Of a stretch of 64,000 nucleotides of DNA, positions 1 to 64,000 are shown in pieces. Position 1 is the first letter of the stretch. The number at the start of each line of letters is the position of its first letter. Under the pieces are notes generated by a model. It was not told where the DNA came from. It saw nothing but the letters and a program-made list of their open reading frames with translations, and ran no database searches. Position numbers and translations under genes: made by a program. The DNA comes from Anaerovoracaceae bacterium (GTDB lineage Bacteria > Bacillota > Clostridia > Peptostreptococcales > Anaerovoracaceae): NCBI GenBank assembly GCA_052169645.1, contig JBQNCA010000004.1, positions 25,801-89,800 of the forward strand. Reading direction: 5' to 3'.

Positions 1-14
1 GCATTCTATTATAC

Positions 15-431
15 TCATGCTTCCGTCACTTCCTTTTCCTCGTGATTATTCATCCAATTTTCCACAGCTTCGACTATTTCTTTTCTGTTCATTCCCAGCT
101 GCTCAAGCTTCATAAAAAATTCTTCTATCAACTCGTCACTCATATTTTTCTTTATCAATACCAACATATCCGTATTCTCCGTCACAAATCTCCCGTTCGT
201 CCTTTCCGTGTGAAGCAATCCCTCTCGCTCCAATTCCGTAAATGCACGCTGTACCGTATTGGGATTTACTCCCGCCTCCAACGCCATTTCTCTGACCGCC
301 GGAATTTTACTGCCGGGAGGATATTTTCCATTTGCAATTGAAATCTTCATATAAGATATCAGTTGCATATATATGGGCATTCCACTTTTAAATTCCAATA
401 TATTCACTTCCTTCCTCAGATAATGATTCAA
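15..431 (-). CDS. GntR/YtrA-family transcriptional regulator
   Basis: 138-aa ORF. GntR winged-helix signature PIYMQLISYMKISIANGKYPPGSKIPAVREMALEAGVNPNTVQRAFTELEREGLL, with a short C-terminal tail as in the YtrA subfamily. Start uncertain: TTG at 431, or TTG at 398 which lies 9 nt after GAGGAAGGAAG. Confidence 0.85.
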   Translation of the reverse strand: MNHYLRKEVNILEFKSGMPIYMQLISYMKISIANGKYPPGSKIPAVREMALEAGVNPNTVQRAFTELEREGLLHTERTNGRFVTENTDMLVLIKKNMSDELIEEFFMKLEQLGMNRKEIVEAVENWMNNHEEKEVTEA

Positions 432-838
432 TTCGAATCCGCTTTTATTCTACAATACTGTATCGGTGTACCTATGTATTATTTAATTAATACAATGATA
501 CTATAGTGTGATTTCCTGCTATTGTCAATATATCATCAAAGAAATATTCTTATGTTGTTATTAATATTTCCTTACTATAAATTAATGTTCTGAAAATTAG
601 CCTGCAGCGGCACAGTTACAAGCGATATCATATGTCCACACTATAATCATTTTCACAAAACCTATTTATTATTATGCATTATTCACATAAATAATTGATA
701 TTACATTCAGGATTTCTTCATAATTACTACAAACTTATAATTCATAATAGCAGTAACTTGAAATTCAAGATACATGAAGCATCGATTCCGGGACTTTTGC
801 TTCATCAAAAATCTCATTATATAAGGAGGTATCATATT

Positions 839-1012
839 ATGAAAAATTATTCATCTCATAAAACGAAAATAGGAGCACTCGCCCTGGCTCTTATGTTGGC
901 AGCTGCTCCCGCAACAAATGCATTTGCTGCAAACGGTACGACAAACGATAAAACTGCAAATATCATATTTTCAAATTCAAGCATAAGCTCCGATAAAAAT
1001 AATAACGACTGA
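839..1012 (+). CDS. small secreted peptide precursor (hypothetical, 57 aa)
   Basis: ATG at 839 follows AAGGAGG with good spacing. Signal peptide KTKIGALALALMLAAAPATNAFA/AN. The mature part is an N/S/T/D-rich 28-mer. A rho-independent terminator follows. The upstream part of track ORF 695..1012 has no RBS. Confidence 0.5.
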   Translation: MKNYSSHKTKIGALALALMLAAAPATNAFAANGTTNDKTANIIFSNSSISSDKNNND

Positions 1013-1078
1013 TATTCTATAATCGGCTTTATCAGCTACACTGCTCTGAGCACCTATGTGTATCAGTTTGATATATAT

Positions 1079-1120
1079 GGCGGACGTCTCATTACATATG
1101 AGGCTTCCGCCGTTTTTTCG
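1079..1120 (+). terminator. rho-independent terminator after the small peptide gene
   Basis: GGCGGA..(loop)..TCCGCC stem followed by GTTTTTTCG. Confidence 0.6.
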
Positions 1121-1533
1121 TGTATCTTCTTCAAAATTGTCATCCTCTTACTCATTCGTTTCAGAATATTATTCAGCCTATACTTCTCACTTTCCTCTTA
1201 TGCAATGTACAAAATGAGCCGACACTATATATAGGGATTTCAACGGAATAATTTAAAGTGATTTTTCCGCTTGATTATTGCATTATTAATCTGTAAATAA
1301 TATAAATATAAAATATTTACGTTTAATTTACCTTGTTAGTCATAGGAATACGTTTCAGAAATTAACCCTCTGAAATACGATATCCGTACGATTGCAGGCA
1401 ATATGCCGCAAAAGAAAGTATTTCTTCATACGGGAAGAGTTTTCATTTCCTGAGACTGACAAATTTTAAAATAGGCATATATATTTATTGACAAAAAGCT
1501 TTATCTCTTTATTAACGAAAGGCCATGATTATC

Positions 1534-2055
1534 ATGAAAAAAATACTCATAGTAATAGACATGCAGAATGATTTTATAACCGGCTCTCTCGGAACTCCGG
1601 AAGCTGTGGCAATAGTTGACAATGTAAAAAATAAAATCAAACAGTATAATGCGACCGATATATTTTTTACTCGTGATACACATGAAGAAAACTATTCATC
1701 TACTTTGGAAGGACGCAATCTGCCTATATCTCACTGCATAAGGGGCAGTGAAGGCTGGCATATTCATCCCGAGATAGCAGAGCTTCTGGTCGGTGCTACC
1801 CGCATAGACAAGCCTTCCTTCGGAAGTGTGGAGCTGGGGCAGCTGCTCTCCGTAATAAATCGCAGAGAACCTCTTGAACTTGAGCTTATCGGATTATGCA
1901 CCGATATATGTATTATGGCGAATGCAATGGTGCTTTCCTCATTTATGCCCGAGGTTCCTATTACAGTAGATTCCTCCTGCTGCGCAGGTTCTTCTCCGGA
2001 GGCACATGACAGAGCTTTGGAATCCTTGCGTTCATGTTTGATAAATGTTATTTAA
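1534..2055 (+). CDS. cysteine hydrolase, isochorismatase/nicotinamidase family
   Basis: MKKILIVIDMQNDF (catalytic Asp region) and LIGLCTDICI (catalytic Cys). ATG at 1534 lies about 10 nt after GAAAGG. Confidence 0.8.
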   Translation: MKKILIVIDMQNDFITGSLGTPEAVAIVDNVKNKIKQYNATDIFFTRDTHEENYSSTLEGRNLPISHCIRGSEGWHIHPEIAELLVGATRIDKPSFGSVELGQLLSVINRREPLELELIGLCTDICIMANAMVLSSFMPEVPITVDSSCCAGSSPEAHDRALESLRSCLINVI

Positions 2056-2066
2056 AGGATTTACAT

Positions 2067-2654
2067 ATGAACGTTGATAAGACAAGCATAATAAAGGCGG
2101 AGCTGCGAAAATCCCTTCGCTCAAGATTGAAAAGCTTATCGGAAAACTCAAAATTAAAAATTGATACAGCCATATGTAGGCGAGTTATGGAGTTTGATAA
2201 ATATTTAAAAGCGGACACCGTATTTTTATACTGCGGAACAGATTGGGAAATAGATACCTTTCCTCTTATCAAAGCTTCTTTGAATATCGGAAAAAAAGTC
2301 GTGCTCCCGAAATGCACGGACAAGCTGCACATGGAAGCACGATATATAACATCCGTTGATGAATTAGTTCCCGGAATCTACGGTATCCCTGAACCGTCCG
2401 CCGACTGCCGGATATGCTCTCCCGAGAATATAGCTTTCGCTGCAATCCCCTGTATCGCATGTGATTCACGTTGCAGACGCTTGGGGCAGGGCGGCGGCTA
2501 TTATGACAGATTTTTAAAAAGCTCAATGTTTTATAAAGCTGCTCTTTGCAAAAGCGAAAGCCTTATTCCCGAGGTTCCGGTCAATGATTTTGACGAACCT
2601 GTGGACTGTGTGATTACCGAAAAAGAAATATTTTTCAGAACTTCAGATGATTGA
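2067..2654 (+). CDS. 5-formyltetrahydrofolate cyclo-ligase (MTHFS)
   Basis: GQGGGYYDRFL signature. ATG at 2067 lies 7 nt after AAAGGA. The earlier in-frame start overlaps the upstream gene. Confidence 0.85.
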   Translation: MNVDKTSIIKAELRKSLRSRLKSLSENSKLKIDTAICRRVMEFDKYLKADTVFLYCGTDWEIDTFPLIKASLNIGKKVVLPKCTDKLHMEARYITSVDELVPGIYGIPEPSADCRICSPENIAFAAIPCIACDSRCRRLGQGGGYYDRFLKSSMFYKAALCKSESLIPEVPVNDFDEPVDCVITEKEIFFRTSDD

Positions 2655-2698
2655 GACAATACATCATTACCTTCCCTTATCGATATTTTTATCGGTCT

Positions 2699-3979
2699 TT
2701 ACCGATGATTAAGGCAATATGCTCTTATCTCTCCGATATAGTACAGCGACCCGAAGGCGCATATTACCTCGTCGCTGTATTTTTTTATGCAATAATCTAT
2801 TGCCGAGCTTATACTTTCGCAGGCTTCAGACTCGCATCCTTTCCTTCGGATTTTATCGGCAAGCTCCCCTGCAGAAAGTGCTCTCGGATTCGGAGGGGTA
2901 ACGGTAAGGAAACGGGAAGCCGAAGGGATTATCGGCTTGAGCATTGCATCAATATCTTTATCCGCCAATACTCCCATGATAAAAGTTATGCGTTGCTGCG
3001 GGAATAAATCCGAAAGGCTTGCAGCCAATGCCTCGGCACCGTCGACATTATGAGCTCCGTCGATTATAACAATCGGTGATTTGTAAACAACTTCCAATCG
3101 TCCGTTCCAACGGGCGGCTTTTAATCCCGATTTCAATGCATGCTCCGAAATCATCATACCGCCCGCTCTCAAAACACTAACTGCGGAGATTGCCGTCAAC
3201 ACATTCATTATCTGATGTTTGCCCAACAGCGAAATTCGATATTCCGAGCCGTCCGGCAATCTGAAGCTTTGACCTTTTATATCCGAAGCAATAATATCGA
3301 CATTCTTTGTAGATACCTCGATAAGTGGAGCCTTTCTTTCATCGCAATAAAATTTTATAATTTCATTGACTTCCTGTCTCTGCCCGGCTGCAACCACGGG
3401 GCAGCCTTCCTTTATAATGCCCGCCTTTTCACCTGCAATTTCCTCTATTGTATGTCCGAGAAAATCCGTATGATCCGTTCCTATACGGGTAATAACAGAA
3501 ACTTCACTGCGTTTTATAATATTTGTAGCATCAAGCCTTCCGCCCATGCCCACCTCAAGAATAACGATGTCACATCCTTTTTCAAAAAAATACATAAACG
3601 CAACTGCCGTAACCATTTCAAATATGGTAGGCGCAGTATGCCCCGATGAGAGCATTCCTTCAACTGCAAGCTTTACACGCTCGGTCAGCCTCGCAAGATC
3701 ACTGCGTGAAATTTCTTCGTCGCCTATTCGTATACGCTCAGTAAAACGTTCTATAAAAGGTGAGGTATACAATCCGGTTTTATAGCCGGCATGTCGTAAG
3801 ACACTTTCCGTCATCGCCGATACGGATCCTTTACCGTTCGTACCTGCTATGTGAACATATTTTAATTTATCCTGAGGATTTCCCAAAAGCCTCATCAGCT
3901 CCGTAACAGCATCAAGCCCGGGTCTGGTCAGATTGTATATAGGATTTTTCAGAAAATCCACAGCTTCATCATAGGTCAT
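2699..3979 (-). CDS. folC: folylpolyglutamate synthase / dihydrofolate synthase
   Basis: HIAGTNGKGS P-loop and Mur-ligase-type layout. True start is MTYDEAVDFL at 3979, overlapping the folT stop as TGATG. The track ORF extends upstream only for lack of an in-frame stop. Confidence 0.9.
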   Translation of the reverse strand: MTYDEAVDFLKNPIYNLTRPGLDAVTELMRLLGNPQDKLKYVHIAGTNGKGSVSAMTESVLRHAGYKTGLYTSPFIERFTERIRIGDEEISRSDLARLTERVKLAVEGMLSSGHTAPTIFEMVTAVAFMYFFEKGCDIVILEVGMGGRLDATNIIKRSEVSVITRIGTDHTDFLGHTIEEIAGEKAGIIKEGCPVVAAGQRQEVNEIIKFYCDERKAPLIEVSTKNVDIIASDIKGQSFRLPDGSEYRISLLGKHQIMNVLTAISAVSVLRAGGMMISEHALKSGLKAARWNGRLEVVYKSPIVIIDGAHNVDGAEALAASLSDLFPQQRITFIMGVLADKDIDAMLKPIIPSASRFLTVTPPNPRALSAGELADKIRRKGCESEACESISSAIDYCIKKYSDEVICAFGSLYYIGEIRAYCLNHR

Positions 3980-4539
3980 CAATTCTGTTCCTTTACTGTA
4001 AACGCAAGCCTCGCACTCCTGAGAGCTTTTAAAAGTACATACATCATTCCTGCCTGTATGGGCCAAAAAATCAGGCATTTCAACATTCGCACCGGCAGCA
4101 TAATATACACCGCCTTGTGATAAAGTATGGAAAGCCAAAGAGTATTCATCCCCAAATCCACTACGAGCACGCATATAAATGTAGCAATAACAACTCTTTT
4201 CAGAGTGAGCGGCTTTTTATACATTGCAATTCCTATTATGAGAGTCATCACTATTGCCGATATCGTAAATCCTGCAAAAAAAGGCCCTGTCGGCTTTGCA
4301 AAATAGTTGATTATATCCATAGCCGCTCCCATTAGAGGTCCTACAACCGGTCCGAAAAGAGCAGCTCCCATCTCTATCGGGACATTCGCAAAATCAATCT
4401 TTACAGATTCCGTAACCTGCACCGAAAAATATCCCAACACCATGGAAATTGCTCCAAGCATGGCACAAACCGTAAAGGTTTTTACATTTTTCAGTTCCTC
4501 GGCTGAATTCCTGAATATAGTCGTAATTTTTTCAATCAT
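3979..4539 (-). CDS. folT: ECF transporter S component, folate family (FolT-like)
   Basis: Polytopic membrane protein of about 186 aa, translationally coupled to folC and preceded by a THF riboswitch. ATG at 4539 lies 7 nt after AGGAGA. Confidence 0.75.
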   Translation of the reverse strand: MIEKITTIFRNSAEELKNVKTFTVCAMLGAISMVLGYFSVQVTESVKIDFANVPIEMGAALFGPVVGPLMGAAMDIINYFAKPTGPFFAGFTISAIVMTLIIGIAMYKKPLTLKRVVIATFICVLVVDLGMNTLWLSILYHKAVYIMLPVRMLKCLIFWPIQAGMMYVLLKALRSARLAFTVKEQN

Positions 4540-4590
4540 AATAAATTCTCCTGAAAATATACTGCTTGCAGCCGCAACATCGCAACATAA

Positions 4591-4618
4591 ATTAAGAAAC
4601 CGCACATAAAAAGTGCGG
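4591..4618 (-). terminator. intrinsic terminator-like hairpin (expression platform of the THF riboswitch)
   Basis: Minus strand reads CCGCAC-TTTTTAT-GTGCGG followed by TTTCTTAATTT. It lies between the aptamer and the folT RBS. Confidence 0.5.
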
Positions 4619-4711
4619 CATCCTGCAAAGTCGGTACAGTCTGTGAACGCTCCGTACCGAGCTTAAAAAAGAGACAAAAATGAAAGCTATCATTCTTGTC
4701 CCGTTATATGA

Positions 4712-4822
4712 CAGTATTGCAGCGGGATGCGACCCATATACCGCAAGGCTTGCACCTTTTCGCCCGGATGACAACTCCCCGTCCACCCGATACTTAACGC
4801 ATATGAATCTACTCTTTAATGT
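4712..4822 (-). promoter_or_regulatory. THF (tetrahydrofolate) riboswitch aptamer, folT motif
   Basis: Minus strand reads AGAGTAG-ATTCATAT-GCGTTAAGT...GGTATATGGGTC-GCATCCCGCT. This matches the conserved AGAGUAG / GCGUUAAGU / GCAUCCGCU cores as I remember them from the published Eubacterium siraeum THF aptamer. P2 helix GATTCATAT/ATATGGGTC is intact. Position upstream of folT is as expected. Confidence 0.85.
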
Positions 4823-4868
4823 TGAAACGATAATTTTAATAATATAAAATTATCAGCTACAATTAATT

Positions 4869-4898
4869 ATTATAAGCTTCTAAACATCTATATATCAA
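4869..4898 (-). promoter_or_regulatory. candidate sigma-A promoter for the riboswitch-folT-folC unit
   Basis: Minus strand reads TTGATA-N18-TATAAT, about 40 nt upstream of the aptamer. Confidence 0.4.
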
Positions 4899-5100
4899 GT
4901 ATATTTTTGTTATTCGGCATAGTTTCGGAATAATTCTTCCTTATTATGGTTTTCGGAATAAATATTGTTGTTTTATTTTTCGGCATAACAATTACTTTTC
5001 CGCTCTCATCAGTGCCGCCGGCTGCCCTGCACATAAATTTGCTGCGCATTTACAATTATTGCGTTCTTGATTATTTCCCGTCATCCGGCATTTTTAAGCG

Positions 5101-5964
5101 TTAATTATTCTCAGATGCTCTGCGCTCAGCCGCTTCTATGACATGCTTCATCAATATGGCTGTAGTAACCGTACCGACTCCTCCCGGAACCGGAGTAAAA
5201 GCCTTTACATGTTTTTCGGCTGCGGCTCTGTCGGTATCTCCGCACATCTTTCCCTCGGAATCGAAATTTACGGCAACGTCAATTATTATTTGATCATCGC
5301 TCATCATATCTTCGGTAACTGTACCCGCATGTCCCGCCGCAGATATTATTATGTCCTTATCACGGCAAACCTCAGCCAGATTCCTTGTGCGTGTATGGCA
5401 TATTGTGACAGTTGCATTTCTCTTAAGCATCATCATTGCTACAGGCTTGCCTATAACCTGACTTCTGCCTATAACTGCTACATTCTTGCCCTCAGGCTCT
5501 ATACCGTAATGCTCCATCAATTTTATGCATGCCTCGGCTGTACACGGCGGATATCCCTTTTGCTCGGAGCCTTCATAAACCCCGAATTGAGATATATTTG
5601 TAATGCCGTCAACATCCTTTTCCGGCGCAAGAGTGTCTCTCACGACATTTTCATCTATATGAGAAGGCAAGGGAAGAAATATCAACACTCCGTGAACGGT
5701 TTCATCGGAATTTATGCTGTTAATTTCCTCTATGAGAAGCTCCTGATTTATATTTTCGGAATATTCATATTTCTTTATATCTATACCTGTCAGCTCCGCC
5801 CTTTTTATTGCGCCTCTCTCATAAGCCGAATCGTCGGGACGATCACCGAGTCGTACTATTCCCAAGGTCGGAACCGTACCTGCTTTTCTGAGTGCATCCG
5901 AACGCTGAGACAGCTCGGAATTGAGCGCCTCAGTCACTTCTTTTCCTGTAAGTATCTGTGCCAT
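5101..5964 (-). CDS. folD: bifunctional methylene-THF dehydrogenase / methenyl-THF cyclohydrolase
   Basis: 287 aa. ILTGKEV...PTLGIVRLGDRPDDSAY...PVPGGVGTVT pattern. RBS GGGAGG. Confidence 0.95.
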   Translation of the reverse strand: MAQILTGKEVTEALNSELSQRSDALRKAGTVPTLGIVRLGDRPDDSAYERGAIKRAELTGIDIKKYEYSENINQELLIEEINSINSDETVHGVLIFLPLPSHIDENVVRDTLAPEKDVDGITNISQFGVYEGSEQKGYPPCTAEACIKLMEHYGIEPEGKNVAVIGRSQVIGKPVAMMMLKRNATVTICHTRTRNLAEVCRDKDIIISAAGHAGTVTEDMMSDDQIIIDVAVNFDSEGKMCGDTDRAAAEKHVKAFTPVPGGVGTVTTAILMKHVIEAAERRASENN

Positions 5965-5991
5965 TTAATCCTCCCATGCGGCTCTGCTATT

Positions 5992-7671
5992 TTAAAATAA
6001 ACCGGTTATCCTGCCTTCAGAATCGACATCTATTCCTTCAGCTGCAGGAATTTTAGGTAAACCGGGCATGGTAAGTATATCTCCGGTCATAACTACTATA
6101 AATTCGGCTCCTGCATTCAGCTTTACACTCTTTACATTTATTCTGAATCCTTCGGGAGCACCCAAAAGGTCTTTGTCGTCGGAAAAGCTGTATTGTGTTT
6201 TTGCTATGCACACGGGAAGCTTTCCGTATCCGAAATCGGTCAAACGTGAAATTTCTTTTTTTGCGGCGGATGAAAAATCAACTCCGTCCGCTCTGTAAAT
6301 TTTCGCAGCCACAGCATTTATCTTATCTTCTATGGAAGCTTCCGTTTCATATGCAAAGGTGAAGTTACTGTCTTCATCGCAAAGCTTAACTACTTCTTTT
6401 GCAAGTGCAACTCCGCCTTCACCGCCTTTTGCCCAAACTTCGGACAATGCAACTCTCACACCAAGACGATTACATTCCTTTTCCACCAAATCAAGCTCTG
6501 CTTCGGTATCCGTGGGAAAAGCATTTATTGCAACAACAACCGGCAGTCCGTATACATTTTTAATATTGTCAACATGGCGAATAAGGTTCGGCAAACCCGC
6601 TCCTACAGCTTTTAAATCCTCGGTTCCAAGCTTATCCTTCGGAAGCCCGCCATGCATTTTAAGTGCACGAACCGTAGCAACGACCACTACGGCGTTCGGG
6701 CGCAGTCCCGCCTTTCTGCATTTTATATCAAGAAATTTTTCCGCTCCCAAATCAGCTCCGAAGCCCGCCTCGGTTATGATATAATCCCCCAGCTTCATTG
6801 CAATCCGTGTTGCCATAACGGAATTACACCCGTGAGCGATATTGGCGAAAGGACCTCCATGTATAAGTGCAGGATTGTGCTCAAGAGTCTGAACGAGATT
6901 CGGCTTCAAGGCATCTTTGAGCAAAGCTGTCATTGCCCCCTGAGCATTTAATTGAGCGGCGGTAACCGGCTCTCCGGCATAATTGCTTCCTATAACTATA
7001 TTTGAAAGCCTATGTCGCATATCGTCAAGACTGACCGACAGGCACAGAATCGCCATAATTTCACTTGCGACAGTTATATCGAAGCCTTCTTCACGCGGCA
7101 CACCGTGCGCTCTTCCCCCTAAACCGCATACCATATGACGCAGCTGGCGATCATTCATGTCCACACATCTCTTCCAAGTTATGCTTTTCGGATCTATCCC
7201 CAGACTGTTTCCTTGCTGCATGTGATTATCGATCATTGCCGCAAGCAGATTGTTTGCGGCGCTTATAGCATGCATATCACCTGTAAAATGCAGATTTATA
7301 TCCTCCATAGGCACTACCTGTGCGTATCCGCCTCCGGCAGCCCCGCCTTTCATTCCGAATACAGGCCCCAATGACGGTTCTCTCAAAGCAACAACCGTCT
7401 TTTTACCTATCAAATTCATAGCATCGGACAGCCCCACAGTAGTTGTCGTCTTCCCCTCTCCTGCAGGGGTAGGTGTCATTGCCGTCACCAAAACAAGCTT
7501 CCCGTCCTCGACAGCTTTACTCCGTTCATGCAAAATTTTATAGTCGATTTTTGCTTTATACTTTCCATAGCTCTCGATATACTCCTCCGGTATTTGAAGA
7601 CGCTCTGCAATCGAAGCTATCTTCTCCGGAACATTTTCCTGAGCTATACTGATGTCGGATTTAACTTCCAT
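5992..7671 (-). CDS. fhs: formate--tetrahydrofolate ligase
   Basis: 559 aa. [17 protein letters not shown]-loop, typical length and layout. Confidence 0.95.
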
Positions 7672-7831
7672 AACTCCTCCGTTTCATCTAAGAAATAACA
7701 GATAATAAAAAATATATTTTCAAGCTTGCTTTATTAAACATGTAACCACAGTCCCGACAATATATTTCGTCTATATAAACACATATATTACTTGCCTGCT
7801 TCATCACATATGACAGCAGCCCCAATCCGTT

Positions 7832-8389
7832 TTAAAAAACGGCTTCCGCAGCAATCCGCTTCAAAACGGCTCCGTCATTCAAGCTTTTCAGAATAAAGCT
7901 TCCATTTTCAAATATTATATATGAGTTTACACTTCCGCCCTTAGGAATGGATACAGAACCGGGATTGATATGATAATATCCGTCATACTTATCCAATACG
8001 GGAATATGTGTATGCCCGGTAGCTATCACATCAAATTCTACAAACGGAGGAAGATTAACGGGGTTGTAATTATGCCCGTGAGCTGCAAATATCCTTATGC
8101 CGTCGGCTTCTATAATTTCATAGCTGTTCATAATAGGAAATTCCAAAACCATCTGATCCACCTCGGAATCACAATTTCCCCTTACAGCGATAATTTTAGA
8201 TTTAATGGAATTTAATTTTTCTAAAGTTCTTTTTGTATCATAATCCAAAGGTAAATTGTTGCGAGGTCCGTGATACAGCAAATCCCCAAGCAGCAGTACC
8301 TTATCAGGTTTTTCCGCAGCATAAGCCTCCAGCAATTTTCCGCTCCATTCCGCAGATCCGTGTATGTCGGACGCAATAAGAATTTTCAA
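7832..8389 (-). CDS. metallophosphoesterase, YfcE/MJ0936 family phosphodiesterase
   Basis: MKILIASDIHGS...LLGDLLYHGPRN...GNCD...GHTH motif set. TTG start lies 7 nt after AGGAGG. Confidence 0.8.
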   Translation of the reverse strand: MKILIASDIHGSAEWSGKLLEAYAAEKPDKVLLLGDLLYHGPRNNLPLDYDTKRTLEKLNSIKSKIIAVRGNCDSEVDQMVLEFPIMNSYEIIEADGIRIFAAHGHNYNPVNLPPFVEFDVIATGHTHIPVLDKYDGYYHINPGSVSIPKGGSVNSYIIFENGSFILKSLNDGAVLKRIAAEAVF

Positions 8390-8552
8390 GGCTTTACCTC
8401 CTGTTTTGATTGAGCTGTGAATTGAAAACCTATTCTATAACTACGGTTACCGTAAATACATAAGCGGTTTTAATCAAGCTGTAAATTGAACAACGTTACA
8501 CTGCCCTAAAATATCATGTGATGAAATTTTAATCCTCACACTCAAGCAAAAT

Positions 8553-8584
8553 ATAATCCTTACATAATACTTTGTAAGGATTAT
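8553..8584 (-). terminator. 12-bp perfect hairpin, terminator-like on the minus strand
   Basis: ATAATCCTTACA-(8 nt)-TGTAAGGATTAT, followed on the minus strand by ATTTTGCTT. It lies inside the 680-bp yfcE/ABC intergenic gap. Confidence 0.35.
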
Positions 8585-9071
8585 TCGGAACATTCATAAA
8601 GCAAACTGTCCCCTTAACTTCAAAATTATTTCTCCGCATTTTAATATACCATAATAACAGCTCCAAAGCTTTACATAAAATGAAAATTTCAATTTTACTT
8701 TTATGTGATTTAAAATTATGTGTCACATTTAAAAGTTCTTATATAAAAAAATTTAAAAGCTTTTTACAAATTTACAGTTATACGATATTTTCAGTGCTGA
8801 AAAACGATATATTTTACTTAAACACTTGAATTTACAAGTTTTAATTAAATTTAATCATATTTTTTCTATTTTAAGTATTAAAAATATAAAATTTTCCTTA
8901 ATAAATAATATATATTTTATTTGTATATTTATATAATATATTTATATTTTTTATTTTAAATTAGTTTAATTTAAATTATATTGACAATTCACATAATATT
9001 TATTGAGCTGACATCCATATTTATGGAAATTTAACTTGATGACAGAATCATGTTGCAAAAAAGGGAATTAA

Positions 9072-10247
9072 ATGAATCAAAAAAATAATAACGAAAATGA
9101 GAGAAAAATATTTCTTACAGCTTCAGACAACGAATCTGTTTCCGAAGAGAATATTAGAAATGACAAACAGTTCATGACGGAATATAATTCCGACAAACGC
9201 AGCGGCTTTATATATTTTTCTGTTGTAGTCATCCTGCTTGTCTCTGCTTTTATAATATCATTTCGTGAGGGACGCTACGATATTTCTACAGGAGATGTTA
9301 TCGGCTCGATCACAAGCGGAATAAAGCACGGAATCTGGTGGATATTATCACATATCGGCATATCCGTAAACGAACCGGCATGGATGTCGAGATCCGAAGA
9401 TACGGTAATTTGGCTGGTTCGTATGCCTCGAATTTTTGCGGCAATTCTCGTCGGAAGCGCACTTGCCGTTTCGGGAGCTACATATCAGGGCTTATTCAGA
9501 AATCCCATGGTTTCCCCCGATATTCTCGGAGCCTCGGCAGGAGCGAGCTTAGGCGCCTGCATTATGATGCTTTTTGATAAAGGTCCGGTTATGATACAAG
9601 CTGCGGCTTTTATCATGGGAACCTTTGCTGTGGCATTGTCATATTTCCTCAGCAAAGCAATAGGACGGGGAACAAATATGGTGCTGCTGCTCGTGCTTTG
9701 CGGAATGACGGTCAACACACTGTTTCAAGCATTTGTTTCAATCACAAAATATCTTGCAGATACTGAAGATCAGCTCCCTGCAATGACATACTGGCTTATG
9801 GGAAGCCTCGCAAAGGTAAGCTACAACGATCTTGCATTTTTTCTGATACCTTTCGCATTGGGAGTCATTCCTATATTTGTGCTCAGGTGGAGACTTAACC
9901 TTTTATCCTTCGGTGAAGATGAAGCCAAAGCAATGGGCATAAATGTCTCAACAATCAGAATGATCTGCATTATATGCGCAACACTTCTTACTGCGGCTGT
10001 TGTCTCAATAGCAGGTACTGTAGGCTGGGTAGGTCTTATGATTCCGCATCTTGTAAGATTTATTTCAGGACCCGACAATAAGACACTTATACCCTTTTCA
10101 CTTCTTACAGGCAGTCTTTTTATGCTGATTGTGGATGATTTCTGTCGTGCACTTCTTGCATATGAAATCCCTCTCGGTGTCCTTACCTCACTCCTCGGAG
10201 CACCGTTCTTCATATATATATTATTTAAGACAAGGGGGAAGTCATAA
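9072..10247 (+). CDS. FecCD-family ABC permease (iron-chelate / cobalamin type importer)
   Basis: PRIFAAILVGSALAVSGATYQGLFRNPMVSPDILGASAGASLGA. About 9-10 TM segments, with an N-terminal ~50-aa hydrophilic extension. Confidence 0.9.
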   Translation: MNQKNNNENERKIFLTASDNESVSEENIRNDKQFMTEYNSDKRSGFIYFSVVVILLVSAFIISFREGRYDISTGDVIGSITSGIKHGIWWILSHIGISVNEPAWMSRSEDTVIWLVRMPRIFAAILVGSALAVSGATYQGLFRNPMVSPDILGASAGASLGACIMMLFDKGPVMIQAAAFIMGTFAVALSYFLSKAIGRGTNMVLLLVLCGMTVNTLFQAFVSITKYLADTEDQLPAMTYWLMGSLAKVSYNDLAFFLIPFALGVIPIFVLRWRLNLLSFGEDEAKAMGINVSTIRMICIICATLLTAAVVSIAGTVGWVGLMIPHLVRFISGPDNKTLIPFSLLTGSLFMLIVDDFCRALLAYEIPLGVLTSLLGAPFFIYILFKTRGKS

Positions 10248-11026
10248 TGGAATTATCGGTAAATAACGCATCCTGCGGATATAGAAATACAGCTGTACTG
10301 GAAAACGTTTCCCTTTCAATAAAGCAGGGTGAGATAGTTTGCATACTCGGTCCCAACGGTATCGGAAAGACCACCGTTTTCCGTTCGGTTCTCGGCTTTC
10401 TTAAGCTCATCAAAGGTGAAATAACGCTTGACGGTATATCCAAGTCCGAAATCAGTGCAAGAGAATTTTCAAAATGCGTCGGCTATGTTCCTCAGGGACA
10501 TGAGCCTCCGTTTCCGTATTCGGTCAAGGATGTTGTCGTAATGGGCAGGGCGGCACATCTGAAACGTTTCGAATCGCCCGGACTTAGTGATTATAAGATA
10601 GCCTATAATGTTATGGAAATGTTGAATATTTCATATCTGCGAAATAAGACATATACGCAAATATCAGGCGGTGAACGGCAGATGGTACTGATTACAAGGG
10701 CTCTCACTCAAGAGCCTAAGCTGCTTGTAATGGATGAACCTACAGCAAATCTGGACTTCGGCAATCAGGTACACGTACTCGAATGCATAAGCAATCTTTC
10801 TTCTTCGGGACTCGGCGTTCTCATGACAACACATAATCCCGACCATGCATTTCTCTGCTGTGACAGAGTAATACTTCTTACAAAAGATAGAGAAATACTG
10901 GAGGGAACGGTCGATGAAATAGTAACGGAAGAAAATCTGAAAAGGGCTTATGGCGTTGATGTTAAGATCAGTTCGACCCGAACTGATACAGGAAAGGTAA
11001 TAAGAAGCTGTATTCCGTTATTATAA
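10247..11026 (+). CDS. ABC transporter ATP-binding protein (FepC/FecE type)
   Basis: Walker A GPNGIGKT, signature ISGGERQ, Walker B LLVMDEP. The start overlaps the permease stop (TAATG). Confidence 0.9.
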   Translation: MELSVNNASCGYRNTAVLENVSLSIKQGEIVCILGPNGIGKTTVFRSVLGFLKLIKGEITLDGISKSEISAREFSKCVGYVPQGHEPPFPYSVKDVVVMGRAAHLKRFESPGLSDYKIAYNVMEMLNISYLRNKTYTQISGGERQMVLITRALTQEPKLLVMDEPTANLDFGNQVHVLECISNLSSSGLGVLMTTHNPDHAFLCCDRVILLTKDREILEGTVDEIVTEENLKRAYGVDVKISSTRTDTGKVIRSCIPLL

Positions 11027-11085
11027 TAGGAATAATTTTAAGCATCTTAATATATTTTTATTTTTTTACTACCGGGAGGAGTATT

Positions 11086-12186
11086 ATGAGAAAACACAAT
11101 CGTTTTATTGCAACAGTTTTAGCTTTTATAATGTGCACATTCCTGCTTACGGCATGCGGAAGCACCCCGAGTCAACAGTCGTCATCCGTCGATTCATCAG
11201 CGAATAAAAGCGGAACTCGTACCGTTACGGACATGTCCGGCGTTGAAGTCGAAATTCCTATGGAAGTTAACACCTATGTTGAGAGTTGGTTCGCACATAA
11301 TGAAGTAGACCTTATGCTTGATAAAGCGGAAGGTATGCTGATCACATGCGCCTCTCCTGAAAGATTCCAATGGATGTACGCTATATGCCCTAATTTCTAC
11401 AAGGCGGCTTCAACAGAATTTTCAACGGATATGAATCTTGAAGAAATCATCGCAGCCAAGCCTGATGTCGTATTCGGTTCAAACGATGATTATCGTGAAA
11501 TGTTCAATAATGCAGGCATTCCTTTCATCAATTGCATGTTTTCAACATATGATGAACTTAAGCAGTCTGTAAAGCTTACTGCAGAAGTATTCGGAGATGA
11601 TGCCGTTAAAATCGCAGATGACTACATAGCTTATCTTGATGAAAGAACTGCATGGGTTGCAGAACGCACAGCCTCAATTTCGGAAGATCAAAAACTCTCT
11701 GTAGCACACGGCAGTTCTGTATATGAACTTAATTTTGACGGTGCAAACACAATCATAGACGAATGGATTAAATTTTCAGGCGGCAAGAATGCTGCAGCAC
11801 AGGAGGTTGAGGGAAATCTCAAAAATATAAATATTGAGCAGGTAATGGCATGGAATCCGGATGTCCTTATTACCGGAAACCCTAAGTCCGAAGTTGATAA
11901 AATTATGTCCGATCCGGCTTGGTCAAAGCTTTCGGCTGTAAAGAACAAGAAAGTATATTCAAATCCGAAAGGTGCTTTTGCATGGGATCGCTACGGTGTG
12001 GATGCGGCTCTTCAGCCACAGTGGTGTGCACAGATCCTGTACCCGGATCTTTTTACTGATTTCAGTATTAAAGACGAAGTAAAGAAATTTTATTCAAAAT
12101 TCCTCGGATATGAGCTTTCCGACAAGGAAGCACAGATGATTCTTGATTGCGAAACTCCGAATCTTGATGATTACCCTAAAAACTGA
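11086..12186 (+). CDS. ABC transporter substrate-binding lipoprotein (periplasmic binding protein, class 8 type)
   Basis: Lipobox LLTACGS. Follows the FecCD/ATPase genes. PDVVFG...NPDVLITGN pattern. Confidence 0.85.
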   Translation: MRKHNRFIATVLAFIMCTFLLTACGSTPSQQSSSVDSSANKSGTRTVTDMSGVEVEIPMEVNTYVESWFAHNEVDLMLDKAEGMLITCASPERFQWMYAICPNFYKAASTEFSTDMNLEEIIAAKPDVVFGSNDDYREMFNNAGIPFINCMFSTYDELKQSVKLTAEVFGDDAVKIADDYIAYLDERTAWVAERTASISEDQKLSVAHGSSVYELNFDGANTIIDEWIKFSGGKNAAAQEVEGNLKNINIEQVMAWNPDVLITGNPKSEVDKIMSDPAWSKLSAVKNKKVYSNPKGAFAWDRYGVDAALQPQWCAQILYPDLFTDFSIKDEVKKFYSKFLGYELSDKEAQMILDCETPNLDDYPKN

Positions 12187-12214
12187 TATTAAGTAAAATT
12201 TAAAGCATTTAAAT

Positions 12215-12252
12215 CGCCCCCGGAAGTTAAACTTTTGGGGGCGTTCATTTTA
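12215..12252 (+). terminator. rho-independent terminator of the ABC operon
   Basis: CGCCCCCGG-loop-TTGGGGGCG followed by TTCATTTTATT. Confidence 0.7.
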
Positions 12253-12464
12253 TTGTCTTTTTTTATATTTTTCAGATGACTTTTCTTAGCAGGTTTTTAC
12301 AGAGCTTTTCTCTTTGTCACCTTTCTTTTTTGCCGCATACCTGTAGTTTGCAAAAAAACTCATCTACAAACAAGTTGAGCAAACCGGTCGGTTCATCTGC
12401 AAAGCCGACACAGCTATATACAATTTACACTGATTCATAAAGATAGTTGCATAGCAATTAATCA

Positions 12465-14477
12465 TTACTTATTCATTTTGCTTCTGAGTATGCTGATGAC
12501 CTTTGCCGCCTGAGCTCTGGTCGTATCAGCCTTAGGTCGGAAGTAATGCAGGACGGCGCCGTTATTGCCGGACTCGTTCATGCCGCTGAGTATGCCTGCT
12601 TCTACAGCCTTGTTCACAGCCTCCGCCGCCCAGTCGCTTATCGAGTTTCTATCCTTGAAAGTTATACCGTCTCTTATGGCGGTGAGCTGAACTCCGCTCG
12701 CTGCCGCAAGATTCTGTACTATCACAGCCATCTGCTCTCTTGTTATCTTGTCATCGGGATGAAAGCAGTTATCCTCCATACCTGAAACTATACCTTTATT
12801 AGCAGCCCAATTTATATAACTCTCATACCATGAACCCTTCTTTACATCATTAAAGCCCGCAGTCTGCACATCATCTATAACTCCGCCCGATGCCGCAAGT
12901 ACAATAAGCTTTACAAACTGTGCTCGGGTAACGGAATCATCGGGTTTGAAGCTTCCGTCACCCATACCCGATATTATGCCGGCATCTGAAAGCTCCGTAA
13001 TATACGGTTCCGCCCAACTGCCCTTAATGTCTGTATATTTATGAGATGCCGAAGGTTTTGTCACTGAAGTATTGCCGTTATCGTTGACGACTCCGCCGTT
13101 ATTTCCCTTATTCCCGTTATCGGAATTCGGTTTTTCCGTAATAACGCCGTTTGAAGAATTATTTCCTTTTGAATTATTGCCCTGATCAGGTGCGGAATGA
13201 TTGTTCTTCCCATAATAATTCTTATAGAAATTCACAATCTTAGAATCGGATACCATAAGCTTATGTCTGAAATGAATCTCACCTTTTACATTAGGCAAGG
13301 AACGATTCAGAGTCATCTGTCTCGCAAGTTCGGAGGTTCCGTACCAAGCGCTCGACACATCCGTAACTCCGGCGGATCTGTAATCCGCCATTCCTATATA
13401 TAAAGAAACATCCGTGCCTGCCACTATTCCGTTCCACCATTTTGTCAGAACCTTGTAGTCGGCTATACTATAGCCTATATTCCAATAAATCTGAGGAGCA
13501 ATATAATCCACCCATCCGTTTTTTATCCATGTTACGGAATCCGCATAAAGAGACGAATAATGCTCTTTTCCTTTTGTATCGCTGCCGAGAGGAGTCGATG
13601 ATTTGTTTGCCCATATTCCCGACGGACTTATTCCGAATGAAATATTCTTTCTTGCATTGTGCAGAGCAGTATTGAGCTGACTGACCAGCTGATTTACATT
13701 ATTTCTTCTCCAGTCGGCAATGCCGTAGCCGGAGCCGTACTTTGCAAAGCTTGCCGCATCGTTGAAATCGGTTCCCGGATAGAAATAATCATCCAGATGA
13801 ATACCGTCCACAGCATAGCTGTTTACTATTTCCACAGAAGAATCTATAATATACTGCCTTACAGCCGGTTCACCCGGATCAAAATAATAATCCTTGCCGT
13901 TCTTTATAACATATGGGGCAAGCACCCCTTTTGCAGGATTGTTCGCCGCAAGCGATACCCAATCAGTATCGCCTCCCCGAGTCACACGATAAGGATTTAT
14001 CCATGCGTGCAGCTCCATGCCTGCTGCATGAGATGCGTTCACCCAATATTCCAGAGGATCAAAGCCGTCTGAAGGAGCTTCTCCCTGTATGCCGGTCAAA
14101 TAACGGCTCCAAGGATAATAAGATGTAGGGTATATGGCATCCGCCGAAGGTCTGACCTGTAAAAATATTGCATTCATTCCCATAGCCTTTGCATCAGCGA
14201 TAATATTATCAGCCTCCGCCTTCAATGTGGTCGCTCCCGTAGTTGGAGAGGAAGGATAATCCAAATTCAAAACCGTCGAAACCCATACACCTCTCATACC
14301 GTCAACAGGGACTGAAGCTTTCTTCACCTCTGCTCCGTAAACGCTTATAAGAGATCCGGCTACTGTCCATACAAGCAATATAACCGCTATAATAAGTGCT
14401 ATAAAAACTACCGCCGCCTTCTTTCGCCTGCTGTTAGCACTGTAGCTTTTTTCATTCTTTCCAAATTGTCTGTTCAT
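12465..14477 (-). CDS. glycoside-hydrolase-like (GHL10/YngK-type TIM barrel) protein with three C-terminal SLH domains
   Basis: N-terminal TM/signal anchor. MRGVWVSTVLNLDYPS...GMNAIFLQVRP...HAWINPYRV barrel. N/G/S-rich linker. Then 3 SLH-like repeats (FKPDDSVTRAQFVKLIV, FHPDDKITREQMAVIV, FRPKADTTRAQAAKVI). Confidence 0.8.
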   Translation of the reverse strand: MNRQFGKNEKSYSANSRRKKAAVVFIALIIAVILLVWTVAGSLISVYGAEVKKASVPVDGMRGVWVSTVLNLDYPSSPTTGATTLKAEADNIIADAKAMGMNAIFLQVRPSADAIYPTSYYPWSRYLTGIQGEAPSDGFDPLEYWVNASHAAGMELHAWINPYRVTRGGDTDWVSLAANNPAKGVLAPYVIKNGKDYYFDPGEPAVRQYIIDSSVEIVNSYAVDGIHLDDYFYPGTDFNDAASFAKYGSGYGIADWRRNNVNQLVSQLNTALHNARKNISFGISPSGIWANKSSTPLGSDTKGKEHYSSLYADSVTWIKNGWVDYIAPQIYWNIGYSIADYKVLTKWWNGIVAGTDVSLYIGMADYRSAGVTDVSSAWYGTSELARQMTLNRSLPNVKGEIHFRHKLMVSDSKIVNFYKNYYGKNNHSAPDQGNNSKGNNSSNGVITEKPNSDNGNKGNNGGVVNDNGNTSVTKPSASHKYTDIKGSWAEPYITELSDAGIISGMGDGSFKPDDSVTRAQFVKLIVLAASGGVIDDVQTAGFNDVKKGSWYESYINWAANKGIVSGMEDNCFHPDDKITREQMAVIVQNLAAASGVQLTAIRDGITFKDRNSISDWAAEAVNKAVEAGILSGMNESGNNGAVLHYFRPKADTTRAQAAKVISILRSKMNK

Positions 14478-14490
14478 CTTACCACTCCCG

Positions 14491-15216
14491 TTAAAACTCT
14501 ATATACTTTGCATTTTTCAGCATTTCACGACCCTTTTTATCTATTCTGTCCACTACATCCTGACCGCATACCCGCCGCACAACCTCTATTGCCGAGCCGA
14601 GATTTGGAGGTCTCCATTCATTACCGTGACAATCGGAGCCGAGTATTTCCACAACTCCCGAATCCAGCATCGGTTTAAAGAACTGAACATTTGCAACTCC
14701 GTTTATATAAATGGCATTCATCTGTATAATCACCGGCATATCGTAATAATGCTCGATGTACTCCGGCTTTGTAAATGTATGCATATACCTGTCAATATGA
14801 GGAATTATCGGTGTAAACGGCGAATTAAGCGCTATATCATCTATGGTTTTCAGCACCTGCTCCGTCCAAGGCATGAAGGGCATCTCCGTCATCAGAAACT
14901 CGGTTCCCTGTATGACGAGTTCATCCAAATAATCCCATTTATTCATATTTTTCATATATTCTATCTCTGATGCCAATATCATCTTGGGAATATGCCGCCG
15001 CTCCGCCTCCGTGAGAGCGTCAAAAACCCTTTCCAGATTTTCCGTTCTCTGCTTGAGCCACGGCTTTATCCTGTGCTCCCCGAGTCTGAAATGAGAGGTC
15101 AACACAACGGTATCGATACCCTGTGCATAGCTCATCTTGAGCATTTGAACCGACTCCTCGACACTGCGTGAGCCGTCATCTATTTCAGGAATTATATGCG
15201 TATGAAAATCGATCAT
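14491..15216 (-). CDS. PHP-family protein-tyrosine phosphatase (CpsB/YwqE type)
   Basis: MIDFHTHIIPEIDDGS...LTSHF...GSDCHG motifs. Confidence 0.8.
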   Translation of the reverse strand: MIDFHTHIIPEIDDGSRSVEESVQMLKMSYAQGIDTVVLTSHFRLGEHRIKPWLKQRTENLERVFDALTEAERRHIPKMILASEIEYMKNMNKWDYLDELVIQGTEFLMTEMPFMPWTEQVLKTIDDIALNSPFTPIIPHIDRYMHTFTKPEYIEHYYDMPVIIQMNAIYINGVANVQFFKPMLDSGVVEILGSDCHGNEWRPPNLGSAIEVVRRVCGQDVVDRIDKKGREMLKNAKYIEF

Positions 15217-15292
15217 ACCCTCACCCTTTATTTTGAAACTATTACCGGCAGCATACCTCGGAAATTCATAATGTCGTACGCCGCTCGAAAAT

Positions 15293-17308
15293 TTATTTTG
15301 AAAGTATTATCAGCAGCATACCCCTGTCAACTGATATATATGCTTCGTCCCGTGAAAATTCATTGCTTACTCCACGTGGAAATTCTCTTAAAAGAAATTC
15401 ATTATCAAGCTCATATTTCAAGCCTTTAAGAGTAACCCCGCAGACCTTTTCATCAAGCGCAAACACCGAAATTCGGCTGTAATCTCTTCGCAAAACATTT
15501 GCTGCGCCGTCCTTGATAACGAACAATTCCTGAAACGCATCGGAAATGCGGCAGTTCACATTTCGCTCCGCACAGTAGGAGCAAAGCTGAATATTCGCAT
15601 ATTCATGATCCGTGCGTCCTCCCATAGCTCCGAGGATAGTTATATCGGTATAGCCACGTGCTATCGCTTCTTTTACAGCCATGAGAGTATCAGTATCGTC
15701 TTTTTCGGGCAAAGCCTTTATAATTTCAGGCCTGCCGTAAATTTCCCCTCCGTAGGAATCAAAATCTCCTACCACCAGCTGCGGCCAAACTCCTGCACCT
15801 ATGGCGTGCAGATAGCCGCTGTCACAGGCAATCACAAAAGCGGCTCTTATATCCAAGCCGGACGGAAGACTGCATTCGGGAGAGCCTGAAAATATAATAC
15901 AGCTCGTACCCGATTTTCTTGCGTGTGCAATACGATATTCTTCAGATATCCGACTGTCTTTTTCCCTGTATTTTTCAGTCAACGCCTTACATTCATCTAT
16001 AAGCTCGGCTCTGTCATTCGTCAGCTGTCCGCATATTACTCTATCCAAAAGCATTGCAAGAGTTTCTCCTATGCGCCTGCCGTTATCTATACCCGCCGCT
16101 CTCACATCATCTCCGTCTATTGCCAGATCCTTCAGAGAAATGCAGTCTCCGTCGGCTTCTATGGAATCCATAAGCTGCGTAATTACAGGATTGTCCTTTT
16201 CTATTTCCTTTAAGGACTGCTCATATTTTCCGGATGCATCCGCATGACGAATAAGCTGCAAAAGCTCCAAGTCCTTTCTCCCGAGAACACCCAGCCATTT
16301 CCTCACAACGGCTCGTTCCGGGTAAAGCTTGACATCATGGTAATTTATCAATGTTGTTATATGCTTAATCGTTTCCGAAGGCAGCTTGAGGCGCCTCAAA
16401 ATATTTTCCGCAATTTTGGCACCCACCTCGGGATGCCCTACAAATCTGCCTCGTCCGTTCTCATCTCTCACATAAACCACAGGCTTTCCTATGTCATGCA
16501 GAAGCATTATCAGACGCAGGTAATCTGTCGGCGGCACATCCTCGACAGCTGCCAGTGTGTGTTTCCAGACATCTCTGTTATGATAAGGACTGTGCTGCTC
16601 CAAGTCTATCATCGGAGTAAGCTCAGGTATTATATTGCAAAAGATTTCTCTATATTCATCAAGAAGCTCGGCTGCTCTTTTCCCGTTCAGAAATTTTAAA
16701 AGCTCCGCAGATATACGCTCCGCCGAAACCTTTTCTATTCTCCTGTATTCACTGCGCAAGGCTCTGTCAAGCTCCGCATCGGCTATAAAATCATACACGG
16801 ACATAAACCTCAAGGCTCTCAATATCCGAAGCGCATCTTCCTCAAATCTTCTGAACGCATTGCCTACCGCTCTCAGCGTGCCTGTTTTTAAGTCCTCAAT
16901 TCCTCCGTAAAAATCTATGAGCCCGGCAGATTTTGAATAAGCCATAGCATTTACTGTAAAATCTCTGCGTGCCAAATCCTCTCGCAGACTTTTTACAAAT
17001 TCTACTCTGTCAGGATGCCTGAAATCGGAGTATCCGCTCTCCGTCCTGAAGGTCGTGATTTCAAATGATTTTTCGTTGTAAATCACAGTCAGCGTACCGT
17101 GCCTCGCTCCCGTGAGAACGGTTTTTAAATCAATAAAAACCTCCTGCATTTCCTCAGGTACGGCGGAGGTGCAAATATCCCAGTCGTAAGGCTCCGCCCC
17201 CAAAAGGCTGTCTCTTATACATCCGCCTACGGCATATGCTTCAAATCCGGCAGATTCAAGCATTTCAATCAAATGCTCGGGCTCTGCGGGAATATGTATA
17301 TCTGTCAT
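15293..17308 (-). CDS. cca: fusion protein: CCA-adding tRNA nucleotidyltransferase (with HD domain) + thiamine pyrophosphokinase
   Basis: N-terminal part has AVGGCIRDSLLG...RHGTLTV...RRDFTVNA and HDIGKP. The C-terminal 205 aa (nt 15296-15910) has GDFDS, EKDDTDT, GAMGGRTDH, LKGLKYEL and SNEF, the TPK/ThiN signature set. One continuous frame. Start taken as MTDIH (17308). Confidence 0.8.
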   Translation of the reverse strand: MTDIHIPAEPEHLIEMLESAGFEAYAVGGCIRDSLLGAEPYDWDICTSAVPEEMQEVFIDLKTVLTGARHGTLTVIYNEKSFEITTFRTESGYSDFRHPDRVEFVKSLREDLARRDFTVNAMAYSKSAGLIDFYGGIEDLKTGTLRAVGNAFRRFEEDALRILRALRFMSVYDFIADAELDRALRSEYRRIEKVSAERISAELLKFLNGKRAAELLDEYREIFCNIIPELTPMIDLEQHSPYHNRDVWKHTLAAVEDVPPTDYLRLIMLLHDIGKPVVYVRDENGRGRFVGHPEVGAKIAENILRRLKLPSETIKHITTLINYHDVKLYPERAVVRKWLGVLGRKDLELLQLIRHADASGKYEQSLKEIEKDNPVITQLMDSIEADGDCISLKDLAIDGDDVRAAGIDNGRRIGETLAMLLDRVICGQLTNDRAELIDECKALTEKYREKDSRISEEYRIAHARKSGTSCIIFSGSPECSLPSGLDIRAAFVIACDSGYLHAIGAGVWPQLVVGDFDSYGGEIYGRPEIIKALPEKDDTDTLMAVKEAIARGYTDITILGAMGGRTDHEYANIQLCSYCAERNVNCRISDAFQELFVIKDGAANVLRRDYSRISVFALDEKVCGVTLKGLKYELDNEFLLREFPRGVSNEFSRDEAYISVDRGMLLIILSK

Positions 17309-17478
17309 ACTTTCAGTATCCTTTCTGAAATGCTTGCTCTTTCGGCACGGGTAAGTACCTGCACCTCTTGTCATCAGAAAATGATGTTGTATCAAATTCC
17401 AATTTAGACTTTCGGCACGGGTAAGCATCTGCATCTCTTGTCATACTCTCTCAGTATAATTTCTGAAATGCTCTGCAA
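17309..17478 (-). repeat. imperfect direct repeats in the MTase-cca intergenic leader
   Basis: 36-nt unit CTTTCGGCACGGGTAAGnnnCTGCAnCTCTTGTCAT at 17339-17374 and 17409-17444 (70-nt period). A copy of the cca initiation region (CATTTCAGAAAnnATACTGAnAGTATGACA) is at 17303-17337 and 17439-17476. Confidence 0.8.
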
Positions 17479-18771
17479 TCAAATTCTGCATACAGCTGTG
17501 CCGCCGAATATATCGAATACGAGCACGGCATCGCCGTGAGGCGCATCCGCACTTTTCCCTTCAGTTACGGTCACTTCCGGATGAAAGCAGTTATCATCAT
17601 CAAAATATCCTACGCACCAGAAATCCACAAAAGCTACAGACTCTTTACTCAGCAGCTCCTCAGCACGCTTTTTTTCCTTTATCCTTACGGGCAAGCTGTT
17701 TACATCCGTCCTATAATCCTTAAGATATACGCAGTCTCCGATACGCTCCGCTTCAATGCTCAAAGCTTTTCCCGCCTGCGGATTCACATAATTCGAGTCA
17801 CGACGGAAAACAAAATTCGCACCGCTTTTAAGCAAGCGTTTTACAGTGTTTTCTACAGCAAGAGATCCTGTATCCACACACACAAACCTGCGTTTCAATA
17901 AAAAAGACGCCTCTGCCAAAGTTCCCGAGCCGCTGAAAAAATCCGCACATAAATCGCCCTCATCGCTGCAGGCTTCTATGATGCGCTTTACCAGTGCAAC
18001 AGGCTTCTGAGTAGCATAGTGCAGTCTCTCGCCCGAGCTTCTCCCCAGCATATCTATCTGCCATACGTCTTTTGTATTTACAAGAGTATACCAGCCCAGT
18101 TCATCCCTAAATTCCTCAACACCGCTGAATGAATACTTTTTCAGCTTACGGTTGTAGGATTTTTCTTTTGTAGGATTAAATTTATATTTTTTTGTCCTTG
18201 AATAAAAAAGTATGGTGTCATGCTTATGAGCAAATCTTTTGTCGGTTGATCCTCCGGATTTATAATTCCAGATTATTTCATTTACAAAATTTTCATCTCC
18301 GAATATTTCATCCATCAGCAGTTTGGTAGCATGAACCGCATGTCTGTCGAGATGTATGAAGATGCTCCCCGTATCCGACAGTACATCCCTCATAAGCATA
18401 ATCCTGAATGCCAGCTCGGTCAAATAGTCGCTCATGGCTACAGCGCTGTAATCATCATATGCTCCCACACGAAATCTGTATTCTTCTCCGTCCTCGGATA
18501 CAATCTTTATAGAGGCATCAAAGCCCCCTCTCGTAAAAAAAGGAGGATCACAATATATCAAGTCAAAACAAGCTGCCGAGCTTCCGTTCGCTATATGAGC
18601 CGCCAAAAATGCCGCATTGTCGCATTGTATGACAGTTCCGGATATTTCTGAGGCTTCGCCGACAGTCATCACACAGGGCGCTTTCAAGTTTTCGGCAGCA
18701 GCTTTCAAAGCGTATTCATATCGCCGCTTTGCTTCTGCCAATATCTCCGGCAGCATTCCAATCAGACTCAT
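17479..18771 (-). CDS. site-specific DNA methyltransferase, N6-adenine/N4-cytosine beta class (orphan)
   Basis: Motif IV LIYCDPPF lies near the N-terminus and motif I DFFSGSGT lies about 200 aa later, which is the beta-class order. The ~110-aa C-terminal extension is uncharacterised. ATG at 18771 lies 6 nt after GGGAGA (an alternative ATG is at 18777). Confidence 0.85.
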   Translation of the reverse strand: MSLIGMLPEILAEAKRRYEYALKAAAENLKAPCVMTVGEASEISGTVIQCDNAAFLAAHIANGSSAACFDLIYCDPPFFTRGGFDASIKIVSEDGEEYRFRVGAYDDYSAVAMSDYLTELAFRIMLMRDVLSDTGSIFIHLDRHAVHATKLLMDEIFGDENFVNEIIWNYKSGGSTDKRFAHKHDTILFYSRTKKYKFNPTKEKSYNRKLKKYSFSGVEEFRDELGWYTLVNTKDVWQIDMLGRSSGERLHYATQKPVALVKRIIEACSDEGDLCADFFSGSGTLAEASFLLKRRFVCVDTGSLAVENTVKRLLKSGANFVFRRDSNYVNPQAGKALSIEAERIGDCVYLKDYRTDVNSLPVRIKEKKRAEELLSKESVAFVDFWCVGYFDDDNCFHPEVTVTEGKSADAPHGDAVLVFDIFGGTAVCRI

Positions 18772-18789
18772 TTCCATTCTCCCATATCG

Positions 18790-19476
18790 TCAAACAACAC
18801 AGTATTTACTCATATATTCCTCCATAGAAGAGCGCACGGCATCGTCTATATATATCTTTCCGTCTACAGGTGAATTGTGGAGCGTATCCATGACCTCTTT
18901 TACTGAAACGATGGGAAAGGTCTTTATACCGAAGTCTTCTTCAAGCTCCTGAATTGCGGTTTTTTCACCGCTGCCCTTTTCCATGCGGTCTACCGATACC
19001 ACCAGTCCTGCTATGCGGACATCTTTATTCTCCGTCAATATGGGAAGTGTTTCTCTGACAGCGGTTCCCGCCGTGATTACATCCTCGGTTATCAAAACTC
19101 TGTCACCTGCGGTGAGCTTGTGTCCTACCATACTGCCGCCCTCTCCGTGATCTTTTTTTTCCTTGCGGTTGAAGCAGTAGCTCACGTCCATATCAAAATT
19201 TTTTGCCAAAGCTATAGAGGCTGCAACGGCAAGAGGTATTCCCTTATAAGCGGGTCCGAAAAGTACATTAGTATCGGCAGGAATATTTCCGTTCTTTATA
19301 TTTTCATTTATGCATGCCGCATAAAATTCACCGAGCTTGGCTGCCTGCACACCGGTGCGATAATTTCCCGTATTTATAAAGTACTTTGTATTGCGCCCGC
19401 TCTTGGTTACAAAATCTCCGAAAAGCAGAACGTCACTTCTTACCATAAATCTTATAAAATCTTCTTTGTATCCCAT
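18790..19476 (-). CDS. pyrE: orotate phosphoribosyltransferase
   Basis: FGDFVTKSGRNTKYFIN...LITEDVITAGTA PRPP-binding motif. Confidence 0.95.
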   Translation of the reverse strand: MGYKEDFIRFMVRSDVLLFGDFVTKSGRNTKYFINTGNYRTGVQAAKLGEFYAACINENIKNGNIPADTNVLFGPAYKGIPLAVAASIALAKNFDMDVSYCFNRKEKKDHGEGGSMVGHKLTAGDRVLITEDVITAGTAVRETLPILTENKDVRIAGLVVSVDRMEKGSGEKTAIQELEEDFGIKTFPIVSVKEVMDTLHNSPVDGKIYIDDAVRSSMEEYMSKYCVV

Positions 19477-19503
19477 ATGTATATCCTATCCGTTTCTCAG
19501 ACA

Positions 19504-20445
19504 TCAAAGTGAAAATGCATGGCGCAGCTCAGATAAAGTTTCAAAATCATTTTCTTTCATAAATTCTATAAGCTCCTGCTTTATGCGTGGAATCGCAACA
19601 GGATCGACCAACGCTGCCGTACCTATTCCCACGGCGGATGCTCCCGCAGCTATAAATTCAGCCGCATCGCCTCCTGTGGAAATTCCGCCTATTCCTATAA
19701 CCGGAATATTTACAGCTCTCACCGTATCATATACCATGCATAATGCTATCGGCTTTATGGCAGGTCCCGACAAGCCGCCTTTTCTGTTTGCCAAGGTGCA
19801 ACAGCGACGCTTTAAGTCTATATGCATAGCTTTCAGCGTATTGATAAGCGATACGGCATTTGCCCCTTCGGACTCGACCGCCTTTGCGATTTCCGTTATG
19901 TCGCTTACGTTCGGCGTAAGCTTGAGGATAAGCGGCTTTTTCGTATATCGTCTTACCTCTCTCGTAACCTGAGCCGCCATGTGAGGGTCTGTGCCGAAAG
20001 CCATGCCGCCCTCGCTCAGATTCGGACAGGATATATTTATTTCAAGCATAGCAATGCTGTCTATATCGCTGAGACGTTCGACAACCTGAATATAATCATC
20101 GAGACTGTGACCCGCCACATTCACTATTATCTTCGTATCGTAGGTCTGAAGCAGCTTCAATTCGCCGTCTATAAAGGCATCCACTCCCGGATTCTGCAAG
20201 CCGACCGAATTTATCATACCGCCGTATGCTTCCGCTATGCGGGGCGACGGATTTCCTTCCCACGGTATGGGTGCAACTCCCTTGGTAACCGCAGCTCCCA
20301 GCTCATTTATATCGTAAAAAGCTCCGCTTACGGCAGCTGCAAAGGTTCCTGAAGCCGTCATAAGAGGATTGGAAAGATTTACCCCTGCAACTGAGGTGCT
20401 CATGTCGATTCTCATATCTTCAGCTTTTTTATCAGCCTCGTTCAT
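19504..20445 (-). CDS. pyrD: dihydroorotate dehydrogenase B, catalytic subunit
   Basis: NPLMTASGTF...NVAGHS...GGLSGPAIKP...GIGGI pattern. The ATG at 20445 overlaps the pyrK stop (TGATG) and lies 8 nt after AGAGGTG. Confidence 0.95.
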   Translation of the reverse strand: MNEADKKAEDMRIDMSTSVAGVNLSNPLMTASGTFAAAVSGAFYDINELGAAVTKGVAPIPWEGNPSPRIAEAYGGMINSVGLQNPGVDAFIDGELKLLQTYDTKIIVNVAGHSLDDYIQVVERLSDIDSIAMLEINISCPNLSEGGMAFGTDPHMAAQVTREVRRYTKKPLILKLTPNVSDITEIAKAVESEGANAVSLINTLKAMHIDLKRRCCTLANRKGGLSGPAIKPIALCMVYDTVRAVNIPVIGIGGISTGGDAAEFIAAGASAVGIGTAALVDPVAIPRIKQELIEFMKENDFETLSELRHAFSL

Positions 20446-21287
20446 CACCATATCACCTCTTTTCCGTCAAATACAGGTCCGTCATGACAGACTTTCAAAC
20501 GCTCCACCCTTGAACTTCCGTCGGGCAGAGTCTTTCCGACATCGCATACACATCCGACACATGCTCCGTATCCGCAGCCCATGCGTTCCTCCAAAGAAAC
20601 CTGAAGCTCGGCGCCGCCGTCATTTGAAACGACATAGTCCGTAACCGCTGCCAACATGGAACGAGGTCCGCAGGCATAATAGATATCTCCATGTACTTCA
20701 TTGATGCTCATACAATCCGTTACATTTCCTATAAAAGCGGATTCAGTGGGAAGCTCTGTTGTCACATATACTCTGCATCCCAAATCCCGAAAATCCTTTT
20801 CCAGCAGTACATCTTTTTTGAAGCCGAGTACGACCGTAGTGGGAATATGTCGGCTTGCAAGTATGCGTGCCGCAAAGAACAGAGGAGCAGATCCGATTCC
20901 TCCGCCGACAAGTACGACACGGCGGTGCCCACGGCTTTGCGAAGTGTCGCCGTCCTTCGACTCATCGTCCCCCGGCAGCGCAAAGCCGTGTCCCAGCGGC
21001 GATGTTACCTTTACGACATCGCCGGGCACCGCCGTTGACAACACTGCCGTCCCGGCACCTGCGACGGCATAAAGCAGCGTAATCGTTCCGTCCTTGACAT
21101 TCGCATCGCAGATGCTGATCGGACGTGGAAGCAGCATCCTGTCCGATTGGAGATATACGTTTACAAACTGTCCCGGCTCAGCCTCCGCAGCCGCAGCGCT
21201 TCCGACAGCCAATACTGTCTCGTGAATACCCGGTGCAATTTCATCGTTTATCAGCATCTCGGCATCTATAATATGCTTCTCAGCCAT
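20445..21287 (-). CDS. pyrK: dihydroorotate dehydrogenase B, electron-transfer (FAD/2Fe-2S) subunit
   Basis: RPISI...GGGIGSAPL and a C-terminal CGYGACVGCVC cluster motif. Confidence 0.9.
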   Translation of the reverse strand: MAEKHIIDAEMLINDEIAPGIHETVLAVGSAAAAEAEPGQFVNVYLQSDRMLLPRPISICDANVKDGTITLLYAVAGAGTAVLSTAVPGDVVKVTSPLGHGFALPGDDESKDGDTSQSRGHRRVVLVGGGIGSAPLFFAARILASRHIPTTVVLGFKKDVLLEKDFRDLGCRVYVTTELPTESAFIGNVTDCMSINEVHGDIYYACGPRSMLAAVTDYVVSNDGGAELQVSLEERMGCGYGACVGCVCDVGKTLPDGSSRVERLKVCHDGPVFDGKEVIW

Positions 21288-21308
21288 TTATCTTACTCCT
21301 GTACAAAT

Positions 21309-22232
21309 TTACAATTTAATAAATTCAGCTATATCATCTCTCATACGCTCAGCCGCTTCCAATGCACAATCGGCATATTTCAGTTCACTACCGTCAGTGT
21401 ACTTTTTCCATGCAGCAGTTATTCCCCGTGAAGAACTGATTACAGCTCCGGATCCGTTTTTATCAAAAAATCCTGACACGTCCTCCGCATCAGCGCCCTG
21501 AAAACCGTAGCCCGGCACGAGAAAGAAGGTGTGAGGCAGTGCAGCTCTCAAAGTTTCACCTTGTTTTGCATGAGTAGCTCCTACCACGGCTCCTACCTCG
21601 CTGTAACCGTACTTTCCTATCAGCTCGCTTCCCCAATCTGCAATCAGTTTACCCATAGCCTCGTAAACCCTGCGACCGTCTTTCAATATCAGCTCCTGAA
21701 GCTCGCCGCTGCTCGGATTGCTCGTCTTAAGCAGCACAAATATACCCTTGCGACGCTCTTTGCAGGCAGTCAAAAACGGCTTTATACCGTCGGAGCCCAT
21801 GTAAGGATTTACCGTTACGGCATCCTCATGCCATGTATCGACGATATCATTTCCCGCCTTTACTCCTCCGATATGTGCCGCATAGCAGGCAGCCGTTGAC
21901 GAAATATCCCCTCTCTTTATATCGCCTATGACTGTCATCCCCTTTTCAGACGCATATTTGCAGGTTTCATCATAAGCCCTTATCCCGTGCAACCCATATT
22001 TTTCATACATGGCAATCTGCGGTTTAATCGCAGGTACTACAGGATATATGGCATCTATAACATCTGTATTGAATTCCAGAAACATCTCGCATATTGCAGC
22101 CGACATATCCGATGAATCCGATTTTATATATTTATCCCTAAGCTGCTTAGGCATCATTTCCAAGGTCGGATCCAAGCCGACTACCGTAGGATTTTTCTTT
22201 TCGGCTATGCTCTCTATCAATCTGTCTATCAT
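21309..22232 (-). CDS. pyrF: orotidine-5'-phosphate decarboxylase (long, type 2)
   Basis: 307 aa. NPTVVGLDP...GDIKRGDI pattern. ATGA overlap with the pyrC stop. Confidence 0.9.
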   Translation of the reverse strand: MIDRLIESIAEKKNPTVVGLDPTLEMMPKQLRDKYIKSDSSDMSAAICEMFLEFNTDVIDAIYPVVPAIKPQIAMYEKYGLHGIRAYDETCKYASEKGMTVIGDIKRGDISSTAACYAAHIGGVKAGNDIVDTWHEDAVTVNPYMGSDGIKPFLTACKERRKGIFVLLKTSNPSSGELQELILKDGRRVYEAMGKLIADWGSELIGKYGYSEVGAVVGATHAKQGETLRAALPHTFFLVPGYGFQGADAEDVSGFFDKNGSGAVISSSRGITAAWKKYTDGSELKYADCALEAAERMRDDIAEFIKL

Positions 22233-23587
22233 TTTCTTTCCTCATATTCATATATGATATTTCCGGCAGCTATGGTAATACGAACCTTTCCTTTCAGGCT
22301 CATACCGGCAAAAGGAGTATTCTCAGCCTTTGATTCGAAACCATGTTCCGGCACCGTCCATTCATGCTCGGGATCTATGATTGCAATATCCGCTCTTTCC
22401 CCGATTTTTAAAGAACCTCCGCCCTTGCCCAGCAGCTTTGCCGGATTGCTGCTCATAAGCTCAATCAATCTCATAGGCTCAATATTCCCGTTCAACACAA
22501 GCTGAGTATAGCTTGCCGCAAAGCTCGTCTCCAAGCCTATAACTCCGAAAGGTGATTTTTCAAACGAAGCCGATTTTTCATTTATGCTGTGCGGCGCATG
22601 ATCCGTAGCTATCATATCCAGAGTTCCGTCCTCAAGTGCCTTGACGGCAGCCTGTCTGTCAGCTTCCGTGCGCAAAGGAGGATTCATTTTCTTATGAGAA
22701 TCGGCAAGCTCACCGCTCGGAGTTTCTGAAATATTATATGTTTTTTGAACATTTTCAGTTAAATCAACTCTTACAACCTCATCGGTAAGCAGCAGATAAT
22801 GAGGCGCAGTTTCTGCGGTGACTTTTACTCCCCATGATTTTGCCAGACGTATGAGATCCATCGTCCCTGCCGAACTTACATGAGAAATATGTATTCTGCA
22901 CCCTGTTTCCTTTGCCAACAACATATCCCTGACAGCTATGATTTCCTCCGCTTCATGAGGTATGCCTTTTATTCCCAGAGCTTCGGAAATCTTACCTTTA
23001 TTCATCGAGCCTCCGAAAGCCAATTCTCTGCTTTCCGTATGGTCAAATATAGGCATATCAAGGGATTTCGCCAACAGCATACCTTCTCTGAGCTTCAAGG
23101 GGTCATCTACCGAGCGTCCGTCCTCGCTGAAGCCGCATACCCCTGCAGCTTTCAAGGCTGCCATATCGGTGAGGGTTTCGCCATTTTGAGCCATGGTTAT
23201 GCAACCCGACGGCAATACTCTGACACCGTTCGCTTCAGCTGCTTTATTTATAATATATTCAACCGTTTCCACGCTGTCGATAACCGGCGAGGTATTAGGC
23301 ATGCAGCAGACAGTGGTGAATCCTCCCGCAGCAGCAGCACGACAGCCGCTTTCTATGTTTTCTTTATGTTCCTGTCCCGGGTCACGCAGATGAACATGGA
23401 CATCTATTAAACCCGGAACCACCCACAGTCCCGCCGCTTCAATGATACGGTCGCCGTCCTCGACTTCGGATGCTCCGGATTCAAAAATTCCGGCAACGAC
23501 TCCGTTCTCTATCAGAATATCCGCAGGCTTATCAAATCTTTGTGAGGGATCTATGAGTCGTCCCTCCCGAATAATGATTCTGTTCAT
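22229..23587 (-). CDS. pyrC: dihydroorotase
   Basis: PGLIDVHVHLRDPG...ATDHAPH motifs. ATG at 23587 lies 7 nt after AGAGGA (the track ORF opens at a TTG two codons earlier). Confidence 0.9.
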   Translation of the reverse strand: MNRIIIREGRLIDPSQRFDKPADILIENGVVAGIFESGASEVEDGDRIIEAAGLWVVPGLIDVHVHLRDPGQEHKENIESGCRAAAAGGFTTVCCMPNTSPVIDSVETVEYIINKAAEANGVRVLPSGCITMAQNGETLTDMAALKAAGVCGFSEDGRSVDDPLKLREGMLLAKSLDMPIFDHTESRELAFGGSMNKGKISEALGIKGIPHEAEEIIAVRDMLLAKETGCRIHISHVSSAGTMDLIRLAKSWGVKVTAETAPHYLLLTDEVVRVDLTENVQKTYNISETPSGELADSHKKMNPPLRTEADRQAAVKALEDGTLDMIATDHAPHSINEKSASFEKSPFGVIGLETSFAASYTQLVLNGNIEPMRLIELMSSNPAKLLGKGGGSLKIGERADIAIIDPEHEWTVPEHGFESKAENTPFAGMSLKGKVRITIAAGNIIYEYEERK

Positions 23588-23690
23588 AATCAATTCCTCT
23601 GAAAAACACCTATTACATCATCTGTCATTCACAGCATAAATCATTAAAATTACGCTTTTCGCATCGGTTTATAAATTGTCTTACATTTGA

Positions 23691-24119
23691 TTAATATTCT
23701 CTTACGGATACCATTTCATCGCAGTATTCGCAGCGATAAATCTGACGCTTGGCGTCCTGAAGAACAAAGTTGTGGGGTATGCCCTTTTCCGTAGATGTAA
23801 CACATCTCGGATTTTTGCATATGATTACATTTTCTACACGTTTAGGAAGCTCAGGCTTAATTTTTTTCGTAATCATGCGGTTTTCGATTATATTTACGGT
23901 CGCCTCCGGATCCAGCAGTCCTACTATATGCATGTCGATGTCTATGCGATTTTCTATCTTGATAATATCCTTCTTCTCAAACTTCTTGCTGATAGCATTC
24001 ATTATGACCGCTACCGTTTCATGCTCGGTGTCTATCTTGAGATACTTAAGCAATGTCATGGCTCTGCCTGCTCTGATATGGTCTATAACTATACCTTTTT
24101 TTATGCTGTCTATTACCAT
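23691..24119 (-). CDS. pyrI: aspartate carbamoyltransferase regulatory subunit
   Basis: 142 aa. GIVIDHI...C-terminal Zn motif CKNPRC...CEYC. Confidence 0.9.
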   Translation of the reverse strand: MVIDSIKKGIVIDHIRAGRAMTLLKYLKIDTEHETVAVIMNAISKKFEKKDIIKIENRIDIDMHIVGLLDPEATVNIIENRMITKKIKPELPKRVENVIICKNPRCVTSTEKGIPHNFVLQDAKRQIYRCEYCDEMVSVREY

Positions 24120-24131
24120 GAACTTTCCCTC

Positions 24132-25061
24132 CTACCGAACATCTATTCCCAGAAGCTTTGCAACCAGAGCCATCCTCACAAACATGCCTATACGGGTCTG
24201 CTTAAAATAACAGGCACGAGGATCAGTGTCGATTTCCTTTGCAATTTCATTAACACGTGGCAGCGGATGCATGATAATCATATCTTCCTTTGCCGACTGC
24301 ATCTTATTTTCATCCAAAATATAGAAATCCTTAAGTCTTATATAGTCATCTTCATTGAAGAAACGTTCCTTTTGAACACGGGTCATATACAAAACGTCCA
24401 GTTCGGGAAGCACAGCTTCCAGTCTGCTGTATTCCTTATAATCCATGCCGTTCGCCTCTATAACGTGCTTGCGCACATATTCCGGCAATACAAGCTCATC
24501 GGGTGAAATCAAACGCAATTTTATATTGTCATATCTTGAAAGAGCCTTTATAAGAGAATGTACCGTGCGTCCGAATTTTAAATCACCACATATGCCTATG
24601 GTAAAATTGTCATTTTTACCGAGACACTGCCTTATTGTCAACAGGTCGGTCAGTGTCTGGGTTGGATGCTGATGTCCTCCGTCTCCCGCATTTATAACAG
24701 GCAGCTCGGATGCTTCCGCAGCAACCCTTGGCGCACCCTCCTTGGGATGTCTCATTACGATAATATCGGCATAGCAGGAAACCGTCTTTACCGTATCCGA
24801 TATGCTTTCCCCTTTCATACTTGAACTTGATGACGGATCCGAAAAACCCAGTACCTGACCTCCCAGTCTCTGCATCGCTGCAGTGAAGCTCAGTCTGGTT
24901 CTCGTGCTCGGCTCATAAAATAAAGTGGCCATAAGCATTCCGTCGGCGCAGTGTGCATATCTTGCAGGATTTGCCATAATTCGTGTCGCCAGCTCAAATA
25001 TTTCTTCCGTTTCAGCCAAGCTCAAATCCGCAGGCTCCAAGACGCTTTTACCTTTTAACAT
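24132..25061 (-). CDS. pyrB: aspartate carbamoyltransferase catalytic subunit
   Basis: [12 protein letters not shown]...HPTQ...HPLPRV motifs. RBS AAAGGAG. Confidence 0.95.
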
Positions 25062-25923
25062 CTTCCGCTCCTTTCATCTGTGCGATACAGTCTTCATCAT
25101 ACTTTATTACTATATGTTGATAAGGAATTTCTATTCCTTCCTTATCGAAAGCAAGCTTTACATCTTCCATAAGCCTGTATTTGCCGATATAATAATTTTC
25201 CGTCCTGCACCATACGAGTGCATCTATGATTACAGCACTGTCGCTATGTTCCGAAACACCGATTACGGGTTCCGGATCGGTCAGAAATATGGGATTTGCT
25301 TCTATTATTTTTTTAATCACGGAACGAGCTTTATCTATATCACTGTCGTAGCCTATGCCGAACTTGCAATCAATTCTGCGCCTGTCAGCTCGGGAATGAT
25401 TTATAACCACATGATTTGCAAGAAGTCCGTTCGGTACAGTTATAATCTGATTGTTGGGAGTCGTGAGAGTGGAATACAACAAATCTATCTGCTTCACCTT
25501 TCCCACGGTATTACCGGTTTCCACCAGTTCTATCAGATCATCCTTTTCAAAGGGTTTGTTGAATATGATGAGAATGCCTCCCGCAAAATTCGACAGCGAA
25601 TCCCTGAGAGCAAGAGCCACAGCCGCTCCGCAAGCACCAAGCACAGTGATAAAGGTCGTGGTGGGAACGCCCATAACTCCGAGAGCCGTGACTATTATCG
25701 TAATCCAGCAAAGCACCTTTATCGTATTCTCTACAAAGGTATAAAGAACCTGATCCATTTGTGTTCTGTCCAAAATCCTGCGTATCACTTTGAGTACAAG
25801 TTTCATGATTATGCATCCGATTAAAATTATCAATGCTGCAAGCATGATCTTTTCCAATACGGATCCGAATAAACCTTGTGATTCTATAAAATTCTCTATA
25901 CTCCGACTGATTTTTTTTACCAT
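25048..25923 (-). CDS. small-conductance mechanosensitive channel (MscS family)
   Basis: Three N-terminal TM helices, then [16 protein letters not shown]...GDLIE beta-domain pattern. The 3' end overlaps the pyrB start by 14 nt. Confidence 0.85.
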
Positions 25924-26165
25924 TATTTTTACCTTTCGTACAAATTCTATTCATATTAGTATACAACAAATATCCCTTCATATAAATACGCAAAACCTTA
26001 TGCTTCAGATATTTTAACTCCCCGCTCCGGATATTTCACAAAGCTCGTATTCACTGACATTGAGATAATTTTACAAAGCTCCGGTTATATTGAAAATAAA
26101 TCAAAAATGGCGTATACTTATGCAGCATAAGCAAGATTTTTACACCTGTTTGCGGAGGGGTTAAC

Positions 26166-26909
26166 ATGCGTACAATAATATGGTTCATAAGAGCTGCTTT
26201 CTATCTTGTCGCTGCGCTGCCGTGCAAGATAAAAGCAACCAAGCTCAGGGACAGCGGTGATTATGCCGCATTCAGAAAATATGTGGACGACAAGGTAAAG
26301 GACTGGGCGAGGAAAATGCTTTCAAATGCGGGAGTCACGGTTGAAGTGCACGGATTGGAAAATCTGACAGGCAGACCTGCCATATTTGTTTCAAATCACC
26401 AAAGCAACTTCGACATCATGCTGCTGCTCGGATATCTTGATTCTCCTCATGGTATTGTTGCGAAAGATTCGCTTTCAAAGGTTCCTTTTATCGGCTTTTG
26501 GATGAATTCCATAGACTGTATTTTCATAGATCGCACCGATTCCCGAAAAGCTCTCAAAACCATGAACGAAGCCGGTAAAACCGTAGTGAACGGCAGATCT
26601 ATAATAATCTTTCCGGAAGGAACACGAAGCCGCAGTGATGAAATGTCGGATTTCAAAGCGGGAGCTTTTAAAACAGCCTTCAAATACAATTTGCCGATTG
26701 TACCTCTTGCTATCGACGGTACATATAAGGTTATGGAGGGCAACAGCGGAAAACGTATAAAACCTGCCCACGTAATTCTCACTGTATTACCGGAGATTGA
26801 AACCGACAGTATAGACAAAGATGCCCAAAAGAGTTTCGGTGACAGAATAAAACAAATTATTCAGGAAGGCAGAGAGTCCACTCGCCGTAAAACAGCCGAA
26901 AGTATGTAA
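26166..26909 (+). CDS. plsC: 1-acyl-sn-glycerol-3-phosphate acyltransferase
   Basis: NHQSNFD (HX4D) and FPEGTRS motifs. Confidence 0.85.
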   Translation: MRTIIWFIRAAFYLVAALPCKIKATKLRDSGDYAAFRKYVDDKVKDWARKMLSNAGVTVEVHGLENLTGRPAIFVSNHQSNFDIMLLLGYLDSPHGIVAKDSLSKVPFIGFWMNSIDCIFIDRTDSRKALKTMNEAGKTVVNGRSIIIFPEGTRSRSDEMSDFKAGAFKTAFKYNLPIVPLAIDGTYKVMEGNSGKRIKPAHVILTVLPEIETDSIDKDAQKSFGDRIKQIIQEGRESTRRKTAESM

Positions 26910-26921
26910 AGGAGATATATC

Positions 26922-27500
26922 GTGATAAAAATAGGATATCAGGGAATCGAAGGCTCCAATGCCGAGCAGGCGGCTAAAGATTTGGTAAAAAAGCTCTCTA
27001 TACAGGATGTAGAATATGTACCTTTGGTGGATTCACATCAAGTTATAAAATCAATGAAAACCGGTGATGTCGACTATGGTGTCTGTGCAGTTTACAACAG
27101 TGTTGCCGGCATGGTATTGGAAACCTTTTTTGCAACAAACGGAGTCGAGCTTTTCATTCGAGGCGAAACTACTATGAATATACATCACTGTCTTTTTAAA
27201 AAATCGCCCGATATTCCGAATAAAAGCTTAAAATTTGTAGCTTCTCACGTGCTCGCCATAAAGCAGTGCGAAAATCATATCCGCTACAGCTATCCCAATC
27301 TTAAACCCATAGAGGTCGAAGATACGGGCAAGGCTGCAAAGGATTTGGCTGACGGAACTCTTACCGATGAATATGCGGTGCTGTGCAGGAAAAATGCGGG
27401 GGAAATGTTCAATCTCTGTCTTATGGATGAAAACATCGAGGATTACAAAGAAAATCGTACACATTTCTGTCTGTTCCGGCTCAAGGATGCAGACGAATAG
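26922..27500 (+). CDS. prephenate dehydratase-like protein (PDT domain only, no ACT domain)
   Basis: IGYQGIEGSNAEQA N-terminus resembles PDT. Near the C-terminus NRTHF replaces the usual TRF motif. GTG start lies 7 nt after AAGGAG. Confidence 0.6.
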   Translation: MIKIGYQGIEGSNAEQAAKDLVKKLSIQDVEYVPLVDSHQVIKSMKTGDVDYGVCAVYNSVAGMVLETFFATNGVELFIRGETTMNIHHCLFKKSPDIPNKSLKFVASHVLAIKQCENHIRYSYPNLKPIEVEDTGKAAKDLADGTLTDEYAVLCRKNAGEMFNLCLMDENIEDYKENRTHFCLFRLKDADE

Positions 27501-27502
27501 AT

Positions 27503-27547
27503 AAAGGTCACGGTTTCCGTAAGGATGCCGTGACCTTTCAAGTTTTA
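27503..27547. terminator. hairpin terminator between convergent genes
   Basis: AAAGGTCACGG-(14 nt)-CCGTGACCTTT, then CAAGTTTTAATTTT. Confidence 0.6.
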
Positions 27548-27590
27548 ATTTTAATTCAAAATTTATACAGCAATTCTTCGCATCCGATTT

Positions 27591-28238
27591 TTATTCACCG
27601 AGCACCCGCTTTATAAACGGATAAACAATTTCCACGAAACTTTTATGATTGCAAAAATTTCTGTCGCTGACCTTGAAGGCTTCATTTTCCAAAGGCCCCG
27701 TACGCACCGTAGGAATGACCGTTATCTGATGCTTAGAGCCTTCGGACAGAGCTTTTAAGTCTTCAATATTGGTGGATACCATATAAATTACTTCTCTTCC
27801 CGGTGCGAACAGGGGGTCGGAATCCACGATATACAGAAAAATATGAGCAAATTCATGGTCGAACCCCGACACCTCTTTATATGTTCCTATCTCGGTAAGG
27901 CGTCCCCGATCCAGTTTTAGTCCCGTTTCTTCTTTCATTTCCCGAATCATAGCCGTTTCAACATCTTCGCCTGCCGATACATGTCCTCCGGATGTCACGT
28001 CATAGCGCCCCGGATTGCTGTGCTTTTCAAAGGAGCGACGCTGCAGATATACGATTATGCCCTGCTCCGTCTTTCTGGCTATCCAGCACTGTACAACCTT
28101 GTGCCACATTCCGTTATAATGTACCGTGGAGCGGGGAAAATCACCTATTACATTCATATTTTCATCATACGCCGTCAACATTTCCTGCGGTTTTTTACGA
28201 CGCCTGATTTTTCTTTTTTCACTGTTATTTTTATACAT
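27591..28238 (-). CDS. NUDIX hydrolase
   Basis: Full Nudix box GGHVSAGEDVETAMIREMKEETGL. ATG at 28238 lies 8 nt after GAAGGAAG (the track ORF opens at an upstream TTG). Confidence 0.8.
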   Translation of the reverse strand: MYKNNSEKRKIRRRKKPQEMLTAYDENMNVIGDFPRSTVHYNGMWHKVVQCWIARKTEQGIIVYLQRRSFEKHSNPGRYDVTSGGHVSAGEDVETAMIREMKEETGLKLDRGRLTEIGTYKEVSGFDHEFAHIFLYIVDSDPLFAPGREVIYMVSTNIEDLKALSEGSKHQITVIPTVRTGPLENEAFKVSDRNFCNHKSFVEIVYPFIKRVLGE

Positions 28239-28269
28239 AATATAGGCTTCCTTCAACTATACAGTCGAA

Positions 28270-29901
28270 TTATTTATATTGAGCAAAGAAATTCAATATT
28301 CCTGTACAATCCGTCTGTGCTATGGAATTTCTGAAAGAATCCTTTTTAAGCTTTTGGCATTCTTCATAATTTGTGTAGAAACCGTGTTCTATCAGAATTG
28401 AAGGCATAGTCGTATTCTTTATGACATAGAAATTTGCAGTCTTTGTTCCTCTCATCTTACTGAACAGTCCTGATGCCTTAGTCGCATCCGACAATACTTT
28501 AGCCGCTTTTTCAGCAATCGTACCCTTGTTCCATGAATAAATTTCCCAACCTGAAGGGGAAGTCCATCTATTTCCCGGACCGCTGGCATTTGAATGTATA
28601 CTTACGAATAAATCCACATCACCTGCATTATTTGCAACAGCAACCCTGTCTTTGAGCGAAGGATCCGTCTTATCATCCTTAGCTACCGTCATTATAACCT
28701 GTATACCGTTTGCTTCAAGCAACGGTTTAAGCTTATATGCAACGGAGCGGTTAAATTCCCACTCCATAAGGCTGCTGTCGGGACTGCGCTTGCCGCCTGT
28801 TGTTTTACCGTGCCCCGGATCGAGGCAGACTACCAACTTTCCGTCAGCATAAGGATTATAAGGGAATTTTCCTACAGTATCATTATTTATATTTGAAATA
28901 ACCGCAGGAGGTGTTGTTTCCGGTGCCGTCGGATTGTTGCCGGAATCAATTGAACCCGTATTTCCGCTCTGTGTACCGCTTCCGTCAGTATTAGGCGGAT
29001 TTGCGGGATTAGGCGTAACAACAGCGCCGTTTGAATTTTCCCTAAAAGCGAGATACATGATATTTCCGTTTGAGGAGTAAGATATGTCAGGCTGAACCTT
29101 TGTCTTAAGATCGATTACAACTCTTGCCGTTCCGTCGGAAGGATTTCCCGTACGCATGGAAGTGATATTGGAAGCCGACTCGTTAAAGCTTATGGAGCTT
29201 TTAACCGAAGATTTGAAATCCGTATTAGGAAAATCAATAAAATACCTCGTAGGCGATCCGAGCCATTCTCCCGAATATCCGCCGCTTTTAAGCGATTTGT
29301 CCGCAGAAATTTCTACAACCGTATATGTATTTTTGTTGTCACCCGATATATTTTTTCCTCCGGAAATCGAAAGATTATTTATCGTTTGAACTGCTTTCGG
29401 TGTTTTATTCTGATTTGAAGCCGTATCGGCGTCCGGTTTCCGAGAATTTGTATTTATTGAAACCACTCTGTTTTTTCCGTCCCAGCCCACCTGATATCCG
29501 AAGCTTTCCGATATCAGCCTTATCGGAACCATAGTCCTGCCTCCGCCGTATTTATCTACGGTAACTATGCTCGGAGCGACATCCATAGTGATATTTTTCC
29601 CGTTTACGGAAGCTGTCTTTGAGCCGATGTTCAAATTTACCGTAGTGCTTCCGTATTTGAGAGTAACACCTCTCGTCGCACCGTTCCATTCGGCACTTCC
29701 GCCCAGATAATCCACAATAGTGGCGACCGGCACAAGTGTCCTTCCGTTTTCTATAACAGGTTCGGCGTCGGTTTCTACGGTTTTTCCGTTTATTTGAACA
29801 GTGCAGCTTGCAGCATTCACCGTAATAGGAAAGAGCAAAAGCAACATAAATATAGTTACTGCAATTGCAGCGAACAGACTTTTATTATTTTTGCATATCA
29901 T
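28270..29901 (-). CDS. N-acetylmuramoyl-L-alanine amidase (Amidase_3) with copper-amine-oxidase-like N-terminal and AMIN-like domains
   Basis: Signal peptide. NGRTLVPVATIVDYLGG / TMVPIRLISESFG repeats. RVVIDLK middle domain. C-terminal CLDPGHG...SIHSNA...E catalytic pattern. Confidence 0.85.
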   Translation of the reverse strand: MICKNNKSLFAAIAVTIFMLLLLFPITVNAASCTVQINGKTVETDAEPVIENGRTLVPVATIVDYLGGSAEWNGATRGVTLKYGSTTVNLNIGSKTASVNGKNITMDVAPSIVTVDKYGGGRTMVPIRLISESFGYQVGWDGKNRVVSINTNSRKPDADTASNQNKTPKAVQTINNLSISGGKNISGDNKNTYTVVEISADKSLKSGGYSGEWLGSPTRYFIDFPNTDFKSSVKSSISFNESASNITSMRTGNPSDGTARVVIDLKTKVQPDISYSSNGNIMYLAFRENSNGAVVTPNPANPPNTDGSGTQSGNTGSIDSGNNPTAPETTPPAVISNINNDTVGKFPYNPYADGKLVVCLDPGHGKTTGGKRSPDSSLMEWEFNRSVAYKLKPLLEANGIQVIMTVAKDDKTDPSLKDRVAVANNAGDVDLFVSIHSNASGPGNRWTSPSGWEIYSWNKGTIAEKAAKVLSDATKASGLFSKMRGTKTANFYVIKNTTMPSILIEHGFYTNYEECQKLKKDSFRNSIAQTDCTGILNFFAQYK

Positions 29902-30418
29902 TAATCAAACCTCCCTCTACTTTATGTAGCATAATTTTAACATAGACATTTTTCAATGGCTATGTTTACAATCGTATTGTAATACAAATTCAATTTGCCT
30001 AACATAAGGTAATATTAAAATCAGACAGTATCACACAATCTTTAAATTGCGTGTACCTCTGTGATGCTATCATAAAATACAATGATTTAGATGACAGGAT
30101 AATTTATTATCATATTTCTATATTTTACATCCATAATATATACAGATGCACAAATATCAGATATTTTCAAAGACTTTAATAATAATTAAGAAAAACGCTG
30201 TATCCGCTAAGGAGTAAATCTGCTTTCCAAAAAGGAATCCTCGGTTCAACTTTTGAGGTAGGCTCAGAATCCGAAAAATGAAGAAAAATAATAAAACAGC
30301 GGCTTTGACGAGCATATGCAAATAACGGATTGAATCCCATAGACATAGCTTTTCAAAGCTGCTGTGTTTATAATTAATTCGATTTTTTAAATTATATCTT
30401 TATATAAAATCAAATCCG

Positions 30419-30766
30419 TCAGTCAAAATCATGCTCAAATTCATCAAGAGCCGCCAACAGTACCGTTGTGGTATATGCAACGCTCGGACCGCCTCCGAAA
30501 GCTATTGCAACCTCTGCCGCTGCAAGAATTTCAGCTCGTGTCGCACCTGCCTGATAAGCATTTCTCGTATGTGCGCAGATGCAATACTGGCAACGATTAT
30601 ACACACCTATAGCTACGCTTATAAGCTCTCTTGTCTTGTCGGAAATTACTCCGCCGCCCGCACTGTCATCCATATTCATGAATTTCTTAAGAAAATCTCC
30701 GTTTGACTCTGAGACTACGCCTACGCCGTTCATAAAATCATTTAAAATTTCTCTTGCATTGACCAT
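30419..30766 (-). CDS. carboxymuconolactone decarboxylase / AhpD-like family protein
   Basis: 115 aa with the CQYCICAH (CxxC...H) motif. Strong RBS AAAGGAG. Confidence 0.85.
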   Translation of the reverse strand: MVNAREILNDFMNGVGVVSESNGDFLKKFMNMDDSAGGGVISDKTRELISVAIGVYNRCQYCICAHTRNAYQAGATRAEILAAAEVAIAFGGGPSVAYTTTVLLAALDEFEHDFD

Positions 30767-30994
30767 GGTATTTTCTCCTTTATGTCAATTAAGATACAAC
30801 TGAACTGCTTCTTGCAACAAATTGTATTATGAAATAAAAAAAATGTATAAAATTTCACACACAATTATTGCAGAATCCGTTATATTAATAATTGTATTAA
30901 TTATTACACTTGTTGTCAATTACAAGCTTTATACAAATCAAAATTTAAACCATGTTCAAATCAAAACTTAAAAGTCGGGAGTTTGTCGAGAGCT

Positions 30995-31095
30995 AGTCGA
31001 GGGACTTCTTTCTGCAAAATAAGCTCGCGCTTTATCTCATCAGGTTCGTACATCGAGTCGGGGACTTCTTTTCGCAAAATATTGTCGACCTTTAT
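30995..31095 (+). repeat. two ~40-bp imperfect direct repeats, 61-bp period
   Basis: AGTCGAGGGACTTCTTTCTGCAAAATAAGCTCGCGCTTTAT (30995-31035) versus AGTCGGGGACTTCTTTTCGCAAAATATTGTCGACCTTTAT (31056-31095). They lie in a 528-bp divergent intergenic region. Confidence 0.7.
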
Positions 31096-31294
31096 AATAT
31101 AAACCTGTTTCACAAAGTTTCAGCTGCATTTAAAAAATTTCATATCTTATGAATAACTGATTTATATTCCATTATCATGATAATGCTTGTAAAATATATA
31201 GTATGTTTTATGATTTTTATTTTGTTACAGCTGAGAATACAATTTTCACTTCCCAATAATAATTTACAAAAAATATTTACAGGAGGTTTCCTTA

Positions 31295-31825
31295 ATGCAT
31301 TATTTTTTAACCGGTGAAAGGCAGGTAGGTAAAAGCACTCTCATCAATAAGCTCATATCTGAAACCGGAGCATCCGTCGGAGGTTTTCGCACTTCCTTCG
31401 ATAAAAACCGTTTTACATCCGCACACAGAAATCTGTATATGTATGATGCCGCCAAATCATTTATTCCCGATGATGAGCATATAATTTGCCGGATGATTCC
31501 CGGTGAGATACTTCCCCGCACGGAAAGATTCGACACACTGGGAAGCACCTATATAAACCGTGCCCTTAAAAACAGCTGTGAACTTCTCATAATGGATGAA
31601 TGCGGCAGACTGGAAAATAAAGCTGAGATTTTCAAAGCTTCCGTGATTAAGGCTCTGGATAAAGCGCCTTTGGTTTTGGGTGTAATCCAAATCGAACTGC
31701 CAAAGTGGACTGAAGCAATCTTCAATCGTCCCGATGTGGAGCTTGTGCACATAAGCATTGAAAACAGAGATTACGAAACAAAACGCCTTATTGATGCGGT
31801 AAGAAAAGAGCTTATCGTGCAATAA
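31295..31825 (+). CDS. P-loop NTPase (THEP1/NTPase_1-like)
   Basis: Walker A GERQVGKST and Walker B LLIMDECG. About 176 aa, a single domain. RBS AGGAGG. Confidence 0.6.
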   Translation: MHYFLTGERQVGKSTLINKLISETGASVGGFRTSFDKNRFTSAHRNLYMYDAAKSFIPDDEHIICRMIPGEILPRTERFDTLGSTYINRALKNSCELLIMDECGRLENKAEIFKASVIKALDKAPLVLGVIQIELPKWTEAIFNRPDVELVHISIENRDYETKRLIDAVRKELIVQ

Positions 31826-31990
31826 ATTTTAATTTTCAAGTCAACTCTCATACATAAACAACAACTTGAAAAAGCAAGTTTACAAGCCTTATAAATAAAA
31901 AACTATTTGTGTTGCCGCATTACAGATTGGCTAAAAAATATACTTCATCGGAATTCCAATAAAAGCATTTGAATATATCAGGAGGACATA

Positions 31991-32542
31991 ATGAAAAAAA
32001 TATCCGTCATACTCATAGCTCTGCTGCTTATAACAGGCATCGCAGGAGCAATAGCATACTATCTGTTTTCAGACAATTTCAACCTCATGAGCCATGAAAT
32101 CTTGAGTGAAAATGAAAAATATTCTATGAAAGTTCCTATCTTATGGAAAGCCTGCCCTCCTACATCGGATCAGGGGGTATTGGCAGCACAAAGCAAAGAC
32201 GGTTCAACCTTTGTAAACGTATCCATAGATTCCAAATATCTGCAAAACGGTGAAACTGTAGAAGAATATGTATATTCATATATAAATCGCATAGCCGAGA
32301 ACAGCGATAATCCTCTTATACAGGTATTGACGGTCGCACCTAAACAAGTTCAGTTAGGCGATAAAACAGGTTATTACTTTGAACTGGATACTTCTGCGGG
32401 AAATGTAATGCTTCACACTTGGGACTTTGTCTATACTTCATCAAACGGTTACATTCATATAGATGTAGCTGCCAAGGGTGACAATCAGGAAAAAATGAAG
32501 GATATATCCAAAGGAATAATGGAGTCTTTTAAAATAAATTAA
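31991..32542 (+). CDS. hypothetical membrane-anchored protein (N-terminal TM helix plus ~150-aa extracytoplasmic domain)
   Basis: RBS AGGAGG. MKKISVILIALLLITGIAGAIAYYLF anchor. Ends 12 nt before the next gene. Confidence 0.6.
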   Translation: MKKISVILIALLLITGIAGAIAYYLFSDNFNLMSHEILSENEKYSMKVPILWKACPPTSDQGVLAAQSKDGSTFVNVSIDSKYLQNGETVEEYVYSYINRIAENSDNPLIQVLTVAPKQVQLGDKTGYYFELDTSAGNVMLHTWDFVYTSSNGYIHIDVAAKGDNQEKMKDISKGIMESFKIN

Positions 32543-32554
32543 GCAGGTATCAAA

Positions 32555-35128
32555 ATGAAAAAGATCGTTATAGGAATATTGGCTCATGTAGACTCGGGAA
32601 AAACGACTCTTTCCGAGTCTCTGCTCTATCATGCCGGAATTATCAGAAAGCTCGGTCGTGTCGACCACGGCGATTCGGTGCTGGATAACGAAATTACGGA
32701 GCGCAAACGAGGCATTACTATATTTTCAAAGCAGGCAATTATACAACACAACAATGTTTACATGACATTGCTGGACACTCCCGGTCATGCCGACTTCGGC
32801 GCTGAAGCCGAGCGCAGCTTAGATGTTTTGGATGCTGCCATACTTGTAATCAGCGCTTCCGAGGGAATACAGAGTCATACCGTGACACTTTGGCGTCTTT
32901 TAGAGCATCATAATGTCCCTGTATTTGTATTCATCAATAAAACGGATCTCATACACAAAGCTCATGATGAGCTTATAAACGAATTTTCCGAGAACTTCGG
33001 CGACGGCTTTGCGGATTTTACCGCAGCAGATAATGACAATATTGCCATATGCGATGAGGCTCTTCTGAACGACTATGTAAAGACTGGAAAGCTGAGCCTT
33101 GAGTTGATACAGGATGCTGTTATGCATCGCAGACTCTTTCCGTGCTTTTCCGGCTCGGCTTTGAAGCTGGACGGTACCGCCGAATTTCTCGACGAGCTTT
33201 TAAAATATGCGTTAAGCAAAGATGCCCGCTCCTCATTCGGAGCAAAGGTATACCGCATTTCACGAGATTCTCAGGGTCAACGTCTCACTCATATGAAGAT
33301 TACCGGCGGTTCTCTCGCAGTTAAAAATACAGTAGGCAACGAAAAGATAAACGAAATTCGTTTTTACACGGGCGGAAAATATACTACGGCGGATATTGCG
33401 GAAGCCGGAACCGTATGTGCAGTAACCGGACTTGAACTCAGCTATCCGGGTATGGGAATAGGATGCGAGCGGGATATGAGCGAAGCTTTGCTTGAGCCTG
33501 TAATGACATATACCGTTATAATTGAAGATTCAACACTTCCTCATGTCGTTCTTGAGAAGCTTAAACTGCTCGAAGAAGAGCTGCCCGAGCTTAATGTTGT
33601 CCGTATAGAGGCTTTGCAGGAAATTCATATTCAGACTATGGGTGCGGTTCAGCTTGAAGTCATAGAAGCTTTGATGTCGGAAAGATTCGGAATAAGGATA
33701 AGCTTCGGACAGGGAAACATACTTTACAAGGAGACCATTGCCGCCTCAGTTGAAGGCGTCGGACATTTTGAGCCGCTTCGCCACTACGCCGAGGTGCATC
33801 TTTTAATGGAGCCGGGTGAAAGAGGCAGCGGCATATCTATCAGTGCCGATTGCAGTACCGACTATGGAGATATATCCCGTCAAAGGGTGATATTGAGCCA
33901 TATTGCAGAAAAGGTCCACTCCGGAATATTGACAGGTTCGCCGCTCACCGATACGAAAATAACTCTCATTGCATGGCGTGCAAGCAATGTCCATACCGAG
34001 GGCGGCGATTTCAGACAGGCGACCCTCCGAGCGGTGCGGCAGGGTCTTTCGGAAGCCGGCTGTATTCTCCTTGAGCCTTGGTACAGCTTCACCGCAACTC
34101 TGCCGTCCGAAAGCATAGGTCGCCTTGTAAACGATATTCAACAGTTGGGCGGGAGCACAGATGCTCCTGAAATATCCGGTGCCCAAGCTATAGTCAGGGG
34201 GCGTGCTCCGTTAAACGGTATGCAGGACTATTCCACGACCCTCAAGTCATATACGAAGGGCAGCGGCAATATAGTAATTGTAAATGACGGTTACGACATA
34301 TGTCATAATGCTGACGAAGTTATTGCCGCTTTTAATTACGATCCTGAGCGTGATACTGAAAATCCGTCCTCATCCATATTCTGTGAACACGGTAGCGGAG
34401 TTACAGTCCCGTGGCAGGAGGTGAAATCACGCATGCATATCGAAAGTGCGCGGCGGCAGGCTTCAAATGCTCCGGCGGGCGATGGCTGTGCGGGTGCAGG
34501 CTTTGATGCGGGAGCCGGAGCTGCAAAAAATACCCTACACGATATAAGCTCCGAAGAAGAGGATAAGCAGCTGCAGGCAATATTTGAAAAAACCTTCGGG
34601 CCCTCCAAAAAAGCCGGATTGCATAAAGCTCCAAAATATTTGATGCCGAATAACTCTGAGAATACGCATTCCGCCAAGCCTTACAGAGGCAGAGAAAATC
34701 CTTATAAAGAAGATTATATTATCGTCGACGGCTACAACCTCATATATGCATGGAAGGAATTAAAAGAACTTTCCGAGCAGGATTTCGGAGCGGCACGAGA
34801 AAAGCTTATCGGAATACTTGCAAATTACAGAGCTTTTATAGGCTGTCATATGCTGATAGTATTTGACGCATATAAAGTAAAAAACGGCATGGGCAGTATA
34901 GAAAAAGTTCACGGTATAGATGTGGTTTATACCCGTGAAGCTCAAACCGCCGATGCCTATATAGAAAAAGTAAGCTATGAAATAAGCAAAGCTTATCGTG
35001 TCAGAGTCGTAACCTCCGACAGAATGGAACAGCTCATCATACTCGGAAACGGTGCTCTCAGAGTTTCCTCACAAGCTTTCATAGAAGAAATCAGTTCCGT
35101 TGAAAACGAGATCAGGGATTTTTTGTAG
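32555..35128 (+). CDS. translational GTPase (TetM/TetO/EF-G-like, five-domain) fused to a C-terminal YacP/Rae1-type NYN endoribonuclease domain
   Basis: G1 AHVDSGKT, G2 RGITI, G3 DTPGH, G4 NKTD. LFPCFSGSALK, ILYKETI and LLEPWYSFTATLP resemble TetM domains as I recall that sequence. About 120 aa of low-complexity linker. Residues 721-857 (nt 34715-35125) have IIVDGYNLIYAW, LIVFDA, QTADAYIEK and VVTSDRMEQLIILGNGALRVS, resembling B. subtilis YacP as I recall it. Confidence 0.85.
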   Translation: MKKIVIGILAHVDSGKTTLSESLLYHAGIIRKLGRVDHGDSVLDNEITERKRGITIFSKQAIIQHNNVYMTLLDTPGHADFGAEAERSLDVLDAAILVISASEGIQSHTVTLWRLLEHHNVPVFVFINKTDLIHKAHDELINEFSENFGDGFADFTAADNDNIAICDEALLNDYVKTGKLSLELIQDAVMHRRLFPCFSGSALKLDGTAEFLDELLKYALSKDARSSFGAKVYRISRDSQGQRLTHMKITGGSLAVKNTVGNEKINEIRFYTGGKYTTADIAEAGTVCAVTGLELSYPGMGIGCERDMSEALLEPVMTYTVIIEDSTLPHVVLEKLKLLEEELPELNVVRIEALQEIHIQTMGAVQLEVIEALMSERFGIRISFGQGNILYKETIAASVEGVGHFEPLRHYAEVHLLMEPGERGSGISISADCSTDYGDISRQRVILSHIAEKVHSGILTGSPLTDTKITLIAWRASNVHTEGGDFRQATLRAVRQGLSEAGCILLEPWYSFTATLPSESIGRLVNDIQQLGGSTDAPEISGAQAIVRGRAPLNGMQDYSTTLKSYTKGSGNIVIVNDGYDICHNADEVIAAFNYDPERDTENPSSSIFCEHGSGVTVPWQEVKSRMHIESARRQASNAPAGDGCAGAGFDAGAGAAKNTLHDISSEEEDKQLQAIFEKTFGPSKKAGLHKAPKYLMPNNSENTHSAKPYRGRENPYKEDYIIVDGYNLIYAWKELKELSEQDFGAAREKLIGILANYRAFIGCHMLIVFDAYKVKNGMGSIEKVHGIDVVYTREAQTADAYIEKVSYEISKAYRVRVVTSDRMEQLIILGNGALRVSSQAFIEEISSVENEIRDFL

Positions 35129-35654
35129 CCAAAATTTGTGCTTCCTCATCCGTAAAATATTGCCCATGATCATCAAAATATCCGCCATAGTACTCATTTA
35201 TATAAATATACTCAAATCTGTCTACGGCTCCGTCATGATTTATATCACAGCTGCTGTCATATCCATACTCGCCCGGAAACAGTGGAAACATTAAATCGGC
35301 GCTTGAAATACTTTTCCGGCTTTGCTTTGATGTTTCCGATTTATATGCAGTACTCTGTCCCTTGTCGGAATCGACAGATACCTCTTTTCCTCGTACACCG
35401 GTCGAAGCTTTAACAGCTTTCTCTTCGTTAATTTTATTATCATCGACCTGTTCTTCATCAATTTTATTATAATCGACTTTATTTTCTTCAATCCGCTCTT
35501 CATTAATTTTATTGTCTTCACAGGTCGATTTCGAACTGTCCTTCGGATTACCGCCTTTGGAATAAACATTCATCATAATAACAGCAATCACAACGCCGAT
35601 TACAATCCCGATTATCACAGCTGCTGCAATAGACAGCTTCATTTTTTTAGACAT
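35112..35654 (-). CDS. hypothetical membrane-anchored protein with acidic 10-aa tandem repeats and a canonical EF-hand Ca-binding loop
   Basis: RBS GGGGGAG. TM LSIAAAVIIGIVIGVVIAVIMM. Repeats of the form (V/I)D(D/Y)NKI(N/D)EE. EF-hand loop DINHDGAVDRFE (nt 35211-35246). The 3' end overlaps the convergent GTPase-NYN gene by 17 nt. Confidence 0.6.
   Translation of the reverse strand: MSKKMKLSIAAAVIIGIVIGVVIAVIMMNVYSKGGNPKDSSKSTCEDNKINEERIEENKVDYNKIDEEQVDDNKINEEKAVKASTGVRGKEVSVDSDKGQSTAYKSETSKQSRKSISSADLMFPLFPGEYGYDSSCDINHDGAVDRFEYIYINEYYGGYFDDHGQYFTDEEAQILATKNP
35418..35519 (-). repeat. in-frame ~30-nt tandem repeats
   Basis: The plus strand shows recurring AATTTTATTnTnATCGAC units, encoding the NKI(N/D)EE repeats. 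Confidence 0.6.
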
Positions 35655-35735
35655 GATGCTCCCCCGATCCGTTCGAATTCCAAAAAGACAACATGCTCAC
35701 ACGTCCATGCTGTCTTTTGTGATTTTAATATTTGA

Positions 35736-36545
35736 TTATTGAATTCTCCTGCTCTCCCCCGTTCTATAATTTATTTCCACTCCCGGTTGAACATTGTAGC
35801 AGAAAACATTATAGCAGATGCCTTCTCCCTCGTCCTCTACGGAATAAGCTTCCATTTGCACGCCTCTCGCCACAAGATCAGATTCTACAAAAATAGGTGT
35901 TACTCTGTACATAACGTGATTGCCGGTATCTCTTACATAATCTCCGACTTCTTCCTCATAAGGAAGCATTCCGTATACATTCATATAGCGGGTTCCCGTA
36001 ATCAGATTCTTATCGTTGGCATTTTCCCCTGCAAGCTGAAATGCTATCAGATGACAACGGTTGTACAGATATTTTCCGTCGACCAAATCATCATATCTTA
36101 TCGTATGCCAGCCTGAAGGCTTTACCATGCCTATACTTCCTCGTTTTTCCGTAGGCATTAAATCTTTGCCTATGCATGCCGTTGCTTCTCCGCATCTGCC
36201 GAGCTCATCGAGCGTGCTGTATTCTTCATATGAAGATGTCGTCAGATCGTGCTGAGTAAATGCCGGAATATTCTTTGAAATCACCTCGACAGGATTTCCG
36301 TTGTAATCGGGAATGATACCTTGCAGCAGGGTTTTCTCGGTGATGCGATACCCTTCCGTGCTCCCCGGAGCATCCGCCGTTCCGCTGTCTGAAATATGTA
36401 TCGTATGTGTCTCGGTATCTCCGTTTGTTACAGGACCTCCTGTACCGTTGGAATTATGTTCCATATGATTCATACCGTAACTTCCCGCAATAATAACAAG
36501 AAGTATCGGTATAAGAGTCATAAGCGTATTTGATTTTTTTTTCAT
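35736..36545 (-). CDS. secreted/membrane-anchored DNA/RNA non-specific endonuclease (DNA-entry nuclease type)
   Basis: N-terminal anchor MKKKSNTLMTLIPILLVIIAG. Core YNRCHLIAFQLAGENANDKNLITGTRYMN resembles the beta-beta-alpha-metal nuclease family usually annotated as DNA-entry nuclease in Firmicutes. Confidence 0.75.
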   Translation of the reverse strand: MKKKSNTLMTLIPILLVIIAGSYGMNHMEHNSNGTGGPVTNGDTETHTIHISDSGTADAPGSTEGYRITEKTLLQGIIPDYNGNPVEVISKNIPAFTQHDLTTSSYEEYSTLDELGRCGEATACIGKDLMPTEKRGSIGMVKPSGWHTIRYDDLVDGKYLYNRCHLIAFQLAGENANDKNLITGTRYMNVYGMLPYEEEVGDYVRDTGNHVMYRVTPIFVESDLVARGVQMEAYSVEDEGEGICYNVFCYNVQPGVEINYRTGESRRIQ

Positions 36546-36561
36546 TTACTATATATCTTTT

Positions 36562-38040
36562 CTATTTCAACGAGCCTCTGACCGCTTCCGCCAAATCTGC
36601 TCTGTCTATGATATCGGAATGACGAACCTCTCTGCTTTCAAGATTTTGCAGACCCTTAGGAATATCGACCCCGCTTTTTTCATTGAGAGCTTTTACACAG
36701 GCAAAACCGTCTTTTTGTTCGGGCATTCCGAGTGCATCGGCTACACTTGATGCAAATTTATAGGCACTCGCAGTCGAAGCTATTACCGCAGGTGTGATAT
36801 CACCCGTATTTTTTCTATAATTTCTGTAAACATCATAAGCGACTGCAGTATGAGTATCAATCAGATAATTGCTTTCATTATACATGTCTGAAATCGCTTT
36901 AAGCGTCATGTCTTCATCTGCAAAGCCTCCGACAAAAGCTCTCATCCCTTCACGAATTTCATCACTCACGGTATATTTTCCGTCTTTTTCAAGGCTATCC
37001 ATAAGCTTCGCAATTTCTTCACTCTTTCCGCCGCTAAGGTGGTACAACAGTCTCTCCAAATTACTGGAAATCAGTATATCCATAGACGGAGAATTTGTGC
37101 AATAAAATTCACGCTTTGTGTCGTAGGTGCCGGTGTTTATAAAATCCGTAAGAACCTTGTTTTTGTTTGAAGCACATATGAATTTATTTACAGGAATACC
37201 CATACGAAATGCATAGTATGCCGCAAGTATATTTCCGAAATTTCCGGTAGGAACAACGATGTTTATCTTGTCCCCAGCCTTGATTTCACCGAATTCTACA
37301 AGCCTTGCATAAGCGAAAACATAGTAAGCGACCTGCGGTATAAGCCTCCCGATATTGATTGAATTGGCGGAACTTAGTTTATAGCCTTTTGACTCAAGCT
37401 CAGCATTGAACAGCTCATCGTCAAATATCTTTTTTACCCCTGTCTGAGCGTCATCGAAATTACCGTTAATTCCGAAAACGTGGGTATTATCTCCGACTTG
37501 AGTTATCATCTGACGCTTCTGCACCTCGCTTACTCCGTCCGACGGATAGAACACTATAATTTCAGTGCCGTCTACATCGGCAAAGCCTTCAAGCGCAGCT
37601 TTTCCGGTATCTCCGGAGGTCGCAGTGAGTATGGCAATCGTCTTTTCTTCTTTTTCCTTCTTCAATGCGGCAGTGAGAAGATAAGGCAGTATAGACAAAG
37701 CCATATCCTTGAATGCCGCTGTTTTCCCATGATACAGCTCCAGAAAATAAGCATCACCCGCTTTTACCAAAGGAACGATTTCATCCGCTTCAAATTTTGA
37801 ATCATATGCTCCGTCGACACATGCCTGTATTTCGGCATCCGTATAATCTGTGAAAAATGCGGAAATCACAGCCTTTGCAAATTCCTTATAAGGCTTTCCC
37901 GTCATATCGGATATTTTAAAAGGTAATGACGGTATGCTGTCAGGAACATATAATCCCCTGTCCTCCGCCAAACCCTTTATAACAGCTTGTGCCGCAGTTT
38001 TTCCGGCACCTCCGCCACGAGTACTCCTGTAATTTATCAT
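36562..38040 (-). CDS. thrC: threonine synthase (long form)
   Basis: 492 aa. HGKTAAFKDMAL PLP-lysine motif. RBS AAGGAG. Confidence 0.9.
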   Translation of the reverse strand: MINYRSTRGGGAGKTAAQAVIKGLAEDRGLYVPDSIPSLPFKISDMTGKPYKEFAKAVISAFFTDYTDAEIQACVDGAYDSKFEADEIVPLVKAGDAYFLELYHGKTAAFKDMALSILPYLLTAALKKEKEEKTIAILTATSGDTGKAALEGFADVDGTEIIVFYPSDGVSEVQKRQMITQVGDNTHVFGINGNFDDAQTGVKKIFDDELFNAELESKGYKLSSANSINIGRLIPQVAYYVFAYARLVEFGEIKAGDKINIVVPTGNFGNILAAYYAFRMGIPVNKFICASNKNKVLTDFINTGTYDTKREFYCTNSPSMDILISSNLERLLYHLSGGKSEEIAKLMDSLEKDGKYTVSDEIREGMRAFVGGFADEDMTLKAISDMYNESNYLIDTHTAVAYDVYRNYRKNTGDITPAVIASTASAYKFASSVADALGMPEQKDGFACVKALNEKSGVDIPKGLQNLESREVRHSDIIDRADLAEAVRGSLK

Positions 38041-38167
38041 CTGTTTCTCCTTAAATTATCCGGATTTAATTTCTTTTAAATCCATTTCATTTTATCTATA
38101 TCACTTATTTTAAATCAAGGGTTATATACTGAAAATATATGCATATTTTATGTGATTGATAACGACA

Positions 38168-39757
38168 TTAATCTATATGATTGATAACAAGTACATCTCC
38201 CGAAAGCAGCTTTACATTGCCTTGCGGGATTATGATATCTTCTCCCCGTTTAATCATTATTATCAAAGAGTTTTCAGGCATATTCAGCTCTGCAAGTGTC
38301 ATGTTGACATATTCACTTTCCTCAGTTATCACTATTTCCGTGAGCTTTATACCTTCAACATATGCAGGCTCCGCGGCACTCAATATGAGCCTGTCACCCT
38401 CCCGTATGCAGGTATTTCCGTTCGGTACCGATATATGACTTTCCGATTCGGACAGCACCAGCAGAGTGTCAGGAGGCAAAACTATATCCTGTATTCTATG
38501 CCCTGTCCACGGATGCTTAGGCGGTATCGTAAATTGTATAAACTGAACTCTTTCCTCTTCAGAATAGTCCGTAAAAGTTTTCATTACATCTTCTCTGTCA
38601 TCTATCATGTTAAGCTTTCTTGACACGGCAGGCAGCAAAGTTCCCTGAAACAGAATTGAAATCAAAACTATCACGAAAGTCCCGTGGAATATATCGTCAT
38701 TTCCTGTATGAAGGACTGCAAATATTGCGAAAACTATGGAAGCTGCGCCTCTTAGCCCTGCAAACGATATGAGAGCGCAGCGTTCAGGTTTGCTTCCGAA
38801 CGGCAGCAGCAGCAAGAATACGCTTAACGGTCGTGCTATAAAAATAAGGAACAGCGCCAACGGCAAAGCGGTTACTACATATTGAGGAATCATAGACGGT
38901 GTGGCAAGCAATCCGAAAAGGAAGAAAATTAACATCTGCGCAAGCCCCGTCATACCGTCAAGAAAATTAACCAGACTCTTTTTTCCCTTGATATCACTGT
39001 TTCCGAGAATTATCCCCGCAATGTATGTGCTAAGATATCCGCTGCCGTTAAAAATCGAGGGCGCTGCATAAGAAAACAGGATTACTCCCATAAGGAATAC
39101 CATATCATAGCCTGCCGAAAATTTTATTTTCTTCATTATATAAGCGGCGCCAAGCCCTACAATGGCACCTGCAAGTATACCTAATACAGGCTGAGAAATC
39201 ACCACCTTAATCACAGATTCCTTTGTCGCCTCACCGTTCGCTACGGATGCAAAAATCACCGTAAGCATAAATGCCATCGGATCGTTGCTTCCGCTCTCCA
39301 TTTCAAGCAGAGAAGCTGTATTATACTTCAAATTCAAATGTCTTGAACGAAGTATCGAAAACACCGATGCCGCATCCGTCGAGCTTATAACGGAGCCTAT
39401 CAAAAATCCCATGATCCAGCTCATGTGAAATACAAAATGACAAAACAATCCAACCAGAGCTGTAGTAATCAGGACTCCTGCAGTAGATAACAGTATTGAC
39501 TGAACAGCTGCCGGTTTGGCATGCTTCCAGCTGGTTCCAAAACCGCCGTAAAACATTATGATTACCAATGACACTGTACTTATCTGCTCTGCAAAATCAA
39601 AATTGTCAAAGCTGATATGACCAATCCCGTCGGTACCGAAAATCATTCCCATAGCTATAAAAGCCAGCAATACAGGTATTCCGAATTTAACGGAAACCTT
39701 ATTCAGCATTACTCCTAAAAAAATTACAGCTACAGCCAACAGCATATAGGTTATCAT
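38168..39757 (-). CDS. K+/H+ (cation/proton) antiporter with C-terminal TrkA-C/RCK_C domain
   Basis: About 12 TM segments with a LLEMESGSNDP-type motif. The C-terminal ~90 aa soluble domain has a GDRLIL...GDVLVI pattern. Confidence 0.85.
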   Translation of the reverse strand: MITYMLLAVAVIFLGVMLNKVSVKFGIPVLLAFIAMGMIFGTDGIGHISFDNFDFAEQISTVSLVIIMFYGGFGTSWKHAKPAAVQSILLSTAGVLITTALVGLFCHFVFHMSWIMGFLIGSVISSTDAASVFSILRSRHLNLKYNTASLLEMESGSNDPMAFMLTVIFASVANGEATKESVIKVVISQPVLGILAGAIVGLGAAYIMKKIKFSAGYDMVFLMGVILFSYAAPSIFNGSGYLSTYIAGIILGNSDIKGKKSLVNFLDGMTGLAQMLIFFLFGLLATPSMIPQYVVTALPLALFLIFIARPLSVFLLLLPFGSKPERCALISFAGLRGAASIVFAIFAVLHTGNDDIFHGTFVIVLISILFQGTLLPAVSRKLNMIDDREDVMKTFTDYSEEERVQFIQFTIPPKHPWTGHRIQDIVLPPDTLLVLSESESHISVPNGNTCIREGDRLILSAAEPAYVEGIKLTEIVITEESEYVNMTLAELNMPENSLIIMIKRGEDIIIPQGNVKLLSGDVLVINHID

Positions 39758-39873
39758 CTGAAATCACACTTTCCTATAAAAACAAAAACTAATCGTACAG
39801 GCTTTTTATAAGCGGAAAATTTATATTAAAGCAATAGAATAAACCTTTAAATACCGCTTATATATTATTTATA

Positions 39874-41124
39874 TCAAACATTCCAACTGTGCAGATATTT
39901 TTCCTGTTCTTCGGAAAGTGTATCTATCCTTGTTCCCCATGCATCCAATTTCATAGCTGCAACTCTGTAGTCTATTTCATCCGAAACATTAATAACCTCG
40001 TTCGGGAGATTTTCATGATTGTTCAGTATATACAAAGCTGACAGAGCCTGAACCGCAAAACTCATATCCATTATCTCCGCCGGATGTCCGTTCGATGCGG
40101 CAATATTTACCAATCTGCCCTCTGCTATGACATTTATAATCTTTCCGTTTGAAAGTCTGTAGCCCATTATATTTTCACGAGCTTCCTTCTTTTCGACAGA
40201 ATTTTTATCCAGCCAGTCCATATCTATTTCTACATTGAAATGCCCGGCATTTGACAGGATAGCATGATTTTTCATTTTCATTATATGCTTTTCCGTAATA
40301 ACATCCTTGCATCCGGTGACAGTAACAAAAATATCTCCGATACTTGCCGCCTCGTCCATAGGCATTACATCATAGCCGTCCATTTTAGCTTCTATAGCCT
40401 TTACAGGATCAATCTCCGTAACTGTTACTTTAGCTCCGAACGCCGCAGCTCTCGAAGCTACGCCCTTACCGCACCAGCCGTATCCGCATACGACCACATT
40501 TTTTGCAGCAACTATGAGATTTGTATTGTGCATTATGCTCTCCCACACGGACTGACCGGTGCCGTAGCGATTGTCAAACAAATGCTTGCACTTGGCATCA
40601 TTAACAGCAACCATGGGAAATCTGAGGACTCCGTCCGCTTCCATAGCCTGAAGTCGTATAACACCTGTCGTTGTTTCTTCACAGCCGCCCCATACTCCGT
40701 CTGCCAAAGCTTTCATTTCCGTATGCAACATTCCTATGAGATCACCGCCGTCATCTATGACTATCTGCGGACCGTTAGCCAGAGTCTTTCTTATATGATC
40801 GGTATACTCCTCATCCGTCGCAGCGTGATAAGCAAACACTCTGAGTCCGTCTTCAACCAAAGCAGCCGCCACATCGTCCTGAGTGGAAAGCACGTTGCTT
40901 CCGGTAACAGACATTACAGCTCCGCCTGCTGCGAGAACCTTGCAGAGATATGCGGTCTTTGCCTCCAGATGAACGCTCAAAGATATCTTTACATCCTCAA
41001 AGGGCTTATTGTTTTCAAATTCTTTTTCGAGAGCCGACAGAAGGGGCATATTGTTCTTTACCCATTCTATTTTCTTATGTCCCGACTCCGCCAAATCTAT
41101 ATTTTTTATATCAAAATCCTGCAT
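39874..41124 (-). CDS. ahcY: adenosylhomocysteinase
   Basis: DLAESGHKKIEW...DDGGD...VVCGYGWCGKG NAD motif. ATG at 41124 lies 6 nt after GGAG. Confidence 0.95.
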   Translation of the reverse strand: MQDFDIKNIDLAESGHKKIEWVKNNMPLLSALEKEFENNKPFEDVKISLSVHLEAKTAYLCKVLAAGGAVMSVTGSNVLSTQDDVAAALVEDGLRVFAYHAATDEEYTDHIRKTLANGPQIVIDDGGDLIGMLHTEMKALADGVWGGCEETTTGVIRLQAMEADGVLRFPMVAVNDAKCKHLFDNRYGTGQSVWESIMHNTNLIVAAKNVVVCGYGWCGKGVASRAAAFGAKVTVTEIDPVKAIEAKMDGYDVMPMDEAASIGDIFVTVTGCKDVITEKHIMKMKNHAILSNAGHFNVEIDMDWLDKNSVEKKEARENIMGYRLSNGKIINVIAEGRLVNIAASNGHPAEIMDMSFAVQALSALYILNNHENLPNEVINVSDEIDYRVAAMKLDAWGTRIDTLSEEQEKYLHSWNV

Positions 41125-41199
41125 ATTAGTCTCCGTTCCGACATCATCAGCGTGCTGTACAAGCAATGATGAACGCCATTTTCCACACTGTTCATTCGA

Positions 41200-41820
41200 T
41201 TATTCCGAATCACCTTCAAATTCATCAACAGATTTTTCCGTAAAAGGCTGCGACATATCCATATGCCCCGCCAAAGTGTCTACAATATCTCCATTTGCCG
41301 TAAATGATACGCTGTCAATCTCATCAAAGGATTCCAACAACGAGTCGACTATCTGATATACAAAGAACTGCTCCGTATAAGGGTCAAGCTCGCTAAGATC
41401 ACCTTTTAAATCTATGCTGCACTTCGTACCGTCAACGGTAATATTTCCGATTTGTATATCATCGGTGACAAATGTCACGGCACCCTTGACATCTTCAGGT
41501 ACTGATCTCAGCAAATTAATTACAGCCTCTATTTCCTTAACAGTGTCCTTTTCATTAAGCTTAATCTCGGCATCAACTCCGTCTATCAGCTTAGGCACCG
41601 ATTCATTTCCGTCATTTATATAGGTTTCTGATGCAAAAGACAGCTTTACGTCCTTTACATAATCGGATTTTCCGTCATCAGCATTTCCCGACTGCTCCGA
41701 GGAGCTTGCAGCGGAACCGTTTTCGCCTTTATTTTCAACCTTTTCGCACCCTGTAAATACAAAAACCGTTGTCATCATAGCTATACACAATATGACAGCT
41801 GTAATCTTTCTCATTTTCAT
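41200..41820 (-). CDS. lipoprotein, GerMN-like domain
   Basis: Lipobox VFTGCEK. An acidic linker, then a ~130-aa domain ending VSFTANGDIVDTLAGHMDMSQPF. Only 33 nt upstream of ahcY. Confidence 0.55.
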   Translation of the reverse strand: MKMRKITAVILCIAMMTTVFVFTGCEKVENKGENGSAASSSEQSGNADDGKSDYVKDVKLSFASETYINDGNESVPKLIDGVDAEIKLNEKDTVKEIEAVINLLRSVPEDVKGAVTFVTDDIQIGNITVDGTKCSIDLKGDLSELDPYTEQFFVYQIVDSLLESFDEIDSVSFTANGDIVDTLAGHMDMSQPFTEKSVDEFEGDSE

Positions 41821-42067
41821 AATATTATCCCCTTTCTTAGCGTCATATGAACATTATAACTGCAAGTTCCGGCTTCGGCAAATATTTTACTCGTAATTGC
41901 CGGTAATCCTGAATTATCAAAGCTGCAATATTGTCGCAGACAAATGTATGATTTATAATATTTTTAAGATAATTAACACATTGATATTCATCCATACTGC
42001 TGTTAAAAATTCAATTTATCATTTCGTAATAATTATAATAATTATGTGAGTTACTTGGAGGAAATAT

Positions 42068-42844
42068 ATGAAATATTCAGATGAAGGTGTTCAATATCAT
42101 TTACAGATAAAAAGCGGCGATGTAGGAAAATATGTGCTGCTTCCGGGCGACCCTAAAAGATGTAGGCTCATTGCCGAAAATCTGAACGACTCAGTACTGA
42201 TTTCAGACAGCAGGGAATATGTAACTTACACCGGCAGCCTGTGCGGCGAAAAGGTCAGTGTCACCTCAACCGGCATAGGCGGACCTTCCGCCGCCATAGC
42301 TATGGAGGAATTGGTTCGGGCAGGTGCCGACACATTCATACGCATAGGCACCTGCGGAGGAATGCAAACCGACGTTAAAAGCGGTGATTTGGTAATTGCA
42401 AGCTCCGCCGTGCGTGCCGAGGGTACGAGCCGTGAATATGCTCCGATAGAATATCCTGCCGTTTCCGATTTTGAGATAGTACGTCATCTGAAAGAAGCGG
42501 CAAAAAAACTGAAGCATAATTTTCATATCGGAACGGTTCAATGCAAGGATTCCTTTTACGGTCAGCATTATGCGTCTACAATGCCCGTAGCTGCCGACCT
42601 TGAAAATAAATGGGAAGCATGGCTGCGCATGGGCTGCTTGGCTTCTGAAATGGAATCCGCCGCAATTTTCACCGTCGCACAATTCCTGAGAGTGCGAGCC
42701 GGATGCATACTTCTTGTCGTCGCAAATCAGGAACGTGAAAAAAAAGGGCTGAGCAATCCTGTGATTCATAATACCGAGGCAGCTGTAAAAACTGCTGTAG
42801 AAGCCCTTAAAGAGCTGATTTCCGAAGACAGGAACGAGCTTTGA
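42068..42844 (+). CDS. udp: uridine phosphorylase (PNP_UDP_1 family)
   Basis: LLPGDPKRC...[16 protein letters not shown]...RIGTCGG...EMESAAIF pattern. Confidence 0.8.
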
Positions 42845-42847
42845 GCT

Positions 42848-42955
42848 CATATATAGGCTTTTTCTACTCATTACTATTAATCGAAATATTCAATCAACAA
42901 TAAGAATGCCTATGCGTATGAAGCGAACGATCTTTGATTGACCGTCCGTACTTGG
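42848..42955 (+). repeat. dispersed intergenic repeat, copy A
   Basis: About 80% identical by eye over about 83 nt (42848-42930) to 45961-46044. Weaker similarity continues to about 42955. Confidence 0.75.
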
Positions 42956-43100
42956 CTTTGACCTCTTCCAAGAAGCCTTGATACCGCTCCCGGAAATCAA
43001 AACGACACCTGTACGGTTCGGCGAAACTCCTACTTTTTATTTGCAAAACGGAGAATCACTTAAAACTCACAGGTGTCATTTTATATTTTACAGCTCGCTA

Positions 43101-44933
43101 CTATTCAACCGTAACACTCTTCGCAAGGTTCTTAGGCTTATCTATATCGCAGCCTCTTAGCTTTGCAATATGGTATGCGAGAATCTGCAACGGAATTATT
43201 GATACGAGCGGGCTCAAATCATCATTGCACTCGGGTATATAGAAAACATCATCCGCCTGATCTTCGATTGCAGTATTGCCGCTGCTCGTTACTCCTACCA
43301 CATATGCCCCTCTCGCCTTGACCTCCTGAATATTTGAGAGCATCTTATCAAACAAAGCTCTTTGGGTAGCCAGAGATATAACCGGGGTATCCTGCTCTAT
43401 AAGTGCAATGGTTCCGTGCTTCAACTCTCCTGCAGCTATCGCAAACGAATTTATATACGATATTTCTTTAAGCTTCAACGAACCCTCATACGAAACCGCA
43501 GCATCTATACCTCTGCCTATAAAGAATACATTTGTACTTCTGTAAAGCTTTTTTGCAATATTCTCGATCTGCTTCTCCTGTTTAATAATTTTCTGAACCT
43601 TTTCCGGAATCAGCTGCAGCTCATCTATGTAAGTGCGGTAATTCTCATCGGACAAAACACCCTTTTCTCTGCCCATATATAAAGCTATCATATACATGCA
43701 TACCAGCTGTGTAGTATAAGCCTTTGTCGACGCCACTGCGATTTCAGGTCCCGCCCAAGTATAAAATACGTCATCGGATTCACGAGCTACGGAACTTCCG
43801 ACAACATTTACCACAGACAGAACACGAGCACCTCTCTTCTTAGCCTCTCTAAGTGCCGCCAGAGTGTCAAGAGTTTCACCCGATTGGCTTATCGCTATAA
43901 AGAGGGTCTTATCATCTACAAAAGGATCTCTGTATCTGAACTCGGATGCCACATCCACCTCAACACTTATGTCCGCAAATTTTTCTATTGCGAATTTTCC
44001 TATCAATCCTGCATGATAAGCTGTTCCGCATGCAACAATATAAACCTTGTTGAAAGCTTCAATCTCCGCCTTGGTAAGATTGATGCCGTCAAGAACGATA
44101 TTCCCGTTTTCATCCATTCTGCGGCAGAGTGTATCTTTTATACCTTTTGGCTGCTCATGGATTTCCTTAAGCATGAAATGGTCGTAGCCTTCTTTTTCAG
44201 CCGCATCGGCATCCCAAGTAACGTTGAAAACCTCTCTGTGAACTTCATTCCCGTCGGCATCATAAATTTTTACGTCATTTTGAGTTAGAACAACCATTTC
44301 GCTGTTTTCTATAAGATAAATCTGACGAACATGCTTGAGCAGCGCCGGAATATCCGAAGCTATAAAGTTACATCCTTGACCGAGTCCTACTATGAGCGGA
44401 CTGTCTTTTCTGTAAGCCACCAGTTTGTCAGGCTCGTCGGCACAAATCACTCCAAGTCCGTATGCCCCCTGCATGTCCTTTATAGCACGCTGAACCGCAT
44501 CCTCAAGATTGCCTTCATAATAAAGACCTATCAGCTGAGCTATCACTTCGGTGTCCGTATCCGACTTAAACTCTATTCCATGCTCTTCTATCAGCATTTT
44601 TTTGAGAACAGCATAATTTTCAACTATCCCATTGTGAACAACAGCTATTTTACCGCTTTTATCAATGTGAGGATGCGCATTTGCATCGGAAGGAGCTCCA
44701 TGAGTTGCCCATCTGGTATGACCTATTCCGACATTTGCATACAAATCTTCCCCCGAAATGAGCTCTTCCAAATTTGCTATTCTGCCTTTCTTCTTTCTTA
44801 TGATTAATCCCCGATCCGGTGAGCACAAGGCTATCCCCGCAGAATCATAGCCTCTATACTCAAGTTTTTTCAGTCCTTCTATAATAATGCCTGTCGCATT
44901 TTCATCGCCTATATAGCCTACTATTCCACACAT
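43101..44933 (-). CDS. glmS: glutamine--fructose-6-phosphate aminotransferase
   Basis: MCGIVGYIG N-terminal nucleophile. Two SIS domains. C-terminal KSVTVE. Confidence 0.97.
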   Translation of the reverse strand: MCGIVGYIGDENATGIIIEGLKKLEYRGYDSAGIALCSPDRGLIIRKKKGRIANLEELISGEDLYANVGIGHTRWATHGAPSDANAHPHIDKSGKIAVVHNGIVENYAVLKKMLIEEHGIEFKSDTDTEVIAQLIGLYYEGNLEDAVQRAIKDMQGAYGLGVICADEPDKLVAYRKDSPLIVGLGQGCNFIASDIPALLKHVRQIYLIENSEMVVLTQNDVKIYDADGNEVHREVFNVTWDADAAEKEGYDHFMLKEIHEQPKGIKDTLCRRMDENGNIVLDGINLTKAEIEAFNKVYIVACGTAYHAGLIGKFAIEKFADISVEVDVASEFRYRDPFVDDKTLFIAISQSGETLDTLAALREAKKRGARVLSVVNVVGSSVARESDDVFYTWAGPEIAVASTKAYTTQLVCMYMIALYMGREKGVLSDENYRTYIDELQLIPEKVQKIIKQEKQIENIAKKLYRSTNVFFIGRGIDAAVSYEGSLKLKEISYINSFAIAAGELKHGTIALIEQDTPVISLATQRALFDKMLSNIQEVKARGAYVVGVTSSGNTAIEDQADDVFYIPECNDDLSPLVSIIPLQILAYHIAKLRGCDIDKPKNLAKSVTVE

Positions 44934-45245
44934 ATAATAATTTTCTCCATAATTTTAAATATTCATAAAAATTCTATTTGTATAAATTTCATTTTTATTT
45001 ACAGAAATACTTTTCATCATTTTAACATAACGGCTTGTGCTGTCAAATATTAAGATGTTTACACAAACTTAAAGTCACACACTTGAATGAAATGCGCTTT
45101 TAAACTAAAATATTGTCATGCAGATAATATTTCATTCATACCGATATAAAAAGCTGCATAAACATCTGACAGTTTTACTGCAAATCACAAAACCGTCATT
45201 TCATGCGTTATAATAAAGAAAATATATAAAAAGGAGGGATAATAT

Positions 45246-45911
45246 ATGGGAAGTGAATCGAAAAACATATGGTCGGATGTCGCAACCGTCGAAAAGCTCA
45301 AAGCTTTGTGGGGAAACAGAAAAAGATATTATCAAAGTGAAAATCATGCTCGGCGTTCCGCCGTTCTCATGCCTTTTATATATAAAGACGGAGAATATTG
45401 CTTCTTATTTGAACAGCGTTCCTCCGCTCTCGGTTCTCAGCCCGGAGAAATATGCTTTCCCGGAGGTATAATGGAAGGGGATGAATCAGGACATCGCACA
45501 GCTGTCAGGGAAACCTGCGAGGAGCTGCTCATAACCGAGGATAAGATTGATCTTATAGCTCCTATGGATGTAATGAGCGGTCCGACGGGCGCATTGCTTT
45601 GGCCTTATCTGGGAGAAATAAAAAACTATGACTACACCTTTTCCACCGATGAAGTTGACCATGTATTTACCGTTCCCGTAAGTTGGTTTACAGAGCATGA
45701 GCCGAGAAGCTACATGGCTGATTTGGTAATAATACCCCGTGAAGGATTTCCGTACGAGCTCATACCGGACGGTAAAAATTATCATTGGAGAAAAAAGCCT
45801 CGTGAAATACTGTTCTATAAATATGACGATTATATAATATGGGGTCTGACCGCCCGACTCATATATTCCTTCGTCACCTTATTTCATGACAAAAGCGGTT
45901 TGTTTTTCTAA
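45246..45911 (+). CDS. NUDIX hydrolase, CoA pyrophosphatase type
   Basis: EQRSSALGSQPGEICFPGG (NuCoA motif) followed by the Nudix box GGIMEGDESGHRTAVRETCEE. RBS AAAGGAGGG. Confidence 0.8.
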   Translation: MGSESKNIWSDVATVEKLKALWGNRKRYYQSENHARRSAVLMPFIYKDGEYCFLFEQRSSALGSQPGEICFPGGIMEGDESGHRTAVRETCEELLITEDKIDLIAPMDVMSGPTGALLWPYLGEIKNYDYTFSTDEVDHVFTVPVSWFTEHEPRSYMADLVIIPREGFPYELIPDGKNYHWRKKPREILFYKYDDYIIWGLTARLIYSFVTLFHDKSGLFF

Positions 45912-46060
45912 TCGTAAATCAGCAATACCAACGCCTATGCAGCGGGAGCGTGTCTGAGCCCATATGCATAGGCTTTTTATTCATTACAATTTAAATCGAA
46001 TATACAATCAGCAATAATTGTGCCTATGCATATGAAGCGAATGACAAAAATCCGTACTAT
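45911..46060 (+). repeat. dispersed intergenic repeat, copy B (about 1.5 tandem units)
   Basis: 45961-46044 matches copy A. 45911-45950 repeats the AATCAGCAATA..GCCTATGCA..AGCG module. Confidence 0.75.
45933..45980 (+). terminator. rho-independent terminator built from repeat-element arms
   Basis: GCCTATGCA-(23 nt)-TGCATAGGC followed by TTTTTATT. Confidence 0.65.
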
Positions 46061-47019
46061 ATGGAAAGTATTGAAGCAAGCTTCCGATCTTCAAAAGGAT
46101 GTCGATTTTCGGCAGCTATCGCTTCATCTATAGGAACATCCACAATTCGATTATCGGAAATGCCTACAGCCCTTCCGCATACATTATCACGCAACAGTTC
46201 TACCGCTCTGTATCCCAAGCGTGATGCCAATATCCTGTCGGTTGCGGAAGGCGAACCTCCACGCTGTATATAACCCGGTACCACAGTCCTTGTATCTATG
46301 CCTGTACGCTCTTTGAGAATATTTGACAACTCATAGGATGAAATTTTTACACCTTCAGCCATCATTATAAGGCTGTGCAGCTTTCCTCTGCTTTTGCCGC
46401 TCAATATCTTCTCACAGATACCGTCTATATCTGTTTCATCCTCAGGAATAAGGATGGATTCAGCCCCCGAAGCAAGCCCCGCATATAAAGCAATATCTCC
46501 GCAATCACGCCCCATAACTTCCACTATGGTGGCACAGCCGTGAGATATGGATGTATCTCGAATATTGCTGACCAAGGCTACCACAGTATTCACTGCTGTA
46601 TCAAAGCCTATGGTGAAATCCGTATATCCCAGATCATTATCGATAGTTCCGGGAATACATACGGTCGGTACCCCTGATTTAAAAAGCTTATCAGCTCCTT
46701 TAAAAGATCCGTCACCGCCTATAACTATCAAACCTTCAATGCCGAATTCTCCGACATTGCCGAGAGCATCCCGAAAACCCTCCTCTGTCATGAATCTTCT
46801 GCTTCTTGCAGTGAGCAGCATCGTTCCCCCGCGATGCACTATATCGGAAACCGAGGAAAGCCCGAGCTCCTCAATATCTCCGTTCATAAGTCCCTCGTAG
46901 CCTTTATATATTCCGTATATCTGCATATCATTATAAATAGCGCCTCTCACTGCAGCACGTACTGCGGCATTCATTCCGGGAGCATCTCCTCCGCTTGTAA
47001 GCAAACCTATCCTTTTCAT
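46057..47019 (-). CDS. pfkA: ATP-dependent 6-phosphofructokinase
   Basis: MKRIGLLTSGGDAPGMNAA...GGDGS...PGTIDND motifs. Confidence 0.95.
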   Translation of the reverse strand: MKRIGLLTSGGDAPGMNAAVRAAVRGAIYNDMQIYGIYKGYEGLMNGDIEELGLSSVSDIVHRGGTMLLTARSRRFMTEEGFRDALGNVGEFGIEGLIVIGGDGSFKGADKLFKSGVPTVCIPGTIDNDLGYTDFTIGFDTAVNTVVALVSNIRDTSISHGCATIVEVMGRDCGDIALYAGLASGAESILIPEDETDIDGICEKILSGKSRGKLHSLIMMAEGVKISSYELSNILKERTGIDTRTVVPGYIQRGGSPSATDRILASRLGYRAVELLRDNVCGRAVGISDNRIVDVPIDEAIAAENRHPFEDRKLASILSI

Positions 47020-47127
47020 TATAATCTCACAACCTCGTATCATTAAATCATAGTGTTAACATACATCCGTTACGCATGATGCCATATTCCGGATCGCTTA
47101 TCCCATACTGACGCAGGATGCTTTCTT

Positions 47128-50100
47128 TCAGTTAAAGCTGTGCTGTCTGCCTGTGAGAATTCTCAATTCATTGTAAAGAGCATCGCACGGCTTAACACGT
47201 ACATCAGCCTTATAGCGCTTTCCGGTATTTTCCATTTTAATAAATACCTGTCTGTCTCCGGGATACCTGTAAAGGAGTTTTTTTATACGTGTCAGGATTT
47301 CAAGCTCCGGGATATCACATTCCTTAGGTACGGTAATCCGCAAATCCATATTCTCCAACGGCGTTTTATACTCATCTATTCCTTTAATATCCGATGCTAT
47401 AAGCTTAGGCTCATCCTCGGCTCTGAGCTGTATCCTTCCTCTGATAACAACTATATTGTCCTCATCCGGCATGGAATGGATTTTTTCAAAGGTTTTAGGA
47501 AAAATTATAACCTCGGTTACACCGTACAGATCTTCAAGCTCGACAAATGCCATCATTGTATTCTTTTTAGTAATCATGGTGCGTTTTGAAATAATCATTC
47601 CCGCCATTATAACATTCGTACCGTCTGCAAGATTGCCCGAAGCCTCATGATATTCCGACATGTCCGAAATATTATCCTCCGACGTTTTTAAACGAGCGAG
47701 CATTTCGGCTGTGCAGGTGACGATTTCCGATATCTTGTCACGATAATCGTCAAGAGGATGCCCCGATACATATACTCCCAGAACCTCTTTTTCTCCGGAC
47801 AGCAAGTCCGATTTTTCAAAAGGTTTAACCTTAGGCAGCTCTATCCTGACCTGAGCCTCGCCTGCCGCATTGTTGAAGCTGTCGCTGAAATCACTGAACA
47901 GCGACATTTGACCTGCTACATTGCTTCTGTTTCGATTCTGTGCGGATTGCATCATAGGCTCAAATACAGCCATAAGCAATGCACGATTTTCTTCAAGTCT
48001 GTCAAATGCTCCCGACATAATCAAAGCTTCCATCGACTTTTTATTTACTTTTGAAAGATTTAAAATATTTATGAAATCCTCAAAAGCATCGGGAATTCCT
48101 ATATCTTCCCTGACCCTGATAATTTCGTCTATTGCAGCGCTGCCTACGGATTTAATGCCGAGCAGCCCGAATCTGACAGCCCCGTTATGGACGGTAAACT
48201 TCTTGCCGCTCAGATAAATATCCGGCGGGAGCACCTGTATGCCGTGTTCCCTGCAATTGTTTATATATCTGCTCACCTGGCGTGCATCACCCATGACGCT
48301 GGTCATAAGAGCCGCCATAAATTCCGCTCTGTAATGCTTTTTCAACCATGCGGTTTCGTAAGCGAGCACCGCATATGCCGTAGCATGTGATTTATTGAAA
48401 GCATAGGATGCAAATTTAACCATGGTGTGAAAAATTTCTCTTGCCGCCTCTTCGGAAACTCCGTTGTTTATGCAGCCCGGAACCGCTTCGCCTTCATCAT
48501 CCGAAGGTCTTCCGAACACGAAGAATTGCTCTTCCTTCTGCATAGCTTCCGCTTTTTTCTTGCTCATAGCTCTTCTGACAAGGTCGCTCCTGCCGTATGA
48601 ATAACCGGCAAGATCACGGACTATCTGCATTACCTGCTCCTGATATATCAGACAGCCGTAGGTTACGGACAATATATGCTCCAGTCCGGGATCGGCATAT
48701 TTTATTCTGCTTGTATCTTTTTTATTTGCTATATAATCGGGTATGGAATCCATGGGCCCCGGTCTGTACAAGGCTATACCTGCTATGATATCCTCAAACG
48801 TATCGGGAGCAAGATTTTTCATAAACTGCGTCATACCTCCGGATTCAAGCTGAAACACTCCGAGCGTATCTCCGTCGGCTATCATTTTATATACCTCGGA
48901 ATCGTCGAATTCCATATTTGAAAAATCAACTCTTATTCCATGAATTTTTTCTATGGAATCCAGAGTGTCCCTTATGACCGTAAGATTTCTCAAACCGAGG
49001 AAATCCATTTTCAAAAGTCCGAGTCTTTCAACGGTTGTCATATTGAACTGAGCGCTGACACCTTTATCCGTCAGATACAGAGGAACATAATCATCAATGG
49101 GATTCTTTGCAATCACTATACCTGCTGCATGAGTTGATGCATGTCTGGGCATTCCTTCTATAGATTTTGACAAATCGATAAGCTTTCTGATATTTACATT
49201 ATTTTCATATGCAGCTCTCAACTCGGGATTTAAGGACAGAGCTTTATCTATGGTCATATCAAGGCTGAACGGAATCATCTTTGCTATATTGTCCACTTCG
49301 TTGTACCCGAGCTGTAAGACTCTCCCTATATCCCTAATCGCCGCTTTCGCCTTCATGGTTCCGAAAGTTATAATCTGCGAGACCTTATCATTACCGTATT
49401 TTTCAACGACATAATCTATAACTTCCCCACGTCTTTCATAGCAGAAATCTATATCTATATCAGGCATACTTATACGTTCCGGATTAAGGAATCTTTCAAA
49501 GATCAAATTGTACTTTATAGGGTCTACATCTGTTATATGAAGGCAATAAGCCACAACGCTTCCGGCTGCGGAGCCTCTGCCCGGACCTACCGCTATTCCG
49601 TTGGATTTAGCATAATTTATAAAATCCCAAACCACCAGAAAATAGTCTACAAAACCCATCTGCTCTATGGTCGAAAGCTCATATTCAAGCCGTTCTCTCA
49701 GCTCATTGCTGCCTTCACCGTACCTCGCTTTGTAACCGTCGTTACAAAGCTTGCGCAGATAACCTGCCGATTCATAACCTTCGGGGACATCGTATTTCGG
49801 CAAATGTCTGGTTTCAAAATCAAAATCCACCTTGCAGCGCATGGCTATCCTGTCAGTATTTTCTAAAGCCTGCGGTATATCTCTAAACAGGCGTAGCATT
49901 TCCTTTTCCGACTTGAGATAAAACTGGTCGTTAGGAAACCGCATGCGATTCTCATCCGCTACATAAGAGCCGGTCTGCACACACAACAGAGCATCATGAA
50001 ATTCTGCATCCTCCTGATTTATATAATGAACATCATTTGTAGCTACCAATCCTATACCGGTTTCCTCCGACAGCTTTATAAGATCGGCTCTTATTGCATT

Positions 50101-50646
50101 TTCTTCGGGCAAGCCCTGATCCTGAATTTCAAGAAAAAAATTATCCTTACCGAAAATATCCTGATATTCAAGAGCTGTCCTTCTTGCCGCTTCATAGTCA
50201 TTTCTCAAAAGAGCCTGCTGAACTTTGCCGGCGAGGCAGGCGCTTGTAGCTATTATTCCCTTTGAATATTGTCGCAGGAGATCATTGTCAGTCCTCGGCT
50301 TATAGTAAAATCCCTCCGTATAAGCTCGGGAGACAATTTTTACAAGATTTCTGTACCCCTCGTTTGTCTCCGCAAGCAAAATAAGATGTCCGTTATTTCT
50401 GTCCGACTCGGAATCTTTGTCAAACCGTGTGCGAGCCGCAGTATAAACCTCACAGCCTATCACGGGATGTATGCCTTCAGCAAGAGCCGCCTCATAAAAA
50501 TCCACAACCCCGAACATAACTCCATGATCCGTAATGGCAAGGGATTTCATGCCGAGCTCGGCGGCACGCTTTACCAAAGGTTTAATACGTGCCGCTCCGT
50601 CAAGCAGACTGTATTCGGTATGTACATGTAAATGAGTAAAACTCAT
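47128..50646 (-). CDS. dnaE: DNA polymerase III alpha subunit (DnaE type)
   Basis: 1172 aa. PHP start FTHLHVHTEYSLLDGA. GSAAGS and PDIDIDF motifs. C-terminal OB region. Confidence 0.97.
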   Translation of the reverse strand: MSFTHLHVHTEYSLLDGAARIKPLVKRAAELGMKSLAITDHGVMFGVVDFYEAALAEGIHPVIGCEVYTAARTRFDKDSESDRNNGHLILLAETNEGYRNLVKIVSRAYTEGFYYKPRTDNDLLRQYSKGIIATSACLAGKVQQALLRNDYEAARRTALEYQDIFGKDNFFLEIQDQGLPEENAIRADLIKLSEETGIGLVATNDVHYINQEDAEFHDALLCVQTGSYVADENRMRFPNDQFYLKSEKEMLRLFRDIPQALENTDRIAMRCKVDFDFETRHLPKYDVPEGYESAGYLRKLCNDGYKARYGEGSNELRERLEYELSTIEQMGFVDYFLVVWDFINYAKSNGIAVGPGRGSAAGSVVAYCLHITDVDPIKYNLIFERFLNPERISMPDIDIDFCYERRGEVIDYVVEKYGNDKVSQIITFGTMKAKAAIRDIGRVLQLGYNEVDNIAKMIPFSLDMTIDKALSLNPELRAAYENNVNIRKLIDLSKSIEGMPRHASTHAAGIVIAKNPIDDYVPLYLTDKGVSAQFNMTTVERLGLLKMDFLGLRNLTVIRDTLDSIEKIHGIRVDFSNMEFDDSEVYKMIADGDTLGVFQLESGGMTQFMKNLAPDTFEDIIAGIALYRPGPMDSIPDYIANKKDTSRIKYADPGLEHILSVTYGCLIYQEQVMQIVRDLAGYSYGRSDLVRRAMSKKKAEAMQKEEQFFVFGRPSDDEGEAVPGCINNGVSEEAAREIFHTMVKFASYAFNKSHATAYAVLAYETAWLKKHYRAEFMAALMTSVMGDARQVSRYINNCREHGIQVLPPDIYLSGKKFTVHNGAVRFGLLGIKSVGSAAIDEIIRVREDIGIPDAFEDFINILNLSKVNKKSMEALIMSGAFDRLEENRALLMAVFEPMMQSAQNRNRSNVAGQMSLFSDFSDSFNNAAGEAQVRIELPKVKPFEKSDLLSGEKEVLGVYVSGHPLDDYRDKISEIVTCTAEMLARLKTSEDNISDMSEYHEASGNLADGTNVIMAGMIISKRTMITKKNTMMAFVELEDLYGVTEVIIFPKTFEKIHSMPDEDNIVVIRGRIQLRAEDEPKLIASDIKGIDEYKTPLENMDLRITVPKECDIPELEILTRIKKLLYRYPGDRQVFIKMENTGKRYKADVRVKPCDALYNELRILTGRQHSFN

Positions 50647-51338
50647 AGATTTTTCTCCATATCGGTATTTGCTTTAAAAAGTGCCATAGCCTGCTCCTCT
50701 TTGAGCATATAGGCTTCTCTCGGTCCGTCCTCACGATTGGGATCTATCCCGAACGCTTCATCAAATTTTCCCAAGGTTTCATATTCAACCCAGTCTTCGG
50801 GAATCCTCTCATTTTTAAGATAATGATATCTTATATAATGCAACGTCTCCGCTTCATCTTTTTCTGCAAGAAGCGTCAGCAGATATGAAATTTCCCGTCT
50901 GACTCTGCTGTGCATCATAAATTTGCCCATTGCTCTGTAGTAAAATCTTGCGGGGCTTTCCTTGGTGTATTTATCTTTTTGATAAGTTTTACACGCAGCA
51001 ACCCTGTCGCAGAACATCTCTGCGACAAAACGTCTGGGCATGGGCATTCCCTTTACATATCCCGGTCGATTTTCATCATAATCCATCCAATATTCATAAT
51101 GGTGACGATTTCTGCCTTTATGATGCAGCCATGACAGGGAATATCCGTTCACCTCACGCTCATAATTATTCGGGCTTCTGTTTCCCTGATAATATTTTGC
51201 CCCTCTCCAAAACTCCGTAAAAGAATATTTCGACAGGTCATGCGTCAAACCCTGTCGATACAGACCTATCTTAAAACACAGCATCATCACGGTATGCCTG
51301 TGCTTGGTAACGGTCACAAAATGTGCTATCGGATGCAT
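50643..51338 (-). CDS. conserved hypothetical protein (His-rich, possibly DUF5662-like)
   Basis: 231 aa. LTHDLSKYS and WLHHKGRNRHHYEYW motifs. RBS GAGG. The stop overlaps the dnaE ATG (ATGA). The family name is from memory only. Confidence 0.55.
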   Translation of the reverse strand: MHPIAHFVTVTKHRHTVMMLCFKIGLYRQGLTHDLSKYSFTEFWRGAKYYQGNRSPNNYEREVNGYSLSWLHHKGRNRHHYEYWMDYDENRPGYVKGMPMPRRFVAEMFCDRVAACKTYQKDKYTKESPARFYYRAMGKFMMHSRVRREISYLLTLLAEKDEAETLHYIRYHYLKNERIPEDWVEYETLGKFDEAFGIDPNREDGPREAYMLKEEQAMALFKANTDMEKNL

Positions 51339-51450
51339 GGAATTTAACCTCGCAAATCTTTCTTAACGGTAAGCTTATTTTTATGCGCTGCTTTTAATTT
51401 CAACCTCAATTGAATTTATTTCTGATTTCATTATTTAAGTTTTATAATAT

Positions 51451-51481
51451 CACAAAAAAGGCTACATTTTATAGTAGCCTT
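51451..51481 (-). terminator. rho-independent terminator after mfd
   Basis: Minus strand reads AAGGCTAC-TATAAAAT-GTAGCCTT followed by TTTTGTGA. Confidence 0.6.
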
Positions 51482-51575
51482 CATAAATTACAATATTTAT
51501 TTGTAAATCAGTATCATTATCTTTTGCCGATTCATCCCATTCAGCTTTACAAATTACGATAATAATTTGCGAACA

Positions 51576-54500
51576 TCATCCTTTACAAATATCCAGAAAC
51601 TCGATTATTCCGTTCAACAATTCAATTCCCTTTTGAGCCGGAATCTTCATAAACGGTCTGCTGCTCAGGTTTATAAGAATATTCATACCGTACCTGTCCG
51701 ACAATGCAGCCATTATTTCAGGCTTCATAACTTCACCTTCGGGTAAAAATTCAAAAACAACCTTACCGGCATCAAGATAAACACGTCGTATTCCCACTCT
51801 CCTGCAGGCTGACTGAATCAAAGCCACCTTCATAAGAGTCGTTGTTTCCTCGGGAACATCCCCGAATCTATCAAGCAGTTCATCCGTGACGTCCGATATA
51901 TCTTCGGCATTGTCGATTTCGGCTATGCGCTTGTACATATCGAGCTTCATTCCCTCATCACTGATATAATCGGAAGAGATATATGCATCCACCTTCAATT
52001 CGAGCAATACCTCAAGTTCATTATCCTCGACTTTTTCTCCGCCGAGTCTGCGAACCGCATCATCTATCAACTTGCAGTAAAGCTCATAGCCTATCATCAT
52101 CATATGCCCCGACTGAGCTGTACCGAGCAGATTACCCGCTCCTCTGATTTCCAAATCCTTCATGGCAATACGGAAACCCGAGCCGAATTCGGTAAATTCT
52201 CTTATAGCTCGCAGACGCTTTTCAGCCATTTCCGATATAACTTTGTCTTTTTTATACATAAGATATGCATATGCAGCTCTGTTTGAACGCCCCACTCTGC
52301 CTCTGAGCTGATAAAGCTGAGCCAGTCCGTAATTATCCGCATCCAGCACTATAAGAGTATTTGCATTTGGAATATCTATGCCCGATTCTATTATAGTGGT
52401 TGCTACAAGCACATCGTACTCATGCTCCATAAAATCGTTCATTATATCTTCGAGGCGCAGCTCGCTCATCTGTCCGTGCGCCACAGCGATACGGGCTTCG
52501 GGTACAAGCTGTCTCAAACCCTCTGCGATCCGATTTATACCCTTGACCCTGTTAAATATTACAAAAGCCTGTCCGCCTCTGTCCATTTCACGCATCAGCA
52601 TTTCACGCACCAGCATATCATCCTGTTCCATTACATAGGTCTGAACAGGATAACGCTCTTCGGGAGGTTCTTCCAAGGTGCTCATACTGCGAATACCGGA
52701 CAGCGACATATGCAGAGTTCTCGGAATAGGCGTCGCAGTCAAAGTAAGGACATCTACATTTTTCTTAAGAAACTTTATTGCTTCCTTGTGCTGTACACCG
52801 AAACGCTGTTCTTCATCTATTACAAGCAGTCCCAAATCTTTAAACTTCACATCGTCGGATAACAGCCTGTGAGTTCCTATAAGCACGTCCACATTGCCCT
52901 CCGCAAGCTTTTTAACGGTTGATTTCTGTGCCGCATCGCTTCTGAAACGTGAGAGCATATCTATATTACATGGAAAACGTTCAAAGCGTTCCAAAAATGT
53001 ATGGTAATGCTGATTTGCCAAAATAGTTGTAGGCACAAGCACGGCAGCCTGTTTACCGTCCATGATGCATTTAAATATTGCACGAGCCGCCACTTCCGTC
53101 TTTCCGAAGCCTACATCGCCGCAAAGAAGTCTGTCCATAGGCCATGGAGTTTCCATATCTCTCTTTATTTCTTCTATGCATCTGAGCTGATTGTCCGTCT
53201 CCTGATAAGGAAAAAGCTCTTCAAATTCATGCTGCCACACCGTATCCGCTCCGAAACCGTATCCCTTTTCAAGCTTTCTCTCAGCTGTAAGCTTCACAAG
53301 TTCCTCAGCCATTTCTTCTATCGCCGCCTTTGCTCTCGCCTTTGTCTTTCGCCAATCCTCCCCGCTGAGCTTATTTACCTTGGGCGAAGTTCCTCCTGAG
53401 CCTATGTATGACTGTATCAAATCCATCTGCTCTACAGGTACATAAAGCACATCATCTCCGGCATATCGGATTTTCATATAATCTCGGCGTATTCCCTCGA
53501 CAACCAACGGCTCTATTCCTACAAATTTTCCTATTCCATGATTTTCATGAACCACATAATCACCGGTTTTCAGATCCGTAAATGATTTTATCTGCCTTCC
53601 CTTGGAAGATTTTTTGCGGCGTTTTTTCTTGGTTGAACGGAAAATGTCATTATCTGAAATCCATGCGATTTTATCATCGGTAATATACAAACCGGAAGGT
53701 AATATTCCTTCAACATAATCCACATTTCCCGTGATTTCCGTCCTGAATGCGAAATCGCTAAGATTGGAAAGTCTCTCCGATGTGGAGCATGCTACATGAA
53801 CCTCATAGTGCTCTTTCAGGAGACGCTTCAATTCATTTCCGTAATAATCCATCCTGCCGTTGCATACCATAGCATCCATAAAACTGAGTTCTACGATTGC
53901 CTTTTGCGACTCGATAAATTTAAGCTGCTTTTTAAACGGCATGGTTACAACGCTGTTTCTTTTGATTAATGCATTTGCAATGTCTTCCATATTTGCAAAG
54001 CTTTCAACAATCTTTGATACTTCCGATTCCTTTGAGGTTGCCGTCGAACTCCATTCCTTATCCGATAAATTTCGCTGTTCGCAGATTCTGTCCCAATCAT
54101 CGGCAAACACCGTCACATCATCAGAAAAATAATCCCACATATATTCAGCTTCATTCAATTTTTCAGGCGCACGCATCAATGCGGGTGTTACGGTTATTTC
54201 CTGCAGCTGTCGTATAGAACGCTGAGTCATAGGATCAAAGGATTTTAAAGAATCAACCTCAGTATCGAACAAATCTATCCTATACGGATCCTCACTGTCA
54301 GGCGGGTAAACATCTATAATCCCGCCTCTCACGCTGAACTGCCCGTGAAGCTCCGCCATTTCACTGCGCTCATAACCGATATCAACAAGCCTTTTGAGAA
54401 AATATTTTACATCTATATTATCTCCTGTATGAATATAAATTTCTTCTTCATTAAATTCTTTAGAACTGATCATCGCCTTGGCGACAGCCATGACAGGAGC

Positions 54501-54836
54501 AATATATATACCCGGTTCATCGTTAACAATTTTGCTCAATGCTGAAATTCGCCTGAAACTCAACGCTCGACTCCTTGCATCAAAGGAGAACAAGTTCCTC
54601 TCTTCATCGGGAAAAATATTTATATATATTTCACCCGCATAAAAGCTCAAATATTCTTCGAGTCGAACAGCTCGCTCATAAGAAGAAGTTATTATCAACA
54701 TCTGTCCTTTAAACTCGTCTATAAGCTTGGATGCAAGGTAAGCCGATTGACCTCCCGATACTCCCGACGCATATATAACTCCTTTTTCCGGAGCAGCAGC
54801 CTCGGCAAGCACTCGATTTACAGCTGAATCACTCAT
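51576..54836 (-). CDS. mfd: transcription-repair coupling factor
   Basis: About 1086 aa. DRLLCGDVGFGKTEVA (Walker A), VIDEEQRFGV (DEEQ) and QLRGRVGRS motifs. ATG at 54836 lies 7 nt after GGAG (the track ORF opens at an upstream TTG). Confidence 0.95.
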   Translation of the reverse strand: MSDSAVNRVLAEAAAPEKGVIYASGVSGGQSAYLASKLIDEFKGQMLIITSSYERAVRLEEYLSFYAGEIYINIFPDEERNLFSFDARSRALSFRRISALSKIVNDEPGIYIAPVMAVAKAMISSKEFNEEEIYIHTGDNIDVKYFLKRLVDIGYERSEMAELHGQFSVRGGIIDVYPPDSEDPYRIDLFDTEVDSLKSFDPMTQRSIRQLQEITVTPALMRAPEKLNEAEYMWDYFSDDVTVFADDWDRICEQRNLSDKEWSSTATSKESEVSKIVESFANMEDIANALIKRNSVVTMPFKKQLKFIESQKAIVELSFMDAMVCNGRMDYYGNELKRLLKEHYEVHVACSTSERLSNLSDFAFRTEITGNVDYVEGILPSGLYITDDKIAWISDNDIFRSTKKKRRKKSSKGRQIKSFTDLKTGDYVVHENHGIGKFVGIEPLVVEGIRRDYMKIRYAGDDVLYVPVEQMDLIQSYIGSGGTSPKVNKLSGEDWRKTKARAKAAIEEMAEELVKLTAERKLEKGYGFGADTVWQHEFEELFPYQETDNQLRCIEEIKRDMETPWPMDRLLCGDVGFGKTEVAARAIFKCIMDGKQAAVLVPTTILANQHYHTFLERFERFPCNIDMLSRFRSDAAQKSTVKKLAEGNVDVLIGTHRLLSDDVKFKDLGLLVIDEEQRFGVQHKEAIKFLKKNVDVLTLTATPIPRTLHMSLSGIRSMSTLEEPPEERYPVQTYVMEQDDMLVREMLMREMDRGGQAFVIFNRVKGINRIAEGLRQLVPEARIAVAHGQMSELRLEDIMNDFMEHEYDVLVATTIIESGIDIPNANTLIVLDADNYGLAQLYQLRGRVGRSNRAAYAYLMYKKDKVISEMAEKRLRAIREFTEFGSGFRIAMKDLEIRGAGNLLGTAQSGHMMMIGYELYCKLIDDAVRRLGGEKVEDNELEVLLELKVDAYISSDYISDEGMKLDMYKRIAEIDNAEDISDVTDELLDRFGDVPEETTTLMKVALIQSACRRVGIRRVYLDAGKVVFEFLPEGEVMKPEIMAALSDRYGMNILINLSSRPFMKIPAQKGIELLNGIIEFLDICKG

Positions 54837-55467
54837 AGCTTTTCTCCGTATTATTTTCTGCAATTTCAAGCTCTTCAGATTCGGGCTTTTCTTTTTTCTT
54901 TTTTTCCTTCTTTGTGTTAAATTTATTCATAGCGGCATTTATACCCTCATCTATCCAACATTCTACAGCATCCGCAGCCTTTTCCACCGCAGTTTCCACA
55001 GTGTTTATGTCTTCCTTGCGGAAGCCGCTTATTACATAGTTGGCGAGATTGCCTTTGCGCTCTCCTCCTATGCCTACTCTGACCCTCGGGAAACCGTCCT
55101 CCTGAATATCATAAATTATGGATTTCATCCCGTTATGAGTACCTGCACTGCCCTTTGCTCTCAGGCGCAATGTCCCTATGGGAATGTCCAAATCGTCATA
55201 TATCACAATCAGATTTTCCGGTTCCAACTTATAATATTGCATAACTTCCCGCACACACTGACCGCTGAGATTCATATAAGTCTGAGGCTTTACAAGCATG
55301 AGCTTCTGCCCCTTGACGAAGCCTTCTCCTGTCAGAGCCTTGTGCTTAATCTGCTTTATACTGATTCCAAGCCTTTCCGAAAGTCTGTCCAACGTAAGAA
55401 AACCTATATTATGCTTTGTATTTTCATATTCCTTGCCGGGATTTCCCAGTCCTACTATTACCTTCAT
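54829..55467 (-). CDS. pth: peptidyl-tRNA hydrolase with Lys/Glu-rich C-terminal tail
   Basis: MKVIVGLGNPGKEYENTKHNIGF...GTHNGMKS motifs. ATG at 55467 lies 6 nt after GGAG. The tail reads KKEKKKKEKPESEELE. Confidence 0.95.
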   Translation of the reverse strand: MKVIVGLGNPGKEYENTKHNIGFLTLDRLSERLGISIKQIKHKALTGEGFVKGQKLMLVKPQTYMNLSGQCVREVMQYYKLEPENLIVIYDDLDIPIGTLRLRAKGSAGTHNGMKSIIYDIQEDGFPRVRVGIGGERKGNLANYVISGFRKEDINTVETAVEKAADAVECWIDEGINAAMNKFNTKKEKKKKEKPESEELEIAENNTEKSYE

Positions 55468-55587
55468 ATTTTGCTCCGTTTTAAAAATCCTGCGACAAAA
55501 GACCGCCTCAAGCATATGCTTCATCAGGCGGTCTCAGTGATTGCACATATTTATATTTTCTATGAAACAGAGTATCTTGACAGCCGA

Positions 55588-56553
55588 TTACTCAAATATG
55601 CTGCTTATAGATTCATTCATAAATACTCTATGCATAGCCTCCGCAAACAAAGGTGCAACAGAAATCGTTTTTATCTTATCAAGATGCTTCTCAGGTCCGA
55701 GCGGAATAGTGTTCAGCAGAACCATTTTTTTAATTTCGGATTCCTTTATACGTTCTATAGCTTTTCCTGATAAAACAGCATGTGTAGCACAGGCGTACAC
55801 ATCAACGGCACCGAGATTTTTCAAAGCCTTGGCTGCATTTGTAATAGTCCCGGCAGTATCTATCATATCATCTATCAATATACAGGTCTTACCTTTTATA
55901 TCACCTATTATATTCATAATTTCAGAAACGTTGGGTTTAGGTCTGCGCTTGTCAACTATTGCAATCGGACATTCAAGCAGATTTGAAAAGGATCTGGCTC
56001 TTGTTACACTTCCGAGATCCGGCGATACAACAACCAAATTCTTATCGATTATGCCTTCCTTTATCTTTTCCTTGAAATGTCTTGCGAGAAGAGGCATTCC
56101 CACGAGATGATCAACCGGAAGATCAAAATATCCTTGAATCTGAGAAGCGTGAAGATCCATGGTAATAACTCTGTCTACGCCCGCTACACTGAGTAAATCC
56201 GCAGTCAGCTTGGAAGTAATAGGGTCTCTCGCCTTTGCCTTTCTGTCCTGACGTGCATAGCCGTAATAAGGTATAACAGCATTGATTCTCGATGCCGATG
56301 CTCTCTTTACGGCGTCTATCATGATTAGAAGCTCCATGAGATTGTCATTTGTAGGATTGCAGGTCGACTGGATGATATATACATCCGTTCCCCTTACACT
56401 CTCCCATAGGCTGACAGATATTTCACCATCGCTGAACTTGCTTACTGTTGACTTCCCGAGCGGTTTTCCCATAATCTCGGCAATTTCCTTCGCAAGCTCA
56501 AGATTTGAATTGCCTGCAAAAATTTTAAACTCGCTGAATAATCCGTTTTTCAT
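55588..56553 (-). CDS. prs: ribose-phosphate pyrophosphokinase
   Basis: [10 protein letters not shown] and [16 protein letters not shown]-binding motifs. Confidence 0.95.
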
Positions 56554-56622
56554 TTTTCCCTCCTATGGATAATGAATATTGATTTCAGTTTTGCTGCTTA
56601 TATAACATGTATCTTATAGCTT

Positions 56623-58005
56623 TTATTTTTCTTTTCTGCTCAAACCCTTGCGTTTTACCCAACCCTGAATCTGAGACTCCTTTGCTCTGCCTACGCACAA
56701 TGCTCCCGCTTCGACATCAACGGTAACTGTAGTTCCCGCCGCTATATAAGCGTCCTCCGCTACATGAACCGGTGCCACGAGATTTGAATTGCTTCCTATA
56801 AAAACATTATCTTCAACCTCAGTTCTGTGCTTATTCTTCCCGTCATAATTTGCAAATATAACGCCGCAGCCTATATTTACATTTCTGCCGATATCGGCAT
56901 CGCCTACATATGCAAGATGAGCTGCCTTTGAGCCGTCACCGAGAACTGAGTTCTTAAGTTCGACAAAATCGCCGACTTTACAACCGTCACCAACACTGCT
57001 GCCCGGTCTCAGATATGAAAAAGGTCCTATGTGAGTGTCATTTCCTATACTGCTGTCTAAAATCACAGACTTTAATATTTCCGTGCCGTCACCTACAATG
57101 CTGTTTTCAATCACGGTATCTCCGCCTATGATGCAATTGCTGCCTATAACGGTGTTTCCTCTAAGCTCCACTCCGGGTCTCAATTCCGTATCATTAGAAA
57201 TCTTAACATTTTCTTCTATATACACCGAATCCGGATCTGTTACAGTTACCCCTTCGAGCATATGCTTATCTACAATACGCCTGCGCATTACAGCCGTTGC
57301 TCGGGACAGCTGAAGTCTGTCGTTTACACCGGTTATCTCATCCCTATCCGATGTAATAAATGCTCCTGCCCCTCTGCCTTCATTAACCGCAATCGCCGTT
57401 AAATCTGTAATGTAGTATTCCTTTTGGGCATTGTCACAACTCAGCTTTGTAATATTTTTTCTGAGAAAATCCGCATCAAATATATACATGCCCGAATTTA
57501 TTTCACAAATCGCACGTTCAATCTCATTTGCATCTTTTTGTTCAACTATACGCTCAAGATTACCGTTTTCACTTCGCACTATCCTGCCGTATCCGAAAGG
57601 TTCGGAAACCATAGCTGTCAAAACAGTCATATCATTGCCGGCCTCGGAATGAGCCTTTGAAAATCTGTCTATCGTAGCTGCGGTTATGAGGGGTGTATCT
57701 CCACAAAGCACAAAAACATCACCGTTTTGGGGCAGACAATCTATAGACTGCATAACTGCATGTCCCGTGCCGAGCTGCTCCGCCTGAACGGCGTATTTTA
57801 CATCTGTGTCATTAATTCCGTCCATAACCCGCTTAGCTTCGTGTCCGACGACGATGACAATATCATCAATACCTGCAAGTCTTACCTGATTGACAACATG
57901 CTTTACCATCGGCACTCCGCAAACTTCATGCAACACCTTCGGTTTGGATGATTTCATCCGTGTACCGGCTCCTGCGGCAAGTATGACGGCTGTTTTATGA
58001 TTCAT
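56623..58005 (-). CDS. glmU: bifunctional UDP-GlcNAc pyrophosphorylase / GlcN-1-P N-acetyltransferase
   Basis: AVILAAGAGTRMKS N-terminus. C-terminal left-handed beta-helix hexapeptide repeats. Start chosen as MNHKTAV (58005). Confidence 0.95.
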   Translation of the reverse strand: MNHKTAVILAAGAGTRMKSSKPKVLHEVCGVPMVKHVVNQVRLAGIDDIVIVVGHEAKRVMDGINDTDVKYAVQAEQLGTGHAVMQSIDCLPQNGDVFVLCGDTPLITAATIDRFSKAHSEAGNDMTVLTAMVSEPFGYGRIVRSENGNLERIVEQKDANEIERAICEINSGMYIFDADFLRKNITKLSCDNAQKEYYITDLTAIAVNEGRGAGAFITSDRDEITGVNDRLQLSRATAVMRRRIVDKHMLEGVTVTDPDSVYIEENVKISNDTELRPGVELRGNTVIGSNCIIGGDTVIENSIVGDGTEILKSVILDSSIGNDTHIGPFSYLRPGSSVGDGCKVGDFVELKNSVLGDGSKAAHLAYVGDADIGRNVNIGCGVIFANYDGKNKHRTEVEDNVFIGSNSNLVAPVHVAEDAYIAAGTTVTVDVEAGALCVGRAKESQIQGWVKRKGLSRKEK

Positions 58006-58135
58006 AATATTCACTTTTCTCCTTATACATCGCTGTATCAAAGAAACATTCACGTTAATTTCAAAGGTGGAATGTTACAGTTAATTATAAAGCATGAACT
58101 GTAATATCTCAAGCCGTTAAAGGCAATCTCGTGAA

Positions 58136-58540
58136 CTATTCGAATATAACCTTGCCGTCTTCTATAGCACCGAAAATTCCGGAAACTGTAAACTGATCTA
58201 CCGTATAAAACGGCATCATACGAGTTTTTTTAGGCTCACTGTCATAATAAGACATTGCGATTACCGGAGTAGGTATAGGCTCCGCTTTTTCTTTAAGAGC
58301 ATCATCCTCGGGATACAGTTCAACCAAAAATCCCTCGTTTCTTCCATTGCAGCCGTAACCTGTAATCTTCATATCAACAGGTTTACCGAACAGAGAACGA
58401 TCTACAATTTCAGGTTCATTCTGAAAGGTGACGTACAGCGTGTCTACCGAATTTTCGAGCGGTGTACGATATTCTGCATTTTTGAGCTTTGCTATATCTT
58501 CTTCTCCGCAGATAAATGCTCCTATAAGTTCAATTGCCAT
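58136..58540 (-). CDS. hypothetical protein (134 aa, no recognised family)
   Basis: Strong RBS AAGGAGG 6 nt before the ATG. Soluble, with ordinary composition. Confidence 0.6.
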   Translation of the reverse strand: MAIELIGAFICGEEDIAKLKNAEYRTPLENSVDTLYVTFQNEPEIVDRSLFGKPVDMKITGYGCNGRNEGFLVELYPEDDALKEKAEPIPTPVIAMSYYDSEPKKTRMMPFYTVDQFTVSGIFGAIEDGKVIFE

Positions 58541-58622
58541 TTATATCCTCCTTATGCGGCAGCCTTGCGGCTGATTAAAGCTTAAAATATGTTGCTTTTA
58601 TTATTGTAACACGACCTCAATA

Positions 58623-59399
58623 TTATATGGTGCCTTTTTTCATGCACAAGGCAAGCTCGAGAGCGAGCATTGAAATTTCCGTCCTTATTTTATGATTTCC
58701 CTTCTCACCTATATTTCGCATATCCCAAGCTTCATCCGACAGTACGTCCGCCGCATAGAAAAAATGAAACAGCTCTTTGCCTCTGAATGCCGTCACCGCA
58801 GCAGCGGCTGAACATTCCATATCCACACATACGCAACCCTGAGATTTTCTCAATACGAGCTTTCTCTGCGTTTCACGGAAAACAGCGTCCGTAGTCCAAG
58901 TCTTTCCTTTCATATATGGAAATCCTCTATCTTTGAGAAGTTTTTCAAATTCGTTGATATATAAAGGATTTACCTCTATTTCATCCGACGGAGGCACATA
59001 ATGATAGCTTGTGCCTTCATCCCTCAACGCAGCAGTGGGAATTATCACCGAATATTCTGAAATATCGGCATCCAAAACGCCACAAGAGCCGAACATAACT
59101 GTCTTTATAACGCCCATGGCATATAATTCCTCAAGAGCGGCAACACAAGCGGGCGCTCCCATAGGCGAGCGGTAAAGCAAAACCCTTTCGTCTCTGTAAT
59201 TTGCAATGTAGATTCTGCCTGCTAATGATTTACCGTTCATTTCACTAAACGGTTCGGCATTCAGGGCTTCTCTCATAGAGTGAAAAGTTCTGCCCGAAAA
59301 GCAGGTTACTGCAATCTCCGGCAGCTTAGGATTTTTTTCAACCATAAGCTCCGGTTCTACTACAGCCTTGCGGCTTTCATCAAAATCTTCCAGTAACAT
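58623..59399 (-). CDS. nucleoside phosphorylase family protein (PNP_UDP_1 fold)
   Basis: SPMGAPACVAALEEL...FGSCGVL...RDEGTSYHY...VDMECSAAAAV pattern, parallel to the udp-type layout. Confidence 0.7.
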   Translation of the reverse strand: MLLEDFDESRKAVVEPELMVEKNPKLPEIAVTCFSGRTFHSMREALNAEPFSEMNGKSLAGRIYIANYRDERVLLYRSPMGAPACVAALEELYAMGVIKTVMFGSCGVLDADISEYSVIIPTAALRDEGTSYHYVPPSDEIEVNPLYINEFEKLLKDRGFPYMKGKTWTTDAVFRETQRKLVLRKSQGCVCVDMECSAAAAVTAFRGKELFHFFYAADVLSDEAWDMRNIGEKGNHKIRTEISMLALELALCMKKGTI

Positions 59400-59567
59400 A
59401 TTAATTAGTCTCCCTATTTAAACAGATAGAGACTTTTATCTTTACCTGCTTTCAGATAGATTAAATTGTATCGGTTAATGCACTGTATCATACAATTTTC
59501 AATATAAAGTTGCTTTTAAACATTGAATCGTTACAATTTTCTCAACTGCTCCGGTAAATGTAATTGC

Positions 59568-62501
59568 TTATACTCCGCTCATGTTTAGGATAATCTGTTT
59601 GATTTCTTCCGCTTTTACCTCGTCCAAAGCCTTGAATCCGTCCGAAGGTTTGGCTAAATAATATCCCTGTGCCAAGTCTACCTTCAATTTGACCAGAGTT
59701 TCCAAATCTGCACGTTCTTCGATTCCTTCTGCAATTATCATAATATCTCTGGCATGGCAGAATTCTATAAGACTCGACAAAAGTTCTCTTTTTCTGCTGT
59801 CTTCCGATATTCCCTGAATCAAATCCATATCTATTTTTATGATATCCGGATTTAAAGCGAGCACTCGCAGTTCCCCCGAATGACCTTTTCCGAAATCATC
59901 TATAGCCAGCTTAACCCCTGCATCTCTAATCTTAGATACATTTTGCGAGAAATTAATCAGTGAGTCACATTTCGTTTCCGTAACCTCTATTACTAATTTA
60001 TTAAAATCCACAGGATACAATTCTCTGTAATTTTGAAGTTCCTCAAATGTTATCATATAATTAGGAATACTGTTTATAAAAATCTTTGAATCTTTTATAT
60101 CATCCTTATATTTTAAAATTGTCTCAAACGCAACCTTAAAAACCAAACGCTCCAAAACCTTAAGTTTTGAATGGTATTTCGCCACATTCAAAATATCCAA
60201 AGGATTTTTGAAATTGCCCACAGAAGAACGCATCAATGCTTCATATGAATATATACTGCCATCCTTCAGACTTACTATAGGCTGAAATACAAAATAAATG
60301 AGTTCATTTAAAATCAGATTATTTATCATCTCGCCGTTTTCCAAAATATATTTATTTTTGGAATAGCTGTCATAATCGAATTCGTAAATTGCACCTTTTT
60401 CATTTTTCTTAGCCTCATACATTGTAAAATCGGCATATTTCAGGAGCATAGTAGTATTTTTCCCGTCTTTAGGATACCATGAGATGCCCGATGAAAACCT
60501 TACCGCAACCTCTTCGCCCCCTGCTACGGTTATATAGCTGATTTCATCATCCATAATTGTGGTTTTGATTATTTTAAGTAAGCTTTCTCTGTCATCAAAT
60601 CCGTAAATAAACATTGCAAATTCATCGCCTGAAATTCTGGAAACGAGTCCTCCGAATTCGGCAAGCTTATTAAAGCGTTTGCTTGCCTTTTTAATCAATT
60701 CATCTCCTGCTTCATGCCCGTATGTATCATTTACATATTTCAGATTATCAAGATCCGCAAAAATCATAGCTCCTATCATATCGGGATTATGTGCTATAAT
60801 CGAATCGACCTTATCATAAAATGTATTCCGATTATAAAGCCCTGTAAGGAAATCATGCTCCAGCTGATCCCGTAAATTCATCTGCTCTATTACATCATCC
60901 GAAACATCAACTATAACACCTATTATCCCGGTGTCGGTCCGCTTTTCATTTATTCTCAGATATACCGAGTTATTATCTTTTTCAAAACAATACACATTTT
61001 CAAAGCACGTAATATTGCTTATAAGACTTCCGTAAATATTTTCCCACTCGGATTTGCTTATTAAAACATCATTTTGAATGTTCAGCAGTTTGTATATATA
61101 ATCTGTAACATTTACATAGTCTGAGCCGTCCTTAATCTCATATCCGCCTATAGGCATCAAGGACATCTGAAGAATATTGGAGGTTGTCTTTGATGCATTT
61201 AAAACATCCTGATTAAGCTTTTCCAATGTCATTGTAAGGTCGTCAATTTCTTTAAAGCCTATTCTTTCAAATGATACGGATTGATTATATGACGCTGTTT
61301 TCAACGACTTGGTAAGAGCATTTATCTTCTTTGTCGAAAGGTATGCAACAAGGAATATGCATAATATTGAGAATAATGTTGAGCCTATGATAATTGACCA
61401 AATATTCAATCTCACCCTCTCCGAACTGCTGTGCAGTACGGATGTCTGCACAAAGCCTACAAAACTCCATGCTTCGTTATAATACGGGGAATTTCGGCTA
61501 TACATTACCAGAGGTTTAACCGAACAGTACATCTCTCCTATCTGTTTAACGTTTACCGTCGAAACACAAAATTCATTTAATTCGGAAAGCTTCAATTTGT
61601 CCAATTGTGACAATTGCTGCCGTATAAAAGGATTTTGTGCTATCAGCCAGTCAGTTTTTAAATAAGGTCTCTTTACTTCTCCCATTACATAAAAGCTTTT
61701 TTCGTATGGCGCCTCTAAAGAAAAAATATAATGTGAGCTGAAAAAAGAGGATTCTATTTCTATGCCTATTATTCCGAACGGCTGACCGTATTCGTCCAAC
61801 AGAGGAAGCGTATATGTCACCACATCATTGTCGCATAATATCTTAAAAGGCTTTTGCCAATATCCGTACCTCTGTATTTCTGAATTCGGAAACTGTTCAC
61901 ATGCCTGAATCGGTTTTACAAAAAAATCCTTATCCTTCAAGCCCTCATAATTCAATTCATCGTGAGGCCAGTCAACAGCTCCGGATATTCCCAATTCCTT
62001 CAATAACCGAACCGAGCCTGCTTCCATGATCATATTTTCAAGATTCGAATCATAGATATCGGGCGTTGTAGTCCTTATATACACCGCTCCCGTGGAATTA
62101 TCTCCTAAAAAATTTTTCACATCGGGTTTTGAATCGTCTAAAATAAAAAATGCCCCCGTTATATTATTATTCTTCAAAACATCGATTATGACACGACTTC
62201 CTGCAAGCATGGTATCATTGTATTTTCCCGTACCGCTTGTAAAATTATCCGAAGATTCCAATAAGATATTGCTGAGATTTAATGAAACTTCCCCGACCCC
62301 TGATATTAATTTTGCGGAATCCTTATTAAATTTTTGTACTTGATTTTCTATTGCAGTATTGAACATTTTAAATTCATTAGAATCAATCATGTAAAAAACC
62401 TTAGCTATATACAAAGATAATACTAAGAATAGTGTTTGAATACCGATAACCAAAAGCATAGAAAATATCAATCTACTTCTCAGCGAAAAATTTGTTTTCA
62501 A
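59568..62501 (-). CDS. membrane sensor with large extracytoplasmic domain, PAS-like linker, GGDEF (SGDEF) and EAL domains
   Basis: Two TM segments flank about 330 aa. LTGLYNRN...DLDNLKYVNDTYGHEAGD...RISGDEF. EAL set: YEALMRS, NSIP, EVTE, DDFGKG, KIDMDLI, EGIE, QGY. TTG start lies 6 nt after GAGGA. Confidence 0.9.
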   Translation of the reverse strand: MKTNFSLRSRLIFSMLLVIGIQTLFLVLSLYIAKVFYMIDSNEFKMFNTAIENQVQKFNKDSAKLISGVGEVSLNLSNILLESSDNFTSGTGKYNDTMLAGSRVIIDVLKNNNITGAFFILDDSKPDVKNFLGDNSTGAVYIRTTTPDIYDSNLENMIMEAGSVRLLKELGISGAVDWPHDELNYEGLKDKDFFVKPIQACEQFPNSEIQRYGYWQKPFKILCDNDVVTYTLPLLDEYGQPFGIIGIEIESSFFSSHYIFSLEAPYEKSFYVMGEVKRPYLKTDWLIAQNPFIRQQLSQLDKLKLSELNEFCVSTVNVKQIGEMYCSVKPLVMYSRNSPYYNEAWSFVGFVQTSVLHSSSERVRLNIWSIIIGSTLFSILCIFLVAYLSTKKINALTKSLKTASYNQSVSFERIGFKEIDDLTMTLEKLNQDVLNASKTTSNILQMSLMPIGGYEIKDGSDYVNVTDYIYKLLNIQNDVLISKSEWENIYGSLISNITCFENVYCFEKDNNSVYLRINEKRTDTGIIGVIVDVSDDVIEQMNLRDQLEHDFLTGLYNRNTFYDKVDSIIAHNPDMIGAMIFADLDNLKYVNDTYGHEAGDELIKKASKRFNKLAEFGGLVSRISGDEFAMFIYGFDDRESLLKIIKTTIMDDEISYITVAGGEEVAVRFSSGISWYPKDGKNTTMLLKYADFTMYEAKKNEKGAIYEFDYDSYSKNKYILENGEMINNLILNELIYFVFQPIVSLKDGSIYSYEALMRSSVGNFKNPLDILNVAKYHSKLKVLERLVFKVAFETILKYKDDIKDSKIFINSIPNYMITFEELQNYRELYPVDFNKLVIEVTETKCDSLINFSQNVSKIRDAGVKLAIDDFGKGHSGELRVLALNPDIIKIDMDLIQGISEDSRKRELLSSLIEFCHARDIMIIAEGIEERADLETLVKLKVDLAQGYYLAKPSDGFKALDEVKAEEIKQIILNMSGV

Positions 62502-62517
62502 TTTAAATCCTCACAGA

Positions 62518-63951
62518 CTATACTTCCTCATATAGTACGTTTTTCTTCTCAAGTTCAATTTTTATATTATTGATCCAATCTTCAAAAGCCTTATTTGAAT
62601 CGATTTTTGAGTCCGGATTTTTCATATTTTCATCAACCGACGAACGCAAAGTATCCGCTAAAATCGATCTCACCTGATAGCTTCCTATAAACGGTTTTGA
62701 TGCATATGCTCCCGAATCGGCATCGAGAAGCTGATTCATTGCAACCCTGTACACAGCAGCGATATTCTTATCCGACTTTTCTTTATTTTCCATTTCTTTA
62801 AGGACTTTTTCCAAGCTGTCGCTATTGTATATTTTTTTATTTACAGGTAAATATCCTGTACTCATAGCAAATTTCATATTTTGCTCATAGTCGGTAAACC
62901 AATCCAAGAATAATATGGATGCCTCGATTTCTTTAGGTGAAGCTTCAACAACACTCATTCCAGCACCCTGCTGTATATAATAAGAAGATTTACCCTTAAA
63001 ATTAGGATAAGGTAAAACGAGCAAATCTATATCCCTGCGATTTCCGTTATCATCTACCCATGTAGGAAAATACGATGCTCCCGAGGTCGAACCGATATAA
63101 GAAATAATATCCTGAGATTTTATATTATCCGTCCTGAATTTGCCCGATTCGTAAAAATACCCCTTCGTCATAGCTTCGAAATAGATATCAAAAACCTTTC
63201 GCATAGAAGCTTTGTCCAACACGGCTTTTTTATCTTCGGCATCTATTACTTCTACCCCCTGCTGTCTCATTCCTATTATTATAAAATTGGACAGATCATC
63301 CAATCCCGAAAATGCATTCATATTCAATCCGGTTCCCGAAGAAGAAAGAAGCTTATATTCATGATAATTTTTAGAAATTTCAAATATACCTTCCCATGTT
63401 TTCAGGTCTTCATCCGTAAAGTTCGATACTTTCTTATATTCATCCCATGCATTTTTATTTATATAGAAAACCTCTGTACTCTTTACAATAGGAACAGCTA
63501 AAAATCTGTCTTTGTTATACCCTGCTTTTAAAAAGCTGTTAAAAAACTTTGACTTTTGTTCCTTTGTTAAATAGTCGTCCAGGTTTACAAGCTGTCCCAA
63601 TTCATCTATTTCAACGGCTTTATCTATATATGAAGAAAAAATGTTCGGCATAGGATCGGAATTTATAACTCCTTTTGCCGAATTTGTTACAGCATCCTCC
63701 AAGTCTTTGATTCTGCCCTTGCTTACAGCCTCTACATATACGCCTTTTTCAAATCCTACGGTTTCATTAAACTCGGATATCATATTTTCAAACAATTTTT
63801 TACTGTTATCCGAATAATAATGCCATATCACCACAGTTTGCGGATTGTCAGGATCAAGCAGCGATTTATCCTCTGTTTCTTTATCCGAAGTGCATCCGAA
63901 AAATGTTAAAATTACAAGTGATAATAAAATCAACTTCAAGCTTTTTTTCAT
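62518..63951 (-). CDS. extracellular solute-binding lipoprotein (ABC SBP family 1 type)
   Basis: Lipobox FFGCTS. About 450-aa bilobed SBP-like sequence. No permease or ATPase gene follows; instead the GGDEF-EAL sensor starts 17 nt downstream. Confidence 0.8.
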   Translation of the reverse strand: MKKSLKLILLSLVILTFFGCTSDKETEDKSLLDPDNPQTVVIWHYYSDNSKKLFENMISEFNETVGFEKGVYVEAVSKGRIKDLEDAVTNSAKGVINSDPMPNIFSSYIDKAVEIDELGQLVNLDDYLTKEQKSKFFNSFLKAGYNKDRFLAVPIVKSTEVFYINKNAWDEYKKVSNFTDEDLKTWEGIFEISKNYHEYKLLSSSGTGLNMNAFSGLDDLSNFIIIGMRQQGVEVIDAEDKKAVLDKASMRKVFDIYFEAMTKGYFYESGKFRTDNIKSQDIISYIGSTSGASYFPTWVDDNGNRRDIDLLVLPYPNFKGKSSYYIQQGAGMSVVEASPKEIEASILFLDWFTDYEQNMKFAMSTGYLPVNKKIYNSDSLEKVLKEMENKEKSDKNIAAVYRVAMNQLLDADSGAYASKPFIGSYQVRSILADTLRSSVDENMKNPDSKIDSNKAFEDWINNIKIELEKKNVLYEEV

Positions 63952-64000
63952 AACTGAATTCCTTTTTGATTATTTTATTTAATAAGAGATATGCTTATCT

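Follow-up and report, generated by a model that had tools for sequence, protein, structure and literature searches.

A single-polypeptide fusion of an EF-G/Tet-like GTPase with a Rae1/YacP-type NYN domain, a putative ribosome-docking endonuclease common in gut Clostridia

Rae1 (YacP) was shown by experiment to be a ribosome-dependent mRNA endonuclease which feeds trans-translation (PMC12407103, PMC13622287). Its link to collided ribosomes and their rescue dates only from 2025-2026, and its mode of ribosome binding has been elusive because the interaction is transient (PMC13622287). Rae1 itself stands alone as a protein of 170 aa whose C-terminus has a basic tail and a helix; its gene belongs to the rlmB-yacP-sigH operon. 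Fusions of a Tet-like GTPase with an NYN_YacP domain were already described in Clostridia by Atkinson 2015 (PMC4342817) and Matelska 2017 (PMC5499597), the scope of these surveys being about ten species or 'some Clostridia'. The architecture itself has thus not gone unnoticed. Literature searches did not reveal any functional study of a fusion member, in agreement with the earlier note on this DNA, which was aware of no characterised example.

The window considered here (the whole stretch of DNA that was analysed, 64,000 nucleotides from an Anaerovoracaceae bacterium) contains one such gene: in a member of the Clostridia, a Tet-like GTPase and an NYN_YacP domain are found on one polypeptide. 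The gene is a member of a catalogued, functionally uncharacterised family and not a new discovery. On the encoded chain, a five-domain EF-G/Tet-like GTPase (residues 1-585) is followed by an extension (586-628), a linker (629-720) and the YacP/Rae1 NYN domain (721-857). The features are the following:

32555..35128, + strand: complete ORF of 857 codons encoding the GTPase-NYN fusion as a single polypeptide, with the stop codon at 35126-35128
32564..33211, + strand: G domain (residues 4-219), matching Pfam GTP_EFTU at E 2.8e-48, with motifs G1-G5 and a short Tet-like G' insert
33239..33463, + strand: domain II, a beta-barrel (residues ~229-303), from AF2 strands at 229-303 and from PF22042 (EF-G_D2) in relatives
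33494..33709, + strand: domain III (residues 314-385), Pfam EFG_III below threshold (19.8 bits versus 27), above threshold in relatives
33716..34057, + strand: domain IV (residues 388-501), Pfam EFG_IV at E 1.8e-13
34067..34309, + strand: domain V (residues 505-585), Pfam EFG_C at E 2.5e-18
34310..34438, + strand: conserved extension of domain V (residues 586-628; helix, beta-hairpin, helix), from the alignment and AF2
34439..34714, + strand: flexible linker (residues 629-720), with an acidic first half holding a lineage-specific Gly/Ala-rich insert and a basic second half
34553..34600, + strand: amphipathic helix inside the linker (residues 667-682), with the family motif DKELxxIFERTYG and an AF2 helix at 666-681
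34715..35125, + strand: Rae1/YacP-type NYN endonuclease domain (residues 721-857), from Pfam, PDB and Foldseek matches and Asp conservation

The frame at 32555..35128 (+) reads through as 857 aa without stop or frameshift, as the earlier note had claimed, and its proposal of a GTPase and a YacP-type NYN domain on one polypeptide was borne out by Pfam matches on the same chain. Every motif quoted there was found in the translation. From the set of Pfam models which it expected, GTP_EFTU, EFG_IV, EFG_C and NYN_YacP were matched, while EFG_III stayed below threshold and GTP_EFTU_D2 gave no match in the window protein, where the AF2 model nonetheless shows the beta-barrel of domain II. The idea that a frameshift or an assembly error fused two neighbouring genes into a single ORF is effectively refuted. 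No evidence in its favour was found. The same junction was seen, together with the conserved extension and the linker motif, in 150 or more clusters at 50% identity, and all 80 species genomes inspected (80/80) carry it in ORFs of 800-990 aa. Full-length proteins 99% and 81% identical to the window protein come from independent assemblies, and the architecture is common to thousands of relatives; the junction of GTPase and NYN is therefore no assembly artefact.

The GTPase module displays a complete set of G motifs, namely AHVDSGKT (G1), RGITI (G2), DTPGH with His78 (G3), NKTD (G4) and GSALK (G5). Intact G1-G5 motifs and the catalytic His of DTPGH place the window protein in the translational GTPase superfamily, and these motifs together with His78 were kept in 149-150 of 150 cluster representatives. 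By Foldseek, the model matched EF-G over ~680 columns, and ribosome-bound EF-G/TetM structures were matched at E 1e-49 to 1e-43. The fold is that of EF-G/EF-G2 (E 1e-49 against ribosome-bound EF-G), with the GTPase motifs equally intact; however, the G' subdomain of the window protein is smaller and its domain IV loops differ from the codon-anticodon contact loops of EF-G. The Elongation factor G model TIGR00484 gave 237.4 bits in two stretches, against a cut-off of 659.4, which leaves the protein outside that family. Two family-specific loops form the tip of domain IV, GHFEPLRHYAEV (residues 403-414) and ..HTEGGDFRQA (residues 480-489). Both are near-invariant among the 150 representatives, and the tip of the family differs from those of both EF-G and TetM.

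In TetM, as known from cryo-EM work, loop III of domain IV carries the sequence YSPVS, and Pro509 at its tip dislodges tetracycline. TetM/TetO (NF012153; PDB 3J9Y, 4V6V) is the closest family to the window GTPase by HMM score. Both share the five-domain layout and the short G' insert, and a single collinear alignment covers residues 1-582 of the window protein and 1-612 of TetM. TetM was also the top PDB sequence match (215 bits versus 198 for EF-G), tet_protect was the best NCBIfam model and aligned end to end, and some orthologues carry RefSeq names of the TetM/TetW/TetO/TetS family. These similarities speak for a tetracycline ribosomal protection protein of the TetM/O/W type with an accessory RNase domain which would give tetracycline resistance, an idea raised by Atkinson 2015 (PMC4342817). 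However, the window protein reached only 365.8 bits with tet_protect (NF012153), whose curated cut-off is 775, and 255.3 bits with tet_protect_M_W (NF033148), whose cut-off is 1100. Loop III of TetM (YSPVS, 506-510) aligns to ASNVHTEGG, and the family consensus at this place is AHxKHTEGG, without Pro. Where TetM has its C-terminal helix, a different conserved module stands, and the window protein has an extra 270 aa made of extension, linker and NYN. Tetracycline protection genes are usually carried on mobile elements. The fusion gene lies on the chromosome, in unrelated housekeeping contexts across 75 species and with no association to a mobile element. The upstream gene lies only 12 nt away, and the scan for promoters and terminators gave nothing informative and no tet(M)-type leader. 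A role in tetracycline protection is thus judged highly improbable. The TetM-type reading given to the GTPase in the earlier note did not hold, and from its sequence this part is assessed as no bona fide TetM-type protection protein.

Between the two modules, a low-complexity linker of ~120 aa had been noticed earlier. Its flexible part was confirmed over ~92 aa (residues 629-720), close to the family median of 86 aa, whereas residues 586-628 belong to the structured, conserved extension, and the linker itself also contains a conserved helix motif. The extension displays the motif CHN..x25..S[VI]FC.HG.G..V.W, invariant in alignment A1, and its cysteines were kept in 132/150 (C583) and 128/150 (C610) of the representatives. 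Its pLDDT was 75-85 in the full-length model versus 30-48 when it was modelled without domain V. C583, H584, C610 and H612 represent a possible candidate metal site, the ligands of such a zinc site being only 58-88% conserved across the 150 representatives. Within the linker, pLDDT was below 50 at residues 635-670 and 681-715, and Lys and Arg make up 27% of the second half. The Gly/Ala-rich stretch is confined to one lineage (the window protein, P0001 and P0002). The linker helix was also considered as a permuted copy of the C-terminal helix of Rae1; this was rejected as unsupported, some fusions having both.

The assignment of the C-terminal part is clear. Pfam NYN_YacP (PF05991) matched residues 722-854 at E 4.3e-46, scoring 157.4 bits (cut-off 24.6), and the NYN part aligned with residues 2-135 of YacP/Rae1 from Bacillus subtilis (PDB 5MQ8/5MQ9) at E 4e-27. 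The same two structures were the top Foldseek PDB matches of the NYN model (TM 0.66-0.72, rmsd 2.4-3.5 Å), with 5MQ9 at TM 0.72 and rmsd 2.4 Å. The acidic residues D725, D771, D800 and D822 align to D7, D53, D81 and D104 of Rae1, and they were kept in 146-148 of 150 relatives. A YacP-type NYN domain with its catalytic acidic residues, as proposed earlier, is thereby confirmed. The domain is 40-47% identical to the stand-alone YacPs of B. subtilis (~40%) and C. difficile, a level which, on sequence grounds, would be expected for orthologues. Unlike Rae1, the window NYN is the C-terminal end of a GTPase of 857 aa, and it lacks the basic tail with its helix (~136-170 in Rae1), the Pfam match covering model positions 1-135 of 166. 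C. difficile YacP has this tail, as do ~10% of the fusions; most relatives have lost it. The gene also lies outside the operon of Rae1: the canonical cysS-mrnC-rlmB-yacP-sigH context was seen in C. difficile and in none of 75 fusion loci.

Because yacP shares an operon with mrnC and rlmB, processing of rRNA or tRNA was the first function predicted for YacP (Matelska 2017, PMC5499597). By extension, the fusion could dock on the 70S ribosome or the 50S subunit and mature or cut ribosomal RNA or tRNA, in biogenesis, quality control or regulated inactivation. From the factor site, a tethered nuclease could reach elements of the 16S and 23S rRNA, and subunit assembly involves other translational GTPases such as BipA and LepA. 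Such a target is nevertheless considered unlikely: every experimental study of Rae1 shows translation-dependent cleavage of mRNA, the NYN domain has the same active site as the Rae1-type enzymes at the identity given above, and no linkage to rRNA-processing genes was detected in the 75 loci.

The fusion is no rarity: gut Clostridia commonly carry it. The family comprises 150 or more clusters at 50% identity and was counted in at least 597 species genomes, well beyond the 2015 and 2017 surveys, which had already recorded such proteins in this class; the extension of domain V, the linker motif and the domain IV loops are defined here in addition. Carriers include Oscillospiraceae, Ruminococcus, Faecalibacterium, Lachnospiraceae and Monoglobus, and among them are many of the most abundant Clostridia of the human and animal gut, such as Faecalibacterium, Agathobacter rectalis, Ruminococcus, Gemmiger and Oscillibacter. 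In every case the gene lies on the chromosome. Within the plasmid set, full-length matches were limited to 'plasmid' records carrying housekeeping genes such as secA and map, and they are therefore read as chromosome pieces. No neighbour is conserved, as no neighbour family occurred in more than six of 75 species loci. In the window, the fusion gene is accompanied by an NTPase_1 gene, a PsbP-like gene, a gene for a secreted nuclease and thrC; the upstream NTPase_1/PsbP-like pair is common only to this locus and that of the 81% relative. By tblastn, the window contains no second NYN or translational GTPase gene, and no second NYN gene was found in the flanks of 84 related loci.

This distribution also bears on a function as conditional toxin or defence effector, in which the GTPase would act as sensor and translation would be shut down upon phage infection or under stress. 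Ribosome-dependent mRNA nucleases of the RelE type act as toxins, the Rae1 literature speculates on the cutting of phage mRNAs that stall ribosomes, and the fusion gene of A. rectalis adjoins a BrnT/CopG toxin-antitoxin pair. On the other hand, no PADLOC model was matched, and neither a defence-island or mobile context nor an immunity or antitoxin partner was seen in the 75 loci. Whole orders carry the gene as one copy, with a divergence of 40-50%, a pattern that indicates vertical inheritance and not the patchy spread typical of defence genes. Matches in the phage set were unannotated contigs of faecal viromes ('Bacteriophage sp.'). A toxin or defence effector is hence a very unlikely explanation. 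A large chromosomal family without conserved partner gene is as expected for an autonomous housekeeping-type factor.

In EF-G/TetM-like factors, domain IV itself fills the A site. An NYN domain which follows domain V on a tether of ~90 aa must therefore act elsewhere, and any cut in mRNA would lie outside the decoding centre; the premise of the earlier note that Rae1 cuts in the A site has been superseded. Both catalytic centres of the fusion are under strict purifying selection, and the flexible tether between them is conserved in length and charge pattern. Like Rae1, the fusion is presumably ribosome-associated, and the most plausible role of the GTPase module would be, as the earlier note proposed, to target the nuclease to ribosomes. 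In the AF2 full-length model (pTM 0.44), the position of the NYN domain with respect to the GTPase was not confidently predicted. Taken further, the analysis gives about an even chance to a self-contained, ribosome-docking RNA endonuclease, i.e. a GTP-gated factor with a tethered Rae1 domain that would cleave the mRNA of stalled or collided ribosomes and so supply tmRNA rescue. According to this proposal, the GTP-bound N-terminal module would dock at the ribosomal factor site and the family-specific tip of domain IV would enter a vacant or aberrant A site, which would select stalled ribosomes over those served by EF-Tu. The tethered NYN would then cut the mRNA; by analogy with Rae1, the cut would fall at the stalled ribosome's trailing edge or between collided ribosomes. 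The truncated mRNA would be left for rescue by tmRNA/SmpB, and GTP hydrolysis would free the factor. The GTPase module would in this way stand in for the ribosome binding of free Rae1, which is weak and transient.

Functional analogues are SmrB of E. coli and Cue2 of yeast, nucleases which are recruited to stalled or collided ribosomes, where they cleave mRNA upstream of the stall and thereby supply rescue pathways. They differ from the fusion by an unrelated SMR nuclease fold and by their recruitment via the disome interface or ubiquitin instead of a translational GTPase module. It is tentatively suggested, and remains rather doubtful, that the family represents a mechanistically new bacterial route of ribosome rescue or no-go decay, in which the GTPase would sense the stall through the A site and GTP would license the tethered Rae1. 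It might replace free Rae1 in Oscillospirales and Lachnospirales, with a different recognition state or cut site. As a natural Rae1 covalently joined to a factor-site GTPase, the fusion could be trapped with GDPNP for cryo-EM, making the binding mode of Rae1 directly testable.

The family also has a bearing on annotation. In RefSeq and other pipelines, many members go under the name of ribosomal protection proteins (TetM/TetW/TetO/TetS). The members so labelled score below the curated cut-off of that family, and its key loop is missing from them, so that tetracycline resistance genes of commensals may be over-counted in resistome surveys.

The earlier note had read the window gene as a fusion of a TetM/EF-G-type ribosomal GTPase with a Rae1/YacP-type NYN endoribonuclease, and all the motifs that it quoted were found in the translation of the ORF. 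This domain reading was right: Pfam, the alignment with Rae1 and the matches of structural models confirm the fusion far beyond chance. The following features were identified:

window 32555-35128, plus strand: GTPase-NYN fusion ORF, ATG start, 857 codons, zero internal stops
residues 4-219: GTP_EFTU (Pfam, E 2.8e-48)
residues 314-385: EFG_III (Pfam, marginally sub-threshold)
residues 388-501: EFG_IV (Pfam)
residues 505-585: EFG_C (Pfam)
residues 722-854: NYN_YacP (Pfam, E 4.3e-46)

Four above-threshold Pfam domains thus share one polypeptide. The expected set was recovered as far as GTP_EFTU, EFG_IV, EFG_C and NYN_YacP are concerned, but EFG_III remained just below threshold and domain II of the window protein was not matched by any Pfam model. 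The AlphaFold2 model of the protein displays the domain II beta-barrel at residues 229-303, as expected, and PF22042 is matched by relatives. The NYN part aligned with residues 2-135 of B. subtilis YacP/Rae1 (PDB 5MQ8/5MQ9) with an E-value of 4e-27. Rae1 was also the best structural match (TM 0.72, rmsd 2.4 A) when the C-terminal 286 residues were modelled alone, and the full-length model matched ribosome-bound EF-G and TetM structures (E 1e-49 to 1e-43).

The window gene is real, well conserved and a member of a large family. Independent assemblies yielded proteins of 99% and 81% identity, the latter encoded on a 146-kb contig in synteny with the window. When 1.84 billion cluster representatives were searched exhaustively with HMMER, at least 150 matched; almost all of the best 150 are full-length fusions of 800-1150 aa, and the weakest of these still has an E-value of 1e-176. 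When one genome was scanned for each GTDB species, the fusion was detected in at least 597 genomes; the best 80 of these matches all span the junction and the NYN domain, with ORFs of 800-990 aa except where a contig end cuts them. Carriers belong to Oscillospiraceae, Ruminococcus, Faecalibacterium (including F. prausnitzii), Gemmiger, Acutalibacteraceae, Lachnospiraceae (Agathobacter, Lachnospira, Anaerobutyricum, Herbinix), Anaerovoracaceae and Monoglobus. Given this recurrence in independent assemblies, cluster representatives and species genomes, the chance that the single ORF is an artefact is negligible. Among the homologues, the same GTPase lineage was also seen in two variant architectures: P0268 (873 aa), possibly a chimera created by gene calling or assembly, where a class IV aminotransferase domain replaces the linker and NYN domain, and P0145 (1156 aa), with an insertion of about 300 aa within the G domain.

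The novelty of the architecture had been overstated. Tet proteins with a YacP-like NYN domain were reported from ten Clostridiales species, with speculation on an RNase-based resistance mechanism (Atkinson 2015, PMC4342817), and TetM-NYN_YacP fusions were noted in some Clostridia, their role being left open (Matelska et al. 2017, PMC5499597). The family is therefore catalogued in the literature, and a full-text search of incomplete coverage found no functional or other experimental study of it.

The RefSeq name of the A. rectalis orthologue, 'TetM/TetW/TetO/TetS family tetracycline resistance ribosomal protection protein', and similar names of several MAG entries would make the fusion a resistance factor. 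The window protein, however, scored far below the curated cut-offs: 366 bits against 775 for NCBIfam tet_protect and 255 against 1100 for the NCBIfam TetM/W model. Membership in EF-G was likewise rejected by TIGR00484 (237 against 659). In cryo-EM work on TetM, the proline tip of loop III is reported to displace tetracycline. The loop III sequence YSPVS (TetM residues 506-510) aligns to ASNVHTEGG in the window protein and to the consensus AHxKHTEGG, without proline, in the fusion family, and a conserved domain V extension stands in place of the TetM C-terminal helix. A genuine tetracycline protection protein is thus highly improbable, and the annotation of the fusion as a resistance gene in major gut commensals appears to be a systematic error.

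Conservation was read from an alignment of 21 relatives and a second one of 150 cluster representatives. The G1-G5 motifs are nearly invariant, with the catalytic His of DTPGH present in 149/150 representatives. Counted along the sequence alignments, the NYN aspartates D725, D771, D800 and D822 correspond to Rae1 D7, D53, D81 and D104 and are kept in 146-148/150. The domain IV tip loops, GHFEPLRHYAEV and (A)HxKHTEGGDFRQA, are family-specific and near-invariant in both alignments. In the window protein (residues 474-479, nt 33974-33991) one loop carries W474, S477 and V479, where relatives have G (142/150), H (129/150) and K (138/150), which makes the window lineage divergent within its family where contact with the A site is presumed.

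The low-complexity linker described earlier was only partly sustained. A Gly/Ala-rich stretch does exist, but as an insert limited to the window's lineage. A conserved helix, beta-hairpin and helix make up residues 586-628, with the motif CHN...S[VI]FC.HG.G..V.W. They are modelled at pLDDT 75-85 together with domain V and at 30-48 without it, and are therefore an extension of domain V. Within this region, C583, H584, C610 and H612 (Cys-His ... Cys-x-His; residues 583-612, nt 34301-34390) could represent a structural metal site; they are invariant in the 21 closest relatives and only 58-88% conserved across the 150 representatives. The true linker (92 aa; family median 86 aa) is predicted to be disordered, with an acidic first half and a basic second half (27% Lys/Arg) divided by a conserved amphipathic helix, DKELxxIFERTYG. 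The window protein ends with the NYN core; the Rae1-type C-terminal tail, also present in C. difficile YacP, is kept in only about 10% of fusions. Judged from sequence, both modules are catalytically intact, under strong selection, connected by a long flexible tether and encoded by a stand-alone gene.

Neither a second NYN gene nor a second translational GTPase gene was found within the window. Directly upstream of the fusion lie:

window 31295-32542, plus strand: genes for an NTPase_1 (THEP1-like) protein and a membrane-anchored PsbP-like lipoprotein

The PsbP-like gene ends 12 nt before the fusion ATG, and a good sigma-70-like site is located at 31071-31098. The three genes may form a lineage-specific operon, an arrangement shared with the 81% relative and no other species. 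Downstream are genes for a convergent secreted nuclease, thrC and a Na+/H+ exchanger. A convergent 180-aa ORF (35112-35654, minus strand), which displays an N-terminal membrane helix followed by degenerate K(I/V)(N/D)EE-type repeats and has no Pfam match, extends 17 nt into the 3' end of the fusion gene. Its start and extent are uncertain, since the 81% relative has a shorter, non-overlapping 126-aa gene there.

Elsewhere the fusion gene comes after rplQ, near bipA (Flavonifractor), or stands amid unrelated housekeeping genes (A. rectalis, Monoglobus). No neighbour family recurred in more than 6 of the 75 species loci compared and no PADLOC defence model matched the fusion, so that a conditional toxin or defence effector is very improbable. 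Matches in plasmid and phage databases were only apparent chromosome pieces (secA and map present) or unannotated virome contigs. Ordinary neighbours and the lack of defence or mobile context point to an autonomous chromosomal gene, and vertical inheritance is the simplest explanation of its distribution. Two records labelled as plasmids, Agathobacter rectalis NZ_CP143948.1 (252 kb; fusion locus L085, 6120-8921) and Monoglobus pectinilyticus NZ_OY725736.1 (518 kb; L086, 6240-8828), carry the housekeeping genes map and secA and look like chromosome pieces. Full-length matches to the junction and NYN region in MT835563.1 and MT835514.1 ("Bacteriophage sp.", unannotated, human faecal viromes) probably stem from bacterial DNA in the virome preparations rather than from phage genes. 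In C. difficile, a stand-alone yacP occupies the rlmB-sigH locus; the flanks of 84 related loci, which are uninformative on whole genomes, contain no second NYN gene.

The view that Rae1 cuts mRNA in the A site, on which the earlier note relied, is outdated, as knowledge of Rae1 has since moved on. Rae1 generates tmRNA substrates on collided ribosomes in the 'CART' pathway, and a ribosome-bound structure is lacking due to transient binding (PMC13622287, preprint). The Rae1 census of that study relied on hmmsearch and set no length limit for Rae1, and its Rae1 counts therefore presumably include fusions. These advances make the family timely, and the fusion could give a structural handle on Rae1-ribosome recognition.

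A GTPase-docked, tethered mRNA cutter feeding tmRNA rescue is proposed, which as a whole has about an even chance of being correct. The GTP form would dock at the factor-binding site and place domain IV in the A site, thereby selecting ribosomes with a vacant or aberrant A site. Since domain IV would fill the A site, the nuclease should be unable to cut there. By geometric estimate, the tether of about 90 aa from domain V could extend as far as the mRNA entry or exit regions or an adjacent collided ribosome. In analogy to Rae1, mRNA would then be cut by the NYN domain at the stall's trailing edge or between ribosomes, leaving upstream ribosomes for tmRNA rescue, and the factor would come off on GTP hydrolysis. 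That most members have lost the Rae1 tail is consistent with a GTPase module that has taken over ribosome targeting. That rRNA or tRNA is the substrate of the nuclease instead is unlikely.

Elsewhere in the window, upstream of a 208-aa ORF (3979-4605, minus strand), a THF (tetrahydrofolate) riboswitch was detected at 4718-4818 (minus strand), where it scored 75 bits (gathering score, 36). The counterpart of this ORF in L001, the syntenic relative locus, is an ECF-transporter S-component gene followed by a folC-like Mur-ligase gene, and genes for formate-THF ligase and FolD lie nearby.
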